NCBI GenBank assembly: GCA_013416795.1
Contig: RQSC01000554.1
Coordinates: forward strand, 1 to 64,000
Source: Prasinococcaceae sp. CCMP 1430
Taxonomy: Eukaryota > Plantae > Prasinodermophyta
Length of the DNA stretch: 64,000 nt
Reading direction: 5' to 3'
A program made the position numbers and the translations under genes. This document shows positions 1 to 64,000 of this stretch, piece after piece; positions within the stretch are counted from its first letter, which is position 1, and every line of letters starts with the position of its first letter. The notes under the pieces are model-generated. The model was not told the DNA's origin and did no database searches. It saw only the letters and a program-made list of their open reading frames with translations.

Positions 1-64
1 CACGCGGCTGCGCGCTGACGCCGGCCTGCGCGCCGCCGTTTCTCGCGCCTGCGCGCGCGCGCAG

Positions 65-274
65 GCCAAGGCCATCAAGCACGGCGACAAGCGCCTCGAC
101 CGGCACTCCGCGATGGACGGCCGCGGCGAGAAGAAGGGCGGCGCCGGCGCCCACGCGTGGGGCACCGCGATGGACCAGTCCCCCGCCCTCGACGACCGCG
201 CCGACGACGGCGGCGAGGAGCTCAGGGCGCCCACCGGCGGGCCCACGCTCGGCGACTTCGTCACTGTGAACTGA
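65..274 (+). CDS. Last exon of a small protein with a HABP4/SERBP1(Stm1)/PDCD4-like motif
   Basis: Branch point and AG at 63-64, then an open frame AKAIKHGDKRLDRHSAMDGRGEKKGGAGAHAWG...TVN*. DRHS...GRG.KKGGAG..WG is the conserved motif of these ribosome/RNA-binding proteins. TGTAA follows at 316-320. Confidence 0.6.
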   Translation, partial: AKAIKHGDKRLDRHSAMDGRGEKKGGAGAHAWGTAMDQSPALDDRADDGGEELRAPTGGPTLGDFVTVN

Positions 275-315
275 GCGCCGCTGCCCAGTGCACGCGCACT
301 TACCACCACCGCCTC

Positions 316-320
316 TGTAA
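316..320 (+). promoter_or_regulatory. Chlorophyte-type UGUAA polyadenylation signal
   Basis: TGTAA 42 nt after the stop at 272-274. Confidence 0.55.
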
Positions 321-519
321 AACAAAAGTACACGTACAGCCCCCCACTGCAGGCGGTGCGCGCGAGGGTTCGTGCGGCGCTCGCGTCGATGCTGCATGTG
401 CCTCCTCGCGCGCTGGAGGTCCACGCGCTTCGACCTCTGCCGCGCGCCGCAGCGACGCGCAGCGTGCGTCCGCCCCAACCGCCGCGGCGCGGCGCCGGAT
501 TTTGGACCATACCGCGTCC

Positions 520-1446
520 GGGGGGCCGCGGGTGGAGGCCACGATCCCGCGAGATCTGAGCAATATCTTCACGATGCCCGTCACGCTCGCGCTGTACGGG
601 ACGCCGGGCGATATGTCGTGGGTTGTGGAAAATCTACGGCTGGCTGGCCATGTGTTGCGGAGGGGGGGCGCGGCACTGCCCGGCGGGCCGAGCGGGAGCG
701 GCGCATATGATAGCACCGAGGGCGGCGGCGGGCGCGGCGCCTTGGGCGTCTCGTACGAGTTCAACCCTGCCCGTGCTCAAAGGGAACTGGATGAACTCTT
801 CGACAAGCTGGCTTCTGAGCAGGAGGGCGCATCCACCGACAGTTTCGTCGAGCCCCCGCAACTCACGTCATCCCTTCGAGAGCACCAGAAAAGAGGCGTT
901 GCTTGGATGCTCTCACGCGAGCGGCAGGCCCCGAGCGTCCTGCCGACATTCTTTGAAGAGCGACTAGAGTTGGGCAGGCAGGTTTTTTACAACTCTGTCA
1001 CCAGTACCTCGACCACAGCGCGGCCATCGCCGGTATTTGGAGGTCTCCTCGCAGACGACATGGGCAACGGCAAGACCTTACAAACGCTTGCAGTCATTCT
1101 GTCCAACCCGCCCACAGGTGTGGTCTACGAGTGCCCCTCGGCCACTCTGAGCGAAGCCGCTCAGACTCCTGGTCACGCTGCTGCTATCGCAGACGCGAAG
1201 GGCAGCGAAGAAGATGCCCCTGTGCCCACTGCCACGACTTCGTCGGAGCTGGCTCTTTCGAATTTTGCGCCCGCATTTGCCAGCACATGGCGCGAGATGT
1301 TCTCAGTAGTACGCGAGGTTTGTGGACGAGTGGCATCCGACTCGTGCGACCTTCAGACTGCACTCACGCTGGCGCAACTTCGCACGCTCTGTCAGGTGTC
1401 GGCTGTGTCAAAGTCTGGCAACAAGGACGCTCTGGCCGCGCGCGCG
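520..1446 (+). CDS. Fragment of an HLTF/RAD5-like SNF2 helicase (HIRAN C-terminal end, motif I, SAP domain), truncated at the N join
   Basis: VEATIP..SNIFTMPVTLALYG (HIRAN tail), SLREHQKRGVAWMLSRE, GGLLADDMGNGKTLQTLAVIL (SNF2 motif I), LTLAQLRTLC...KSGNKDALAAR (SAP). The frame ends at the single N at 1447. Confidence 0.8.
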
Positions 1447-1447
1447 N

Positions 1448-1696
1448 GCCGCCGTTTGTCACGATCGTTACCCCTGGCCGCCGCCGAGGCTCGAAGCGAC
1501 CGATGGTTTCCGCCGCGGCGAAGAGTTCGCCGATGTCGTCGATCCTCAGGATGCCCGCGCGGCGCAGAAGCGCGTCCACCACCCGGTCACCGCTCGAAAG
1601 CGCGCCTGTATGGGTAGCGGCGGCCTTAGCGGCCTGAGGATGGCGGCCCGCCTTGATCGCCACGATGGGTTTGAGCCGGGCCGCAGCGCGCGCCGC
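1448..1696 (-). other. Bacterial-type splinter: acyl-CoA synthetase (NDP-forming)/Pat acetyltransferase flavodoxin-like domain
   Basis: Minus-strand translation AARAAARLKPIVAIKAGRHPQAAKAAATHTGALSSGDRVVDALLRRAGILRIDDIGELFAAAETIGRFEPRRRPGVTIVTNGG; no introns; bounded by an N and by the start of the duplicated block. Confidence 0.8.
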
Positions 1697-2132
1697 GGCT
1701 CCGGAGCCGCCCTTCGCAGCTCGGCGGATGGAGCGGCCGCGACCCGCCGCCATTGAGCTGGACGAGGCCGAGGCGCGCGCTGCGCTCATCGGCATAAGCT
1801 CGCAGGACGGCACGCCGCTTGGCGGGGTCGGCACGGGCGCAAAGCAGCAGTGGTCGGAGCCGGTGATGTTCAAGAGGACCGCGGCGATGGCGGTGCCGGA
1901 GCGACCTGTCGAGAGCGCCGTGATGGCCGAGGCGCGCGCCGTGCTCATGGGCATCAGCTCGCAGAACAGCTCGCCGACCGATGGCGGCGCCCAGTGGGGC
2001 CCGCAGGCCGAGGAGAGCGAGGCGAAGCAGCCGGGGACGCCGGGACTGCCCACGCCATCCAGGGAGGACCGCGACAGGGTGCGCGAGGAGTTGCTCGCCG
2101 TGAACCGGCGTGCCGAGGGCGAGGTCCGCTGA
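1673..2132 (+). CDS. Hypothetical protein C-terminal part, duplicate copy
   Basis: Same frame as 5575-6034 with two EARA(A/V)L(I/M)GISSQ motifs. Confidence 0.4.
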
Positions 2133-2748
2133 CGGCGTGCGCGGCAGAGGGGCGAGAGGGCAGCGGCGCGCTCGCGGCGCGCATGCGCTCGCGCACAGCG
2201 CGCGCAACGGACATGGAGGCCAGGCACGCGCGAGCGAGCGCAGCGAGGGCTTGCGTGCCGATGAGCACGGCGAGTCCTCGCGCGCGGCGTCCCGCCACGC
2301 GCGGACCTCGATCGATGGTAGCGAGAGCTGCACGACGTGGCATTGTACGCATATATATTGACGCCACGGCTGCGAGCTTGATACCTCAAGGCTTAGTGTG
2401 AACACTTATTTTGTATATATTTCACTCGGCGGACGCGTCCAGGGCGCGACGCCAGCCGGGCAGGCGCGCCGCGGCTCATGCGCAAGTGATGGCGGCTGCC
2501 TGCATGGCGTGGCCCGCGAGGGCATCGCGCGCGCTGCAAGCCGCGCTCACACGCCATCCCCGCAATCCCCGCAATCCCCCCCCCTCCCTCCCCTGAGCAG
2601 GGGCTGGTGCGCATGCCGCGTGGTCCCAGCGCCGCCGGCGGTATGGCGGGAGGGAACGACGATTCCGAAACGGCGTCCGAAACGTCCGCGCGCCATACGC
2701 GCGACGCGCGCGCCCCAGCGCGGGCGCGATGGCCGCGGGCGCGAGGGC
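1673..2748 (+). repeat. Copy 1 of a 1,076-bp direct duplication (copy 2 at 5575-6650)
   Basis: Identical ORFs offset by exactly 3,902 nt (e.g. 1850..2401 and 5752..6303). The copies diverge after ...gcgcgagggc at 2748/6650. Confidence 0.95.
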
Positions 2749-3220
2749 ACGAACGCCGCCCACGCGTCCGCGCCGCACGCCGCCTTGTCGCCCAGACCGA
2801 CCACGGCGGCGTGGCGCTTGGCGCCCAGACGCACGCTCGCCGATGCGCCCACCGCGCCCTGGTGTGCGCGCGTGCGTGTGCGTGCGTGTGCGTGCGTGCG
2901 TGCGTGCGTCAGCACGCGCGGTGTGCGTGCGTGCGTGCGCGCGCGCGCGGGAGCGCGCGCGAGCGCGATCACGCGGGCGTGTACTCGCGCACCTTGTACT
3001 CGTCCGCCTCGACCAGCTCCTTGAGCGCATCGGCAGCGGGCGCGGCTGCGTCCGGGAGTTCGAGGTCGTCGTACACGGCCGCGATGAGCAGCTCGGGTGT
3101 GCCGGCGTCCGCCGCGGCGGAGACGTCGACCTCGGTCGCGCGCGCGGTGCCCACGGGGCCCGCGGGCGACGCGACCGTGGCGCCCGACGCCGACGCGGGC
3201 GNTCAGCCAACGTGCAGCAC
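2749..3220 (-). CDS. Internal fragment of a leucyl aminopeptidase (M17) N-terminal domain; intron 2859-2992
   Basis: The spliced frame LLIAAVYDDLE...LKELVEADEYK|GAVGASASVRLGAKRHAAVVGLG resembles the plant LAP segment DFTGKPGQSTVLRLPGLGSKRIALIGLG. Phase-0 GTGCGC...CAG intron. Truncated at both ends. Confidence 0.55.
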
Positions 3221-3222
3221 GT

Positions 3223-4471
3223 CATGCCCAGCGTGACGTTCGTCGACGTGGCTGGGCCGGACGGCCAGTCGCTCGGCAGTGGCTACGTGCCCGAGGATCA
3301 AAAATATACTATAACGTACCAGTACAAGAACGTCCAGGCGCTCATCAACCTCTTCGTTGGTCGCCTCGGACTCGTTGGCGCGTTCGACAACGCCGGCAAG
3401 GCAATCGCCGATGCAGCCCGGACGCTGATATCACTGCTGACGAAGCCACTGGGGATACAGGCCGACACCTTCGACAGCCTCGACACGTACGCCGGGCTCT
3501 ACAGCAGGGCGGTGGGCCCGCCGAAGGCACTTGAGGGCGGGTACTGGAACAACGACACGTATTTCGGCACGCAGCGTCTGTCCGGAGTCAACCCCGTGAT
3601 GCTCAAGCGCGTCAAGTCCCTGCAATCTTCCGAGATCGACAGCAACAAGCTACGAGCGGCGTCCGCGGCGCCGGGTTGCGACGGTGCCTCGCTGAAGGCA
3701 CTCGCTGCCAAGGGCGATCTGTACGTCGTCGACTACGCCAAGATCCTCCAGGCTGACACGCCCGTGCCACACAGCTACTGCACGCTCTCCGACGCCGATA
3801 TCTACCGCACTAGGAGGCACCTGCCAACCCCTTTCGTTCTCCTCGAGCACGGCACCGACGACGAGGTGTTCAGCGTGCTGAGGCCGCTGGCTATCGTCAT
3901 CGAGGGCGAGGCCTTCTGGCCGACGATGGGTCGAGGCGAAGAGCCGCACCCTGCGTGGCAGGTGGCAAAGCAGTACGTCCAGGCGGCCGACGGTACCGTC
4001 CACGAGGGACGCAGCCACCTCGGACGCACCCACTTGGTAATCGAGCCCATCGCCGCAGCCTTCGCGCGCAACATGCCGCCGGCGCACCCGCTCTTCCAGC
4101 TCATGGCCGTCCACACTCAGATGATGGTTAGCAAGAACAGGGATGCGGTGTACGCTCTCGCACAGCCCGGGGGCTTCGTCAATGAACTCCTTGGCCCGCC
4201 CGTCATGACCGAGACATACGCCGCAGTGGACGAGTCTGTCGCTACATGGTCCATCAACCAGGTGCGGACGCCGCGCTGCGTCGTTGCTGAGGAACCACCA
4301 CCCTACACTGTGATCTCATTTGTGCACGCGTCACGCATTGCATCAGCACTGACACTCAGCACCACGGTCGGTGCGCGCGCGCGTGCAGTACGCACTGTAC
4401 AATGAGCTGTCCAATCGTGGCTTCGACTGCAAGCACGAGTCTACCGCAGACGCGCACGCCGCGGCCACAGG
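3223..4471 (+). CDS. LOX: Lipoxygenase fragment (exons 3223-4261 and ~4389-4471); N- and C-termini absent
   Basis: YFGTQRLSGVNPVMLKRV, LYVVDY, WQVAKQYVQAAD, and an exact H-x4-H-x4-H-x17-H-x8-H cluster (HEGRSHLGRTH...PAHPLFQLMAVH). GTGCGG donor at 4262; the next exon YALYNELSNRGF resembles the LOX 'DL..RG' region. Confidence 0.9.
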
Positions 4472-5574
4472 GTGCCGAGAGGGGCCCGCCCGCCCCATCC
4501 CGCCGAGGTGTCGGATTGCCGCCTTCCCTGCCCTACTCATCGCTCCCCTGCGCCTCCGCCTCCTCACCGCCCTCTCCGCCCCCTCACCCCCACCCACCCA
4601 CCCACCCACCCGCGCCCCCGACGGCAGAGCGCGCCCGCGCCGCGCCGCGTCGCCCTGCACCACTTTTTTTTTTTTTTTGCGACGCGGACGCGCGCGCGGG
4701 CGGCGCCGCATGCGTTTTGATCATGGAATGGCGGCGCTGCACCCCGCGCGCACAGCGCCAGCCCGCACACAAAAAAACATGCTGCGGCTGTGTGACACAC
4801 GCACACACACGCAGGCACACATACAGTACGTACCATACACGCACACAGTCACAGCACGTGCGCGCGCGCGCGCGCGCGCAGCTGCCTCCGCAAACCCCCG
4901 CCCGGCAGTCGGTGCGGGCACGATTCGGGCAGCGCCGTTTTTCCGTCCCGCGCGGGCCCCATCGGGCACCCCCCCACCTCCGAAGGGCCCAGCCTGCGCC
5001 CAGCGCGCGCCGCGCGCGCCCGCCGGGATCGAATCCCTGCCGCAATCGAATCCCCGCGCGTCTTCGCGACGCCCGCCGAAAAAAAAACACAGCTTCTGTC
5101 GGCGTCGATCGAGCGTCGAGCTGTGTGTCCACTGCCATTCGATCGATCGAGCGCGTGCAGTGCAGTGCAATGCAATGCAGTGCCGCAGTTAAGGTTGTGT
5201 TTTGAGGTTAGAACGAAACCCTCTTCTGACGCGTGCGTTTTGATTAGGCGCGTCGGCGCGGCTCCGAGCCACGAGATGCTCCCATTCAATCAGGGCCCCC
5301 ACAACCCCCACGCGACGGCGGGCGCGGCACGCGCTTTCCGCGGCGTGCGTGCGTTTTGATAGAGAGGTGCGCCCCGGGGGAGAGGGGGGGGGCGGGCGGG
5401 CGGCGGCGCGCGCGCGCGCCGAGGCAAAGCCCCGCGCTCTGACCGCTCTTTCGCGGGCGTCCCGTCCGCGAAACGCATGCCGGAGGGAGGTTCGCGCGCG
5501 GACCGGGAACTCCGGCGGTTGGATTCCTGGCGCCGGGCCGCCCGCGCGCGCGCGGGTGGCGCGGCGCACCNGCC

Positions 5575-6034
5575 GAGCCGGGCCGCAGCGCGCGCCGCGG
5601 CTCCGGAGCCGCCCTTCGCAGCTCGGCGGATGGAGCGGCCGCGACCCGCCGCCATTGAGCTGGACGAGGCCGAGGCGCGCGCTGCGCTCATCGGCATAAG
5701 CTCGCAGGACGGCACGCCGCTTGGCGGGGTCGGCACGGGCGCAAAGCAGCAGTGGTCGGAGCCGGTGATGTTCAAGAGGACCGCGGCGATGGCGGTGCCG
5801 GAGCGACCTGTCGAGAGCGCCGTGATGGCCGAGGCGCGCGCCGTGCTCATGGGCATCAGCTCGCAGAACAGCTCGCCGACCGATGGCGGCGCCCAGTGGG
5901 GCCCGCAGGCCGAGGAGAGCGAGGCGAAGCAGCCGGGGACGCCGGGACTGCCCACGCCATCCAGGGAGGACCGCGACAGGGTGCGCGAGGAGTTGCTCGC
6001 CGTGAACCGGCGTGCCGAGGGCGAGGTCCGCTGA
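5575..6034 (+). CDS. Hypothetical protein (3' part) with internal repeated motif
   Basis: MERPRPAAIELDEAEARAALIGISSQDGTP...AEARAVLMGISSQNSSP...DRVREELLAVNRR...*; AT-rich 3' UTR follows. Confidence 0.5.
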
Positions 6035-6650
6035 CGGCGTGCGCGGCAGAGGGGCGAGAGGGCAGCGGCGCGCTCGCGGCGCGCATGCGCTCGCGCACAG
6101 CGCGCGCAACGGACATGGAGGCCAGGCACGCGCGAGCGAGCGCAGCGAGGGCTTGCGTGCCGATGAGCACGGCGAGTCCTCGCGCGCGGCGTCCCGCCAC
6201 GCGCGGACCTCGATCGATGGTAGCGAGAGCTGCACGACGTGGCATTGTACGCATATATATTGACGCCACGGCTGCGAGCTTGATACCTCAAGGCTTAGTG
6301 TGAACACTTATTTTGTATATATTTCACTCGGCGGACGCGTCCAGGGCGCGACGCCAGCCGGGCAGGCGCGCCGCGGCTCATGCGCAAGTGATGGCGGCTG
6401 CCTGCATGGCGTGGCCCGCGAGGGCATCGCGCGCGCTGCAAGCCGCGCTCACACGCCATCCCCGCAATCCCCGCAATCCCCCCCCCTCCCTCCCCTGAGC
6501 AGGGGCTGGTGCGCATGCCGCGTGGTCCCAGCGCCGCCGGCGGTATGGCGGGAGGGAACGACGATTCCGAAACGGCGTCCGAAACGTCCGCGCGCCATAC
6601 GCGCGACGCGCGCGCCCCAGCGCGGGCGCGATGGCCGCGGGCGCGAGGGC
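5575..6650 (+). repeat. Copy 2 of the 1,076-bp duplication (contiguous with RMC1, probably the genuine locus)
   Basis: Begins 4 nt after the single N at 5571 and runs into the RMC1 start codon. Confidence 0.95.
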
Positions 6651-8673
6651 GGCCTCCGCGCCCGTCTGCCACGTCCGGCTGGCGCCGATCCTGCGCCTGC
6701 CGCAGCGCGCGGGCGAAGGCGCGGGCGCGGGCGGCAGCCACGGCGGCGGCAGGGCGGTGTTCTACGACGACTGCGCGCGATGCCTCATCGCGGTGGAGGG
6801 CTCGCAGCTGAGCATCTACGACGCCGTCGCGGACGTCGGCGCGAGGGGTGGCGACGGGGCGGTCGTCGAGGAGGGAGGCGGGGTGGGCGGCATCGATGGA
6901 GAGACGCAGCCGAGCAGCGTGATGTTCGTCAACGCGGGGCCGGTGCTCGGCGCGTGCTTGCGTTCGGACCGCGGTGTGCTCGCGCTGCGCCGCAGCGCGA
7001 ACGAGGTGGAGTTCATCGACCGGGCCGTCGGCGCTGGCGGCGGCTCGGGCGCAGGTGGCGCCCGCGCGCTCCCGCCGTCGTCCCCGGCGCAGGTCGCGGC
7101 CGGCAGCAGGCCGCAGTCCCCTGCGGCTGCCGCCGCGCGCCACCGCGAGTTCTGGCAGCGCACGTCGAGGCCCGGCGCGGCCATTCTGGCCATGTTCTGG
7201 TGCGAGGGATGCCCGGAGGCGGACATGGTGTTTGCCACCACCGCGGGGTTGGAGCTCTATCGGCTCGAGGGCGAGGTGGGCAGCGCGGCTCGGAGCATGC
7301 GGCTGGTGTCCACGAAGAGGCACGTGGGCACGCAGCTGGCGGCGTACACGCACGCGTCGCGGCTCGCGCTGCTCGGCAAGGGCCGGCGCATGAGCGGCTA
7401 CCAGTTCACGGCGCAGGGCCTCGCCAGGGTGCCCTCCTTCGACCTCCTCGACGATGGCGATGGCGACGCAGGCCACGGCGACGCGCGCCCCCCCGCGCAG
7501 GTCGAGATCGTGACCGCCTATGGGCGGGTGTACTGCGCGCACCACACGCCGCGCTCCTTGACGCTCCACCGCTTCTACCGCGACGCCGTCGAGCCGCAGC
7601 TGCGCCTCGCGCTGCACGCGCCGCTGCGCAGCCTCGTGGCGGCCGACGACGCGCTCGTGCTCGTCTTTGCCGCGCGAGTGGCCATGGTGGTCGATGCGGG
7701 CTCGGCGCGCTTCGACGCGATCGCCGCGCCGCTGCCGCTGGGCTCGACGGACGGCGCTGCCGAGCGCGATGCGGGGGGCGCCGATGGCGGCGGCGCAGAG
7801 GGTGACGGCCTCCAGATCTGCGCGCCGAACTGCCTCGCGTACTCGGCGCGCACGGGGTGCGCGTACCGGCTCGAGCTCGACCTGGCGGCGCTGGCGGCGT
7901 CCGCCTCGGACAGGGTGGAGGCGGTGGGATTCCTGCAGCGCCGGCAGCACCGGCCGGAGCGCGCGCGCGCCCTCACGCTGCGCATGCTTCGCGCGATGCT
8001 CACGGAGCGCGAGCCGCTCACCGCGGTGGGCGCCGCGCTGGACGTCGTCTGCGCTGCCCACGCGGCGGCTGCGGGCGCCGCGGGGCGCGCCCCGCGGCCG
8101 GCGCGCCACGCGTCCCCGGACGACCTCGTCGCGGAGGTGCTCCTGCCGACCGAAGAGCAGACCCTCGACGCGAACGACCTGCCCTACGTGGCGCACGCGG
8201 CCATCGAGCTCGCGCGGGCCTGCCGCGCCGCCGGTGGCCCCTGCCCCGTCGAGGCGCAGCTGGTGGTGGTGCGCTGCCTGCACAGGGCGAACAGGGAGGA
8301 CGAGCTGTGCGCGCTGGTGCGCTCCGGCGCCTTGGGACGCTCGGCGGAGCTCGGCCGGGCGCTGCTCGGGCTGGGCAGCGAGCGAACCAAGCCGTTGGCG
8401 CTCGACGTGCTCCACGAAACGCGCGCGCGCGGCGACGTGGCCGTGGCGCTGGTCGCCGCCGGCGAGGCGCCCTCGGCGCTCCGGTACGTGCGCGAGCATC
8501 GCGTCGAAGCCGTCACGCCAGCCTCCTTTCTGGAGACGTCGGCCGCGAACGGCGGCAGCGCGCTCGCGTCGGCCGTGAAGTTCTGTCGGGCGCACGTGCC
8601 GGCCTTCGAGCAGCGGGAGGAGCTCGCGGCGTGGCGAGAGAGGTTCGACGGGCTGTCGGTCGACGACGGCTAA
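6631..8673 (+). CDS. RMC1: Regulator of MON1-CCZ1 (Mic1/C18orf8) homolog, 680 aa
   Basis: Single ORF with an N-terminal propeller-like region (LALRRSANEVEF, ILAMFW, VFATTAGLELY, YTHASRLALL, TAYGRVYC) and a C-terminal Mic1 region (LALDVL...VALVAAGEAPSALRYVR). Confidence 0.75.
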   Translation: MAAGARAASAPVCHVRLAPILRLPQRAGEGAGAGGSHGGGRAVFYDDCARCLIAVEGSQLSIYDAVADVGARGGDGAVVEEGGGVGGIDGETQPSSVMFVNAGPVLGACLRSDRGVLALRRSANEVEFIDRAVGAGGGSGAGGARALPPSSPAQVAAGSRPQSPAAAAARHREFWQRTSRPGAAILAMFWCEGCPEADMVFATTAGLELYRLEGEVGSAARSMRLVSTKRHVGTQLAAYTHASRLALLGKGRRMSGYQFTAQGLARVPSFDLLDDGDGDAGHGDARPPAQVEIVTAYGRVYCAHHTPRSLTLHRFYRDAVEPQLRLALHAPLRSLVAADDALVLVFAARVAMVVDAGSARFDAIAAPLPLGSTDGAAERDAGGADGGGAEGDGLQICAPNCLAYSARTGCAYRLELDLAALAASASDRVEAVGFLQRRQHRPERARALTLRMLRAMLTEREPLTAVGAALDVVCAAHAAAAGAAGRAPRPARHASPDDLVAEVLLPTEEQTLDANDLPYVAHAAIELARACRAAGGPCPVEAQLVVVRCLHRANREDELCALVRSGALGRSAELGRALLGLGSERTKPLALDVLHETRARGDVAVALVAAGEAPSALRYVREHRVEAVTPASFLETSAANGGSALASAVKFCRAHVPAFEQREELAAWRERFDGLSVDDG

Positions 8674-8750
8674 CCGAGGGCGAGTCACCCCCCTCGGCCA
8701 GCCGCGCTCCATCGGGCCCACGCGACCGCGTCTCCATTGTGTACATCTAC

Positions 8751-8764
8751 TGTAATGCCTTACA
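8751..8764. promoter_or_regulatory. Back-to-back UGUAA poly(A) signals for the convergent RMC1 and LysM genes
   Basis: TGTAA at 8751-8755 (+) and TTACA at 8760-8764 (TGTAA on -). Confidence 0.5.
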
Positions 8765-8974
8765 TAAAAAAATCTACGTTGTACAGGGACGCGCGAGCGC
8801 GCACGCGCGCGCGCGCGCGCGGGCGCTGCGCGATGCGCGGGCGCGCCGGCCCACCGCCCTCGCGTGGCGGCCGCGCCGCCCTCGGCTGGCCTCGTCTCGC
8901 GGCGCCGAATGTGCGCTATACGGACGGCGCCTGTGGCGGGCGTGTCCCACCGGGCCGCGCGAGCACGCTTCGAG

Positions 8975-9676
8975 CTACGCGGACACCGAGTCGGCGTCGT
9001 CCCCACCCTGGCCCTCGCTGGCGACCCCGCCGCTCTTCGGCTTGTGCAGGGGCACGTGCAATCGCCAGTCGGGGTTCAGCGAGGAGAAGGGTATTTGCGC
9101 GAGGCCCTGCGCGCCCGCCGCCGCCATCGCGATGCCGCCCACGCCGCCGTCGTCTGTGACCTCGACCGTCCCCGACGCCGCGCTCGCGCGCTGCGCGTGG
9201 TGCGTCGGGAAGGGCTCGCGCACCACCGCGGAGGGCCGCCTCCGCCGCTGCCCGCCGCCCGAGTCCCCGTCGCTGCCGTCGGCGTTGGCCCACCGCCCGC
9301 GCCGCCTCTTCTCCTGGCCGTCGAGCTCGGTGCTCGTCTTGCGCCAATAGCGCCCCGTCTTGAACGCTCGGCCCCAGCCGGGCCCGCCGTTGTGCGTGCG
9401 CGCGAGGTGCTCCATGTCGCCGAACTGGAGCGCCCACGGGCAGTAGCGCAGCCAGTAGCGCAGCGCCGTCTCCTCGGCGTGCGGGATCTCCTCCACGGCG
9501 TCGTAGCGCGGCGCCGCCTCGCCGGTCATGCGCGCCACCTCCCACGCGTCGGCGTGGTATTCCTTTTTTTTTTTTTTTGAGAGGGGTGTGGGGGGTTCGC
9601 GAGGGCAGGTCATCGGCGGCGAGGGGGCGTGCGCCTGAGTCAGTCGCGGGCGCACGGACCACGGCGCGAGGTGGCC

Positions 9677-9715
<39 letters not shown>

Positions 9716-10549
9716 TGGTGTGGTGGCGTGTGGGTGGGTGTGCATCTGTGGAGTCTAACTATGAGCGCCGGCATACTGCGCAGGAGCCGCCGAAGGGACT
9801 TCGGCCGCACCCTGGCCGACCCGGGCTCAACTCAATCCTCCAGGCTGCGCGGCAGGCTGTGTGTGTGCGTGTGTGTCGGGCAGGCGCGCGCGGGGTGGGG
9901 GGGTGGGGGGAGGAGCGCGCTTTTTTTCCCTTCGCTCGCTCGTGCCGCGTCGCCCGCGTCGCCTCGCGCGCCGCACCTTGGATATCTGCAGGGGCCCGAT
10001 CGACGCGCCGCCGTCGCCCACCGGCGCGGGCATGATGTTGGACGTCTCCACCATGCGCAGCGCGTCCAGGAGCGGCCGCGTGCGCGCACAGCTGCGGTAG
10101 TACTCGACGTCGCGCGTGTGCGTGAACATCCCCCAGAACGTCGTGCGGTCGGCGTCGCGCGCCGGCTCGAGCATCGACCGCGGGGCCCGCAGCTGCCGCA
10201 GGCCCGTGGCCAGGTCGCGGCGCGGGAGGTACAGCTCCGCGCCCGCCCTGAGCGCGTCGCCGCCGACGACCGCGTCCGGGTTGTGCCGCGCGATCTCCTC
10301 GGGCGTGGTCGCGAACGCGCGCGCCAGCGCCGCCACCGTGTCGCCCTCGCGCACGGCGACGTGGCGCGCCGCGTAGTTGGGCACGACGACGCGCTCGCCG
10401 GCGGCGATGTGGTCGTCGTCCGACGGCATCGCGTTCGCGCGGCGCAGCGCGCCTATCGACACGCCGTGCTGCTCGCTGATCGACCACAGCGAGTCGCCCG
10501 GCAGCACGCGGTGGGTCTTGGGGCGGGCGCCCGCGGCGGTGCCGGTCAT
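8975..10549 (-). CDS. 2xLysM + i-type (destabilase-like) lysozyme/transglycosylase-fold protein; exons 10549-9977 and 9562-8975 (~386 aa)
   Basis: LysM1 THRVLPGDSLWSISEQHGVSIGALRRAN; LysM2 VAVREGDTVAALARAFATTPEEIARHN; catalytic-like domain LLDALRMVETS...VGDGGASIGPLQISK|EYHADAW...RYWLRYCP...LARTHNGGPG...YW. Phase-0 intron with GTGCGG donor. Confidence 0.8.
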
Positions 10550-10616
10550 GGGGGCTTCCTCTTCTCGTCGCAGGGATGCGGGCGAGCTGCGTGGTGGAGT
10601 GCTGCGTGGTGGTGCG

Positions 10617-10617
<1 letters not shown>

Positions 10618-10657
<40 letters not shown>
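10618..10657 (+). repeat. (TG)n microsatellite abutting an assembly gap
   Basis: About 20 TG units; similar tracts at 9679-9712 and elsewhere. Confidence 0.9.
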
Positions 10658-11532
10658 NNNNNNNNNNNNNNNNNNNNNNNNNNNNNNNNNNNNNNNNNNN
10701 NNNNNNNNNNNNNNNNNNNNNNNNNNNNNNNNNNNNNNNNNNNNNNNNNNNNNNNNNNNNNNNNNNNNNNNNNNNNNNNNNNNNNNNNNNNNNNNNNNNN
10801 NNNNNNNNNNNNNNNNNNNNNNNNNNNNNNNNNNNNNNNNNNNNNNNNNNNNNNNNNNNNNNNNNNNNNNNNNNNNNNNNNNNNNNNNNNNNNNNNNNNN
10901 NNNNNNNNNNNNNNNNNNNNNNNNNNNNNNNNNNNNNNNNNNNNNNNNNNNNNNNNNNNNNNNNNNNNNNNNNNNNNNNNNNNNNNNNNNNNNNNNNNNN
11001 NNNNNNNNNNNNNNNNNNNNNNNNNNNNNNNNNNNNNNNNNNNNNNNNNNNNNNNNNNNNNNNNNNNNNNNNNNNNNNNNNNNNNNNNNNNNNNNNNNNN
11101 NNNNNNNNNNNNNNNNNNNNNNNNNNNNNNNNNNNNNNNNNNNNNNNNNNNNNNNNNNNNNNNNNNNNNNNNNNNNNNNNNNNNNNNNNNNNNNNNNNNN
11201 NNNNNNNNNNNNNNNNNNNNNNNNNNNNNNNNNNNNNNNNNNNNNNNNNNNNNNNNNNNNNNNNNNNNNNNNNNNNNNNNNNNNNNNNNNNNNNNNNNNN
11301 NNNNNNNNNNNNNNNNNNNNNNNNNNNNNNNNNNNNNNNNNNNNNNNNNNNNNNNNNNNNNNNNNNNNNNNNNNNNNNNNNNNNNNNNNNNNNNNNNNNN
11401 NNNNNNNNNNNNNNNNNNNNNNNNNNNNNNNNNNNNNNNNNNNNNNNNNNNNNNNNNNNNNNNNNNNNNNNNNNNNNNNNNNNNNNNNNNNNNNNNNNNN
11501 NNNNNNNNNNNNNNNNNNNNNNNNNNNNNNNN

Positions 11533-11625
<93 letters not shown>
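10658..11625. other. Assembly gap (N 10658-11531) followed by a 94-nt poly-G run
   Basis: N run, then G homopolymer 11532-11625. Confidence 0.95.
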
Positions 11626-11626
<1 letters not shown>

Positions 11627-11779
11627 TTGGCTCCTCCCCGCGCGCGCACACCTCTGCGCCCCCACCCCCGCCGAGCCTCGCGAGGGCCTGCTCCGCCTCC
11701 CACGCCTGCACCGCCTGCCTTTGCGGATCAGATTTGGATGTGGCGGATTTTTTTGGTTTTTTTTTTGGGAAATTAGCAC

Positions 11780-12408
11780 CCAGACCGATTCTCGCTACCG
11801 CGACGCTGCCTACCACTACCGTGGCGCTGCCTGAGAAGCTTGATGAGCTCGCTAGCCGGCCGGAGTTGATGAGAATCCCAGCCGTCAAGCGGGAGAGGGA
11901 CAAGCTCAAGAAGGCGACCGGCCTCAAGATGACTGGCAAGAGCACCGGCAAAGGCGACGCGCGCACCAAGTGGACGAAGGAGGAGCGCGCCATGGAACAT
12001 GAGCTCTCGCGGGACACTTGCAACGTCTACATCACACGCGGGGGCGAGCCCATATGGACATGCGCAAAGGCCTTGACAGTTGGAGGTGCTTTCACACTCA
12101 CAACGTCGGCGGACATGCCAATTCACACGACAGCAAAGGCCGAACATGGCGCTGCCATATCAGATGATGATGACCAAAGGATGGCATGGCTGAAGTCCAT
12201 GTACGGCAACGGCGTGATATCACATGCTTTCGGGCATGACTTCGGCCTCAAGAGGGCTCATATGCCTTGGCACGGAGGGCCCCGTCTTCCAACACTCCGC
12301 CGGGCCATGCCATGCACCGAGATGGCCTCTAAACCGACGAGCTCACTTGCATATGGCGGCACTCAAAGGCCTTTCCAAACCTTTGGACACTCAAATGCAT
12401 ACGCATGA
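11780..12408 (+). CDS. Hypothetical protein, lower GC than its neighbours
   Basis: About 200-codon open frame with balanced composition (LPEKLDELASRPELMRIPAVKRERDKLKKATG...); no family recognised. Confidence 0.35.
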
Positions 12409-12802
12409 CCTCAAACGCCGCCCACCGCGAGGAGCCTTCCGCCGCGCCGCGGCCGCCCGCCGCAGCCCCCCTTCGAATTGATGTGCGAGCCGCGAGCTCG
12501 CGTTGCGCCGCAGCCCCCCAATCGAATTGATGTGCGAGCCGCGAGCTCGCGGTGAAACTGATGTGCGAGCGACGCGCCCCGCGGGGGGGGAAGCTCGGTT
12601 TGGGGGCGGGCGGTGATGAGGGTCTGTGGATCCTCGCACGTCCCTTCGTTTTTGATGTGGTTTGGCGCGCGCGTGCGCGCGCGCCTGGCGGGAAAGACGC
12701 AACCGAAATCGAAGGAGAAAAACGGCGCGCGGGGGGGGGACGGCGCGCGCGCGCGCGTGGCGCGGCGGCGGCNAACCTCGTTCTGGGCGCTGCCCGCGCG
12801 CG

Positions 12803-13142
12803 ATGGATGCGGGCGCTGGAGGCGCCGGCGGCACGGCTGGCGCAGGGGGCGCGGACGGCGCGGCGGCGGGCGCGGTGGCGGCACCGGGTGGCTCGGACGT
12901 GGTGCAGCTCGACGTCGGCGGCGTGGCATACCGCACGACGCGCGCCACGCTATGCACGGACGCGTGCTCGATGCTCACGGCGATGTTCGAGCGGCGCTCC
13001 CAGCCCGCGGGCGAGGGGGCGACGGTCTTCATCGACCGCGACGGCGCGCGATTCCGCCATGTGCTGAACTGGCTGCGCAACGGCACTGTGCACTGCGGGG
13101 GCGACGCGCAGGCGCTCGGCGAGCTCCTTGAAGAGGCCGAAT
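12803..13142 (+). CDS. BTB/POZ (KCTD-type) domain exon
   Basis: VVQLDVGGVAYRTTRATL...SMLTAMF...VFIDRDGARFRHVLNWLR...LLEEAE, then a GTGAGT donor at 13143 (phase 1). Confidence 0.85.
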
Positions 13143-13268
13143 GTGAGTGTCGGAAGCGCTTCGCGAGCGGCGCGAACCTGCAAGAGCGAGTCTGCGCCAC
13201 GGAGTGCTGACGCGGCGCCGGCGCGCTGACCTCTCGCGCGCGCCCCCCTCCGCGCGCGCCGCGCGCAG

Positions 13269-13785
13269 GCGAGCTCGTACGAGGGCACCGAGTCGACCGG
13301 CAAGGTGGAGCTCACGCTGGCGCCCAAGTGCGAGATCGCCGGGCGGCACATCCTGCTGGTCGAGGACATCGTCGACACCGGCGGCACCATCTCGACGCTG
13401 CGCGCGCACTTCGAGGCGGCGGGCGCGGCGTCGGTGGCCACGGCGACGCTGCTGGACAAGGTACGGTACCCGGGACACTTCTGCTTTTTCTGTGTTGGTG
13501 TTGTCTGCTTGTGTGTGTGTGCGCGTGCGCGTGTCGGCTGGGTTTGGCAGTGCGCCGTGGGAGGGCGCTCGTGGCGCGGCAGCGTCTCTGACACGCGGCG
13601 GCCGCCTCTGCTGTGGCTCTCCGCGCTCGCTCGCGCAGGTGGCCCGCCGCACGATCGACGTGCCGGTGGAGTACGTGGCCTTCGAGTGCGAGGACGCCTT
13701 CGTCATCGGCTACGGCCTCGACTTCGACGGCGTCTACCGCAGCCTGCCGTACGTCGGCGTGCTCAAGCCCGCGCTCTACGAGTGA
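13269..13785 (+). CDS. HPRT: Hypoxanthine phosphoribosyltransferase, C-terminal two exons (13269-13460, 13639-13785); N-terminal half not found
   Basis: ASSYEGTESTG, PRPP-binding ILLVEDIVDTGGT, LLDK, FVIGYGLD...YRSLPYVGVLKP; phase-0 GT-AG intron. Confidence 0.9.
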
Positions 13786-14069
13786 GCGATCGACCGACCG
13801 ACCGGAGCAAGCGACCGACCGGAGTGAGCGACCGATCGACCAGCCGACGCTGCTGCTGCTACTACCGATCGCTCACGACCCAGGTCCAGATGCGCTCCAC
13901 CCATCGTAGCGCCGTGGTTTCGCACCCCTCGCAAGCCGCAGTGTCGTTCGCAGCTTGGCGCTGGCTCCACCCGGGCGCGTCAACGGGGGCGACCCAGGAC
14001 GCGTGAGACTGCCACTCCACACAATTCTTACGGAAGAGCGAAGCTACTGCCATTGCCACGCGCGAGCTC

Positions 14070-16991
14070 TCACCTCGAAGCTCGTGCGTACGCCGATTGA
14101 GTGCTCCAGCGCGCTCGAGTGGATCGACTCTGGACTTCGCGCGAGCGCAGGCGCTGGTATATGCCAGGTAGTCCTAAGTCAAATTTCCACACGCGCACCG
14201 TGTCGTCTTTGCTAGCCGACGCTAGGCGCGAGCCGTCCGGGCTCCAGCACAAGGAGCACATCCAATTTCTATGGCCCTCGAGCACCTGCACCGCCTCGCC
14301 CGTCCACGCGTCCCACACGCGCACCGTGCTGTCCCAGCTCGCCGACGCTAGGCGTGCGCCGTCGGGGCTCCAGCGCACTGACCACACCGAATTCCTTTGT
14401 CCCTCGATCACGTGCACCGCCTCGCCCGTCGACGCGTCCCACACGCACATCGTGTTGTCCAAGCTCGCCGACGCCAGGCACCAGCCGTCCGGGCTCCAGC
14501 ACGTCGAAATCACAGCATCCTCGTGTCCCTCGAGCACGTGCAACGCCTCGCCCGTGGACGCGTCCCACACGCGCACCGTGCTGTCGCCGCTCGCCGACGC
14601 CAGGCGCGAGCCGTCAGGGCTCCAGCACACCGAGAACACGTAATTGCTATGGCCCTCGAGCACGCGCACCGCCTCGCCGGTCGACGCGTCCCACACGCGC
14701 ACCGTCTCGTCCGCGCTTGGCGACGCCAGGCGCGAGCCGTCCGGGCTCCAGCACACCGAGTACACCCGATGGCTATGTCCCTCCAAGACGTGCACCGCCT
14801 CGCCAGTGGACGCATCCCACACGCGCACTGTCTTGTCCTCGCTCGCCGACGCAAGGCGCGAGCCGTCTGGGCTCCAGCACACTGAGTTCACCAAATCGCT
14901 GTGCTCCTCGAGCACGTGCACCGCCTCGCCCGTCGACGCGTCCCACACGCGCACCGTCTCGTCGCAGCTCGCCGACGCCACCCGCGAGCCGTCCGGGCTC
15001 CAGCACGTCGAAATCACAGCATCCTCGTGTCCCTCGAGCACGTGCACCGCCTCGCCGGTCGACGCGTCCCACACGCGCACCGTCTCGTCCTCGCTCGCCG
15101 ACGCCACCCGCGAGCCATCTGGGCTCCAGCACGTCGAAAATACAGCATCCTCGTGTCCCCTGAGCTCGTGCACCACCTGGCCGGTCGACGCGTCCCACAC
15201 GCACACCGTCTGGTCGTCGCTCGCCGACGCCAGGCGCGAGCCGTCCGGGCTCCAGCACGTCGAGAACACGATATAGCTATGTCCCTCGAGCACGCGCACC
15301 GCCTCGTAGGTCGACGCGTCCCACACGCGCACCGTGTTGTCGCGGCTCGCCGACGCCAGGCGCGAGCCGTCCGGGCTCCAGCACGTCGAGATCACGTAAT
15401 TGCTATGGCCCTCGAGCATGCGCACCGCCTCGTAGGTCGACGCGTCCCACACGCGCACCGTCCCGTCGTAGCTCGCCGACGCAAAGCGCGAGCCGTCCAG
15501 GCTCCAGCACACCGAAGTCACAACATCGCTGTGTCCCGCAAGCTCCCGCATCTCCCTGCCGGTCAACGCGTTCCACACGCGCACTGTCTTGTCCTCGCTC
15601 GCCGAAGCCAGGCGCAAGCCGTCCGGGCTCCAACACACTCCGTGCACGTAATGCCGGTGTCCATCGAGCACGCGCACCCTCTCGCCGGTCGACGCGTCCC
15701 ACACGCGCACCGTCTCGTCGTAGCTCGCCGACGCAAGCCGCGAGCCGTCAGGGCTCCAGCACACTGACCCCACCCAATCGCTGTGCCCCTCGAGCACGTG
15801 CACCGCCTCGCGGCGGGTCGACGCGTCCCACACGCGCACTGTGTTATCTATGCTCGCCGACGCCAGGCGCGAGCCGTCCGGGCTCCAGCACACCGAGTTC
15901 ACCCGATCGCTATGGCCCTCGAGCACGCGCACCGCCTCGCCGGTCGACGCGTCCCACACGCGCACCGTGTTGTCGTTGCTCGCCGACGCAAAGCGCGCGC
16001 CGTCCGGGCTCCAGGACACCGTACGGCTGAGTCCCCTGAACACCTGCACCGACTCGCCGGTCGGCACGCGCCACACGCGCACTGTCTTGTCCCTGCTCGC
16101 CGACGCCAGGCGCGCGCCGTCCGGGCTCCAGCACACGGAGGGCACGTTATCGCTGTGTCCCTTGAGCACGTGCACCGCCTCGCCCGTCGACGCGTCCCAC
16201 ACGCGCACCGTCTTGTCCCTGCTCGCCGACGCCAGGCGCGAGCCGTCCGGGCTCCAGCACACTGACCACACCAAATCGCTGTGCCCCTCGAGCACGTGCA
16301 CCGCCTCAAAGCGGGTCAACGCGTCCCACACGCGCACTGTGTTGTCTTCGCTCGCCGACGCCAGGCACCAGCCGTCCGGGCTCCAGCACGCTGACCACAC
16401 GCAATTGCTGTGCCCCTCGAGCACGTGCACCGCCTCGTCAGTGGACGCGTCCCACACGCGCACTGTCTTGTCCTCGCTCGCCGACGCCAGGCGCGAGCCG
16501 TCCGGGCTCCAGCACACCGAGTTCACCCGACCGCTATGTCCCCTGAGCACTTGCACCGCCTCGCCCGTCGACGCGTCCCACACGCGCACCGTCCTGTCCC
16601 AACTCGCCGAAGCCAGGCGCGCGCCGTCGGGGCTCCAGCGCACTGACCACACCCAACTCCTATGGCCCTCGAGCACGCGCACCGCCTCGCCGGTCGACGC
16701 GTCCCACACGCGCACCGCGCTGTCGCCGCTCGCCGATGCCAGGCGCGAGCCGTCCGGGCTCCAGCACACTGAGTTCACTCGACTGCTGTGTCCTTCAGCC
16801 TCGAGCACCTGCACCACCTCGCCGGTCGACGCGTCCCACACGCGCACTGTCTTGTCCCAGCTCGCCGACGCCAGCTGCGAGCCGTCCGGGCTCCAGCACG
16901 TCGAGACCACGACAGAGTCGTGCCCCTCGAGCACGTGCACCACCCCGACGGTCGGCGCGCGCCACACGCACGTGATGCGCGCGGAGTCCAT
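14070..16991 (-). CDS. WD40-only protein with 22 highly homogeneous ~42-aa repeats
   Basis: Consensus VLEGHSxxVxSVCWSPDGSRLASASxDxTVRVWDASTGEAVH counted 22 times; ATG at 16991; no introns seen. Confidence 0.9.
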   Translation of the reverse strand: MDSARITCVWRAPTVGVVHVLEGHDSVVVSTCWSPDGSQLASASWDKTVRVWDASTGEVVQVLEAEGHSSRVNSVCWSPDGSRLASASGDSAVRVWDASTGEAVRVLEGHRSWVWSVRWSPDGARLASASWDRTVRVWDASTGEAVQVLRGHSGRVNSVCWSPDGSRLASASEDKTVRVWDASTDEAVHVLEGHSNCVWSACWSPDGWCLASASEDNTVRVWDALTRFEAVHVLEGHSDLVWSVCWSPDGSRLASASRDKTVRVWDASTGEAVHVLKGHSDNVPSVCWSPDGARLASASRDKTVRVWRVPTGESVQVFRGLSRTVSWSPDGARFASASNDNTVRVWDASTGEAVRVLEGHSDRVNSVCWSPDGSRLASASIDNTVRVWDASTRREAVHVLEGHSDWVGSVCWSPDGSRLASASYDETVRVWDASTGERVRVLDGHRHYVHGVCWSPDGLRLASASEDKTVRVWNALTGREMRELAGHSDVVTSVCWSLDGSRFASASYDGTVRVWDASTYEAVRMLEGHSNYVISTCWSPDGSRLASASRDNTVRVWDASTYEAVRVLEGHSYIVFSTCWSPDGSRLASASDDQTVCVWDASTGQVVHELRGHEDAVFSTCWSPDGSRVASASEDETVRVWDASTGEAVHVLEGHEDAVISTCWSPDGSRVASASCDETVRVWDASTGEAVHVLEEHSDLVNSVCWSPDGSRLASASEDKTVRVWDASTGEAVHVLEGHSHRVYSVCWSPDGSRLASPSADETVRVWDASTGEAVRVLEGHSNYVFSVCWSPDGSRLASASGDSTVRVWDASTGEALHVLEGHEDAVISTCWSPDGWCLASASLDNTMCVWDASTGEAVHVIEGQRNSVWSVRWSPDGARLASASWDSTVRVWDAWTGEAVQVLEGHRNWMCSLCWSPDGSRLASASKDDTVRVWKFDLGLPGIYQRLRSREVQSRSTRARWSTQSAYARASR

Positions 16992-17048
16992 CGCCTGTCC
17001 TGGGCCGCCCGCCGCGCGCGCAGTGACGCGTCCGCCGGCGCGGCGGCC

Positions 17049-17213
17049 NNNNNNNNNNNNNNNNNNNNNNNNNNNNNNNNNNNNNNNNNNNNNNNNNNNN
17101 NNNNNNNNNNNNNNNNNNNNNNNNNNNNNNNNNNNNNNNNNNNNNNNNNNNNNNNNNNNNNNNNNNNNNNNNNNNNNNNNNNNNNNNNNNNNNCGCTCCG
17201 CTGCCTCGCGGCG
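17049..17213. other. Assembly gap
   Basis: N run. Confidence 0.95.
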
Positions 17214-17338
17214 CCGCTGCCTGGGCGCGCCCGTCGTGGCTCGCTTCGCCCCCCAATCGATTCCAATCGCAACGCCGCCGTGCTCGGCTCTTACTGTGCG
17301 CGCGCCCTCGGCCGCCGCCGCCGCGCGCGCGCGCGCGC

Positions 17339-19117
17339 TCAGCCGATGCGCACGAGCATCTTGTTCTTCTTGCCCGCGGCCAGCAGCACCAGCTTGCCCT
17401 CGATGACGTCCTCGTCGGCGATGAGCGCGCCCTCGTCGCCCACCTTGACGTTGTTGACCCGCACGCCGCCCGACTTGATCATGCGCCGCGCGGCGCTCTT
17501 GGAGGGCTGCATGCCCGCGGCGACCATCACGTCGAAGACCGGCGCGCCCGCCACGCGCTCCAGCGGCAGCGTGGCGGTGGGCATGTCCTCGGCGATGGCC
17601 TCGAGCGTCGCCACGTCCAGCACCGTGTCCGAGCCCGGCTTGAGCGCCTCGGTGGCCGCCAGCGCCGCGCGCAGGCCCTCCTCGCCGTGCACGAAGCGCG
17701 TGACCTCCTCGGCGAGCCGCCGCTGGGCGTCGTTGGGCCGGTAGGCGGCCTCGCCCATGCTGGCGGCGATGGCGTCCACCTCCTCCAGCGGCAGGAAGGT
17801 GAGCATGCGCAGGAACTTGACGACGTCCGCGTCGGCCGTCTTGAAGATCGCCTGGTAGAACTTGAAGGGGGACAGCTTCTCGGGCGACAGCCAGATGGCG
17901 CCGTCCACCGACTTGCCGAACTTGGTGCCGTCGGCCTTGAGGAGCAGGGGGAAGGTCAGCCCGAAGGCGGGCGGGCTGGTGGTGGTGGTGGTGGTGGTGG
18001 TGGTGGTCTCCTGCTCCTGCTCCTGCTGCTGCGAGGAGGAGGAGGGCGAGGACGAGGACACCTCCTCCTGCTCCCCTGCCGCCTCCGGGGCGTCCGAGGA
18101 GGCGCCCGAGCTCGTCGCCGTCTTGCGGATGAGGTCGGTGCCAGCGGTGATGTTGCCCCACTGGTCGGAGCCGCCGATCTGCACGCGCACGCCGTGCTCG
18201 CGGTGGAGGTGCGCGAAGTCCCACCCCTGGAGCAGCTGGTAGGAGAACTCGGTGAAGCTCATGCCGTCCTCGGAGGACAGGCGCGACTTGACGCTGTCCT
18301 TGTTCATCATGACCGACACGCGCGCGAAGCGCCCGATGTCGCGCAGGAACTCCAGGGCGCTCATGTCGCGGTACCAGCTCATGTTGTCGAGGATGGCGAT
18401 GGAGCCGGCGGTGGCATCGGCGGTGGTGGCGTCGGCGCTCGAGTCGTCCGCGCCCTCTGCCTCCTCCCCGCCCTCCTCCCCCGCGACGACGTCGACCTCC
18501 GCGCGCAGCAGCTTGCCCAGCTGCGCGCCGATGGCGCGCAGGTTGCGCTCCAGGACCTCGTCGTCCATCATGGGCCGCTCGGCGGACTTGCCGCTCGGGT
18601 CGCCGATGCGCGCGGTCGCGCCGCCCACGAGCGCGACCGCGCCGTGGCCGCAGCGGCGGAACCACTCGAGCACCACGATGCCCAGCAGGTTGCCCAGGTG
18701 GAGGGAGTCGGCCGTCGGGTCGAAGCCGCAGTACACGCGGAGGGAGTGATTGTTAGCTGCGGAGCGCAGCGCGTCCTCGGCGGTGACGGCGTCGATCAGG
18801 CCGCGGGAGCGCAGGACGTCGATGATGTTGTTGCTGTTTGAGGAGGGGGTGGTGTTAGGTGGTTGCTGCTGCTGCTGCTGCGAATGCTGCGAATGCTGCT
18901 GCTGCGAAGACGGGGCGCCCTCGGCGGCGGCGGTGGTGGTGGTGGTGGCGGCGTCGCGAGCGGACGAGCGCACGGGGGAGCACACGGGGGAGCACAGGCG
19001 GTGCGCCTTGCGGCTGCGGCGCGGCGCAGCAACAACGGGGCGGGACGCGCCGCGCCGGCGCCGGCCGCGCGACGCGAACGCCGAGAAGCGGCGGCCCGCT
19101 TTTGCGGCGAGCAGCAT
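17339..19117 (-). CDS. tyrS: Organellar (bacterial-type) tyrosyl-tRNA synthetase with transit peptide
   Basis: YCGFDPTADSLHLGNL (HIGH), FSYQLLQGWDF, QIGGSDQWGNI, KFGKS (KMSKS), C-terminal S4-like domain; Arg/Ala/Ser-rich N-terminus. Confidence 0.97.
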   Translation of the reverse strand: MLLAAKAGRRFSAFASRGRRRRGASRPVVAAPRRSRKAHRLCSPVCSPVRSSARDAATTTTTAAAEGAPSSQQQHSQHSQQQQQQPPNTTPSSNSNNIIDVLRSRGLIDAVTAEDALRSAANNHSLRVYCGFDPTADSLHLGNLLGIVVLEWFRRCGHGAVALVGGATARIGDPSGKSAERPMMDDEVLERNLRAIGAQLGKLLRAEVDVVAGEEGGEEAEGADDSSADATTADATAGSIAILDNMSWYRDMSALEFLRDIGRFARVSVMMNKDSVKSRLSSEDGMSFTEFSYQLLQGWDFAHLHREHGVRVQIGGSDQWGNITAGTDLIRKTATSSGASSDAPEAAGEQEEVSSSSPSSSSQQQEQEQETTTTTTTTTTSPPAFGLTFPLLLKADGTKFGKSVDGAIWLSPEKLSPFKFYQAIFKTADADVVKFLRMLTFLPLEEVDAIAASMGEAAYRPNDAQRRLAEEVTRFVHGEEGLRAALAATEALKPGSDTVLDVATLEAIAEDMPTATLPLERVAGAPVFDVMVAAGMQPSKSAARRMIKSGGVRVNNVKVGDEGALIADEDVIEGKLVLLAAGKKNKMLVRIG

Positions 19118-19451
19118 GGCTTGGCTGCTGCTGCTCGAGTCGAGCCTCTCGCTGGTTTGGGGCGGCGGCTGCGAGGGATGTTGCGAGGGGTGCGCGCCGC
19201 GGGGGGGGGCGCGCGCGCGCGCGCTGTGGCGCGACGCCGTCGCGACGCGGTGCGCGCGACGAAACCCTTGCTGTCATCACGAGCGGTCTTCCAAAAAATC
19301 GTCCGCCTCGCCAGGCGGATTTACGCCCGCCTCAAAATCGTTTTAAGTGAGCGCTGCGTGGGAAAGGGCGTGCGGGTTTACCAGGGCTACTCATGGAGAT
19401 TTTCTTCACCCCCCTCCGCAGTTGCAGCGAGGCGCCGTCGGCGGGGGGCGG

Positions 19452-19945
19452 CGGACGCACCAGGGTCGACGGATTAGGGGAATAGGGTTGATGGAGGAAG
19501 CGGGGTCGTTGGATTAGGGAATCAGGGTCGAGGGAGGAACCAGGGTCGTGGGATTAGGGCACCAGGGTCGGCGGACGCACCAGGGTCGTGGGATTAGGGC
19601 ACCAGGGTCGACGGACGCACCAGGGTCGTGGGATTAGGGCACCAGGGTCGACGGACGCACCAGGGTCGACGGATTAGGGCACCAGGTCGACGGATTAGGG
19701 TGTGCTGGGTTTTAATTTTTTCCGCACCAGGGTCGGCGGATTAGGGCACCAGGGTCGGCGGACGCACCAGGGTCGTGGGATTAGGGCACCAGGGTCGGCG
19801 GATTAGGGTGTGCTGGGTTTTAATTTTTTCCGCACCAGGGTCGACGGACGCACCAGGGTCGTGGGATTAGGGCACCAGGGTCGGCGGACGCACCAGGGTC
19901 GTGGGATTAGGGCACCAGGTCGACGGATTAGGGTGTGCTGGGTTT
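19452..19945 (+). repeat. Higher-order minisatellite built from GCACCAGGGTCG-based 18-nt and 22-nt units containing GGATTAGGG
   Basis: Alternating gcaccagggtcg(a/g)cggac and gcaccagggtcg(t/a/g)(g/c)ggattagg units; three blocks each end in gtgtgctgggttt(taattttttcc). Confidence 0.9.
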
Positions 19946-20517
19946 CTAATGGCATATTCAGCCTCGGTTCATATGGGTTATCGGGTCAGAGGAGGGTCCG
20001 CACACGAGCGCATTTCGATGCGGCGGCGGTTCCCCGAGGGGTACGGGGAGCGGATTAGGGCATCGACGCGCGGGCGGCGCGCGCGCTGCGCGCGCCACTC
20101 TTGCTGCTTTGCGCGCCGCCGCGCGCAAAGCAACCCCCGCGGCGTGCGCGCCGCGAGAGTCACCCAGCGGCCTGTTGGGTGTCTCGGCAGCGGCGAGCGG
20201 GCGCCACGGCGCGCGGGGGCGCGGGTGCGATTGCGAGAGATCTGGCGCGCTCTGAATCGGAGGTGCTCACGAGGGACGACGATATTGATGGGGGGGGAAA
20301 CGTTGGCTGGCGAGAATGATGCTGCGCGAGGCGTGCGTGCAGGTCGGTTTCGTTTCGGCGGTTCGCCGGCGCACAAGCGCCGCGGCGCGGCGGATTGGTA
20401 TAATTGAAGGTGTTGGGAAAAAAGTGAAAAAAAGTAAAAAAAAAATGTTTATGAGAGGTTTGGTGTGGTGTGGTTTTGATGGTTGTTAATAGATGAATGT
20501 AAATGTGCAAAAAAAGC

Positions 20518-20630
20518 TGACATCTGCAGGATTCGAACCTGCGCTCTTTCGAACAAGAACCTTAATAGAACATTCGCGACGCACCTGCGCGGCGAAGCTT
20601 GCGCCTTAGACCAAACTCGGCCAAGATGTC
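20518..20630 (-). tRNA. trnL-AAG: tRNA-Leu(AAG) with a 31-nt intron at non-canonical position 30/31
   Basis: Acceptor stem GACATCT/AGATGTC-A; D arm GCCGAGTTTGGTCTAAGGC; anticodon arm CAAG[intron]A-TTAAGGT-TCTTG; variable arm TTCGAAAGAGC; T arm GCAGG-TTCGAAT-CCTGC; T7 Pol III terminator 2 nt downstream. Confidence 0.88.
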
Positions 20631-20702
20631 CAGGATGGTTGGCAAGTCGAAATTACTGCTTAAGTTTCAATGTCCACAGAACCGCCTCATCCTCTCCCCT
20701 GT

Positions 20703-20817
20703 CACACGCGCCGGCGGTGCTCCGCGCGGGGGGATGCGAAGGGACACAGGTCGCAGCGACACACGCGCCGGCGGTGCTCCGCGGGGGGGGGATGCGAAGA
20801 GGCACAGGTCGCAGCGA
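20703..20817 (+). repeat. Tandem duplication of ~57 bp upstream of the tRNA
   Basis: cacacgcgccggcggtgctccgcg...gatgcgaag..acacaggtcgcagcga occurs twice. Confidence 0.85.
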
Positions 20818-21009
20818 TCGCTTTCGCGAGGGCGGCGGGGTGCGACGAACACCCGCGGACTCGTCAATTTTCGTTCGTGTTTTTTTTAATATGCATTCCA
20901 TACTACAGTACTGTCATTTCGCGGTGGGTCAAGCGTGGCGGGTGGAGTGGTGGTGGCAGGTGGAGTGGTGGACTGCGAGACTTGTGTTGATGGTTAGCGC
21001 TCTGACGAG

Positions 21010-21948
21010 GCACCTGGTTCGGGGGAAGCCAATGACAATGCCATCAATGCGGCTGCCGAACGCTGGTTCGCCCTCGTGCCCGGCATCACCGACGCCCAGA
21101 AAAGAAAGGCTTTGAAGCCCAATAGGAAGAAGAAGGACACCCTCCGCGGCCGCCTTTGCGACACACAAGCCGTCCAGAGCGAGCAGCAAGACAAACTTCA
21201 GGAGCTATGGAAGCTCCTCGAGTGTACAGAAAACGACGATGCTCTCTTCAAATTGAAGGTGGCAGGACTCTCGTCATCGGTGACACGCAAGTGTCTTGCC
21301 TCAAAGTTCAATGCATCACAACTTGTTGAACTGGCGAACCTTCTCTTCAACGCCGCTGCCGATGGCCATGAGCCGAGCACCCCCCATCAGCGCCTCTCTT
21401 GTTTCACGCATTGCGGGAGCTTCGTGGCCGTCCTCGACCCGAAACCGAAGAAGGGACGGAAGGGACAAAGGGAGTCGTTCGAGGAGGCGAAGGTGCGCGT
21501 CTCCAGGAGCGCGAAGGCGGCAGCGATCTTGTTTGCGCCAGGCCAGGCAGCCATGTACACATGGCGTAGGATGAGCTGCCTTGGGCGCTCGGGGTTTTGT
21601 GCGCGTTTGCACGAGCCCGGGAGCGAGGAGCGTGCCACCGAGATCGTTGCAAGGGCGAAGGCCCTGCTGCGCGCAGCAGGCTATGAAGACGCCGACACGG
21701 AAGGAACGGCGCACAGCATGACACTCGAAGGCCTCTTCACCACCCTCCGCCATGAAGATGGCCTTCCTGCAGACTTTGTAGCAGTCGCGCAGCAGTTGTG
21801 GGCAGAGCCTCGGCCTGCATCATGGGCCGATGATGAGAAGATGGACTGCTTCCAGAACGGGAAATTCCGCGGGAAATTCGAACGCCTCCTTCGAGAGCGT
21901 CTCGCTGCACGACCGCCGGCGGACGCCGCAGCCGGCCCCCCGGAGTAA
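21010..21948 (+). CDS. Hypothetical protein (~300 aa), possibly preceded by an intron
   Basis: Long open frame with balanced composition and lower GC; ctgac...ag acceptor near 21009; no family recognised. Confidence 0.45.
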   Translation, partial: APGSGEANDNAINAAAERWFALVPGITDAQKRKALKPNRKKKDTLRGRLCDTQAVQSEQQDKLQELWKLLECTENDDALFKLKVAGLSSSVTRKCLASKFNASQLVELANLLFNAAADGHEPSTPHQRLSCFTHCGSFVAVLDPKPKKGRKGQRESFEEAKVRVSRSAKAAAILFAPGQAAMYTWRRMSCLGRSGFCARLHEPGSEERATEIVARAKALLRAAGYEDADTEGTAHSMTLEGLFTTLRHEDGLPADFVAVAQQLWAEPRPASWADDEKMDCFQNGKFRGKFERLLRERLAARPPADAAAGPPE

Positions 21949-22349
21949 GACACACCACAGATGCACCCCGTCGCTCCCAAGGCCCCTCGCCACGCACCCT
22001 CGCACAGCACCCGCCCGAGCAACCCCCCCTTCCCCTCCCCTTGTCCGCCGCCTGCGATCCTGCCCCCGACCTCCACCTCCGCGCCATGAGGACGGCGCAG
22101 ACCGCATCGCCGCCGGCGTCCCGTCGTCCGCGATCCCGAGCGTGAGCTGCTCGCGCTGCTCCGCGTAGGGGTGAGGACAGCTCAGTGGGAAGGGCGCGGC
22201 GTCGACGTGCGGCTCCACCGCGTCCCGCCCCGGGCGCGCCGGAGCGTCGGAGGCAGTGTGCGCGAGCGCATCCACGGGCCTCTCCCGGTCACGCCCGGGT
22301 TCGGGTCGCGCGCAAGCACCCGCAGACCTTGGCCAGGGGCACGGCATCG

Positions 22350-24180
22350 CCAGCAGCTCCGCCAGCAGCTCGCCAGCAGCTCCGCCAGCAGCTCCTCCGC
22401 CAGCAGCTCCGCCAGCAGCAGCTCCGCCAGCAGCTCCAAGGCCAGCGTGGGGGGCAGGCGCGCCCACCGTGGTGGGCAAGGGCGTCATCATCAATGCACC
22501 CTCGCCGCACTGCCCCCCCCCCCCCACCGCGCCCATGGCGGTCCCAGCGGCCGCTGCGGCGTTCTGGCCGCGTTCGGAAGTCCGCTCGGCTCTGCTGCTT
22601 GCCGCGCGCCGCGCGCATGTTCGCCGCCGACGCCACCCCGGGCGCCTCCGACGGCCCCACCGAGCGTGGCCCCTCTCAGCGCCGTGGGGAGACGCAGCGC
22701 GTGCGCGCAGCCGCCGCCGCCGGGCTCCTCGCTGTCCTCAGGGCGGCACCACCGCGTCGGCATGCATCGGCGGCTGCTCCTGTCGTGTCCGGAAGGCCGC
22801 GCGCGCCATGTAAAATCTCCCGGGCCATGGCTGGCGCGACCCTCCTGAACGGCTCTCGCAACGACGAGTGTGCTGTGCCTTTTGCCCCCCTCATCGCGGA
22901 GAGCGGCGTGGCGAAGGGCGCCCAGCGGCGCTGCGGCCGCGCCACCAGCTCGCGCGCCATGGCGAAGGGCGTCCAGCGGCGCTGCGGCCGAGCCACCAGC
23001 TCGCGCGACAGCAGCAGATTCGCCCGCGGCAATCGCTTCGCCCACGCGCATGCGCGTCGGTCCAGGCCCGGGCATGCCGCGGGCGGGCTTGCGGGGTGCA
23101 GCCCCATCCGCGACCAGCCGCTTCGCGCGGAAGCAGGATCGATCCGTGCGGGCGCCTCGCGCGCCCAAGTGCCAGTCCAGAGAGAGCGCTGACACGGCCC
23201 CGGAGCACAGCGTTCTGGTTGTGGGCGCAGGTCGTGGCGCCAGCGCGACCGCATCCACGAGCGGTGGAGGAAAGTCGGGTACTTGCAAGGGGGGCAAGGC
23301 TGGTGGAGGGAAGACGGCGCATGAGGCAGCAAGGTCCGCATCCACGACGAGGCGCGAAACATCCGAGCAGTCGCTCGAGCACCCACTTTGGGCGAGCGCT
23401 GGGTCGTCCCACGCAGGCGCGGCGTGCGTGCGGCATCGCGCGCCCCGTGGCGGCAGCTCAAGCACCCGCCACGCCTCGTCCGGTGAGGCGGGGTTGGAGG
23501 GCGCGAGAGCGCACGAGGGCAGCACGACGCACGATGACGGTCGCGTTGCAGAGCGCCGGCGGTGTCGCCGCCGTGCGCGCCCTCGCCACCGATACCGGAC
23601 GCGCGCTCGGTGTGCGCGCGAAACCACCCACAAACCTTGGCCGGAGGCACGACATCGGTGCTGAGGTGCGAGCCCAGCTCCGCCAGCAGCTCGAAGGCCA
23701 ACGTGGGCAGCGCGCCCACCGTGGTGGGCAAGGGCGCGTCGGCGTCACCCGTCTCGCAGAATCGGCGCAGCTCGGTAGGGCGGTGCTACGACCTGCCCGC
23801 TTGCTCGGCCCGCACCGAGATCTCAGCGCAGAGCGGTCGGCGCTCGGCCTTGTCGCGCTCGGCCTTGTCGCGTTCGGTCTCGTCGCGTTCGGCCTTCTCC
23901 TCGGCGCTGGCGGACGCGGCGGACAGGTCGATCACGCCCTCGCAGCGCACGGCGTCCAGCGCGGCCTCGGTGCCGAGCCCGTGCGCGGCGGCAGCGCTGC
24001 CGCGTCGCTCGGCGAGGGGTGCGCGTCCAGCGTCCAGCGCGGCCTCGCTTTCGAGCTCGTGCGCGGCGGCAGCTGCCGCGTCGCCCGGCGGGGGGTGCGC
24101 GTCCAGCGTCCAGCGCGGCCTCACTTTCGAGCTCGTGCGCGGCGGCAGCGCTGCCGCGTCGCTCGGCGAGGGGTGCGCGT
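22350..24180. repeat. Mosaic of short internal repeats (gccagcagctcc arrays, duplicated 47-nt and ~60-90-nt units)
   Basis: Blocks at 22350-22485 recur at 23680-23740; tandem units at 22909-23007 and 23955-24180. Confidence 0.7.
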
Positions 24181-24181
24181 N

Positions 24182-24890
24182 AGGATGTCGCGCGTACTCT
24201 TGCCCTTGTGGTCAGCGTACGGCACATCGCGCGCGAAGCACTCCCAGCACAGCATGCCGAGGCCGTACACGTCGGACGCCTCGCTGTTGGACTCGCCCGC
24301 CAGCAGCTCGGGCGCCATCCAGAACGGCGTCCCCACCGCAGAGCGCCGGCCAGCGCCCAGCATGCGGCCTTTCGTCGATGAGAGGCCGAAGTCGGACAGC
24401 TTGCAGTCAAAGCTGTCGTTCACGAGCACGTTGGCGGCTTTGATATCGCCTGTGGGCGCGTGCGCAGGGTGCGAGAGGGGCGAGGGGAGGCAATACAAGA
24501 GCACACGGGAGGGACGCGCAGCGTCAGCGAAGGTGCCAGTAGTCATAGTAGCAAACAGATGCCAGGGACCTTTCCCCCGTGCAGGCGGCGACGCAGCGCG
24601 TAGCATCTTTTCTCTTTCTTGCACGCACCGTGTATGATGGGCTCCTTGCCGCTGTGCAGGTAGCGCATGCCGCACACGACGTCGCGCACCATGCCGATGA
24701 GCAGCGAGGCGGGCAGGTCGGCCGTCGGGTTGAGCAGAAGGTCCCGCAGCGTTCCCCTGGGCATGTACTCAAGAACGAGCAGCGGGTCGGCCTCCTTGGT
24801 GGCTCCAAGCACGGTGACGATGTTCGGATGACGGAGGCGCACCATGAGGCGAATCTCGCGTTTGAAGATGTTGGCCAGCCGCGCGCTCGA
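24182..24890 (-). CDS. TKL-type protein kinase fragment (alphaC to subdomain IX; intron 24450-24628); N-lobe and C-terminus missing
   Basis: FKREIRLMVRLRHPNIV, LVLEYMPRGTL, MRYLH...IIHG|DIKAANVLV, KLSDFGLS, GTPFWMAPE, SDVYGLG. No GxGxxG or VAVK upstream in frame; ends at N 24181. Confidence 0.85.
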
Positions 24891-25119
24891 CAGCCGCTTG
24901 CCGGCGCCCGTGCCTGATGCTGCTGTCCCGCCGCATCCGAGTCCCAGATTGCCTGACTGGCTGCCCGTGCCGCTCCCAATCGAGAGGCAACCAAGCGAGA
25001 CGCACGAGCCGAAGTGGGCCCGCTTCACGCAACCGATGTCACCGCCACTGCGACTGCCAACACTGCCACTGCCGCTGCCACGACTCGTACTACTGCCGAG
25101 ACCACAGCCACTACCGCGC

Positions 25120-25760
25120 ACACCGCCAACACCACCCACCCACCTCACCACCCTCACCAGAACAGGCGCCGCCCGTCGCGTGCCAGGTTTGCGGCTGCCC
25201 GCACAACAACGACCTGGGCAGCCTCCGACCCGAGTGCCATCAACGCTGTTCAGGGTCTCGCTCGAGGCGCCTTCCACGCAGTCGGGTGTCATCCTCCCTC
25301 CCCGACGGCGAGGCGCGACGCTTTGGCCAGCGCTGCTCATGGCACTTCCATTCGCTCCAGTCACCTTCGAAGGTTCGCTCCCCGTCGCCGCTCCCCGCGC
25401 CAAAGCGTGGCATCCACAGGGCGATAGCTGCCGCGGCGACGGCGCCCTCCCCGCGCGGGCGGCGCCGCCGGCGCAGCGACGCTCGCCCCCCCCACACACA
25501 CACCGCCGCCGCCGCCACCACCACCCACCCCCGCGCACACCGCCACCACCACCCACCCACCTCACCACCCTCACCAGAACAGGCGCGCGCGCGCGCCTGC
25601 TCCGAAACATTCGGACGCCTCGGCGCGCTCCCCGTCGCCGCTCCCCGCGCCAAAGCGTGGCATCCACAGGGCGATAGCTGCCGCGGCGACGGCGCCCTGC
25701 CCGCGCGGGCGGCGCCGCCGACGCAGCGACGCTCGCCCCCCCCCCAGCGCACGGCGCCCC
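25120..25760. repeat. Dispersed repeat family, copies A/B (shared with 30955-31680)
   Basis: cacccacctcaccaccctcaccagaacaggcg at ~25135, ~25555, ~30975; gctccccgtcg.cgctccccgcgccaaagcgtggcatccacagggcga.agctgc at ~25377, ~25627, ~31220, ~31565. Confidence 0.9.
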
Positions 25761-25914
25761 GACGTCCAAGACGCCGTCGGCGACGAGCGCCGCAGCCGCG
25801 TCGCGGAGCGCCGGCGGTGTTGCCGCCGTGCGCGCGTCGGGTTCCTCGCCTCCCGAGCGCCCTCCGCATAAACCTCGCACCCAAGAGGTGTGGCAGCGCG
25901 CTGACCAGATCGCA

Positions 25915-26150
25915 CGGGCGCCTCCAGCGAGAGCTGCGCGGCGCCGCGGCCTGTAGGCGCGGCCTGCGGCGCATCCGGAGCGACGTCCAGCCGACCCAGT
26001 TCGGATCCAGATCGAAGCGGGCGCCTCCAGCGAGAGCTGCGCGGCGCCGCGGCCTGCAGGCGCGGCCTGCGGCGCGTCGCTCCGTCCAGCCGACCCAGTT
26101 CGGATCCAGATCGAAGCGGGCGCCTCCAGCGAGAGCTGCGCGGCGCCGCG
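25915..26150. repeat. Tandem ~100-bp units (gtccagccgacccagttcggatccagatcgaagcgggcgcctccagcgagagctgcgcggcgccgcg)
   Basis: Two full copies plus a partial third. Confidence 0.8.
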
Positions 26151-27153
26151 CCCGCGCCCTGCTGCGCGCGCGCAACATGTGGCACGCCCGGGGTGGCAGC
26201 GCGCCAGAGCACCCGCCCCAACGCGCGCCCAGCGCCAAAAAACAAACAAAAAAAAAAGCCAACCATAACAAAAACAAGCCACGCGCGCTCGTCTAGTGGC
26301 CGGGCGCCACACAGGACGAGCTGCCGCGGCGACGGCGCCCTCCCCGCGCGGGCGGCAGCGCGCGGCGCGCGCGCGAGCACACGCCGGGCGCCGCCGCCGC
26401 GCAAAAAACGCGACCTCAAAAAAAAAAAAAAAGGTTGGGTTCGTATGAACAAGTGCGCTATGCATTTTTAAACGGCGTATCAAATTGCACGGCGTGAGGG
26501 AGGCTTTTTTAAAAAAGAATTGTGTCGATCTGAGAGCACCAAAAACCGTACAAAATGTTCATCAAAGAGACGGTGCGCTGCCCGCGTTGCCTGGTGGGGT
26601 TCCGCCCAAGCCACATCAAAACCAAACGCGACGGAGCCGTTGCAATGCGGATTCCTTTGGTATCATGCGGAAGCCAACGGGCACGCGCGCGCAACACAAA
26701 AAAAAATCAAAAAAAAAACTTGTGGCCCTGGTCGCGCGCCGCACGAGCGCCTCCGACGTCCGTTTTTTCAAACCTCCTTCGGTTGGATCATTTTTTTTTT
26801 TTTTTAAAGTCCTACCTGGTACCGTACCAGGTACTGTAGTCTAGTATTTACTTGTACGTACAAGTACGTGACTTTTTTTGTTGTTGGGAAAGCACGTGCA
26901 TACTGTATGTTTGGGTATTTATGCTCGAAAATGAGAGGAAATGTTTTTTTTGTGGACTTTGGATAAGATGGGGGGGGGGGAGGTGGAGGCGTTCGAGAGG
27001 TTCTGCTAGGCTGACCTTCCCCCCACCACCTCACCTCCCCCCCTCCCCCCCTCCCCCCCCCCCCACCACACACACACACTTTGCGTCCCCGCCTCCTCCT
27101 TCTCCCGGGAGAGAGCCTGTCCTCGCGGTCCTCCGCGCCACAGCGCGCGGCCN

Positions 27154-27650
27154 TGCCGCCGCCTGCCCCCGCACGAAATCGACCACGTTCCCGAGCGCCG
27201 CCGCGTCGGTCTGAGTGCTGGTCGGCGCTGAGCGCGGGGGACGGGCGCTGCGGCCGCCTCCTGCTCACCTGCGCGAACGAGCAAGGGAGCGTCGTCGGCG
27301 CGCTCGCCGCGACCGCGGCCGACGGCGAAGCGTTCGTGCACCTCGTCGCCGCCGCCCCGCGTGGAGAGGGCGTGGGCTCGTCGCTGCTCGCGGCCGCAGA
27401 GGGCGAGTGCGCGGCCGCGGGCGCGCGCACGATGCGTTTGCGTGCGCTCGACGCCCGGCTGGAGCGCTACTACGCGCGCCGTGGCTACACCCGCGATGCG
27501 AGCCCGCTCGCCACTCTCGACGGCGCTCTGACGGCCGCCGTGCGCGCCGTTGGCTCCGCTGTCGGATGGGAGGGCGCCGACGGCCTCGCCGCCGAGGGCT
27601 GCTACATGGAGAAATCTCTGGCCGAGGCATCGACGGACGCTGGCGGGTGA
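27154..27650 (+). CDS. GNAT-family acetyltransferase, 5' end cut at N 27153
   Basis: VHLVAAAPRGEGVGSSLLAAAE (motif A) and LERYYARRGY (motif B). Confidence 0.75.
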
Positions 27651-27855
27651 CGCAGGACACGCGTGCCACCGCCGGCGCTGCCACGAGCACGCGCCGCAAA
27701 TGTTGTAAATATGTTGATGTACACATGGGCGAGGGGAAGTGGACTATCCGCGCGCGGCCTCGGGGGGGCTTGCTATCGGGCGGCGGCGCATGGTACTGCG
27801 GGCGCTACCGCTGCCGCGTGGGTCGACCACATCGGCGGCCCGTCTGCCCTCGCGC

Positions 27856-28900
27856 TCAGTCGTTCCGCTGGAACAGCTGGCCGAACGCGCGGAAGAAGCG
27901 GAAACGCAGGGAGGGCTTGTATGGCTGGGCCTCGGGGAAGGGAAGCGGCTTGCCAATCGCGTAGAGGATCCCGAACAGCGCGCTGAGGCCGCCGCTGTTG
28001 CCCTGCGTGCGGTCGGCGACGTAGCCGGTCGTGAATTTGGTCACCTTGCCCTCGCTGTCGAATGTGACGCTCGAGACGGTGGGCGGAAGCTCGACGACCT
28101 TACCGGTGGCCTCGAAAGAAGCCAGCTTGCCGGTGTGCGTGCCCTACGCGCGCGCGAGCCGCGCGGTCAGCGAGGGGGTGTGCGTCGGCGTCGGCGCCCG
28201 CGCAACGCGGTCAGGCAAAACGACAGGCCCATCGATACGCTCAGCGTGTGCGAGGGCAGCACTGCGCACCTTGAAGCGCGACATGAACCACACGCAGTTG
28301 GGCACCAGCGGGTCGACGGTCATCCCGAAGGTGTTCTCCTGCTTGTCAGGAAAGGCGTCCTCGAAGCCGAAGCTATTTGTGTTCAGCTCGCGCCGAGGCA
28401 GGCGGCGCGGCCAGTCATGTCAGCGCTGCGCGTGCACTTGCAGGTCCGCGACATCTGGGGGAACTCGAAGAGCGCGCGCGCGCGCGCGACACGCGAGCAC
28501 ATACCTCGTGACTGCGCGCAGGAACGCGTCCTTAGGCAGCGGGCCGACCACCGGCGCGATGAACTCGAACGAGTCGGCTGCGAGCGCGTGGCGTGCGTTC
28601 GAGCGTGCGCTCGCTGGGGTCAGAGCTGCTGCGCGCGATGCTGAAGCGCGGGGAGGAGGCCAGGGGGAAAGGGGGAGCGGAGCGACAGAGGGGTGGTGGC
28701 GGGTGCGTGCGAGCAGGCGCGCCGCGCGACCGCCCGCCCGCGATCGCTCGCACGCACCCAGCAACGATGGGTCATTCACTCCCTGCTGCGCGGCGTTGAA
28801 CGCCACCGCCATCTCCAGCAGCGCCTCGTCCGAGAAGTCCGACGCCGTCACCGTTGACACGGCGGCCCCCGGGGCGGGGGCCGCCGCGCGGGCCGCCGCG
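27856..28900 (-). CDS. SnoaL/NTF2-like algal protein; exons ~28900-28758, 28577-28505, 28372-28270, 28143-27856
   Basis: The spliced product QGVNDPSLLADSFEFIAPVVGPLPKDAFLRAVTSFGFEDAFPD...VDPLVPNCVWF..RFKGTHTG...FDSEGKVTKFTTGYVADRTQGNSGGL...GKPLPFPEAQP stays in frame across three GT-AG introns; start uncertain. Confidence 0.7.
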
Positions 28901-29028
28901 CGAATCACCGCAATGCTCTTTTCAGCGCCCCTCCGGCGCACTGCCCCCACCCGCGGCGGCGGCGCACTCACTGGTTCGAACGCGGCGAGCGGAGCGCACT
29001 TCGAACCTCCCCCGGGCTCGCCACCACA

Positions 29029-29229
29029 AACCCCGGTCTATCAGAACCAACCCGCGATAGACCAGCGTATTTCTCAGTCACTCGGGTCATCTCTCACCGA
29101 AGACACCGGGTCTGCGCGTGGCCACAAGAAACCCCGGTCTCTCAGAACCAAACCGCGATGGACCAGGGATTACCTCAGTCACTCGGGTCATCTCTCACCG
29201 AAGAGACCGGGTCTGTGCGTGGCCACAAG
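29029..29229 (+). repeat. 100-bp tandem duplication
   Basis: aaaccccggtct.tcagaaccaa.ccgcgat.gaccag...agtcactcgggtcatctctcaccgaaga.accgggtctg.gcgtggccacaag occurs twice with a 100-nt period. Confidence 0.85.
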
Positions 29230-29716
29230 GCCTCGCGCGGAGGTGTTTTTTGCGCTCCCGTTGGTACTTTGGACATGATTTTAGATTATACAATGTCTCA
29301 TGGCGGGAGTGCGGGCGGCTCGCGCGCGCCACACGGCGCACGCCGGGCGGGCGGGGCGGCGACTCCCACATACAGTTACAAGACCATATCATCATAAACC
29401 CTAATACTACACCCCAAAACCCAACCGTATCCGTTGGGGCGATGACGTGGCGCGCTGCCCGTTCGTCGATGGTCTATCGCTACCGGTTAGGGGACGACGA
29501 GGGTTAAGGGTGAAATGGTGGATAGGGTCTGGTGCGGCCGGCGAGCGCGAGCGAGAGCCGGCGAGTACGCGCGCGTACGCGTGGGTGCGTGCGCGCGTGG
29601 GTGCGTGCGTGGGGACTCGACCAGCCGTACCAGGTGTCACGTACAGAGCTTACAACGGGCGGTCCGGTGCAGGAGGGCGACGCGCGTGTCGTCTACCTCC
29701 GCCTGCGGCCTCTCGC

Positions 29717-30916
29717 CTAGACCGCGTCCACCGGGCCATCGTCGCCTCGGGCCTGCGAGCGCCGCTCCGCAGCTGCCAGGGCGGCTGCTCGAACGTCCTC
29801 GGTCGCCGTCGCCGGCGGCGGCGGCGATGCCGGTGCCTGGGCGCCCTTGGGCGCACGTGAGCGCGGCGGCACATCGGAAGCGTGCGCGCCGCCGCCGCTA
29901 GGGGCGCCACTGCCGCCGCCGCTGTCGCCCAGACGGCGGCTAGGCCCACGGAAGGACTTGCTCGCACCGCTTGGCACGTGCTCGCCAATGCCACCCACCG
30001 CGCCGCTGCCCGTGCGATGCATGAGCGTGCTTAGGAAGCCGCCGGTGCTGCCACTGCTATTGCTTCCTGCTCCGTTGCCGCCGCTCATGAAGGTTGGCAG
30101 CAGCAGCGTTCCGTCACCGGCCCCAGCAGCTTCGGATGCTGCGACGAAGCCCGGTCGGGACGCGATCTCCCGAAGCCGCGGGTGCGCACCCTCCAGCTCG
30201 CCGAGCTTTGCCGCCGAGGGCATGATGTGTCGAAGCGCTCCTGCGTGATAGCAGTACCCGATCGCCATGGAAATGCCGTCGTACAGGGGGTTGCCTCCGA
30301 GGATAAACATGACCAGGAGCAGGAGCAGAGGGTACAGTCGTTTGTCGACGTCGAACAGGCCACAGAAGGACAGCCGCTGTTGCGGGGCGCGCAGCACCAT
30401 CACGACGAGCACAGCCAACAAAAACGGCAGCAACCCGCCCTGCGCGCGCGAAGCCGCCGCCGCGGTGCCCGTCGCGTCGTGGCTTGGCGACGAGCATGGC
30501 GCGAACTCAGAGGGCGCGCTCGCGCTGAACCCGCTCCCCGCCGCGAGGAGTGCGCTCGCCGCAGCCAGGTAACTTGTGTTGACCACCACGCTATGGCCGA
30601 GGATGAATACCAGCAGCCCAAACGAGCCCAGTTCCCTCTCGAAACCTGCGAGCAGCTTGTGCACGAGGTAGCACACCAGCGCGGTCTCGATGACGCCGCG
30701 CGGCGCCAGAAAGGAAGTGGCGAGCCTCCACAGGCCGCCACGCAGCACGAACGCCGGGCAGAAGGACAGCAGCCAGGGAAGCACGGGCACTAAGAGGGTG
30801 ACGACGCACCCGACGACGTGCCACACGAAGAGCGCTCGGCAGAGCAGCGGCAGGCCTGCGAGCGCGCGCTCAGCGACGGCCGCCGCCGCGGGCGCTGGCG
30901 CACCCTCCGAGCTCAT
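29717..30916 (-). CDS. Rhomboid-superfamily membrane protein lacking the catalytic Ser/His (pseudoprotease)
   Basis: LSFCPAFVLRGGLWRLATSFL, FERELGS, FCGLFDVDKRLYPLLLLLV; multiple TM helices; GxSG position reads GGLLP and the His position reads DGISM. Confidence 0.7.
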   Translation of the reverse strand: MSSEGAPAPAAAAVAERALAGLPLLCRALFVWHVVGCVVTLLVPVLPWLLSFCPAFVLRGGLWRLATSFLAPRGVIETALVCYLVHKLLAGFERELGSFGLLVFILGHSVVVNTSYLAAASALLAAGSGFSASAPSEFAPCSSPSHDATGTAAAASRAQGGLLPFLLAVLVVMVLRAPQQRLSFCGLFDVDKRLYPLLLLLVMFILGGNPLYDGISMAIGYCYHAGALRHIMPSAAKLGELEGAHPRLREIASRPGFVAASEAAGAGDGTLLLPTFMSGGNGAGSNSSGSTGGFLSTLMHRTGSGAVGGIGEHVPSGASKSFRGPSRRLGDSGGGSGAPSGGGAHASDVPPRSRAPKGAQAPASPPPPATATEDVRAAALAAAERRSQARGDDGPVDAV

Positions 30917-30954
30917 CTCGCGCCCCGCGCCCCTTTTCCGCGCTCGCGCGCACC

Positions 30955-31680
30955 CGCGCACACCACCTCCACCACCCACCCACCTCACCACCCTCACCAG
31001 AACAGGCGGCGCCCGTGCCCGTGCCAGGTCGTCAGGTGCCCGCACAAGAACGACCTGAGCAGCCTCCGACCCGAGTGCCACCAACGCTGTTCAGGGTCTC
31101 TCTCGAGGCGCGTTCCAAGCGGTCGGGTGTCATCCTCCCTCCCCGACAGCTGCTCGTGCGACGCTTTTGCCAGCGCTGCTCGTGGCACTTCCATCCGCTC
31201 CGGTCGCCTTCGAAGGTTCGCTCCCCGTCGGCGCTCCCCGCGCCAAAGCGTGGCATCCACAGGGCGACAGCTGCTCGTGCGTGATTTGCCGCACGCGCGC
31301 GGAGAGTCGCGAAGGCGCGACGCCGCAGGCGGGGTGCGGCCGCCTTGACGGCCGCGCGCGCCGCGCCCTGAAGGGGCGGCGCCCATCGCGTGCCAGGTCG
31401 TCGGCTGCCCGCACAAGGAGTGCCATCAACGCTGCTCAGGGTCTCGCTCGAGGCGCCTTCCACGCGGTCGGGTGTCATCCTCCCTCCCCGACAGCTGCTC
31501 GTGCGACGCTTTTGCCAGCGCTGCTCGTGGCACTTCCATCCGCTCCGGTCGCCTTCGAAGGTTCGCTCCCCGTCGGCGCTCCCCGCGCCAAAGCGTGGCA
31601 TCCACAGGGCGACAGCTGCTCGTGCGACGCTTTTGCCAGCGCTGCTCGTGGCACTTCCATTCGCTCCAGTCGCCTGCCAG
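30955..31680. repeat. Dispersed repeat family, copies C/D (shared with 25120-25760)
   Basis: Same blocks as at 25.1-25.7 kb, internally duplicated. Confidence 0.9.
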
Positions 31681-31971
31681 CGTGCTCAACCCCGGCAACG
31701 TGGACCGCACACAAGCCCGACGAGCACGCCGTGTGCATCGAAACGGACGGGCCCTGCAGGCCACGCACGTACGACAGCCGGCCACACGCCACGCTCGGGT
31801 CGAATGGCGTCACGGAAGCGGGAGGTTACGAGACTCGAGTCGCCGATATGCTACGAAGCGATGCAGCCAGCAACTGCCGATGCTGTGGGTCCATCTGCGC
31901 CGCATCGGAGGATGCAAGCCTCGGCTGACCCTACCCACGGGCCGACCCAAGTCTCAACCAGCGCGGGCGAA

Positions 31972-32080
31972 GCCGCCGACGAGGCCACGCTCGCCGCCGA
32001 CGAGGCCACGCTCGCACGCTCGCCGCCGACGAGGCCACGCTCGCCGCCGACGAGGCCACGCTCGCCGCCGACGAGGCCAC
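31972..32080 (+). repeat. 21-bp minisatellite, ~5 copies
   Basis: gccgccgacgaggccacgctc units with one 7-nt insertion. Confidence 0.85.
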
Positions 32081-32203
32081 TTAGCTCGCCTGTCGAAACC
32101 AGCAGAGTCGGTGCGGGCAGCGGTGCTCCACGAAGCGTCGGAGGAGCTTTTTCCCACGTCTTGAGCCGTGTGCGTTCACACACGACGCCCCAGTGCATGC
32201 CGC

Positions 32204-32420
32204 GCGCTCTCGCTCTCGACGCCACAGCCGTAGCGGGGCAGGCCGCGCTCTCGCTCTCGACGCCACAGCCGTAGCGGGGCAGGCCGCGCTCTCGCTCTCG
32301 ACGCCACAGCCGTCGCGGGGCAGGCCGCGCTCTCGCTCTCGACGCCACAGCCGTCGCGGGGGAGGCCGCGCTCTCGCTCTCGACGCCGCAGCCGTAGCGG
32401 GGCAGGCCGCGCTCTCGCTC
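32204..32420 (+). repeat. 41-bp minisatellite, ~5 copies
   Basis: gcgctctcgctctcgacgccacagccgt(a/c)gcggggcaggcc; the period is not a multiple of 3. Confidence 0.9.
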
Positions 32421-32456
32421 GGCGCAGTAACACGGGTTAAGGGGGCTTCAAAACTT

Positions 32457-33032
32457 TTAAGAAGAAGAAGAAGACCCCCCCCCTTGGTTCTTCGCCCTCC
32501 TCGCGTCCTTCTTGCACGCAGCGCACTCGCGCTTGCCGCCGGCCACGCACCGCACGCACATCTCCTCTGTGTCCTTGTCGTCGTAGAGAATCTTGGCCAT
32601 GGCCCGGCCGCCCTTCGTGCGCACCTTCCGCGCCGGGGTCGACCCATCCTTGCCCCCGACCGTATTGGGGACTGTGTAGTTTGCAGAATCGTAGATCACC
32701 CGCACCGCCTTGCCCGCATACGACATCCCGTTCGGCCAGTCGATCACCACGGGGCTTGCCACGGCCACCGACCCGCGCTCCACGTACTGCTTGACGTCCA
32801 CGGGTATCTCCGAGCGCTGGAAGATCGCGTGCGTCTCACGGCTGATCACACACCTCCGCTCGCGTTCATCCTCGGTCACCTTGCTCTCGAACTCCTTCTG
32901 GCTCCGGCGCGCGCGCTTGCTGCGGCGCGCTACGGGCTTGGCGACCTTCCCCGCCCGGTACACCACGCGATCAGCGAGCTCCGGACTGACGATGACACCG
33001 CCCTTCGTGCTCAGCAGAATGCACAATAACAA
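32457..33032 (-). CDS. Hypothetical protein with a Tudor-like segment and terminal Cys pairs
   Basis: VIDWPNGMSYAGKAVRV...AKILYDDKDTEEM resembles the Tudor W-P...Y.G...YDDGD.E pattern; followed by CVRC...CAAC. Confidence 0.4.
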   Translation of the reverse strand: MLLCILLSTKGGVIVSPELADRVVYRAGKVAKPVARRSKRARRSQKEFESKVTEDERERRCVISRETHAIFQRSEIPVDVKQYVERGSVAVASPVVIDWPNGMSYAGKAVRVIYDSANYTVPNTVGGKDGSTPARKVRTKGGRAMAKILYDDKDTEEMCVRCVAGGKRECAACKKDARRAKNQGGGSSSSS

Positions 33033-33921
33033 AACCTACCATCACCCCGTCCGGTAAAAAAAGTAACTCTTTCGTTTTGATATAAGGATAGGGTCTTACC
33101 CCAATGGCGCGTAAATTCATGTGCGATACGTCACTTCTAATCTGTGACGGCTGGGGTTATGACCAAACCGCAACTCGAAACCCGAAGCCCGGAAGCCCCG
33201 AACGGGGCGCCCGCGGACGCCCGCGCGCGCGGAATCGCGGCCATTCGTTTTGATATAAGTCGGCCGTCACGCCGCGCCCGCGGACTGCCATCAAAATGCA
33301 TTGTGTACAAGACGATGGTTTTGATATCAATCCTAATGAAAAGGGGCTAGAGTCCGCGGCCGCGATTCGAAACCGCGGGCGAGCGGGAGCGCACAAACCC
33401 GAAGTCATCTTAATCAAATCGAATGAAAGTTTGAAAAGGGTCTGCGACCAAAAACGGCCAACTTTTCCCATGCATTTTGACGTACCTGCTAAAATCGCCA
33501 GTGAGCAGGGGGGGGGGGTGATGAGCAGCTATGGTCGAGAGCGGCGGCGGCGGCCCACAGCGCGCGCAGGGCGCGCCGCGGGTGAGCGTGGCTGGCTCGC
33601 CGTCGTCCACCGGGACACAGGCGGGCGACCCACCGGGCTTGGCCCCATCCGCGCGTGGGTGGAGACAATGCCACGCGAAAACCGCTCAGAATCTGAGCGC
33701 GCCCGCGCGGAGCGCCACGGCGATGCGCGCGCCGCCGTAGCGCAGCGGCGCGCCACACAGCGCGGCCGCGCTGCGGCACCCCTATCACAATGCGCCCTCG
33801 GGGGAACAGCCGCGCCTGGCGCGTAGTGAGGGCGTGGGCGCTGCTTTGTGCAGTGCCCGCGCTCACTCCGACTCGCTCCCCAACAACATCACCAACAACA
33901 ACATCCTCTATCAAAAAAAAA

Positions 33922-36659
33922 TCACCACGCGAAGCTCTCGTCGCGCACCATCACGCCATACTTCTCCCCGATGCCTCGCAGCGCTTCGAGCACCCGCTCC
34001 GAACCCCCGCAGTAGAGCACCTGCCAGCGCGCGAGCGCCTCCGGCCCGCCGACGAGCGCCCCGAACTGGTCCACCGACTTCGTGCGGCCGTCGAAGCCGC
34101 CCACTCGCTTGGCGTCGAAGCCCGCTGCCATGTCCGCGTACGAGGCCGTCCACTGGTCGCGCGCCGGCGACGGGTGGCCCGAGTCGCCATCAACGCTCTC
34201 CAGATCCCAGACGTCCACCTCGACGTGATCCGAAACCGAGCGCCTGATGGACGCCTTCCGCAGCATCTTGACGCTCGGGCTGCGCAGCCGCGACGGCGGC
34301 GGCCTCGGGCTCGCCCTTCCCTCTTCCCCCAACCCTCCCCCCCCACCAATACCCCCCCCTTCCTTCCACCCTACGCCCCCCGGCCTGTCCTCCTCCTCCT
34401 CGAGCCTCCGCATGAGCCTCCGGAAGTCCTCCTCGCTCGCCGCGCCGCCGGCGGGGCAGCCCATGACCTCAAAGACCCTGTCCACGTCCTCCTGCGCGAA
34501 GAAGCTCGTGTCCTCCTCGTCGAAGCTCGGGCTGGCCACGAGGGACGTCAGCGCCCTCGACGAGAAGGACCCGCCGTGGCTTTTCCTCATCGCCGCCACC
34601 CTCGCGCGCTCGTTGAGCAGCGCGCCGAGCCCCCGCGCGGTGACCGCGCCGCCGCCTCCCCCTCCTCCGCCTCCACCCGCTCCTCGCCCCCGCGCGGTGA
34701 CCGCGCCGCCGCCTCCCCCTCCTCCGCCTCCACCCATTCTTCCCCCCCCCCCGTTACCCACCCCACCTCCTCCCCCTCCTAAGCCTCCCCCCCCTCCTCC
34801 CCCCTCCATTCTAACCCCNTGCCCCTGCTGCCCCTGCTGCCCCTGCTGCGCCTGCTGCCCCCGCTGCGCCTGCTGCCCCAGACCCTCCCTCCACCTCAAA
34901 CCCCCGGAGCACGTCGAGCGCGCCCAGCGCCACCGAGGCGGCGCGCCGCCGCGCCTCCACTCTCCCACCCTCCCCCGCCACCCCCCCATAGCGCTCCCTC
35001 ATGCGCGCGGGCAGCCCCTCCCCCGTCTCGATGCCCGCCACGACGTTCTTGAAGATCTTCTCGAAGTCCGGCCGGCCCGTCACCACCAGCAGCGTGGGCG
35101 GCAGCTTGCCCGCGCGGCGCAGCGCGTCGAGGCGCAGCGGCTCCTTGCCCGTGTACGAGATGACGGTCCACGCGTACGGGTCGAAGCGCCCGACGCGGAG
35201 GTAGAACTCGACCAGCGAGCGCTCGCGGCACGACCACACCAGGTTGATGTACCTGTCGGTGTCGTGGTAGTGGTTGATGACGGAGAGCGCGGGCGTGATG
35301 CCGATGCCGGTGGCCACCAGGAAGAGCTTGTCGAAGTGCATGGCGGTGGCGTACGAGCTGGCGAAGGGCCCCGAGACGAAGCACGGCCGCGTGGTGGGGC
35401 GGTCGAGCTCCCTCCACAGCGCGGTCGTCCAGTCGCCCGCCCGGAGGATGCACACGGCGCTGTGGTTGGGCAGCGTCGGGTGCGGGAAGAGCGAGAAGGC
35501 GTGGAACTGGAAGCGGTTCACCCACGGGATGTTGAGCAGGATGTAGCCCGCGCTCCCGTGCGAGGTGAACCCCTCGGGGTTCTCGAAGACCAGCTCCGTG
35601 CCGCACTCCAGCCGCGTGAACAGGGTGTTCTTGACGCGGTACGTGCGGAAGGTGATGCCGTAGAGGTAGTCGAGCGCGTACAGCAGCAGCGGCGCGCCCA
35701 GCAGCTTGGCGATGTGCTGCGTGGGCGCGTGGAAGAGCAGCGCGGCGCACCACACCACGCTGAGCATGTGCGCCGCCTTGCGCCACTCGAACGCCACGCG
35801 GCGCTTGATGCTGGGGAAGAGCATGGGCCACACGATCAGCGGCGTCACCAGCGCCGCGATGGCGCCGCTGCGCCCCGTCACGTGCGAGTAGAGCAAGTCC
35901 AGCCGCCCCTGGAGCGCCCAGCGCGCGGTGTGGCACGCCGAGTGCACCAGGCACTCGACGCCCACGATGGCGCCCGCGGCGGTGTGCACCTCGTGCAGGT
36001 CGTGGAAGGGCACGAACGTGCCCCAGAAGGTGCGCTCGAAGAAGGTGGCCAGGTGGTTGCACTTGGACACGAAGAGCAGCATGTAGAGAGCGTAGTCGAA
36101 GTAGGCGCCCACGCGGGCGACGCCCAGCAGCAGCAGCGAGGGCAGGTCGAGCGCGCAGACCGTCTCGCGGGGGCACGCGCAGTGCGTGAGCGGCGCGACG
36201 CAGTCCTCGCGGCGATCCATCAGCCCGATGGGCGCGCGCGCGAGGGTGGTGACGGCGGCGAAGAGCGCCACCGGGAGGCACACGAACGCCAGCAGGTAGC
36301 GCAGCGAGCTCACGCGCTGCCAGGCGCGACGCGGGAACGACGCGAGCGGCGCGGCGCAGTCGCGACAGAGCTTTGGGGCGCCGCGGCGGCGCCGCCGCTC
36401 CCCTTCGGCGCNCGATCGCGGCGAGGCGCGAGCGTTTCTCGTCCTCGCCGCCTCCCGCCAACCCCCAGAAAATGTCCCTCTGCAGCTCGGCCTTCTCGGC
36501 CTTGAGCGCTTGCCGCTCGTGCTGGTGGACCTTGTAAGGAGACTCCACGTGCGCCTTCGCCATGCGCTTCCCCCTGGCGGCCCTCGCCCGCCTGGCGTCG
36601 ATCTCGCTGCGCGACTGCGGAGGCAGCATCGCCGCGCCGTTCTCAGCCATGTCGCCCAT
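33922..36659 (-). CDS. NADPH oxidase / ferric reductase (NOX/FRE) family oxidoreductase; frame breaks at single Ns 36412 and 34819
   Basis: Heme ligands H-x13-H (HTAAG...VH) and H-x12-H (HMLS...FH); FAD motifs FHAFSL, RAGDWT, VSGPF; NADPH motif LVATGIGITP; LVWSCR; terminal VLYCGG...ESFAW*. Confidence 0.9.
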
Positions 36660-37106
36660 GCCGGCGCCTTCCGCTGTGGCGGCCGCCCGCTCTCCCACGC
36701 CGCCTTTGTTGCGACACCAACCTGAACCCAATCCGATTTCGGATCACGCCAGAGGATGAAATGTGCGGTGTCGCGCGGCCCGCCCTCGAATCTTCTTGCG
36801 TCCAACGAACCAACCACCAACTCCGACGGCGCGCGCGAATTGCATTTGAATGCATATAGATAGGGTTTGCGGCGTCCGACCGACACATCGCGAATGGGCA
36901 TGGATGGCCAGCACCCCATCTCGTGCCTCAATCAAAAGCAGCGCACCGAGCGCTCGCCCGCCCGTCTCCTCGCCTCGCATCACGCAGTCAGCCCTTCCGT
37001 TCCTCCCCGAAAAGCGCGCTCGCACGACCCCCCGATTGCCGGCTCATCGACCCAATCACGCCGCGCGCGCGCCCGTGCTCGCGCGGCGCGCGGCTACTCA
37101 TTATTA

Positions 37107-37757
37107 GTGTCCGGCTCAAAATGTGACGTGTGTCAATTTTTGGGCGGCGGCTACATCCAGCTCGCTGCGATCCAGCCGCCGCCGATGGGCGTTTCGGGGC
37201 CCTCTCGCCCATCTCCATATGGAACTGCGCGCGATTCCGCCCCTCGCGGGGGGAAGGGGGCGCGCTCGCCGATGGTGGTTTGGGTTCGAGAAATATAATA
37301 TATTGACAATCAGGGTTTAGGATCCACTTCCGGCCGGTCAGTCGTGCCCTCCCCATCGCAGGCGAAACATGCCCAGCAGCGCCGCGGCCGCCCCCCTCGC
37401 GGCGCCCGCGGCGCTGCCGTCCTCGCCCTTGTCCCCCTCGCCGGCGCTGCCGTCCTCGCCCTCGCCCCCCTCGCCGGCGCTGTCCTCGTCGCTCCCCTCA
37501 AGGAACCGATCCCAGCGCGGCTGGCGTCGCGCGCCCGTAGATCTCCCTCGCCACAGTCTGTCCGGATATTGTCAGGTCGGCGGGGACGCCGTCGTTATAG
37601 CGTGCGGCCATCCCCCCGCGAGGGGCGGAATCGCGCGCAGTTCCATATGGAGATGGGTGAGAGGGCCCGAAACGCCCATCGGCGGCGGCTGGATCGCAGC
37701 GAGCTGGATGTAGCCGCCGCCCAAAAATTGACACACGTCACATTTTGAGCCGGACAC
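37107..37757. mobile_element. 651-bp MITE with ~146-bp terminal inverted repeats and a TA target-site duplication
   Basis: 37107-37253 (gtgtccggctcaaaatgtgacgtgtg...ccctcgcgggggg) is the near-perfect reverse complement of 37612-37757; TA at 37105-37106 and 37758-37759; no transposase. Confidence 0.88.
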
Positions 37758-38127
37758 TACAGTAGTGCTCGCTCGCCGCGCGGAGGGCGCTTCCGCACCG
37801 CGTGATGCGACAGCGCCGCGGCGCGCGCGAGAGCGGCGTCCGGGGGCGCCACTGGGCGCGCCCGCGGCACCCGAGGCCACAGCACGTGCTATTCCTCGCA
37901 GACGCGCCGGCCGGAGGGCGGGGCTTGCGGGCTCGTCAAAAGTCTCGCGCTCATGACAATGACACATGACGCAGCGGCTTCGGAGAGGATGCGCCAGGCG
38001 TTGCTGGTGGTGACGGAGAGGCTGGGCGTCAGCGCGGCACAGGTCCGCCGGGCGCGCGAGGAGCGCAATGCTCTCTTATTCTCTCGGCCCCCTTCTCTCA
38101 CACGCCCCGACATCGCACCCCACACGC

Positions 38128-38258
38128 ACGCTACGGCTACGACTGCGCGCCAAGCTGTTCTCCTCGCCACACAAGCGTTTCAAAACGCTGAGGCTACGGC
38201 TACGACTGCACGCCAAACTTTTCTCCTCGCCACACCATCGTTTCAAAACTCTGAGTTC
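38128..38258 (+). repeat. 63-bp tandem duplication inside short ORF 37953-38366
   Basis: gctacggctacgactgc.cgccaa.ct.ttctcctcgccacac.a.cgtttcaaaac.ctgag occurs twice. Confidence 0.75.
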
Positions 38259-38611
38259 ATGCGCAACAAAAGGCCCAGGACGTCTTATCCCCAGCCAAAG
38301 TTCGGCCTTCCCACCCGCAATAATGAAGCGGCTCGGAGAGCGGCCAAGCTCCCCCATCTTCATTAGAACTCGTAAAGTTATATGACTGTCTTTTTACATA
38401 GCGCACCACCACACAACCCACCCGCCCACGCCCACCGCTCCACCCAGCCACCGACGCCACCACCTCACCATCACCCCCCCCCCCCCACACACACACACAC
38501 CGACCCACTCCCCCCTCACATCATTCCCCCTCACCCCCACACTCCCTCGCCTCCTCCCCCACCCCTCAACAACGCATGACAACACTAGCACTCGACCGAC
38601 CCCGTGCTCAC

Positions 38612-38843
38612 CTGATAATCCGCAATCTCGTCCATCACGCCCAGCACCTCATCATCCGCCTCGTCCTCGTACGCCGCCGAGAGCACCCGCGGCCCCGCGC
38701 CCCCCATCCACGCCGCCTCGCCACCCGCGGGCGTCTTGATGAGCCTGAGCAGCGCGGCGGCCGCCAGGGCGCGCGTCTCCGCGTCGGGCTCCCTCGCGCG
38801 CGCCGCGCACAGCTCGCGCTGCAGCAGCGGCGACATGCGCGCG
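38612..38843 (-). CDS. HGH1: HGH1 (FAM203) C-terminal exon; remainder in the gap
   Basis: REPDAETRA...GPRVLSAAYEDEADDEV matches the plant HGH1 pattern RETDPEIR...GPRILQVGYEDEED; GTGAGC donor at 38611. Confidence 0.65.
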
Positions 38844-39420
38844 NNNNNNNNNNNNNNNNNNNNNNNNNNNNNNNNNNNNNNNNNNNNNNNNNNNNNNNNN
38901 NNNNNNNNNNNNNNNNNNNNNNNNNNNNNNNNNNNNNNNNNNNNNNNNNNNNNNNNNNNNNNNNNNNNNNNNNNNNNNNNNNNNNNNNNNNNNNNNNNNN
39001 NNNNNNNNNNNNNNNNNNNNNNNNNNNNNNNNNNNNNNNNNNNNNNNNNNNNNNNNNNNNNNNNNNNNNNNNNNNNNNNNNNNNNNNNNNNNNNNNNNNN
39101 NNNNNNNNNNNNNNNNNNNNNNNNNNNNNNNNNNNNNNNNNNNNNNNNNNNNNNNNNNNNNNNNNNNNNNNNNNNNNNNNNNNNNNNNNNNNNNNNNNNN
39201 NNNNNNNNNNNNNNNNNNNNNNNNNNNNNNNNNNNNNNNNNNNNNNNNNNNNNNNNNNNNNNNNNNNNNNNNNNNNNNNNNNNNNNNNNNNNNNNNNNNN
39301 NNNNNNNNNNNNNNNNNNNNNNNNNNNNNNNNNNNNNNNNNNNNNNNNNNNNNNNNNNNNNNNNNNNNNNNNNNNNNNNNNNNNNNNNNNNNNNNNNNNN
39401 NNNNNNNNNNNNNNNNNNNN
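38844..39420. other. Assembly gap
   Basis: N run. Confidence 0.95.
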
Positions 39421-39854
39421 GCGGAGGGTGCGGCGGTCAAGAATGTCGCGTTGCCTGCTCAGAAAAAGGTCATGTCGGCTGTGCCGCAGGCGATGGCAGC
39501 CCCTCGCCCGTCCCAGGCCCCGCAGATGCATCAGCAGCAGGCTCGCCCGCAGCCGCCGCCGCCGCTTGTCCCGCGGCGGCGGCGTTTATTATTATCCGGA
39601 AGGTCGCCGCTTCGCGCGCGCGACCCGCGGCGCCGACGCCGCGCGACAATGGAAAGCGACATTTTCCAACAAAAACGCGTGAGAAATTCGCGCCGGCACC
39701 CACGTCGCCATCAAAAGTCACAGGTGACAACCGTCACAAGCGAACGAACACGAGCGCTCGAGCGCTGGCATACCCGAAACATATTTAGGGTACTGTAAAA
39801 ACGCGTCCCAATTTCGTTTTTAACATCAAATCATACGATATAACCTTCCATCTC

Positions 39855-39862
39855 AAACCCTA
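39855..39862 (+). promoter_or_regulatory. Telo-box (AAACCCTA) in the HGH1/bystin divergent promoter
   Basis: Exact octamer ~360 nt upstream of the bystin ATG; telo-boxes are typical of plant translation and ribosome-biogenesis promoters. Confidence 0.3.
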
Positions 39863-40217
39863 CATGCCTCCTTCCAGAGTCCCCCCTGCGCGCCAGCCGC
39901 CGGCGCGGCGGCTGCGCGATGCAGGCGGGAGGGGCGCGCGCGCTGGGGGCAGGGGGGGGGGCAGCAAAGATGCCCCGCGCATTCGGAGGTGGACCCCTGA
40001 GCGGTGGTGAGCCCGCACACTCGCTCCTCCGTGCGCGCCACACAGCGCCAGCGCTGGAGCGCGCCCAACGCCCTACAGCGCCAGCGCTCGAGCGGGAGCG
40101 AGCGAGCCCCCCCCCACACACACACCCGGCCGGCCCCAACGGGGGGCCACGCCCAGGCACTGACAACCCCCCCATCCCCCCCCCCAGACGCCACCGCGCT
40201 CATCATTTATAGCCCAC

Positions 40218-41506
40218 ATGGGCAAGAAAGGCCATGACAAGCGCACGACCGACCCGCTCGCGCAGAAGCCGGGCGCGCTCGACGCGCAGCTGGGCGCGGA
40301 CGCGCTCGCGGCCCACCGCTTTACGACGCGGCCGCCTCCGGCGGCGGCCTGCCCCTGAGCCTGGCGCTCGGCGCCGCCGACGCGCCGGGCCTGTCGGGGG
40401 ACGACTCGGACGCGGACTACGACGACGACATCGGCGGCGACTTCCTGGTGGACCGCGACATGGGCGACTACCTGGGCGACATGGAGCTCGACGAGGCGGA
40501 CGAGCGCGCGCTGGAGGCGTTCATGAACCCCAGCGGCAGCGTGGCGCCGCGCTCGCTCGCCGACATCATCGCCGAGAAGATGCGCGAGCAGGGCCTCATG
40601 GGCGCCGGCGAGGACGGCATGGCCTCCGACGAGTCGGGCGAGCGCTTCGTGCGGGGCATGGACCCCAAGGTGATGGAGGTGTACAACGGCGTGGGCAAGC
40701 ACCTGTCGCACTACCGCTCGGGCAAGCTGCCCAAGGCGTTCAAGATCGTGCCCAGCCTGGACAACTGGGAGGAGGTGCTCTACCTGACCAACCCCGACAA
40801 GTGGGCGGCCGGCGCGTGCTTCCAGGCGACGCGGCTCTTCTCGTCCAACATGAACGCCAAGATGGCGCAGCGCTTCTACTCGCTGGTGCTGCTGCCGCGC
40901 GTGCGCAGCGACATCGCCGACCAGAAGCGCCTGCACTTCGCGCTGTACCAGAGCCTGTGCAAGGCCACGTACAAGCCCGCCGCGTGGTTCAAGGGGCTGC
41001 TCCTGCCGCTGTGCGCGAGCGGCACGTGCTCCCTGCGCGAGGCCGTCATCTTCGTGTCGGTGCTCACCAAGAAGTCGCTGCCCGCGGTGCACTCGGCGGT
41101 GGCGCTGCTCAAGATCGCGCAGATGCCCTACTCGGGCACCAACTCCTTCTTCATCCGCGCCATCATCGACAAGAAGTACGCGCTGCCGTACAAGGTCATC
41201 GACGCGCTGGTGGACCACTTCGCCTCGTTCACCGACGACCCGCGCGCGCTGCCCGTCGTCTGGCACCAGAGCCTGCTGTGCTTCATCCAGCGGTACAAGG
41301 ATGAGCTCAGGCCGGAGGACAAGGTGCGCATCAAGCAGCTCGTGAAGAAGCAGTTCCACTACCTCATCACGCCCGAGGTGCACCGCGAGCTCGACCACGC
41401 CATGCAGCGCGGCCACAAGGCCGCCGCCGCGGCCGGCGCCGGCAAGCCCATCGAGGCCATCCGAGAGGACGTCCGCGACATGCCGCCGGTGATCATGGAC
41501 GAGTGA
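40218..41506 (+). CDS. BYSL: Bystin/Enp1, with a frame break near 40315-40350
   Basis: SLADIIAEK, PKVMEVYNGVG..LSHYRSGKLPKAFKI, WEEVLYLTNP..W, QRFYSLVLLPRVR, LHFALY..L.KA.YKPAAWFKG, LPVVWHQSLL.F.QRYK, ITPEVHREL. Confidence 0.93.
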
Positions 41507-41651
41507 GCGGCGGCAGGGCGGCGGCGCGAGGGGGGCGGGCGGCCGCGCCGGCGCGCTGGCCCGCCGTGTAGCATATAACCAACGAATTCATCCTCACGTA
41601 TTATGCGGCCCGGCGAAGGGGTTAGTGGCGCCGCGCCGCGCCGCGCGCGCT

Positions 41652-44214
41652 TCACTGCTGCTTGGACGCCTGCATGGCCGTCACCGTCGCCGAGACGAGC
41701 TTGCCGAGCGCGTGGACCTCGCGCTCCAGCCGCGGCGCGCTCCTGGCGGCGGCGCCCTCGGGCAGCGCGGCGACGCCGCTCGAGATGGAGCGCACGAGGG
41801 CGGCCACCTTGTGCTCCAAGATGGTGCGTAGGGCGGCGCGCTCCTTGTTCGCCACGCCCGTCGCCACGCGCAGCCGCTCAAGCTCGCCCCCCTCCTTTCC
41901 CCCAGTCGCCGCATCTCCGCCCGCGCCCGCGCCGCCACCGGCCTCGCCCTGCTGCTCCCGGAGCGCCTTGAGCTGCGCGGCCTGGGCCTCGACCGTCGCT
42001 CGCGCCTCGGCCGCCTCCCGCCTGGCCAGCCTGAGCTCCTCCTCCATCGCGCCCCCTGCCTCCGCCGCTGCGGCGGCGGCGGCAGCCGCATCGGCGCTCG
42101 CGCCGCCGGCGGCATCGCCGCCCTTTGCTGCCTTGTGGTCCCCGTCGGCGCTCGGGGCGCTCCCCGAGCCCCCCGCGAGCGCGCCCCCGCCGCGCGCCGC
42201 GCGCTCGTCGCCGCCGCCCGCCCCCCACGCCCCGAGGGCCGACACGAGCGCGTCGCTCTTGAGCGGGCTCGCCGTGGTGTGCTCCACCGCCGCCTTGCGG
42301 AGCCTGAAGAGCTCGCCCGTGCGCTTGTCGAGCGTGTCCTCGAGGTCCTTCTGGTGGCGGTCGCGCGCGTCGAGCTCCTCCTGCAGCGACACGATTTGCT
42401 CGTCGCGCTCGTTCAGGCGCGCGGTGAGCGCGATCATGATGTCGCGCTGCTTCAGCAGCAGCGACTTGTAGCGATCCACCTGCGCCTTGTCCTCCTCCAT
42501 CACCTTGTGCTCGGCCTCGATGGTCGCCAGCCGCTGCTCGTACTCGTGGCGGATGCGACGGTGCTCCGCGGCGAGCAGCGAGCGCACCGCGGGCATCTCC
42601 GCGATCTGCGTCGGCGGCCGCCCGAGGGCGCGCGCGGCGCGCGCGTTGGGACAGAAGCGAGCGCAGAGCGCGCGGCGGCCGCGTCAGCCCGCGCTCGCAC
42701 ACACACACACACACACAAAAAAAAAAAAACAGGAGAGTTCGCGCGCGCCGCGGCGCCGGGCGCACCTTGTGCCCCCCGATGAGCAGCTGCGACTGCATCT
42801 CGGCGATGCGCTTCTCGAGCTCGACGCGCTGCTGCTTCTGCTGCATGAAGTCCCTGCTCTTCGCCTCGAGCTCGGTGAGCGCCAGCAGCTTGTCCCGCTC
42901 CGCTCGGCGCTTCTCCTCCTCCAGCTTGAGCAGGCGCCGCTTGTCCACGAGGTCCTTGTTGCGCGCGCTGAGCTCCTCGCGGAGCTGCTTGAGCTCGCGC
43001 TCGTACCGGCGGAGCAGCGTCTTCTGGTCGAGGTCCTCGTTGACGATGGCCTCGTTGCGTATCGACTTGGCGCGGTTGGCGAACTTGAGCGTCGACAGCG
43101 TCTCCGAGAAGGACGCGCGCGCGGGCGTGATGGTCGCGATCATCGTGGTGCGGCAGTTGCCGCCCAGCGAGCTCTCCAGGATGCGCGTGAGCTTGCTGTC
43201 GCGGTAGGGGATGTGCGATCGCGCGCGCCTGTCCGTGAGCGCGGCGATCACGTTGCCCAGCGCCGAGAGCGACTGGTTGATGCGCTTCGCCTCGGCCATG
43301 CGCTCCCCGGTGGCGCCCGTCACCGCCACGCGCTCCGACCCCGCGAGGTCCACGAGGTTGAGCTTGCCCACGCGGAAGGTCCGCGACGGCGCCTCCGACG
43401 CGGGCGCGCCGGGCGGCGGGGGCACCAGCTGCGAGTGCTCCACGACGAGCATGAAGACGGCGTGCGACCGCGAGGACGCCTCGTTGGCGCGCGTGGCGCT
43501 CGTCGCGCGCGTCGCCGCCCCGCGCCGCATGAGGTCGAAGATCTCGGCCGGCGAGCGCACCACCCACTCCGAGAGCCCCTCGACGTAGACGCCGCGCTTC
43601 TTGTCCTCGCGCACGCCCAGGTTCTGCCGCTCGGGCCGCAGGAGGTCGCTGATGGAGTCCTGGTAGATCTGCAGCATGGTCGCGCGCACGAGGTACCTGC
43701 TCGAGCTGGAGGCCGAGTCCTCCTCGATGTGGCGAAAGACGTCGTCGATCGAGCGCGGGATGATGCCGCGCAGCTCGCCCGAGAAGCGGCCGTGTTCGTC
43801 CGTCGGGCCGTAGATCGTGTGGGTCTTGCCCGAGCCCGTCTGGCCGTACGCGATGAGGGAGGCGTTGAAGCCCTGCAGCACCGAGCGGACCGCGTCGCGC
43901 GCGCACGTCTCGTACACGTGGCGCTGCTCCGACTGCTCGCCGAAGACGTGGTCGAACGTGAACGGGTGCGCGCCCGCCGCGACGGCGGCCGCGCTGGCGC
44001 CGCGTGCCGCCAGCGCGCCGGCGTCCTCGCACAGCGTGATGGCGCCCGGCGCGCGCCGCTGGTCGAGCAGCACGGATGACGCGAACGGCTCGTAGGGGTC
44101 GCGCAGCTCGCGCTGGACCGGCGGCCGCACGCGCACGACCACGCGCACGTTGTCGCGGGCGGTCTCGCCGGACGCCCTGCGCCCGAGGGCCTTGGCGAGC
44201 TCAGCGGCGGCCGC
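41652..44214 (-). CDS. N-terminal-motor kinesin with long coiled coil; intron 42606-42765; start in the gap
   Basis: VRVVVRVRP, FTFDHVF, GQTGSGKT, NEASSRSH, LVDLAGSE, HIPYRDSKLT, ETLSTLKFANRAK; spliced junction GHK|IAEMP. Confidence 0.95.
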
Positions 44215-44309
44215 NNNNNNNNNNNNNNNNNNNNNNNNNNNNNNNNNNNNNNNNNNNNNNNNNNNNNNNNNNNNNNNNNNNNNNNNNNNNNNNNNNNNNN
44301 NNNNNNNNN
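44215..44309. other. Assembly gap
   Basis: N run. Confidence 0.95.
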
Positions 44310-44830
44310 GCCCGGCGCGCGCAGTGGGGCTGCGGGCGCGCGCGCGCGCGCGCGTTCGAAAACCACTCTGCGCCGGTGCCCGACCCCGCGCGACCCCCGG
44401 GCTGACCGCGAGGGCTTCGATTGGAGTTCTGGGATTGTACGGAGGGCTAGACCCGGTCATCTCGCGCGTCAGACCGGGCCTGGGGGGGAAAGGCTCCAAC
44501 GAGCGAGCGAGCGAGCGAGGGGGCGCGAACGCACGCACCGGCGCGGAATTGGGGCCGCGAGCGGCGCGAATTGGGCCCGCCGCGCTCGTGGCACGCCGAA
44601 GGGCGTTTGGCGGGGCGCCTGACTGCGCGTGGAGCCGTTTTCGGCTCCGCAATTCGAGAGGGGAGGAACAGAACTACGCCCGAGCCCGAGGGAGGGAGGC
44701 GGCGGCCGCGGCTGTGTCTTTGACGCGCGCGCGCGCGGCGGGGCGGCGCGCTGCAGGGTGTGTACGACGCACACTGCGCATCGGTCGGCGACGGCCGTGT
44801 TATACACATACTGTACAGTTGCCGGCGGGC

Positions 44831-45060
44831 TCAGACCATCGCCGCGCCCACGAAGGCCATCCCGGTCTTGGCGGCCGCGAGCGCCGCGCGACAGTCGCCG
44901 CATGCGCCTCGGGAGGCGGCCGCCTCGGCGGCCGAGGCCGCGCCGTGGAGCCACTCGAATGCGCCCGCGGCCGCGCACTCGCGGGCCATGCAGAGCAGAA
45001 GCTGCGCGAGGGCGCGGGCGGGCAAAGGGCCAGACGCAGCGGGGCCGGAGGACCGAGGCA
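44831..45060 (-). CDS. Possible orphan 3' end of an unidentified gene
   Basis: LAQLLLCMARECAAAGAFEWLHG...MAFVGAAMV* followed by an AT-richer UTR-like stretch. Confidence 0.25.
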
Positions 45061-45353
45061 CCGGAAGCGTCAGCGCCCGAGCGCGCGCGAGCCGCCGGCG
45101 CCGCGCAGAGGCGCCGGCGTAAGAGGGACGTCCGCGGCAAGGGGCGCGTTCACGCACCTGCGGATCTCCGACGCTGAGCGCGCTCTCCCACTCGGCGACC
45201 GCGCGCGCCACCCGCGCGAGCGCGTGCAGCAGCCGCGTGGGTCTGAGACCATCCGACGCCGGCAGCGCCCCGAACGCCGGCCGGCCGCCCGCGCCCGCGC
45301 TCGACGCGGCCGAAGCAGCAGCGACTCGGGAGGCCGGTGAGAGGAGTGGGGCG

Positions 45354-46286
45354 ATGGAGGTTACGTCGGCGCGCGCCGTCGAGTACCCGGCGGCGAGGCG
45401 CGTCGTGGCCATAGGCGACGTGCACGGCGACATGGACAAGACACGGCGAGCCTTCCGACTCGGCGGGCTGATCGATGAGAACGACCGGTGGGCGGGAGGC
45501 GACACGGTCGCGGTGCAGGTCGGCGACCAGCTGGACAGGGGGCCCGACGAGATGCCGGTGCTGTACCTGCTGGAGAGGCTGCAGCGCGAGGCCGAGCGGG
45601 CGGGCGGGCGGCTGCACGTGCTCAACGGCAACCACGAGACGATGAACGCGGCGGGGGACACGCGATACGCCCACCGGGGCTCGCACGTCGACTTCGCGCA
45701 CTGGCGCGAGTGGATGCGACTGGGCAACCGCCTGGTGTCCAAGTGCGGCGCGGCCGCCATCGCCACGAGCGTCACCAGCGACGACCCTCGCTCGGAGGCG
45801 CTCGCGGCCGGCGGCGACGTCGCGCGGCGATTCTTCGCGCGGCAACCGACGGTGGTGCGCATCGGCGAGACCGTCTTCGCGCACGGCGGCGTGCTGCCCA
45901 GCCACGTCGAGCACGGGCTCGGCAAGCTCAACGCGGAGGTCGGGCGCTGGATGGAGGACGGCCGCAGCAGGGGCTCGCTCAAGCACGTCAAGGGGCGCGA
46001 CGCGGTGGTGTGGACGCGCGCTTACTCCCATCAGGACACCGCGCGCTGCGACTGCGCCACGCTGCAGAGCGCGCTGCGCATGATAGGCGCCAGGCGCATG
46101 GTGGTCGGGCACACCATCCAGGACGGCGGCATCACGCAGGCGTGCGGCGGCGGGGTGCTGCGGGTGGACGTCGGCCTCAGCCGCGGGTGCGGGGACGGCG
46201 CGCCGCAGGTGCTCGAGATCATCAACGACACGGAGGTGCGCGTGCTGCGCGAGACCAACGCGGGGGCGCGAGCCATGGGCGCCTGA
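45354..46286 (+). CDS. SLP: Shewanella-like (SLP) metallo-dependent protein phosphatase; start may lie further upstream
   Basis: VAIGDVHGD, VQVGDQLDRG, LNGNHETMN, FAHGG, MVVGHTIQ, RVDVGLSRG. Confidence 0.9.
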   Translation: MEVTSARAVEYPAARRVVAIGDVHGDMDKTRRAFRLGGLIDENDRWAGGDTVAVQVGDQLDRGPDEMPVLYLLERLQREAERAGGRLHVLNGNHETMNAAGDTRYAHRGSHVDFAHWREWMRLGNRLVSKCGAAAIATSVTSDDPRSEALAAGGDVARRFFARQPTVVRIGETVFAHGGVLPSHVEHGLGKLNAEVGRWMEDGRSRGSLKHVKGRDAVVWTRAYSHQDTARCDCATLQSALRMIGARRMVVGHTIQDGGITQACGGGVLRVDVGLSRGCGDGAPQVLEIINDTEVRVLRETNAGARAMGA

Positions 46287-46435
46287 GCGTTCGTGCCTCC
46301 GTGCGTGTACACACAACGCGGGCGAACGCGCCCGTCCCCCACTTCCCTTTTTTTTTTTAATTGGCTCGGCGAAATTGTGCACCGCGCGCGTCGCGCGGCG
46401 TCCTGGGAGGTCGAGCCTGCGCCCCCCGCCTCTAG

Positions 46436-47461
46436 CTAGGCGGACGTGCCCCGAATGAAGCTGTGCCACAGGTCCGGCAGCAGCAAGGCCAGCACGTGCG
46501 GCTCCCCGCTGCGCTCCATGGCGACCTCGAGCGTGAGCACGTCGCGGTACATCGCGCGCTGCGCGGAGCGCCCCTTGGTGAAGACCGGCGCGAGCGCCTG
46601 CGCGGCGTCCTCGGCCTCCTCGGCGCTCATCCACGGCGAGTCGGCCATCGCGGCCATGCTCGGCCGCCCCACCGAGCCGCCGAGCGCGCGCTCGATCTTT
46701 TCGAGCTCCAAGCCCACCAGCTCGCGCAGCGACGCCAGCTCGTCGCGCAGCGCCGCCAGCTCGGACTGCTGCGCGGTGGCCGCCTCGCCGCCCTCGCCGG
46801 CGTCGGCGCCCTCCAGCGCGCCGCTGTTCACGCGGCAGGCGCGCGCGAAGAGGCCCTGGAGCAGGTACGACGTCTGGTCCATGCTCTGGTCGCCCGCCAG
46901 CCGCTCGAGGATGTAACGCTGCACCTTGGTCGCGTCCTCCGGCCTCTGCCACATCACGTGCTGCAGCAGCAGGCAGTCGTACATCGACACCTGCGAGCGC
47001 CCCGCCGTGTAGGCGGCCACCTTGAGCATCCCCACAGCCTTCACCAGCCGCCGGTCGCTCACGTACACGGGCGGCTCGCACTTGTCCTGCAGCCACGCGC
47101 GCAGATCGACCAGCAGGTCCACCACCTCGTCGGGCACCTCCACGCTCTCCTCCGCGGCCTTGCGCACGCCGCGGAAGTCGTCCACGTCGAGCTCCTCGCC
47201 CGCGGCGTCGCACGCGTCCTCGGCGTCGGCGTCCGCCGCGCGCGCGGCGGGGCTGCCGCCCGCCGCCGCCCTCAGAAGCTCGGGCAGCACGCCGGTGGAC
47301 ACCTGGTCGACCGCGCGGCGGAGGAGGAAGCGGTCGTACAGCGCGTCGAGCTCCTCTGACTCGGGCAGCTCGTTGGACGCGCCCACGAGGCACAGCAGCG
47401 GCACGCGCACGCGCTCGACGCCGTTGTCGTACAGCCGCTCGTTCAGGATGGTGAGCAGCGA

Positions 47462-47494
<33 letters not shown>

Positions 47495-47870
47495 ATCCAC
47501 GAAGGCCACGTTGGCGTCGGGCAGGTAGCCGTCCGTCTTGCGCACGTACTCGTCGTTCTCGAGGCCGCGCAGCGACACGGGGCCGAAGAGCTCCTCGGGC
47601 ACCGAGAAGCGCGTGAGCAGCCGCTCGAAGTACTTGGCCCCGCACGTGCCGTTGAGGCGCCGGCCCAGCTCCGACTTGGCGGTGCCCGGGGGACCCAGCA
47701 GCAGCAGGTGCTCGCCGCAGAGCGCCGCCAGCAGCAGCAGCCGCACCTCCGTGCCGCGCTCCACGAGGCCCTCCTGCATCTTCGCCAGCGACGCGTCGAT
47801 GCGCGGCCGCAGCGCCGCGCCGTCGCCCTCGCCGCCAGCGCTCTCGGCTGTGTCCTCGCGAGGGGGCCAA
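46436..47870 (-). CDS. RavA/MoxR-like AAA+ ATPase; 5' end disrupted by the CysT splinter
   Basis: [74 protein letters not shown]. Confidence 0.9.
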
Positions 47871-47871
47871 C

Positions 47872-48171
47872 CTGCCCTTTGTCGTTCGCACCGTGCAGCC
47901 CGTGCTCGAAGAATTTGAGGCCGAACTCGAAGAAGCCGCGGCAACGCTCGGCGCCAATCGCTGGCAGACCATCACGCGGGTCATCCTTCCGCGCCTGACC
48001 CCGGCCATTCTCACGGGCTTTGCGCTGGCCTTCGCGCGTGCCGTCGGCGAGTACGGCTCGGTCATCTTTATTGCGGGCAATCTGCCCAACATTTCAGAGA
48101 TCGCGCCGGTGCTGATCGTCATCAAGCTCGAGGAATTCGATCAGGCAGGTGCCGCCGTCATCGCCGCCATC
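47872..48171 (+). other. cysT: Bacterial-type splinter: sulfate ABC transporter permease CysT, 100 internal codons
   Basis: [33 protein letters not shown]...[47 protein letters not shown] (EAA motif); no start, no stop, antisense to the host gene. Confidence 0.88.
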
Positions 48172-49372
48172 GCTGCCGAGCGCGCCCTCCGTCCGCGCGC
48201 CTCCTCGCTCACCCCCCACCCCCACCGCCCGCCCCTCCCAGCTGCGGTGTGCCCGCGTTCGAAGCCCCCTCCCGCCGCCCCGGTGCCGCCGCGGATGCTG
48301 CCCGCCGTCGCGTCGCCTGCTCGCCCTGGCCCGCGCACTCGCGCGAGTGCCGTGTGGCGCCGCGCACGCCGCCCCGAGCCATCGCCAGAATCCCGTCCCC
48401 CCCTCCATCCCTCCGTACCCCCCCTCCCCCCTGCAGTCCCACCGCCCCGCGCGCAGAGAGCGCGGCGCCGCGCGCGCGCGCGCGAGGCGCGCGCCACGCC
48501 CCAGAACCCAAACCCCCGCCGCGCCCGCAGCGCGTCCTCGTTGCTCCTTGCGCGCGTCCTCTGCGTGTTGTGTGATGAAATACATAAACCCTTTGTTTGT
48601 ATGAACCTCAAATACCGTGGCGCATCGAGAGGCGCGCGCGCGCGCACCCCCGCCCGGCCGGGACCGCCCGCAGAACCCAAACCCCCGTCGCCCCTCGCGC
48701 CGAGCGCGTATTCATGATCTTGAAAAGAATTTGTAGTTTCCTTTGGACCCTGAATGGCATTTGAACCTCAATTTGCGACTTTCCGCCGCGGATCGCGGCC
48801 GCGCGGCGCGCGGCGTGTGGTGCACAGCGCGCGCGCGACACGCAGCCGGGCGCCACCAGCCGGGCGCGAAAGGCACTGGAGTCATTAGAACAAAAAGGTC
48901 GATTATTGTACCCACGGGAGATCGGTTTTTGCATGGGATTAGAATGCACGCGATTGAGTCCCGCACACTCCCTGTTCGCTACCCCGCTGATGATGAGTTC
49001 TCATCAGAGATCTTCAGTGCTGCGAGAACCGGTCTGCCATCTCGATGGGCGCCCTGCTTTTTGACGGGCAGGTTGCGGTGCAATGGGAGGTGATGGCGGT
49101 TGCGTGAAGGACGGGCGGGCCGCGCGCACCGATGGCCGGCGGCGGCTCGCGGAGCGCGGGCGAGGTGCGCGAGGGGAAGAGGGGGAGCGGGGGAGGGGAG
49201 ATGGGGGGTAAGAGAGAGTGTGGCGTGGCGTGGGGTGGGCGGTGCGGGTGGCACAACGCGCGCGGCGGATCTCGCCCCGTTCCCCGCCTCGCCCCACCCC
49301 ACCACCACGCACGCACACGCACACGCACACACGCACACGCACACGCACACGCACACCTCGCGCGTCAGACGG

Positions 49373-50335
49373 ATGGCGTCGATGGCGGCACGCCCGCGCG
49401 CGGCAGCCGCCGCGGCCGCGGCAGCGCCGCGGCGCGCGGCGGCGCGCGCGGCGGCCGCGGGCGTGTCGATCGACGGCGTGTCGCTCGACGAGCGCGTGGC
49501 GGTCATCTCCGAGGCGCTGCCGTACCTGAAGCGCTTCCGCGGGAAGACCATCGTCATCAAGTACGGCGGCGCGGCGATGAAGGACGAGTCGCTCAAGGCC
49601 AGCGTGGTCGCCGACGTGCTGCTGCTCGCCACGGTGGGCATCAACATCGTCATGGTGCACGGCGGCGGCCCCGAGATCAACAAGTGGCTCGAGCGCGTGG
49701 GCATCGAGCCCAACTTCCTCAATGGCCTGCGCGTGACCGACGACGACACCATGGACGTCGCCGAGATGGTGCTCACCGGCCGCGTCAACAAGTCCATCGT
49801 CTCCCTCATCAACCAGCAGGGTGGCCTGAAGGCGGTGGGCATCAGCGGGAGGGACTCCGACACGCTCAAGGCCAAAGTGCTGAACGAGGACCTGGGCAAG
49901 GTCGGGGAGATCACGAGCGTGGACACCACCCTGATCGACGCCCTGTGCAACGCCCACCAAATCCCCGTCATCGCGACGGTCGCCACCGACGAGGAGACCA
50001 ACTGCGCGCTCAACGTCAACGCCGACACCGCCGCGGGCGAGATCGCCATCGCGATGGGCGCCGAGAAGCTCATCCTGATGACCGACGTGCCGGGGATCAT
50101 GCGCGACCCCTCGGACATGGGCACGCTGGTGCGGCAGGCCAACAAGAACTCGCTGCAGACGATGATCGCGGAGGGCATCCTGCAGGGCGGCATGATCCCC
50201 AAGTCGCAGTGCTGCATCAGGGCGGTGAACAACGGCGTGAGCGCCGCGCACATCATCGACGGCCGCACGGCGCACTCGCTGCTGCTCGAGGTGCTCACCG
50301 ACATCGGCGGCGGCACCATGATCACCAAGGAGTGA
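49373..50335 (+). CDS. argB: Plastid N-acetylglutamate kinase
   Basis: EALPYLKRFRGKTIVIKYGGAAM, VHGGGPEI, GLRVTD, NVNADTAAGEIA, LMTDVPG, GGMIPK, HIIDGR; Ala/Arg-rich transit peptide. Confidence 0.97.
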   Translation: MASMAARPRAAAAAAAAAPRRAAARAAAAGVSIDGVSLDERVAVISEALPYLKRFRGKTIVIKYGGAAMKDESLKASVVADVLLLATVGINIVMVHGGGPEINKWLERVGIEPNFLNGLRVTDDDTMDVAEMVLTGRVNKSIVSLINQQGGLKAVGISGRDSDTLKAKVLNEDLGKVGEITSVDTTLIDALCNAHQIPVIATVATDEETNCALNVNADTAAGEIAIAMGAEKLILMTDVPGIMRDPSDMGTLVRQANKNSLQTMIAEGILQGGMIPKSQCCIRAVNNGVSAAHIIDGRTAHSLLLEVLTDIGGGTMITKE

Positions 50336-50475
50336 CCGGGGTGTAGAGCGTAGGGCGTAGGGCGGTGCGTGTGGTGTGTGTGGGGGGGTGGAGAAGGGGC
50401 TGGGGGGGAGCGCACCTCCGTGGCGGGCGCGGCGCGTCGGCGCCAGGTGCACGATAATTACATTACTTCAGCCAA

Positions 50476-53130
50476 CTAGGTGGCAATGACGGACGCGCGC
50501 GAGTCGCTGTTGAGCATGGTTTTGCCGCGCGCGTCGCCGACGATGCGCTTGAGCGCCAAGGCGTCGAAGCGCGTGTACAGCGCGTGCGACTGCGGCGCGG
50601 TCGCCCCCTGCGTGAATCTGAGCACCTCCTCGTACGTGCGCGGTGCCGAAGGCAGGCCGTAGAACACCACGGCGCTCGCGCCGCGTATTTGCTGTCTGCG
50701 ATAGAAGTGCGCGCGCTCGGTGTACACGAGCACGCCCGCCTTGCCCGTTGCGAACGCCGCCTTGGAACGCGCCGTCTCCGAGTCGCTCGAGTACTCCGAC
50801 ACGAACACGACGGCGCATTGGTCCACGTCCGCGATCGCCTTGGCATCCGGCGACGCGAAGAACGCGCGCAGGCGCGTGAAGTCGGCGTAGGTGGAGCAGA
50901 GCACGAGCGTGCCGTCGCCGCCCGCGCCGCTTCGCGGCGCGCTGGCGACGGCTGGCCACGTCGACTTGTCGAAACGGTCGAAGAGCGCATCCGCGGCGGT
51001 GGACGCCGACGAGGCTGCCACTCGCTCAAACTGTTGCCGGCAGCCGAGCGGCGCGCGCCGCGCGGCGCACGCGTGGCGCGACGTGGGCGCGTGCAGCCGC
51101 ACGCGCCCCGCGGCGCTCGCACAGCCGCGCTCGATGACCGCGCGCATCGCGGGCGTTTCCCACTCCGCCAGGACGATCGTCTGCCGCAGGTGGCGCCCGA
51201 GGCCGCTCAGATACGCGTGGCGCGCGCGCGTGAGGTCCGCGTCGCGCTGCGAGCTGGGCATCTCGCTGAGGCTGTCCATCACCGTGCTCACGTGTGCCCA
51301 GTTCTGCAGGCTCAGCATGTGCGCGTGGTCGACCACCGCGATCTCGATGGAGCTCAAATAGTCGCACGTGCCGGGGGCGTCCACGTGGGTCAGGTCGACG
51401 TCGTCCTTGTTGGTGCGGTCGAACTTGCTGCCCTCCTTCTTGCTCTTGCCGCCCTTGCCCGCCTGCTTGCCCGCCTGCTTGCCATCCTTGCCCTGGGCTC
51501 GCGTGGGAGAGGCGCGCGCGACACACACGCGCGCGCACAACGCGCCAAGACCGTCAGCGCCCTGCACGGCGCGAACCAACGGCGCGAAACATGCCGGCGC
51601 GCTCCGCGCTCACTCCGACGGGGCTCACCTTTGGGGGCACGGACCCTCGCTCGATGCGCACGACCAGGCCGAGGGGGCTCGCCACGATGATGTCCGCGCC
51701 GTACAGCCCCGCGAAGAGCCGCACGCTCTTGCGCGTGAACTTGATTCCCACCACGAAGTTGTCGTCGTTGTTGCCGCTGAAGAGCGCTCTGAAGTCGTCT
51801 GGCTTGGCACGCCGGCGCGCGCGCGCCTTGCGCCGCTCCTTGCGCAGCGCCGCCCGCGCGCGCCGCTCGGCCGCACCGGCGGCCGCGTTTCCGGTGATGC
51901 TGTTCCTCGTGCCATCACCCGCCGCGCGGGCGCCTCCTTCGCCCGCGCCCTCGCCCTCGCTGCCGCTGCCGCTCTCGTCGTCGGTGTCGGCGTCGCTGTC
52001 GGTCTCCTCGCCGGGGCCGAACCCGTCGTCGAGCCTGTCCTTGCCGACGACCTCGACAGTCTGGCTCGCGGGACACATCTCCAGCAGGCGGCGGATGGCA
52101 CGCCACGCGGCGTTCCTGTTGGGCAAGAGCAGGAGCACCTTGGGGCGCGTGAAGCCCTGGTCGCGCTGCGGCTCGAAGGCCGCATCGCCGCGGCGCTGCG
52201 CGTCGGCCTCTTTCTCCGTGTTTTTTGCGACGGTGTCGCGCGTCTTCAAGACGTGGTTGATGCAGTGGAGCAGATAGGCGTCGCCCACCGCGCCAGGCGC
52301 GAGGCGCACCGGCGGGCGACGCGGCGTTACGATCGCGTCGCGGTAGTCGTGGAATGCGTCGTACGAGAGCTGCGCCAGTGGATCGCTCAGTAGCACGTCC
52401 GCGCCGGCCGCGCCAGGGTCGAGCTCGTTGAGGCGCGCGAGGAGACGCGCCTTGACGGCATATGCGGCGCGCGGCCGGCCCGCGCATGGCGCAGGCTCGA
52501 CGTCGCTCGCAGCCACCGCGCCCTCTGCCAGCTCCGGCGCCGCGCACTTGTGCACGAGCGGCGGTCGGCCGCTCGCGAGCATTGCAGTGACGTCCGCGAC
52601 GTCGTCTCGGTTGAGGTGGACGCGAAACGGGTCCACGGAGGGAACGGCGGACGTCGCGGCGACTCCTTCGCCCTTCCCTTCGTCCCCGCTGTCCGTCTCG
52701 TCCGCCTCGGCCGCGAGCGCCGCTGCGTCCTCGCGAGCCCTCGCCTCGGCCTCGGCAGCGAGCTCCTCGCGCTGCTTGAGCGACAGCTTCTTCCGCTTCG
52801 GCTCGCCGCGCCCGACGCCCGTGCCAGCACCCGCCGGCCCGCCTCGCGGTGCAGCGAGAGCCCCGGCCGTCCTAGGCTTTCGCTTGTTGCCGCCCTCGCT
52901 CCTGTCCCCCCCCACCGCCGCGAGCAGCGCGGCGTACGCATCGGCGCGCGCTCCGCGGCCACCGCCGCTGCCGCCGCGCGGGGCGCTGTCGCCCCAGCCC
53001 GGCTTGCCGCGCAGGCAGATGCCGTACACGCCGTTCTTGGGGTCGTGGATCTTGGCGGCCACGGCGCGCCCGCCGGCGCGCCCGCGGCGAGCTCAGCGAG
53101 CGTCGGCGTCGCGCGCCGGCGCTTTCCCAT
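50476..53130 (-). CDS. UTP25: U3 snoRNA-associated protein 25 (DEF); intron 51493-51628; 5' end interrupted by a splinter
   Basis: YLLHCINHVLKTR, RDQGFTRPKVLLLLP, LFSGNNDDNF.VGIK, ADIIVASPLGL, DYLSSIE, LQNWAHV, TERAHFYRR..IRG, YTRFDALALKRIVG; ATG (MGKRRR) at 53130. Confidence 0.92.
52988..53062 (-). other. Bacterial-type splinter: polyol/sugar ABC transporter substrate-binding protein, 25 codons
   Basis: VAAKIHDPKNGVYGICLRGKPGWGD resembles the SmoE-type motif K.TD..N.VYGICLRGK.GWGE; it sits where the UTP25 reading frame shifts. Confidence 0.65.
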
Positions 53131-53838
53131 GGTCGAAGCGCACGCGCGCCTACCGCCGCAACCGCCGCCGCCGCCACCACCACGCACACCCACGCCCACC
53201 AACGCCACACCCCCTCTGTGTGGCGCGGCGCAGCAGCCGCCAGCGCACACGCGCAGCCGCCGGGTTGCTCGAACACACTTACGGTTACATCAAAAACCGC
53301 AACACCCTTGGGGCCAGCCTGTCGCCGATGAACATGTGATCGCATCAGAATGAGACGCGCGTTTCCATTGTTGAACCCTGAATGTCAAATGCGTTTTGAT
53401 GGGCGTTCGCGCGCGCCAACCGTTCCCGGTTCCCGCCCGGCCGCCAGCTGTTTCGCGGGCACGCGCGCGCGCTTCCGCGCGGCCGAGCGCGCGACGCGCC
53501 GCCGGCTGCCACAGCGCGCGAGGGGGAGAGAGGCGAGCGGCGCGCGCGAGGCGAGGCCCCGCGCGCGCGCCGCTCTCCCCTTCGTCCTCACGTTCTCTTG
53601 GCGGCGGCCCGCGGCTGCGTGCCGCGTGGTGCGCGCCGAGCGGGCGCTCCCTGAGCGCGGGCGAAACTCGCGGGGGGCGCCGCGTGGCTCCTTGTTCGCC
53701 ACAGGGTGTGTGCCGCGACGAACAACCCCTGCCAGCCTGCCCGTCCTCCTCCCCCCCCCCTCCAACACACACACACACACACGCACGCACGCACGCACGC
53801 ACCGTCTCACGTGAGCGTGCGTGCCTCCATCGGGCGGC

Positions 53839-55688
53839 ATGGAGGGCGGCGCCCCGCCGCCGGTGGGCGGGGGCCAGGCGTGGGGGCAAGCACAGGCGCA
53901 GGGCGCCGACGGGGGCCAGCCGCGGCAGCAGGGCGACGCGGGGCAGGCGGTGTTTCAGCACGCGCCGGCCGAGCACGGCAGCAGCGCAGATGCCTTCGTG
54001 ACGCAGCTCAAACAGCTCCAGCAGCCGCCGCTGCAGCGGCAGCCGCAGCAGCAGGTGTCACCTGCGGTCCACGACACAGCTGTGACGGGGCCGGCGCGGC
54101 TGGCCCAGGCGCCAATGGAGGAAGGGGCGGGGCAAGCCGGCGTAGGCACAGTCGCTCGGGCGCGACATCACAGGCGTGCGATCAGCCTCGATGCCGCCGG
54201 CATCGCCGCGGCGATGGGGCGGCAGTCGCAGCCGCAGCCAACCGTGCGCGACCTTGTGCTCCAGAGGCAGGAGCTCGAGCCAATGCCCCGGCAGGACGGC
54301 GGGGCCGCGCAGATACAGGCGAACATTCAGGCGGCCATACAGCGGAGCCTCAAGTTGGCGACGGCGCAGCCGCAGCCATTCTCTGCTCCAGCGCACGCGT
54401 TCCAGCGGGGCGCTGCCTCTGGTGTAGCCCTCGGTGGAGGGAGTGCCTGGGCTGACCCGGGCGCGCCGAGCGCAGCGGGGCACATGCCTCTGCGGCCTCA
54501 GCACGGCCAGGATGCGCAACAGCAAGCCGTCGGCGGCGGCGATGTCGGACCCGGCCCGTCCAGCGATGCGAGCGCCGCCGTCAACGCCGGGATTCAGGCG
54601 CTCATGTTCGCGGACGGTGTGAAGGAGGTCAAGAAATTGGTTCAGAGCGGGAGCATCGACAATCTCATGGACTCGGTCACGGAGATCTCCGTGCCCGCGA
54701 CACACATGGCCGCTGCGCAGGAGCTCGGCCTTCCCCCGGACGAATCGTGCGCGATGAGCATCGTGCCTGAAGACTCGACAGTGTCGATGCAGGCGCAGCA
54801 GGGGGCGGCTGCGACGGCCGGCGAGGATGAGGCGCACACGGCCCTGCGTGCGAATGGCTGCGCCGGCGCCAGCGCGAGCGGCAAGAATGCGCGCAAGCAA
54901 GACTTTGCCGAGACGGCGCGCGCGCACCTTCCCAGGCACAAGCGCTCCAAGTCTCTCGACGCGAGCCAGCTCGGGTTGTCCGCACTGGCCAACGCGACCG
55001 CGCAAGCCACTGCGCGCATCGCCGCGCCAGGCATGAATACGAGCGCTTCCGCCAGCGGTCTCGCGGCCATCGCCGACGCGGACACTGCGCATGCAAGAGC
55101 AGACAGCGCGGCCGGCGCGGGAGGCGGCGGCGGCGCGCTCGGCGAGGGTGCGGCGACGGAGGCAGGCACGAGCGGCCAAGCTGCCAGCGGAGCAGCCGGT
55201 GCAAGTGGTGACGCCGACGCTGCGCTGGATCCGAAGACGGCAAAGCGCATCCTGGCCAACAGGCAGGCCGCCGCGCGTTCCAAGGAGCGCAAGACGCGCT
55301 ATGTCGCAGAGCTGGAGAAGCGAATGACGCATGCAGAGGCCAGCAGGGACAAGGTGGGGCGATGCGCGCGCCTGCGCCTGGGGCTGTCTGTGTGTGTGTG
55401 CGCGCGCGCGCGCGTCGGGCGCGGACCAGCCGCCTGGCACCACCGCGCTGACAATGGCATGCGCGCGCGGCCCCTGCGTAGAACATGACGGACCTTCGCG
55501 AGCTGAAGCAGGTGTCGGCATCCCTGGAAGACGAGAAAGCCAAGCTCGTCGCGGCCATACTCGACTGCGAGAACGCGATCGCGGCAAAGACTGGCGCCCA
55601 GCACCTCCTCGCGGCCGAGTCTGAGGCTTTGAAACAGCGCCTCGGGCTGCACCAGCTGTCGTCGCAAGTGCGCCCATCGCCGCAATGA
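53839..55688 (+). CDS. Group-I (VIP1/RF2a-like) bZIP transcription factor; intron 55354-55481
   Basis: LDPKTAKRILANRQAAARSKERKTRYVAELEKRM; leucine zipper continues in exon 2; HHRRAISLD and RHKRSKSLD motifs. Confidence 0.88.
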
Positions 55689-55797
55689 CTCCGTGCGGGC
55701 ACGCTCCCGGGCAAAGCCCCGCGCCTGCACAACGCACACACAGGACCTTCTGGCAGATCGGGTGGGTCCTCGCGTAAATAATATACATACGTAGATT

Positions 55798-57681
55798 TTA
55801 AGCACCAGGCTCGGCTGACCCCTCGGCGGTCGCCTTCGCCTCGCCTGTGCTCGAGCGTTTCTTGGCCTTGTCGCGCTTGTCGCGCTTGTCGCGCTTGTCG
55901 CGCTTGTCGCGCTTGTCGCGCTTGTCGCGCTTGTCGCGCTTGTCGCGCTTGTCGCGCTTGCCAACCTGCCGGTGGCCCTTCGCCGCGCGGCGCGCGTCCC
56001 TGAGCGCCTGCTTGTTGGGTTTGAGCTTTTCGTGCTTGTACGGCGCCAGCCTCTTCAGGCTGACGATCTGGTTGAGCTCCTTGTCGTCCAACCACAGGAT
56101 CTCCTCGGGGGTGAGGCCACCGTAGTCGGGCTGTACCTGCCTGTATCGGAAGCGAGTCTTGGTGTCTCCGATGACGTCCTCGAAGTGCATGGCGTCCATC
56201 TCTTTCTCGCCGCGCTCGTACGCCTCCGCCGCCGCCCCGGCCATCTCCACATCCTCGCCGCCGCCGCCGTCGCCGTAGTCCTCGTCCTCCTCCCCATAGT
56301 CGGGTATCTCGATGTCGTCCAGCTCCGCCTGCGACATGGGCCCCGCCGCGGCGCCCCCCTTGCCCGCGGGCTTGAAGCCCGCGTCCTTGGCGTCGTAGTA
56401 CTCGTCGCTGAATATGGCGGCCATCTTGCGGTCATGTTCCTCAGGGTCGAACTCGTCGTCGAGGTCGTCCGCACCAATGGCGCCCGCAGCGGCGGCACCC
56501 TCCTCCGCGCCCTCAGCACCGCCGTCCGGACGCGGGTCGAGCCCCGCGGTCTGGGCAATCTCCTTCAGCCTGCTCTCAATCTCCTTGCGCTTGAGCGCCT
56601 TGAGGCGTTTGAGCTCCTCGACGGCGTCGCGGCGCGCCTTGGATTTCTTCTCGGCCTTGCGCTCGCGCGCGGCCTTCCTACGCTCTTTCTTGGGGTCCTT
56701 GCGCACGGTGGCGTCCTGAGCGCGCGCGTGGCTGACGATGTTGGCGCCTCCGGGCTCCTCGAAGCGGAAGTTGTACGCCGCCTCGAACGCATCCGCCTGT
56801 TCGAGCTCGCGCTCGTCCTCGCTGTCGTCGCCGGCGAGGTCTGCAAGGCGCGGGCGCGAGGCCGCGCCGCCCGCCTCCTCCTGCTCCACCCAGCCCTTGT
56901 TGCTCAGATAGTCCTTGAGGAAGCGCTCCTGCGCGTTGAGCTCCTCTACCTTGCCGAAGTACGACGCCAGCAGCGCGTCGGCCTGCGCGGCGCTGTCCTT
57001 GCCCGAACCGAGCACCGCATTGTCGAAGCCCATGCCGCCACCGCCGCCGAAGGCGCCGAAGCCCGCGCCCCCGTCGCCGCCCTGCGCCTCGGGGCGTTCC
57101 GCGGCCTTGTTGAGCGTGAACATGTCGTCGTCATCGTCGCTGTCGCTGCCGCCGGCCGCGCCGCCGCCGAAGCCGCCCGCCGCACGGAGGAACGCGCCCT
57201 TGACGTTGCCCTGCTCCTCCACGTAGGTCGGGCCCGCGCCAGCGTCGCCCGCATCGTCCTCTGCGACTGCCGCCTCGGCGCCCTCCTCCAGCAAGCGCTT
57301 CGCCTGGTAGTCCTTCAGGTACACCGGTTTTTCCTTTTTGCCCTTTGCGGCGTCGGCAGCCTTGGGCTGCGGCGGCGTGAAGAGCTCCTCCTTCGAGCCC
57401 TTGCTGAAGAGCTTCGGGTCGCGGTTCTTGATGCGCAGCAGCGCGGCGGAGAACTCGGCGTCCGCCGAGGGGTCCATCGCGCCCTCATCCTCGGACTCGT
57501 CGTCGCTCGAGCTGTCGTCGTCCGCTTCGGCCGCGCGCTCGGCGAGCCGCAGCAGCTCCTTCTTGCGCTTGTGCTTCTCGAAGGCCTCCGCGTAGCCCGC
57601 GTTCACCACGAGGCCGGCGGCCTCGCCCCGCTCGTAGCCGCCATCGTCCAGCGCCTCGCCGAGCAGGTCCGCGCCGCCCAT
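55798..57681 (-). CDS. KRI1: KRI1 ribosome biogenesis factor
   Basis: KPVYLKDY, FLKDYLSNKGW, FEAAYNFRFEEPG, EELKRLKALKRKEI, FDPEEHDRKM..IF, RFRYRQV.P..GGLT.EEIL..DDKELNQ.VSLKRLAPY. Confidence 0.95.
   Translation of the reverse strand: MGGADLLGEALDDGGYERGEAAGLVVNAGYAEAFEKHKRKKELLRLAERAAEADDDSSSDDESEDEGAMDPSADAEFSAALLRIKNRDPKLFSKGSKEELFTPPQPKAADAAKGKKEKPVYLKDYQAKRLLEEGAEAAVAEDDAGDAGAGPTYVEEQGNVKGAFLRAAGGFGGGAAGGSDSDDDDDMFTLNKAAERPEAQGGDGGAGFGAFGGGGGMGFDNAVLGSGKDSAAQADALLASYFGKVEELNAQERFLKDYLSNKGWVEQEEAGGAASRPRLADLAGDDSEDERELEQADAFEAAYNFRFEEPGGANIVSHARAQDATVRKDPKKERRKAARERKAEKKSKARRDAVEELKRLKALKRKEIESRLKEIAQTAGLDPRPDGGAEGAEEGAAAAGAIGADDLDDEFDPEEHDRKMAAIFSDEYYDAKDAGFKPAGKGGAAAGPMSQAELDDIEIPDYGEEDEDYGDGGGGEDVEMAGAAAEAYERGEKEMDAMHFEDVIGDTKTRFRYRQVQPDYGGLTPEEILWLDDKELNQIVSLKRLAPYKHEKLKPNKQALRDARRAAKGHRQVGKRDKRDKRDKRDKRDKRDKRDKRDKRDKRDKAKKRSSTGEAKATAEGSAEPGA
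55868..55960 (-). repeat. 9-bp coding tandem repeat, (DKR) x ~10, in the KRI1 C-terminus
   Basis: cttgtcgcg units. Confidence 0.9.
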
Positions 57682-58933
57682 GGCAGCAGCAGGCGCGGAG
57701 TTGCGCCGCCGCGGCCGAAGCGGCCGGCCGCGGCCCTTGGGGCGGGGGGGCGCGCTCTGGTCCCGTCCCGCGACGGCGCGCGCGCGCCGGCGCGCCCAGC
57801 CGCCGGCCGGCGGCCCGGTGGCGGAAAACGCGCGCTCGCATCGCATCGCTTCCGCAAGAAACCATGCCGTTTTACATCCGACACGTCAACATTTCGCGGC
57901 GGGCTTTCCTGGGCGCATTTCGCAGCGTTGGCCGCACACTGCACCCGCCGGCCGCGGGGCGTTTCGCACCCGCGTCGCCGGCGCCAATTTCGCGGATATG
58001 CAGTCTTGCCGTACCGCGAATTTCCGACGGGCGGCGCGCATCCCGGCCCTCCGAAGGGGCGCGCGCCGCTTCGTTCGCGGCGCGGCCCGCCCGAGAGGCG
58101 CGGGTGATGAGCACCCCGCGCGCCGGCACGCGCGCGCGTGTACTGCGCGTGCGAGGGGAGAGGCGGCGGTGGACGTCTATGGAGACCGACGCACGCAAGC
58201 AGGCGTCGTGTACCGTGCCGGAGGGCGGGAGCGTGTGCCGTGTCGAGGGAACGTCGCTTGGGCCCACGACAGGTCGGGCCGCGCGTGCCGGCTGGCGGTA
58301 GTGCCGAGCAATGGCGGCGCCTGGAGGAGTTTGCCGACGAGCGTGCTCGGTAGTCCATCGATGCGGGCGCAGACCTGGGAACGTGCAGACGTCGCCGCCT
58401 GCCCGGCCCGCCTTGTTACGCACCGCGTATGCTCGAGCGCTCGATGGCGTGCACGAGCGGCGGCGCTGTCAAAGGCACTCGTGGGGTCGCTGAGTGCCGC
58501 CGCGCGGGGGCCGGGAGCAATCTGCGCGCGCGCGCCGGCGCGCATTTTTGTGTCGCCGCGCGATCGCATCAAATGCTGTAGTTGCCGCGGCTGCGCCTGC
58601 ACAGCACGGTGCGGCGGGCGGGCGGCCACACGGCGTGCGCGCGCGCGCCCCCCTTGCCGCGCGCGCCTCACCCGGGGGGTCGAGAGCTGGTCGGGCGGGC
58701 TGGCAAGGCCGCAGGCGGGGGAGAAGAGACAAGCGTGGGGAAGGGTGGGTTTGTGGGAGAGGAGCAGTGCGCAAAGCGCAAGCCACCGCGGTGCGCTCGC
58801 GCACTGCCCCGCTCTGCGCAAGCAGGCCGTGTCGCGCTGTAGCTCTGTGGGAGATGCATCGGAGCTAGGGCGCGCGCTCGGCTGCACGCAGAGTGGAGAA
58901 TAAGAGGGACAGGCGGTCGGCAGCGCCCGTGGC

Positions 58934-59380
58934 ATGCGTGCCGGTCGAGAGCACGCGATGAGGAAAAATTGGTCTGCTGTCGACGGCAGGTTGCGAGGGC
59001 GGCGTGGCCACGGCCGCCGCGCGCACAGAGTGCTGTTGCTGCTCGGTAGCTGTTTAGTAGCGGCGCTCGCGGTGCGAGCCCAGCCGAGCGCAGCGCCCAG
59101 CGAAGTCGCCACAGCGGCGGCTTACGACCCCGACGAGCAGCGCGACCGCGAGCTGCGAAAAGATGCGATCGAGAGCGGCAGCCTGAGCGTGAAGCTTGTG
59201 CCCGAGCGAGTCGATGGAGATGTTTCAGTGGCAGGCGGTGCACCCGTCGAAGAGCCAACGGACAGCATGCCGACCGACGTGCCGACGATCATCGTCACAC
59301 GCGCCCCACAGACGCCACCGCCAGAGCCAGAGCCTGAGCCCGAGCCTGAGCCGGAGCCGGAGCCCGAGCCGGAGCCCGAG

Positions 59381-59435
<55 letters not shown>

Positions 59436-60574
59436 CGGAGGCGACCAAGTCGACCGACGCACCCGTGGCGGCCCCCACGGCGCCTGAGCCAACTGAGCCA
59501 CCCGTTGCACCGCAGAAGGACACGCCCAAGTCGACTGACGCGCCCGTGGCGCCCCCCACGGCGCCTGAGCCAACGGAGCCGCCTGCGGAGCTGCAGACAG
59601 GCGCGCCCGCGGTGGCCCCGACGACACCCGAGCCAACGGAGCTGCCCGTTGCGCCGCACAACGAGGCACCCAAGTCGACAGACGCGCCCGTGGCGGCCCC
59701 GGCGACACCCGAGCAAACGGAAGCACCCGTTGCGCCGCAGAAGGACGCGCCCGAGTCGACGGACGCGCCTGTGGCACACACAACGGCGCCTGAGCCAACG
59801 GAGCCGCCCGCGGCACTGCAGACGGACGCACCCCAATCGACGGACGCGCCCGCGGCGCCCACGACGCAGCTACCTGCAGCATCTCCGACGGAGATGCCCC
59901 TGGCATCCCCGACGGAGGCGCCCGGCCTGACGGAGCTCCCCGTGGCGCCACCGACGCCGGCACCTGGTCCGATTGACCACCCAGTAGCATTTCAGACGAC
60001 GGTGCCCGACCCTCCGATCGAGACCCCCGTGGCACCTCCGAGTCAGACGGAGACACCCGAGCCAGCTGAAGACCTGCCACCGGCCCCGACGGAGGCGCCC
60101 GAGCCGGCGGAGCCCCCCGCGGCGCCCAAGACGGAAGTGCCCGGGCCAACGGAAGCGCCAGTGTCGCCCCCGACGGACGCACCCGCCCCTACGGAGAGCC
60201 CGAGCGGCGTGCCCGTGTGTGCTCCATGCACCTGCTCGCCAACTGCTGCCCCGACGACGTCTCCGACAGAGCAGCCCACCAAAGCCCCGACTGTCGGTGT
60301 GCCAACTGATGCACCGGTGGAGCCGGTGTCTCCCACTCGCCCGCCGAGGCGCCGGCCAGCATCGTCGAGTGGGCAGGACCTGGACGAGGACGATGAACCT
60401 ACGAGGAGAACTCGCAGGGCGAGGAGGAGGAGGACGAGCAAAGTGGAGAAGGGAGAGGAGGGGGAAGAGCGCGCCCGCGGCGACAAGGGGGGGCGACGAA
60501 GGAAAAAGCGTCATGGCAAGACCAGGAGGGCGAAGAGGCGAAGAATGCGCAACAGGCGAGATGCAGACGACTGA
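58934..60574 (+). CDS. Secreted/surface Pro-Thr-Glu-rich repeat protein
   Basis: Hydrophobic [18 protein letters not shown] segment; ~18 PE dipeptides; ~5 copies of a 27-aa repeat [27 protein letters not shown]; CAPCTCS; very basic C-terminus. Confidence 0.7.
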
Positions 60575-60850
60575 TGCCAGGGGCATCAGCCAGTGGCGAG
60601 AGGGCAACCATTCCTCTGACGCGTCGCATGTAATTGCAAAAGCCCAACACTGCATGCCCGCCGTCCTCGCCGCGCACGCGCAGGAACGGGACGTCGGCTG
60701 CCCCTCAACAATTGTGTGTGTGCGTGAGGGTGGGTGGGTCCTCCCCGTCTTACAGGCGCGCGGCGCGGCCAATGCGGCCGACGGCCGGTGCGCTCGGCGC
60801 GCGGGCTGTGATGGTATGAATGTCTCCCTCTGCGAGCGGCGCGATGGGCG

Positions 60851-62329
60851 TCAGTCGAAGCCCGCGCCGGTCCATCCAGCCTTGTCACCAGCTGTGGGCG
60901 TGCCCTCGTCGCTATCCTCCCAGCCCGCCCACCCGTCGTCGGCGGCCGCCGGCGTCTTTGAGGCCGCGGGCGTTGGCGCGGGCGCGGGCTCGGTGTTGCT
61001 CGTGCTGCTGCCCCATCCATCGCCGTCGTCAGCGTCTTCGTCGCCCCAATCGTCCCAGCCCTCAGCCTTGGCCTTGGCCCTGCCATTAATGGCGGCGGCG
61101 CCAGTGCTGGGCTTGGCCGATGCTCGTTGGGTCTTGGCCCACGATTCAAATGACGGCTGCGAGGCCGATCGCTCATGAAGGGCGGCGGCCGCGTTGGCGG
61201 CGGCGGGGAGCTCCGAGCGCCCCAGCACTGGCTGGCTGCCAGCGCGCTGCCCCATGCCCCCCCGCGACGCCGCGCTGCCGCCACCGCCCACGCTCGTGTT
61301 TATCGAGCCACTGCGCTGGTACTCCTCGGCCATCGCCTTGCCTTTCGCAGCGACGTTGCTCGCGAAGGATGTGAACGCGCCCCACCCCGACTTTGCCGCG
61401 GCGGCCGCCTTCTCGGCGGCCACCTTGCTCGCCTCCGTGGCACGGTTGGCCATCTGCTCGAGCTGATCCTTGTCGACGCCGAGGTCGCCCGACGACACCT
61501 TGGAGCTCACCTGCTCGAACGCGCCCGACGCCGCGCGGGCGCCCCCGAGGGCGACCGAGCTCAGGCCGCGCCCGAGCGACGAGAGGGTGTCCTCGATCCC
61601 GCCGCTGGAGCTCTTCGCCTGGCGCGGAGGAGGCGCCGATCCAAAGCCCACGTACTTGCCGCCCTGGGAAGGCGCCACGCCCTCGGGCCGCGCGGCGTTC
61701 TGCATCTGCTTGCGCGCAAAAAAGTCCTCCTTCTTGGCAGCGCTCGCCATCAGCTGCTCCTTCGTGTACGCGCCGCCGTCGCCGCCGAACTTGCCCGCCC
61801 CGCCGCCGCCGCCCTTGGCGCTGGGCGCGTCCCAGTCGTCGCCCCACCCGTCGTTGCTGGAGCCGCCGAACTTGCCCGCGCTCGCCGCGCCGCGCCGCGA
61901 CGGCGCCGCCGACGCGTTGCCGCCTCCGCCGAGGGTCTCCTTGAACGGCGCGGGCATCGCGAACGGCTGACCCTTTGACTCGGCGTCGATCTTCCGGCGG
62001 TATATCTCGGCTGCCTTGGAGTTGTACTTGAGCTTGATGTCAGCCGTCTTGTCGATGCCGTATTGCTTGAAGTGCGCGATCAGCTTGGCGTTGCCGCCAG
62101 CCTTCATCTTCGCCAGCTGCTGCTCGTTCCACGCGTCCATGCCGACGGAGCGCACGAAGGAGAGGTGCACGCCCAGCCCGCGGTGCACGCCGGAGCACTC
62201 GAGGCAGAAGAAGCACCCGTAGCTCACGCTCGCCCACTGGGGGTTGCGCGTCGGGCAGTCCACGCACACCTTGTTCTCCGGCCGTGACTGCAGCTCGCGG
62301 AGCACCGCCGCCGCCGCCGGCGACGCCAT
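60851..62329 (-). CDS. ADP-ribosylation factor GTPase-activating protein (ArfGAP1/Gcs1/AGD6-7 type)
   Basis: CVDC...[57 protein letters not shown]. Confidence 0.95.
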
Positions 62330-63333
62330 CGCGCGCCGCCGGTCGCGCAGGCGCCGGCTGATCCCGCCCCCGGAGAGCAGCGCGCCGCCCGCGCCGCCGC
62401 CCCGGCCGTAGCGCAGCGGCGCACCCACCCCGTCCCTTGCCGACGATTCAATGCTCTCAATCGGATCGATGTCGATCGATCGCGCCGCGTATACCACACT
62501 CGAATTCCTCCATTCGGGTTTGCATTCGCGCGCCCTGGGCGCACGCCGGGGGTTCGGACGGATGGATGGATCTGGATCTGATCTGTGGCGCACATTCGTC
62601 GGGGCAGCGGGGAAGAGCCCGCTCGCTCGCCGCGCGGCCCCTCGGGCGCCGCGGCGGGCAGGTCGAAAGCGCATGCGCGCAGGCTAGGCATGGGCATGGG
62701 CGGTGAGGAACCCTACCTAGGTACCTGAAACACAACTTTTTGATCCAATTGGGGACGTGGTGGTGGAGCGGGAATAAAACCTAAACTCTCGCAACGTGCG
62801 CGCGGGGCCACCGAGATTCCGTCCGTGGATGTTCGTCTAGGATGGCCGAGTGCTCTCATCGAATCGTGCATGGAATTTGCGAGGTGGAGGTGGAACTTCG
62901 CGGCGGTGTCCCTCGCCTGGCGGATGTTCGCCCAGGATTGGACGTTTTTCGCCGGCCGCGCTGCTCCCGGCCAGCCGCTCGGTCGGTTGTTGGCGCCGCT
63001 CGTTCGGAACGACTGCGGTTGTTCGCGAGCGACGGCGCAGTGCGCGGGGCGCCGGGCGGGGGCCGAGGGCGCTCGCGCACAGCGGGGGGGCGCCACACCG
63101 CGCAACGCGGCGCGGCCCGAGCGGCCTCTCTCTCTCTTTCTCTTCCTCTCCTCCCCCCCAACGCACCCTTTCCCCTCGTCGCCCAACCAGGAGGGACCAG
63201 CGCCCGCCCTCCCCCCGGTCGTCGAGGTGAGGGCGACGGCGCGGCGGCGGGCCTTCGGCCCGGCCGCCGCCGGCATGCACACGGCATGCACGCGCGCGGC
63301 GGCGGGGCGGGCGGCGCGGCGGCGGGGCAGAAC

Positions 63334-64000
63334 ATGTCGCTGGACGTGCCACTGCTCGGGAAGATCACGCTGGCGGAGGAGGCGGAGTTCATGGTGTGCG
63401 TGGTGGGGATCATGTCGAGCCTGGTGGTGTACGGCCTCATGCAGGAGCGCATCGTGAGGCACCCGTACGCTGCGCCCGGCAGCGACGCCGCGGAGTTCTT
63501 CAACAGCTCGCTCTTCCTTGTGTTCTGCAACCGCATTTTCACGTGCGCGAGCGCGGCCGTGTGGTCCAAGGCCAAGGGGCAGCCTCTCGCGCCTGCGTGC
63601 CCGCTGTACAAGTACGGCTCCATCTCGCTCAGCAACGTGGTCGCGACAACTTGCCAGTATGAGGCGCTCAAGTTCGTGTCGTTCCCCGTGCAGACGCTGG
63701 CAAAGTGCGCCAAGATGATGCCCGTGCTGGTGTGGGGGACCCTCATGAGTGGCAAGCGATACAAGGTAAAGCCCTCGCTCGCGCGCATGCGCGGGCCGCG
63801 CACGGCACATCTTGCAAAGCGCTCACTCGGCGCGCTCGCTCACCTCCTCTCTCGCCCCCTCCCCTCCCTTTCGCCCCGCTCCGCCTCGCAGGTGTCCGAC
63901 TACGCAGCAGCAGCGGCGGTCACTTTGTCCTGCACGTTCTTCTTGCTAGAGAGCGCGGGCGACAACGACGCAGGGAACGTGCGGCCGAACGTTGGCGCCA
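63334..64000 (+). CDS. Nucleotide-sugar/PAPS transporter (SLC35B2/UTR5-like), 5' part; intron 63766-63891
   Basis: YGLMQERI..PY, FLVFCNR, SLSNVVATTCQYEALKFVSFPVQTLAKCAKMMPVLVWG; runs off the window end. Confidence 0.92.
   Translation, partial: MSLDVPLLGKITLAEEAEFMVCVVGIMSSLVVYGLMQERIVRHPYAAPGSDAAEFFNSSLFLVFCNRIFTCASAAVWSKAKGQPLAPACPLYKYGSISLSNVVATTCQYEALKFVSFPVQTLAKCAKMMPVLVWGTLMSGKRYKVKPSLARMRGPRTAHLAKRSLGALAHLLSRPLPSLSPRSASQVSDYAAAAAVTLSCTFFLLESAGDNDAGNVRPNVGA

Follow-up and report, generated by a model that had tools for sequence, protein, structure and literature searches.

A spliced green algal gene joining two LysM domains to an i-type lysozyme-like domain

The window, the whole stretch of 64,000 nucleotides analysed here, derives from a GC-rich marine green alga and carries on its minus strand a gene of two exons. 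Open reading frames and translations of the window, joined across the intron, give a protein of 386 amino acids. The features of the gene are as follows.

10549..9977, minus strand: exon 1, codons 1–191, starting MTGT and ending ...GPLQISK; it includes the start codon and encodes the LysM pair, a linker and the N-terminal half of the lysozyme domain (translation, Pfam and RNA-type contigs)
10379..10513, minus strand: LysM domain 1, residues 13–57, the best Pfam stretch (profile positions 1–43 of 43)
10223..10366, minus strand: LysM domain 2, approximately residues 62–109, more divergent, with approximate boundaries (alignment A1)
9977..10147, minus strand: i-type lysozyme-like domain, N-terminal part, residues 135–191 (alignments A1–A4 and PDB profile alignment)
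10046–10048, 10013–10015 and 10001–10003, minus strand: codons of Glu168, Asp179 and Ser183, respectively (residue mapping)
9976..9563, minus strand: spliceosomal intron, phase 0, 414 nt, GT..AG
9562..8978, minus strand: exon 2, 195 amino acids (translation)
9332..9562, minus strand: i-type lysozyme-like domain, C-terminal part, residues 192–268 (profile alignment), with the motifs EYHADAW ... RYWLRYCPWALQFGD ... ARTHNGGPGW ... RYWRK; the codon of His248 is 9392–9394
8975..9331, minus strand: low-complexity C-terminal tail, residues 269–386, and stop (translation and alignment A1)
8977–8975, minus strand: stop codon

This is a genuine spliced, expressed nuclear gene. Its 414-nt intron contains (GT)n/(CA)n microsatellites, with an A-run immediately 5' of the acceptor, and is missing from RNA-type contigs of three studies (X1, X2 and X3) while being kept in the DNA-type run X8, whose contigs extend into it (9751–10607). 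X3 is on record as an RNA-Seq library of a marine metatranscriptome; for X1 and X2 the RNA origin is a guess. In X1 record 1 (1270 nt), X2 record 4 and X3 record 7, position 9553 is joined to 9976 with 8 letters between them, as read from contig alignment coordinates in which the poly-T and (GT)n stretch 9554–9725 was repeat-masked. Allowing for this mask and for a one-base ambiguity, the break corresponds to the joint between 9562 and 9977. The RNA-type contigs are collinear with the window over 9976–10607, with X1 continuing down to 8950, and the exon junction is collinear with unspliced homologues, reading GPLQIS-xx-YHxDAW. An earlier note on this DNA had placed the gene at 8975–10549 with a phase-0 intron and had proposed RNA as a check of the junction; the reading frames, the GT..AG borders and the spliced contigs of the three studies agree with it, and the motifs which it quoted (LDALRMVETS, VGDGGASIGPLQISK, EYHADAW, RYWLRYC, ARTHNGGPGW and RYWRK) are exact in the translations.

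Database entries for the locus (P0016 and P0017) are prokaryote-style ORF calls that run into the intron. An introner-type repeat was rejected as the nature of this intron, of which neither the window nor the fetched loci contain another copy. Conserved downstream synteny was likewise rejected, the neighbour being an RMC1 homologue here and a JmjC/cupin gene in a relative.

Exon 1 matches the LysM family (Pfam PF01476) with an E-value of 6.6e-19 and 68 bits, against a cut-off of 20.9, in two matched stretches. LysM was the only family returned when single exons were scanned with Pfam and NCBIfam, exon 2 giving no match. Peptidase_M23 is without a match in these scans, and NCBIfam DipM matches cover the LysM part only, at 30.6 bits against a cut-off of 900. 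LysM binds chitin oligomers and also peptidoglycan (PMC2728734).

The N-terminus of the protein, MTGTAAGARPKTHRV, runs directly into the first LysM domain. A relative begins at the corresponding ATG, which an in-frame stop precedes by 29 codons, and most orthologues begin 10–25 residues before their first LysM. In the window, an assembly gap at 10658–11532 lies upstream of the start codon. A signal peptide was found in none of the orthologues inspected, and the 386 residues include only 2 cysteines, both in the lysozyme-like domain. Animal i-type lysozymes are, as far as is known, secreted and contain many conserved cysteines and disulfides; neither the many cysteines nor the secretory signal is present in the algal protein. 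The missing signal peptide and the paucity of cysteines make classical secretion unlikely, and the lack of a presequence, the upstream stop in the relative and the orthologue starts close to LysM make a cytosolic location the default reading. Moss DipM1, however, has no predicted signal or transit peptide and yet is processed in vivo and located at the chloroplast surface (PMC4015805), so that a protein may reside at the plastid envelope even when no transit peptide is predicted for it.

The domain behind the LysM repeats very probably belongs to the i-type lysozyme superfamily. When its exon-2 piece is searched alone, the four best PDB matches are all i-type lysozymes, at E-values of 0.12–0.62, and with the green-lineage profile A2 the PDB matches are i-type lysozymes only (E 1.2e-7). 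The 78-sequence profile A4 retrieves four lysozyme sequences only (3ab6, 4pj2, 8bbu and 2dqa being examples), at 1.7e-19 to 1e-16, aligned over full length (profile positions 8–114 against chain residues 8–112), with no other chain at E ≤0.01. The Pfam Destabilase family (PF05497) matches 9 of 12 family members, most green ones falling below the curated cut-off of 26.2 bits: green orthologues score 13.8–20.2, a Mesostigma paralogue (P0040) 27.6 and phage-like relatives 32–48, while the Mesostigma protein P0019 carries a precomputed match. Neither exon of the window gene matches PF05497 by itself, the domain being split by the intron.

The fold was modelled on the closest intron-free orthologue, P0002:103-237, which is 58% identical to the window protein over the exon-2 part and stood in for it as the query. 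AlphaFold (AF2) with the 78-row alignment gives this orthologue model a pLDDT of 94.1, replacing an earlier model from a 12-row alignment (pLDDT 69.6, weak matches). In Foldseek its top six matches are i-type lysozymes (TM 0.55–0.68), and in VIA-align these reach Z 12.9–13.3, with an rmsd of 2.6–3.0 over 106–110 residues, whereas all non-i-type structures remain at Z ≤10.3, SLT enzymes forming the second-best class at about 10. Across the 78 sequences of alignment A4 the glutamate is invariant and the aspartate is present in at least 90%, and Glu168 and Asp179 of the window protein align with the catalytic residues of the PDB i-type lysozymes, Glu34/Asp46 in destabilase numbering (PMC10126035). 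The protein is probably an active glycan-cleaving enzyme. The catalytic domain is under purifying selection, its catalytic region being 85% identical to that of a relative with a dN/dS of 0.24, against 0.45–0.61 elsewhere in the protein. The tail (residues 269–386) is 44% identical to its counterpart in a relative, with 34 gaps, and holds a short conserved motif, ...GLAQIPFxxLNPDW, common to a relative's protein in alignment A1. The domain content proposed in the earlier note thus finds support throughout: its two LysM repeats correspond to the two Pfam stretches in exon 1, its i-type/destabilase-like lysozyme domain to the PDB profile matches, the fold of the orthologue and the catalytic Glu and Asp, with the Foldseek comparison that it suggested returning i-type lysozymes as the best matches of the orthologue model, and its Cys-poor relatives to the two cysteines of the protein and to close phage-like relatives that are also Cys-poor.

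The gene is not unique and belongs to an uncharacterised green family spanning algae to Ginkgo. A LysM domain combined with the i-type domain occurs in Marchantia, Riccia, Sphagnum, Physcomitrium, Selaginella and Diphasiastrum, and in the algae Mesostigma, Chlorokybus, Closterium, Picocystis and Myrmecia bisecta; family members are also named from Spirogloea and Chloropicon, and Ginkgo and the fern Pteridium have partial models carrying the lysozyme-like domain. Among the matches of the family search there is no member from angiosperms, and many core chlorophytes are missing from the named matches. The earlier note did not recognise the architecture from plants, a view which its presence in algae, liverworts, mosses and lycophytes overturns; the note also held that an architecture widespread and characterised in green algae would speak against its proposal, and the architecture is indeed widespread, while the literature search found no paper describing these green proteins and no published function, enzyme assay or localisation. 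UniProt/UniRef automatically name many of them 'lysozyme'. Flagellated sperm was rejected as an explanation of the phyletic pattern because the gene is also present in Closterium, Picocystis and the Prasinoderma group, which we take to be non-flagellate. PPASP (van Baren et al. 2016) was rejected as the same protein, having a transmembrane segment and a C-terminal LysM.

Outside the green lineage the best matches to the green profile are phage-like metagenomic proteins, at 87–110 bits, and animal lysozymes reach about 35 bits in the PDB search with this profile. In a tree that is unrooted, ordered by midpoint only and built without animal i-type sequences, the split between green sequences and phage-like metagenomic relatives is supported at 100/99 and the LysM-type green members form one set (96/85), beside a green clade of IQ type. 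Over roughly a billion years the branching of the gene tree broadly keeps to that of the species, at one or a few copies each. Two patterns run against 185,579 species genomes returned no bacterial relative, a weak negative because the patterns were narrow, and the phage-like relatives have no match in PHROGs or cultured phage records. Two of these relatives give weak SLT matches (E about 1e-3), and a feature search of the ESM Atlas returned only analogous LysM+SLT clusters, with scores of at most 0.91.

We propose a Cys-poor enzyme, made intracellularly, in which the LysM pair at the N-terminus would keep hold of a glycan containing GlcNAc while the C-terminal i-type (destabilase-family, GH22-like) domain would cut the glycan backbone. 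Glu168 would serve as the acid and Asp179, on the hairpin GDGGASIGPLQI, as the second carboxylate. The gene would be an old one of the green lineage, vertically inherited, with phage-like proteins rather than animal lysozymes as its closest outside relatives. The substrate would be peptidoglycan, mainly that of the alga's own plastid layer, with the enzyme acting in turnover or splitting during plastid growth or division. Plastid peptidoglycan as the physiological substrate is the leading guess, held tentatively, and remodelling of the plastid wall leads because the family is distributed roughly as the full plastid peptidoglycan pathway is. The resemblance is imperfect: full pathways are reported in Asparagus and Citrus (MacLeod et al.), in neither of which a family member was found. 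The phyletic pattern appears to favour plastid peptidoglycan over the other roles considered in the earlier note, namely antibacterial defence or bacterivory and cleavage of the alga's own wall.

Several hydrolases of moss chloroplast division are already cited, DipM (PMC4015805) and, in a passage of PMC13075712 citing Utsunomiya et al. 2021, MltB and VanY, so that no gap in the pathway demands a LysM lysozyme. The cytosolic default and the position of the peptidoglycan layer, between the two envelope membranes, speak against a plastid role. A phage-like lysozyme may have been captured before the green lineages split, fused to LysM, kept for the plastid wall beside DipM, MltB and VanY, and lost where this wall was reduced, although such a history is doubtful rather than likely.

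An antibacterial or digestive lysozyme, directed at the peptidoglycan of invading or attached bacteria or of ingested fragments, would agree with the animal homologues, which are defence or digestive muramidases by their PDB titles, and with the nearest non-green relatives, which lie on phage-like contigs where the domain is expected to be a lysin. Wall hydrolases of bacteria and phages are also typically built in this way, with LysM joined to a glycan-cleaving domain, and the gene is expressed in a marine metatranscriptome. This reading is nevertheless rather unlikely, since with two cysteines and no signal peptide in any orthologue inspected the protein is poorly suited to classical secretion, and since foreign peptidoglycan leaves unexplained both the loss in angiosperms and the lack, among the named matches, of many core chlorophytes that meet bacteria; the species-like order of the tree and the single or few copies suit a housekeeping gene better than one in an arms race. 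That the substrate is some other GlcNAc polymer or glycoconjugate, such as chitin-like wall material, chito-oligosaccharides or cytosolic GlcNAc glycoproteins, is improbable. It draws on the binding of LysM to chitin oligomers as well (PMC2728734), an i-type lysozyme crystallised with NAG3 (title of 3ab6), GH19 and GH23 chitinases among the neighbours in the fold search, and a cytosolic location, which would suit intracellular glycoconjugates. However, the gene is kept across very different walls, from naked Mesostigma-type flagellates to desmids, mosses and lycophytes, and the Asp and hairpin kept in this family are muramidase features.

The chemistry could also differ from that of a hydrolytic lysozyme. 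SLT enzymes carry the motifs ES / GLMQ / AYNAG, which the order E-S ... G-x-x-Q-I ... Y ... H-N-G-G of the algal protein resembles, and a lytic transglycosylase of SLT/GH23 type, releasing a 1,6-anhydroMurNAc product, gains further from the two phage-like relatives with weak SLT matches, from the rank of SLT as second-best structural class (Z about 10) and from the LysM+SLT clusters of the feature search. We consider it quite improbable: Pfam SLT (PF01464) has no match in the window exons or the green orthologues, i-type lysozymes exceed SLT structures by about 3 in Z and account for every sequence-profile match in the PDB, and across the family Asp179, the second carboxylate, hardly varies, while we know of no such carboxylate in family-1 lytic transglycosylases. 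An isopeptidase-like activity, as proposed for leech destabilase, or a non-catalytic binding module is very improbable. The destabilase triad Ser51, His112 and Glu34 (PMC10126035) does align with Ser183, His248 and Glu168, which are conserved in the green clade, but the isopeptidase site of destabilase is itself a hypothesis in that paper and the same residues form part of the glycosidase cleft; a domain that only binds would fit poorly with the strict conservation of the two carboxylates.

Returning to plastid peptidoglycan, the phyletic range and the known hydrolases DipM, MltB and VanY make the gene a concrete candidate in the biology of this layer. The usual view of i-type lysozymes is of an invertebrate family; here a conserved green branch is fused to LysM, Cys-poor and apparently made without a secretion signal, and it extends from the deepest green algae as far as Ginkgo, with no member detected among flowering plants. 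If the plastid role is correct, 'invertebrate-type' would be the wrong name for a family that has a branch in plant organelle maintenance. Should the plastid link fail, the gene would still be a candidate intracellular hydrolase directed at peptidoglycan or chitin in plants that do not flower, and would clearly exemplify a family of phage-like lysins that has an ancient offshoot among eukaryotes. For the window alone, the outcome is the annotation of a real, expressed and correctly spliced family member.

Among known systems, the animal i-type lysozymes (PF05497; 2dqa of Tapes japonica, 3ab6 of Meretrix lusoria, 8bbu/8bbw of Hirudo medicinalis) have the same fold, and their catalytic Glu and Asp, GP.QI hairpin and HNGGP motif align with those of the algal protein, at an identity of only 23–28% to the structures. 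They are small, stand-alone and Cys-rich, whereas the algal protein has two cysteines, no signal peptide, two LysM domains ahead and a long tail behind. The green LysM lysozymes of Marchantia polymorpha (MPTK1_6g09090, P0004), Physcomitrium patens (P0009) and Selaginella (P0022) share its architecture, as do those of Mesostigma (Mv05488, P0019) and Picocystis (P0175). Within the exon-2 part of the domain they show 51–58% identity to the window protein, and their invariant residues are the same. They differ in the number of LysM domains, which is one or two, and in their tails, which in land plants read ...HIPFPxPxLES where the alga has ...AQIPFxxLNPDW.

The phage-like Destabilase proteins (P0044, P0050, P0051 and P0057 among them) are Cys-poor like the algal protein and pass the Pfam Destabilase cut-off, but are single-domain proteins of 135–200 amino acids without LysM, encoded on contigs densely filled with short ORFs in the same orientation. 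Bacterial and phage LysM + SLT enzymes (MltD-like) follow the same logic, with LysM anchors placed before a glycan-cleaving domain of the lysozyme superfamily; unlike them, the green members have no SLT Pfam match and possess a second catalytic carboxylate. Finally, the DipM/NlpD proteins of Cyanophora and Physcomitrium, LysM + M23 (PMC4015805), are likewise nuclear-encoded LysM wall enzymes of similar phyletic range, and while DipM carries an M23/LytM peptidase domain and is of cyanobacterial origin, the algal gene has a glycosidase domain whose nearest relatives are phage-like.

The gene lies on the minus strand in two exons, at exactly the coordinates of the earlier note (ATG at 10549, stop codon at 8977-8975), and its spliced product is 386 amino acids long. 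Its features are the following.

10549-9977, minus strand: exon 1, 191 codons from the ATG, last residues ...VGDGGASIGPLQISK
9976-9563, minus strand: intron of 414 nt, phase 0, after Lys191, with microsatellites and an A-run ahead of the acceptor
9562 to the stop codon at 8977-8975, minus strand: exon 2, where AG|GAA TAC CAC... picks the family alignment up again

The intron donor GT is found at 9976-9975, directly after exon 1, and the window contains no second copy of the intron. Its splicing, claimed from the sequence alone, is real on two independent lines. Aligned to uninterrupted homologues, the exons abut without a missing or extra residue (GPLQIS-xx-YHxDAW), and the joined form occurs in assembled contigs of sequencing runs from three studies (X1, X2 and X3), in which the alignment runs to 9553 and resumes at 9976 with 8 letters between. 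These letters are bases 9554-9561, the aligner having stopped short of the joint because of a masked repeat there; since positions 9562 and 9976 both hold a C, the junctions 9562|9977 and 9561|9976 spell the same sequence. X3, a marine metatranscriptome RNA-Seq library, supplies the RNA check of the junction and is firm evidence for the splice, while the RNA status of X1 and X2 is a guess. A contig from X8, a DNA-type run of the same organism, spans 10607 to 9751 and so extends into the intron. The X1 contig (1270 nt) is collinear with 8950-10607 except for the intron, therefore the coding region holds no further one. The window has a G+C content of 69.8%, consistent with a GC-rich picoalga.

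No stop codon interrupts the frame upstream of the ATG, across a (GT)n run, before the assembly gap at 10658-11532. This gap comprises 875 N and begins 108 nt from the start codon, which places the promoter and far 5' UTR outside the assembly. An upstream exon behind this gap, considered possible in the earlier note, is made less likely by L001, a relative recovered from Tara Oceans metagenomes whose identity is 62% overall and 85% in the catalytic domain. Its start lies at the equivalent position (MPERGARPRTHRV vs MTGTAAGARPKTHRV), and an in-frame stop precedes this start by 29 codons, the interval containing no ATG. On this comparison 10549 is taken as the probable start codon, which would leave the protein without an N-terminal presequence. 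Several orthologues (P0009 from Physcomitrium patens, P0021, P0202) open with MGxxxS, the usual N-myristoylation pattern, and would be placed at a membrane, on its cytosolic side; the window protein (MTGTAAG) does not open in this way.

The L001 gene has an intron of its own (L001:3930-4044, 115 nt, GTGAGT..CAG, phase 2), located inside a Ser codon nine residues upstream of the window intron site. Each gene is uninterrupted at the intron site of the other, and such differing sites in two close relatives point to an intron recently gained, lost or shifted by sliding. Gene order next to the two genes is not conserved: the downstream neighbour in the window is a homologue of the MON1-CCZ1 regulator RMC1 (6631-8673, plus strand), whereas downstream in L001 a JmjC/cupin gene comes first and then, approximately 2.5 kb from the lysozyme gene, a PF00144 beta-lactamase-family gene (L001:7034-8254, minus strand).

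LysM is detected twice in exon 1 (Pfam, E 6.6e-19). The two halves of the lysozyme-like domain, each exon being searched alone, reach no Pfam or NCBIfam model, and the four best PDB matches of the exon-2 half are all i-type lysozymes (E 0.12-0.62). A profile of the green-lineage domain matches i-type lysozymes only in the PDB (E 1.2e-7, with the next match at 0.57). An exhaustive search for relatives (1830 cluster representatives, E up to 0.001) fed a profile of 78 sequences, which finds only the same four lysozyme sequences, at full length (E 1.7e-19 to 1e-16). The profile alignments place the catalytic Glu opposite the Glu that is invariant in the family, and the catalytic Asp opposite that of the G-D-x-G motif; this pair is Glu34 and Asp46 in leech destabilase (PMC10126035) and corresponds to Glu168 and Asp179 in the window protein, whose Ser183 and His248 match positions proposed for destabilase isopeptidase activity (PMC10126035).

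The fold was modelled on residues 103-237 of the closest uninterrupted orthologue, P0002, which is 58% identical to the window protein over the exon-2 part. The model from 12 sequences was poor (pLDDT 69.6), that from 78 sequences reached pLDDT 94.1 and pTM 0.89. Its top six Foldseek matches are i-type lysozymes (TM 0.55-0.68, probability 1.00), and VIA-align superposes it on them with Z 12.9-13.3 and rmsd 2.6-3.0 Å over 106-110 residues; the next class, SLT lytic transglycosylases, scores around three units lower, with Z about 10. A lysozyme-fold match is therefore present in the orthologue model, and together with the PDB profile matches it supports the i-type/destabilase-like assignment.

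The combination of LysM with this domain, which the earlier note did not recognise from plants, does occur in them, and a claim of novelty there is wrong. Named proteins harbor it in streptophyte algae (Mesostigma viride, Chlorokybus, Closterium), bryophytes (two species each of Marchantia and Riccia, Sphagnum, Physcomitrium), lycophytes (Selaginella, Diphasiastrum) and other green algae (Picocystis, Myrmecia bisecta). The Ginkgo member is a partial model with no LysM detected, and that of Chloropicon primus is known by its lysozyme-like domain alone. The gene is also present on several picoeukaryote contigs, one with clearly eukaryotic neighbours. Searching 5.8 billion proteins by words of the Mesostigma domain yielded 51 candidates and 24 hits, with no angiosperm member among them. 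As the lysozyme domain is 53-68% identical among members from Mesostigma to Selaginella, search words should also occur in any angiosperm orthologue, and the absence is likely real.

In a second green clade the lysozyme-like domain stands N-terminally, followed in several members by IQ calmodulin-binding motifs, as in P0039 (Spirogloea, 1356 aa) and P0083 (943 aa). The clade further includes Selaginella and Closterium proteins of 636-833 aa, such as P0036 (Selaginella, 704 aa) and P0033 (Closterium, 670 aa), and short proteins of Mesostigma and Chlorokybus; a partial model from Pteridium groups here too. To our knowledge the combination of this domain with IQ motifs has not been described. Many green members already carry the UniRef label "lysozyme", and within the full-text literature searched, most subscription journals lying outside its scope, no description of a plant or algal LysM and i-type lysozyme protein was found. 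The 2009 catalogue of plant LysM architectures omits the combination and states that SLT with LysM is confined to bacteria (PMC2728734). The initial observation is confirmed: the window gene adds a well-documented member to a known kind of enzyme, within a green-lineage family labelled automatically by databases, without examination in searchable papers.

A tree of 80 domains, including the spliced domains of the window and L001, is unrooted and without animal sequences, its bootstrap not fully settled. All identified green sequences fall on one side of a 100/99 branch and 51 short metagenomic proteins on the other. The LysM-type proteins come together with 96/85 support, and among them the window, L001, P0002 and Picocystis, Chloropicon and picoeukaryote sequences group (95/80), separate from Mesostigma, Chlorokybus and land plants. 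This order, roughly that of the species, suggests that the gene was passed down vertically since an early green ancestor. Matched to the green profile, the short outside relatives reach 87-110 bits; animal lysozymes scored about 35 bits in the PDB search. Regarding the choice between bacterial and animal origin raised in the earlier note, the green genes are by bit score closer to phage-like than to animal sequences. The four contexts examined for the short relatives are dense in ORFs that are small or without a family, mostly co-oriented in three of them, on contigs of up to 176 kb, and one carries a family-A DNA polymerase; they are read as uncultured phage-like elements. Hundreds of small Destabilase-domain proteins (135-200 aa) occur on phage-like contigs (L004-L006, L009-L010, L012) of up to 176 kb, have no match in PHROGs or cultured phage records, and may constitute an unrecognised lysin class.

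By homology, the LysM domains would bind a glycan containing GlcNAc, which the Glu/Asp pair would cleave. Across the 78 sequences the Glu is invariant and the Asp nearly so, and dN/dS against L001 is 0.24 in the catalytic region, while the LysM region, linker and tail have 0.45-0.61, a signature of selection which supports a presumably active enzyme. A classically secreted defence lysozyme is unlikely because the protein has no signal peptide and only two cysteines. Remodelling of plastid peptidoglycan is tentatively the leading candidate for the role in the cell, at less than even odds; action on foreign peptidoglycan is rated somewhat lower, and other substrates and activities share what remains of the probability. 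The range of the green gene is similar to the distribution of the full plastid peptidoglycan pathway, a distribution to which Chloropicon primus was added by MacLeod et al. (PMC10784329). Against the plastid role counts that Asparagus and Citrus, reported to retain the pathway (MacLeod et al., PMC10784329), have no family member among the protein matches, as does the fact that the moss hydrolases linked to chloroplast division are, according to a secondary citation (PMC13075712), homologues of MltB and VanY. That no transit peptide is predicted weighs against the plastid role but does not defeat it, because moss DipM1, like the window protein, has none, yet is processed in vivo and located at the chloroplast surface (PMC4015805).

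Follow-up and report, generated by a model that had tools for sequence, protein, structure and literature searches.

In the textbook account of eukaryotic tRNA splicing, the intron sits at position 37/38 and the enzyme measures from the tRNA body. The bulge-helix-bulge (BHB) motif is defined by 3-nt bulges, a central helix H of 4 bp, and a helix h or h' of more than two pairs (PMC3728597, PMC4090602). Archaea have introns at position 30/31, and it is also where the tRNA-Lys(CUU) of Nanoarchaeum is split (PMC4090602). The nuclear tRNA genes of Cyanidioschyzon merolae carry ectopic and multiple BHB introns, which were validated by RT-PCR and northern blot (PMC3728597, Soma et al. 2013) and are located in the D stem, D loop, variable arm, T stem, and T loop; the motifs that are readily (first) spliced in this alga have stabilities of about -11 kcal/mol (PMC3728597). 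Introns in the D loop (20/21) and T loop (58/59) of nuclear tRNAs from Chondrus crispus have likewise been validated by RT-PCR (PlantRNA 2.0, bioRxiv 10.1101/2021.12.21.473619). According to the passages of PMC4090602 that cite Kawach et al. 2005, tRNA genes of the Guillardia theta nucleomorph contain ectopic inserts of 3–24 nt, most of them with no definable BHB, and permuted tRNA genes occur in Ostreococcus and Micromonas according to the passages of PMC3978253 that cite Maruyama et al. 2010. Among eukaryotic nuclear genomes, ectopic BHB introns have been documented for red algae; the reviews examined describe them as almost absent from green algae, and the statement in a first-pass annotation of the DNA analyzed here, that such introns are known from some prasinophytes, was not borne out by these reviews. 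Prasinoderma is absent from a 2026 review of tRNA genes in photosynthetic eukaryotes (PMC13578239), the Prasinoderma genome paper does not describe nuclear tRNA genes (PMC7455551), and our full-text literature search found no paper on Prasinoderma tRNA introns.

Here we describe a tRNA-Leu(AAG) gene with a 31-nt intron at position 30/31, located in a 64-kb stretch of DNA that was analyzed as a whole (the window). The G+C content of the window is 68%; that of the published Prasinoderma coloniale genome is 69.8% (PMC7455551). The ORF to the left of the tRNA (17339–19117, minus strand), which encodes an organellar-type tyrosyl-tRNA synthetase (TyrRS), is identical to the EukProt entry PRCOL_00003633 except over the intron annotated there, and we take the stretch to be part of the genome of this marine green alga.

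The gene resembles those of C. merolae in that it would be a nuclear gene of the Pol III type with a short insert outside 37/38, and in the predicted fold of its intron junctions, which is strict or relaxed (hBH, HBh') in C. merolae and HBh' here, with a computed stability comparable to the approximately -11 kcal/mol of C. merolae. It differs in that the intron lies in the anticodon stem, which is not among the positions listed for C. merolae, and in that splicing has been demonstrated in the red alga and is predicted here, in a member of the Prasinodermophyta (green plants). Position 30/31 and a relaxed signal of the HBh' type are shared with the introns and split tRNAs of archaea (Crenarchaeota), where recognition of the HBh' signal is independent of position, a property that we would ascribe to the P. 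coloniale gene as well. The archaeal enzyme, in contrast, is an alpha2beta2 or epsilon2 EndA, whereas here it would be the eukaryotic Sen complex, and the tRNA is of the eukaryotic type, with an AAG anticodon, no encoded CCA, A and B boxes, and a T-run terminator. Chondrus likewise has ectopic introns in algal nuclear tRNA genes that standard scans miss or call pseudogenes, but it is a red alga with two fixed loop positions and RT-PCR validation, whereas the intron described here is in a stem, in the green lineage, and predicted. Ostreococcus and Micromonas are green-lineage picoalgae with pre-tRNAs that need BHB-guided processing outside the normal context, as would be the case here; their genes are circularly permuted, whereas this one has an ectopic intron. 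The Guillardia genes differ in residing in a nucleomorph rather than a nuclear genome. In the literature examined, an ectopic BHB-type intron in this lineage and at this stem position is undocumented for eukaryotic nuclear genes.

The gene is on the minus strand (Table 1); the first-pass annotation gave its letters correctly in the gene sense and left the strand unstated. The identification as tRNA-Leu(AAG) is confirmed by the Rfam match and by the deletion analysis that follows. Model RF00005 matches the window at 41.7 bits (gathering score, 29) over model positions 1–71; the strands of the anticodon stem are separated by 40 nt instead of the 9 nt of the model. We enumerated all deletions within the anticodon arm and asked which of them leave 5 bp in the stem, 7 nt including U33 in the loop, and a variable arm of class II. 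Exactly one does so, with the cut at G30/A31, and it produces the stem CAAGA/UCUUG and the loop UUAAGGU with anticodon AAG, in agreement with the earlier placement of a 31-nt intron at 30/31. The deleted bases are positions 34–64 of a 113-nt precursor, and their removal leaves the intact 82-nt tRNA-Leu that had been proposed, in which 22/22 exon pairs are standard and CCA is not encoded. The same enumeration excludes a canonical 37/38 intron, which would need a C31xU39 mismatch and would put a CGC anticodon on a class II body. The variable region is of class II, with 11 nt forming a 2-bp stem capped by a GAAA loop, the discriminator is A73, and the restored anticodon loop contains U33, the Leu anticodon AAG, and G37. 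The long variable arm, A73, U33, the Leu anticodon, and G37 are what we take to be the identity elements for LeuRS. That such a gene is easily missed by standard scans is true of ARAGORN, which calls no tRNA in the whole 64-kb window, and untrue of Infernal with Rfam, which finds it at the score given above. Neither Rfam at E<=10 nor a T-arm pattern scan revealed a second tRNA or a second copy of the intron anywhere in the window.

Table 1. Features of the tRNA-Leu(AAG) locus (window coordinates)
Feature	Coordinates	Strand	Basis or remark
Intron-containing tRNA-Leu(AAG) gene	20518..20630	minus	Rfam RF00005, 41.7 bits, full model
5' exon, tRNA positions 1–30 (acceptor 5' strand, D arm, G26, C27–G30)	20598..20630	minus	
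3' exon, tRNA positions 31–73 (A31, loop UUAAGGU, 39–43, variable arm with GAAA loop, T arm, acceptor 3' strand, A73)	20518..20566	minus	
Intron, 31 nt, between G30 and A31	20567..20597	minus	Sole arm-restoring deletion; independent DNA
Central helix H, 5' strand (G26, C27, A28), predicted	20600..20602	minus	Pairs with 20570–20572
Central helix H, 3' strand (intron U26, G27, U28), predicted	20570..20572	minus	Pairs with 20600–20602
Inner helix h', predicted	20573..20596	minus	Pair probabilities 0.89–1.0, dG -11.9 kcal/mol
A-box-like internal promoter element, tRNA positions 8–19	20611..20623	minus	From sequence
B box GGTTCGAATCC in T arm	20529..20539	minus	Perfect B box
Pol III terminator, predicted (T7 run, two bases past A73)	20509..20515	minus	Sequence
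A+T-rich box at -18 to -40	20648..20670	minus	Identical in relative (alignment)

The sequence also contains the signals expected of a Pol III gene. The A-box-like element was assigned by its likeness to the consensus of Pol III promoters, and the B box is the sole T-arm motif that the pattern scan found within the 64-kb window. Where the predicted terminator lies, the sequence of a wild relative (see below) reads TTTCTTTT, and more T runs are present downstream in both sequences. The A+T-rich box stands out against the 68% G+C of its surroundings and may be an upstream Pol III element. Between this box and the gene, 7 of the 17 bases from -1 to -17 (20631–20647) differ from the relative, and over -1 to -27 the divergence is 26%, compared with 4% in the remaining flanks (Fisher p 2e-4). 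In eukaryotes, CUC and CUU codons are read by tRNA-Leu(IAG), the product of the AAG gene, and in the two neighboring ORFs CUC accounts for 30 of the 79 Leu codons and CUU for 8. Active tRNA genes exhibit a transcription-associated mutation signature (PMC6130373), which the upstream divergence seen here appears to resemble; from this likeness we infer an actively transcribed tRNA gene.

A homolog of the right neighbor ORF (21076–21948, plus strand), P0121, is encoded on marine metagenome contigs with 76% protein identity, and two of these contigs, L046 and L047, also contain a tRNA gene (670–779, minus strand; Rfam 43.2 bits), with 39 nt in the arm where 9 are expected. The two contigs are identical across the tRNA gene, and the comparison is thus between two distinct gene sequences, that of the window and that of L046/L047. 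The relative's tRNA gene is the ortholog of the one in the window. Applied to this gene, the enumeration likewise leaves a single possibility: the intron is 30 nt long and lies at 30/31, its splice geometry is unchanged, and the motif has a dG of -12.9 kcal/mol. The exons differ by 7 substitutions and by the length of the D loop (GUUUGG vs GCGG). Six of the 7 substitutions form three double changes that keep a pair, U5:A68 to C:G, C50:G64 to A:U, and A51:U63 to G:C, in the acceptor and T stems; no pair is broken, and all 31 modeled pairs are standard in both orthologs. When the pairing partners were slid by 1–3 columns as a control, no double changes were seen, and of 500,000 simulated sets of 6 or 7 random exon substitutions not one contained three double changes, while all stems stayed paired in just 1.6–3% of the sets. 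Both species have kept all stems, U33, G37, A73, the B box, and the terminator intact. The exons diverge by 8.8% and the flanks by 4%; since the exons change at least as fast as the flanks, the structural pattern reflects selection rather than a short divergence time. The three compensatory pairs therefore indicate that the gene is under selection and that its body has been kept foldable since the split. The 30–31 extra bases inside the anticodon stem would prevent decoding, and the insert must therefore be removed. The earlier reading is thus supported at its core, namely that the intron at 30/31 is real and bears a relaxed BHB/BHL signal, by the relative's 30-nt insert and the three compensatory pairs.

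The three differences between the orthologous introns are confined to the apical part of h' (AGGU to AGU loop, G:U to G:C, and CxC to CxU). The orthologs share the bulges, H, and the first 5 bp of h' unchanged, and there is therefore no covariation bearing on the splice motif. We rejected conservation of the intron as evidence for selection, as the flanks (92–99% identical) are equally or more conserved; the 650-bp block at 20345–20998 aligns at 92%, and the adjoining coding DNA is 85% identical.

Because the cloverleaf fixes the cut sites, the bulge-helix-bulge model is completely fixed as well. The 5' bulge consists of A29-G30|C (3 nt), with the cut after the second base, and the 3' cut is C-U|A31. 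The inner helix h' begins at intron base 2 with 5 bp (UUCGC/GCGAA), continues through a 1x1 mismatch into 4 bp and an AGGU loop, and is present in both the MFE and centroid folds. The central helix H has three of its four pairs (A28:U, C27:G, and G26:U), the fourth being a C25xU mismatch, and the sole possibility for an outer helix is two G:U pairs with D-stem bases, which raise the motif energy from -12.1 to -7.8 kcal/mol. The strict hBHBh' motif has a 4-bp central helix and a 3' bulge closed by an outer helix of at least two pairs, neither of which is seen here. In the relaxed HBh' (BHL) form, the 5' cut lies in a 3-nt bulge between H and an h' of at least two pairs, which is the arrangement in both the window and the relative. 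As modeled, the splice signal is a relaxed HBh' (BHL) motif with an imperfect central helix and not a strict hBHBh' motif. The computed stability of -12.1 kcal/mol (-12.9 in the relative) matches the range seen for C. merolae motifs that are spliced readily. Almost all of it comes from h', which has a dG of -11.9 kcal/mol by itself, and H contributes just -0.2 kcal/mol and has a probability of ~3% in the computed ensemble. A competing extension of the hairpin (A29:U, G30:U, and C:G, with a 1-nt bulge) is 1.1 kcal/mol better, has a probability of 0.6–0.8, and places the 5' cut within a helix. We also kept the splice sites fixed and inserted shuffled introns or random 31-mers from the window. 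An H of at least 3/4 pairs with an h' of at least 4 was reached in 0.4% of these random trials, and a stricter geometry, with the closing pair present and an h' of at least 5, in 0.1%. Such a register is therefore unlikely to have arisen by chance. All of the pairings listed in the first-pass annotation (A28:U, C27:G, G26:U, UUCGC/GCGAA, and the bulges A29-G30-C and C-U-A31) do exist, and its claim of a relaxed BHB/BHL motif stands as far as the HBh'-like arrangement and its improbable register are concerned; it is weakened by the missing fourth pair of H, the low probability of H in the ensemble, and the want of a stable outer helix.

These data bear on whether the insert belongs to the genome at all and whether the gene is alive. 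An assembly or sequencing artefact, in which the 31 bases would be absent from the real genome, has a negligible probability. A 2736-nt contig from the independent DNA run X1 spans 20252–21400 with neither differences nor gaps. The 31 nt are present there unchanged and are therefore not an assembly error. In addition, 91–96% of the words sampled from the surrounding 5 kb are present in 16 DNA data sets from 12 studies, and the metagenome contigs of the relative carry the 30-nt version, which together with the X1 contig refutes the artefact. Short insertions in eukaryotic tRNA genes usually mark pseudogenes (PMC4090602), and the 31-bp insertion could already have been present in a pseudogene of the common ancestor, with another intact gene supplying tRNA-Leu(AAG). 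In line with this, two culture RNA sets and one metatranscriptome (X17, X18, and X19) gave no contig on the gene over 19800–21400, whether spliced or unspliced, in data that are ill-suited to tRNA: they consist of contigs, the libraries were probably poly(A) or size-selected, and the filter applied removes conserved sequences, so these sets say nothing either way on splicing. The RNA contigs of X17 start at 21021, on the neighboring ORF. A pseudogene would be expected to collect substitutions regardless of pairing, whereas 6 of the 7 found here fall in pair-keeping double changes, and three such changes since the split have a probability of <2e-6 by chance. The same elements of the tRNA body, from the stems to the terminator, have moreover stayed intact in both species. 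Repair of the stems by gene conversion from an intact paralog is conceivable, but each such event would have had to leave the insert in place. We therefore consider a pseudogene quite improbable, and a working gene from which the insert is removed, by whatever mode of recognition, very probable on the basis of these sequence comparisons.

How the insert would be recognized is a separate matter. One alternative keeps a working gene and removal of the insert but dispenses with the proposed bulge-helix-bulge; the cue would be, for instance, the hairpin by itself or in its extended form, or else features of the tRNA body, and the activity an endonuclease or another enzyme. The marginal energy and low occupancy of H are as this alternative would have it, as are the competing fold that buries the 5' cut in a helix, the absent outer helix, and the lack of any covariation in H between the two orthologs. 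There is also precedent, since many ectopic introns of the Guillardia nucleomorph with no definable BHB are spliced, according to passages of PMC4090602 and PMC3728597. On the other hand, the cloverleaf sets the cut sites independently of the motif, and just 0.1–0.4% of random inserts then bring bulge, H, and h' into this register; relaxed HBh' motifs also serve as splicing substrates in archaea and C. merolae (PMC4090602, PMC3728597). On balance, removal by some other cue appears unlikely, and a working gene whose intron is removed via the relaxed HBh' signal is the reading that we regard as likely.

With the relaxed HBh' signal as the cue, the gene would be a nuclear one that makes the cytosolic tRNA-Leu(AAG) of P. 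coloniale. RNA polymerase III would transcribe it from the internal A and B boxes, perhaps aided by the A+T-rich box at -18 to -40, and transcription would end at the T run two bases past A73. In the precursor, the 31-nt intron would separate G30 from A31 in the 5' strand of the anticodon stem and form the strong hairpin h'. Pairing of G26-C27-A28 with the intron bases U-G-U would then present A29-G30|C in a 3-nt bulge, with the 3' cut C-U|A31 at a symmetric distance. We infer that the tRNA splicing endonuclease would cut both sites by this local signal, without measuring from the tRNA body, after which tRNA ligase would join the halves and the anticodon stem could form. Finally, A34 would presumably be deaminated to inosine, giving a tRNA that reads CUC and CUU.

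The surroundings of the gene contain several further features. To the left, the TyrRS ORF is a single open frame of 592 codons that reads straight through the intron annotated in PRCOL_00003633 (ORF residues 18–94), so that intron is in frame and free of stops. Between this ORF and the tRNA, at 19854–20015, the summed contig depth in run X1 is 1400–1900, compared with 101 in the flanks, with several variant contigs; this segment is a multi-copy repeat. Just upstream of the tRNA, a non-coding block (20818–20998) is identical at 179/180 positions to contigs L046, L047, and L048, and the ORF that adjoins it is 85% identical in DNA and 76% in protein to that of the relative. Rfam gave no match for the block at E<=1, and from its sequence it may be a conserved RNA of a new type or a regulatory element. 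A G+C-rich unit of 57 nt is tandemly duplicated at 20703–20817; the unit occurs twice in the window and in L047 but a single time in L046, and the copy number thus varies among the relatives. In L047, ~2.8 kb (1150–3994) separate the conserved block from the P0121 gene, where the window has 11 bases (20999–21009), and the long ORFs in this segment have no Pfam match; the difference reflects either an insertion in the relative or a deletion in the window. Farther away, a long G+C-rich hairpin at 26960–27060 gives ~20 sub-threshold matches to unrelated miRNA precursor models on both strands and is probably a mere palindrome.

Searches for further relatives of the tRNA gene gave the following. 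The exact pattern of the 3' exon has no match in JGI metagenome contigs, genome contigs, or viral contigs, and a pattern of the D arm plus CAAG returned 34 loci in JGI metagenome contigs, all of which were rejected as belonging to unrelated low-GC organisms. Contigs syntenic over the TyrRS gene (L035–L045) contain no tRNA, their flank on the tRNA side being too short (75–650 nt), and the contigs of the more distant homologs P0122 and P0123 (L055–L060) have none either. A protein search with the ORF antisense across the tRNA found no match. In three JGI metagenome contigs of 29–38% G+C (L008, L020, and L031), which come from an unrelated organism, the T loop of a Leu tRNA gene is interrupted, with GGTTCAAAT and ATCCCAGCC separated by ~40 nt. 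The interruption looks like a non-canonical, perhaps archaeal, T-loop intron.

The P. coloniale gene has consequences for how tRNA genes are found and how they are processed. Because ARAGORN misses a gene that would decode the common Leu codons CUC and CUU, the tRNA sets of such genomes will look incomplete. If the gene with its anticodon-stem intron works, the algal enzyme must recognize a local RNA signal in the manner of the archaeal ones. Prasinodermophyta is the green-plant phylum that branches before the split between chlorophytes and streptophytes. Whether its members run a position-independent, archaeal-style, BHB-guided tRNA splicing and keep ectopic introns, in the anticodon stem too, across open-ocean species is a proposal for and against which we see the case as evenly balanced. 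If it is true, BHB-guided systems would not be a red-algal oddity and would be either ancestral to Archaeplastida or have arisen more than once. The conservation of such an intron in two members of the deepest green-plant phylum would thus bear on the ancestry of this kind of splicing.
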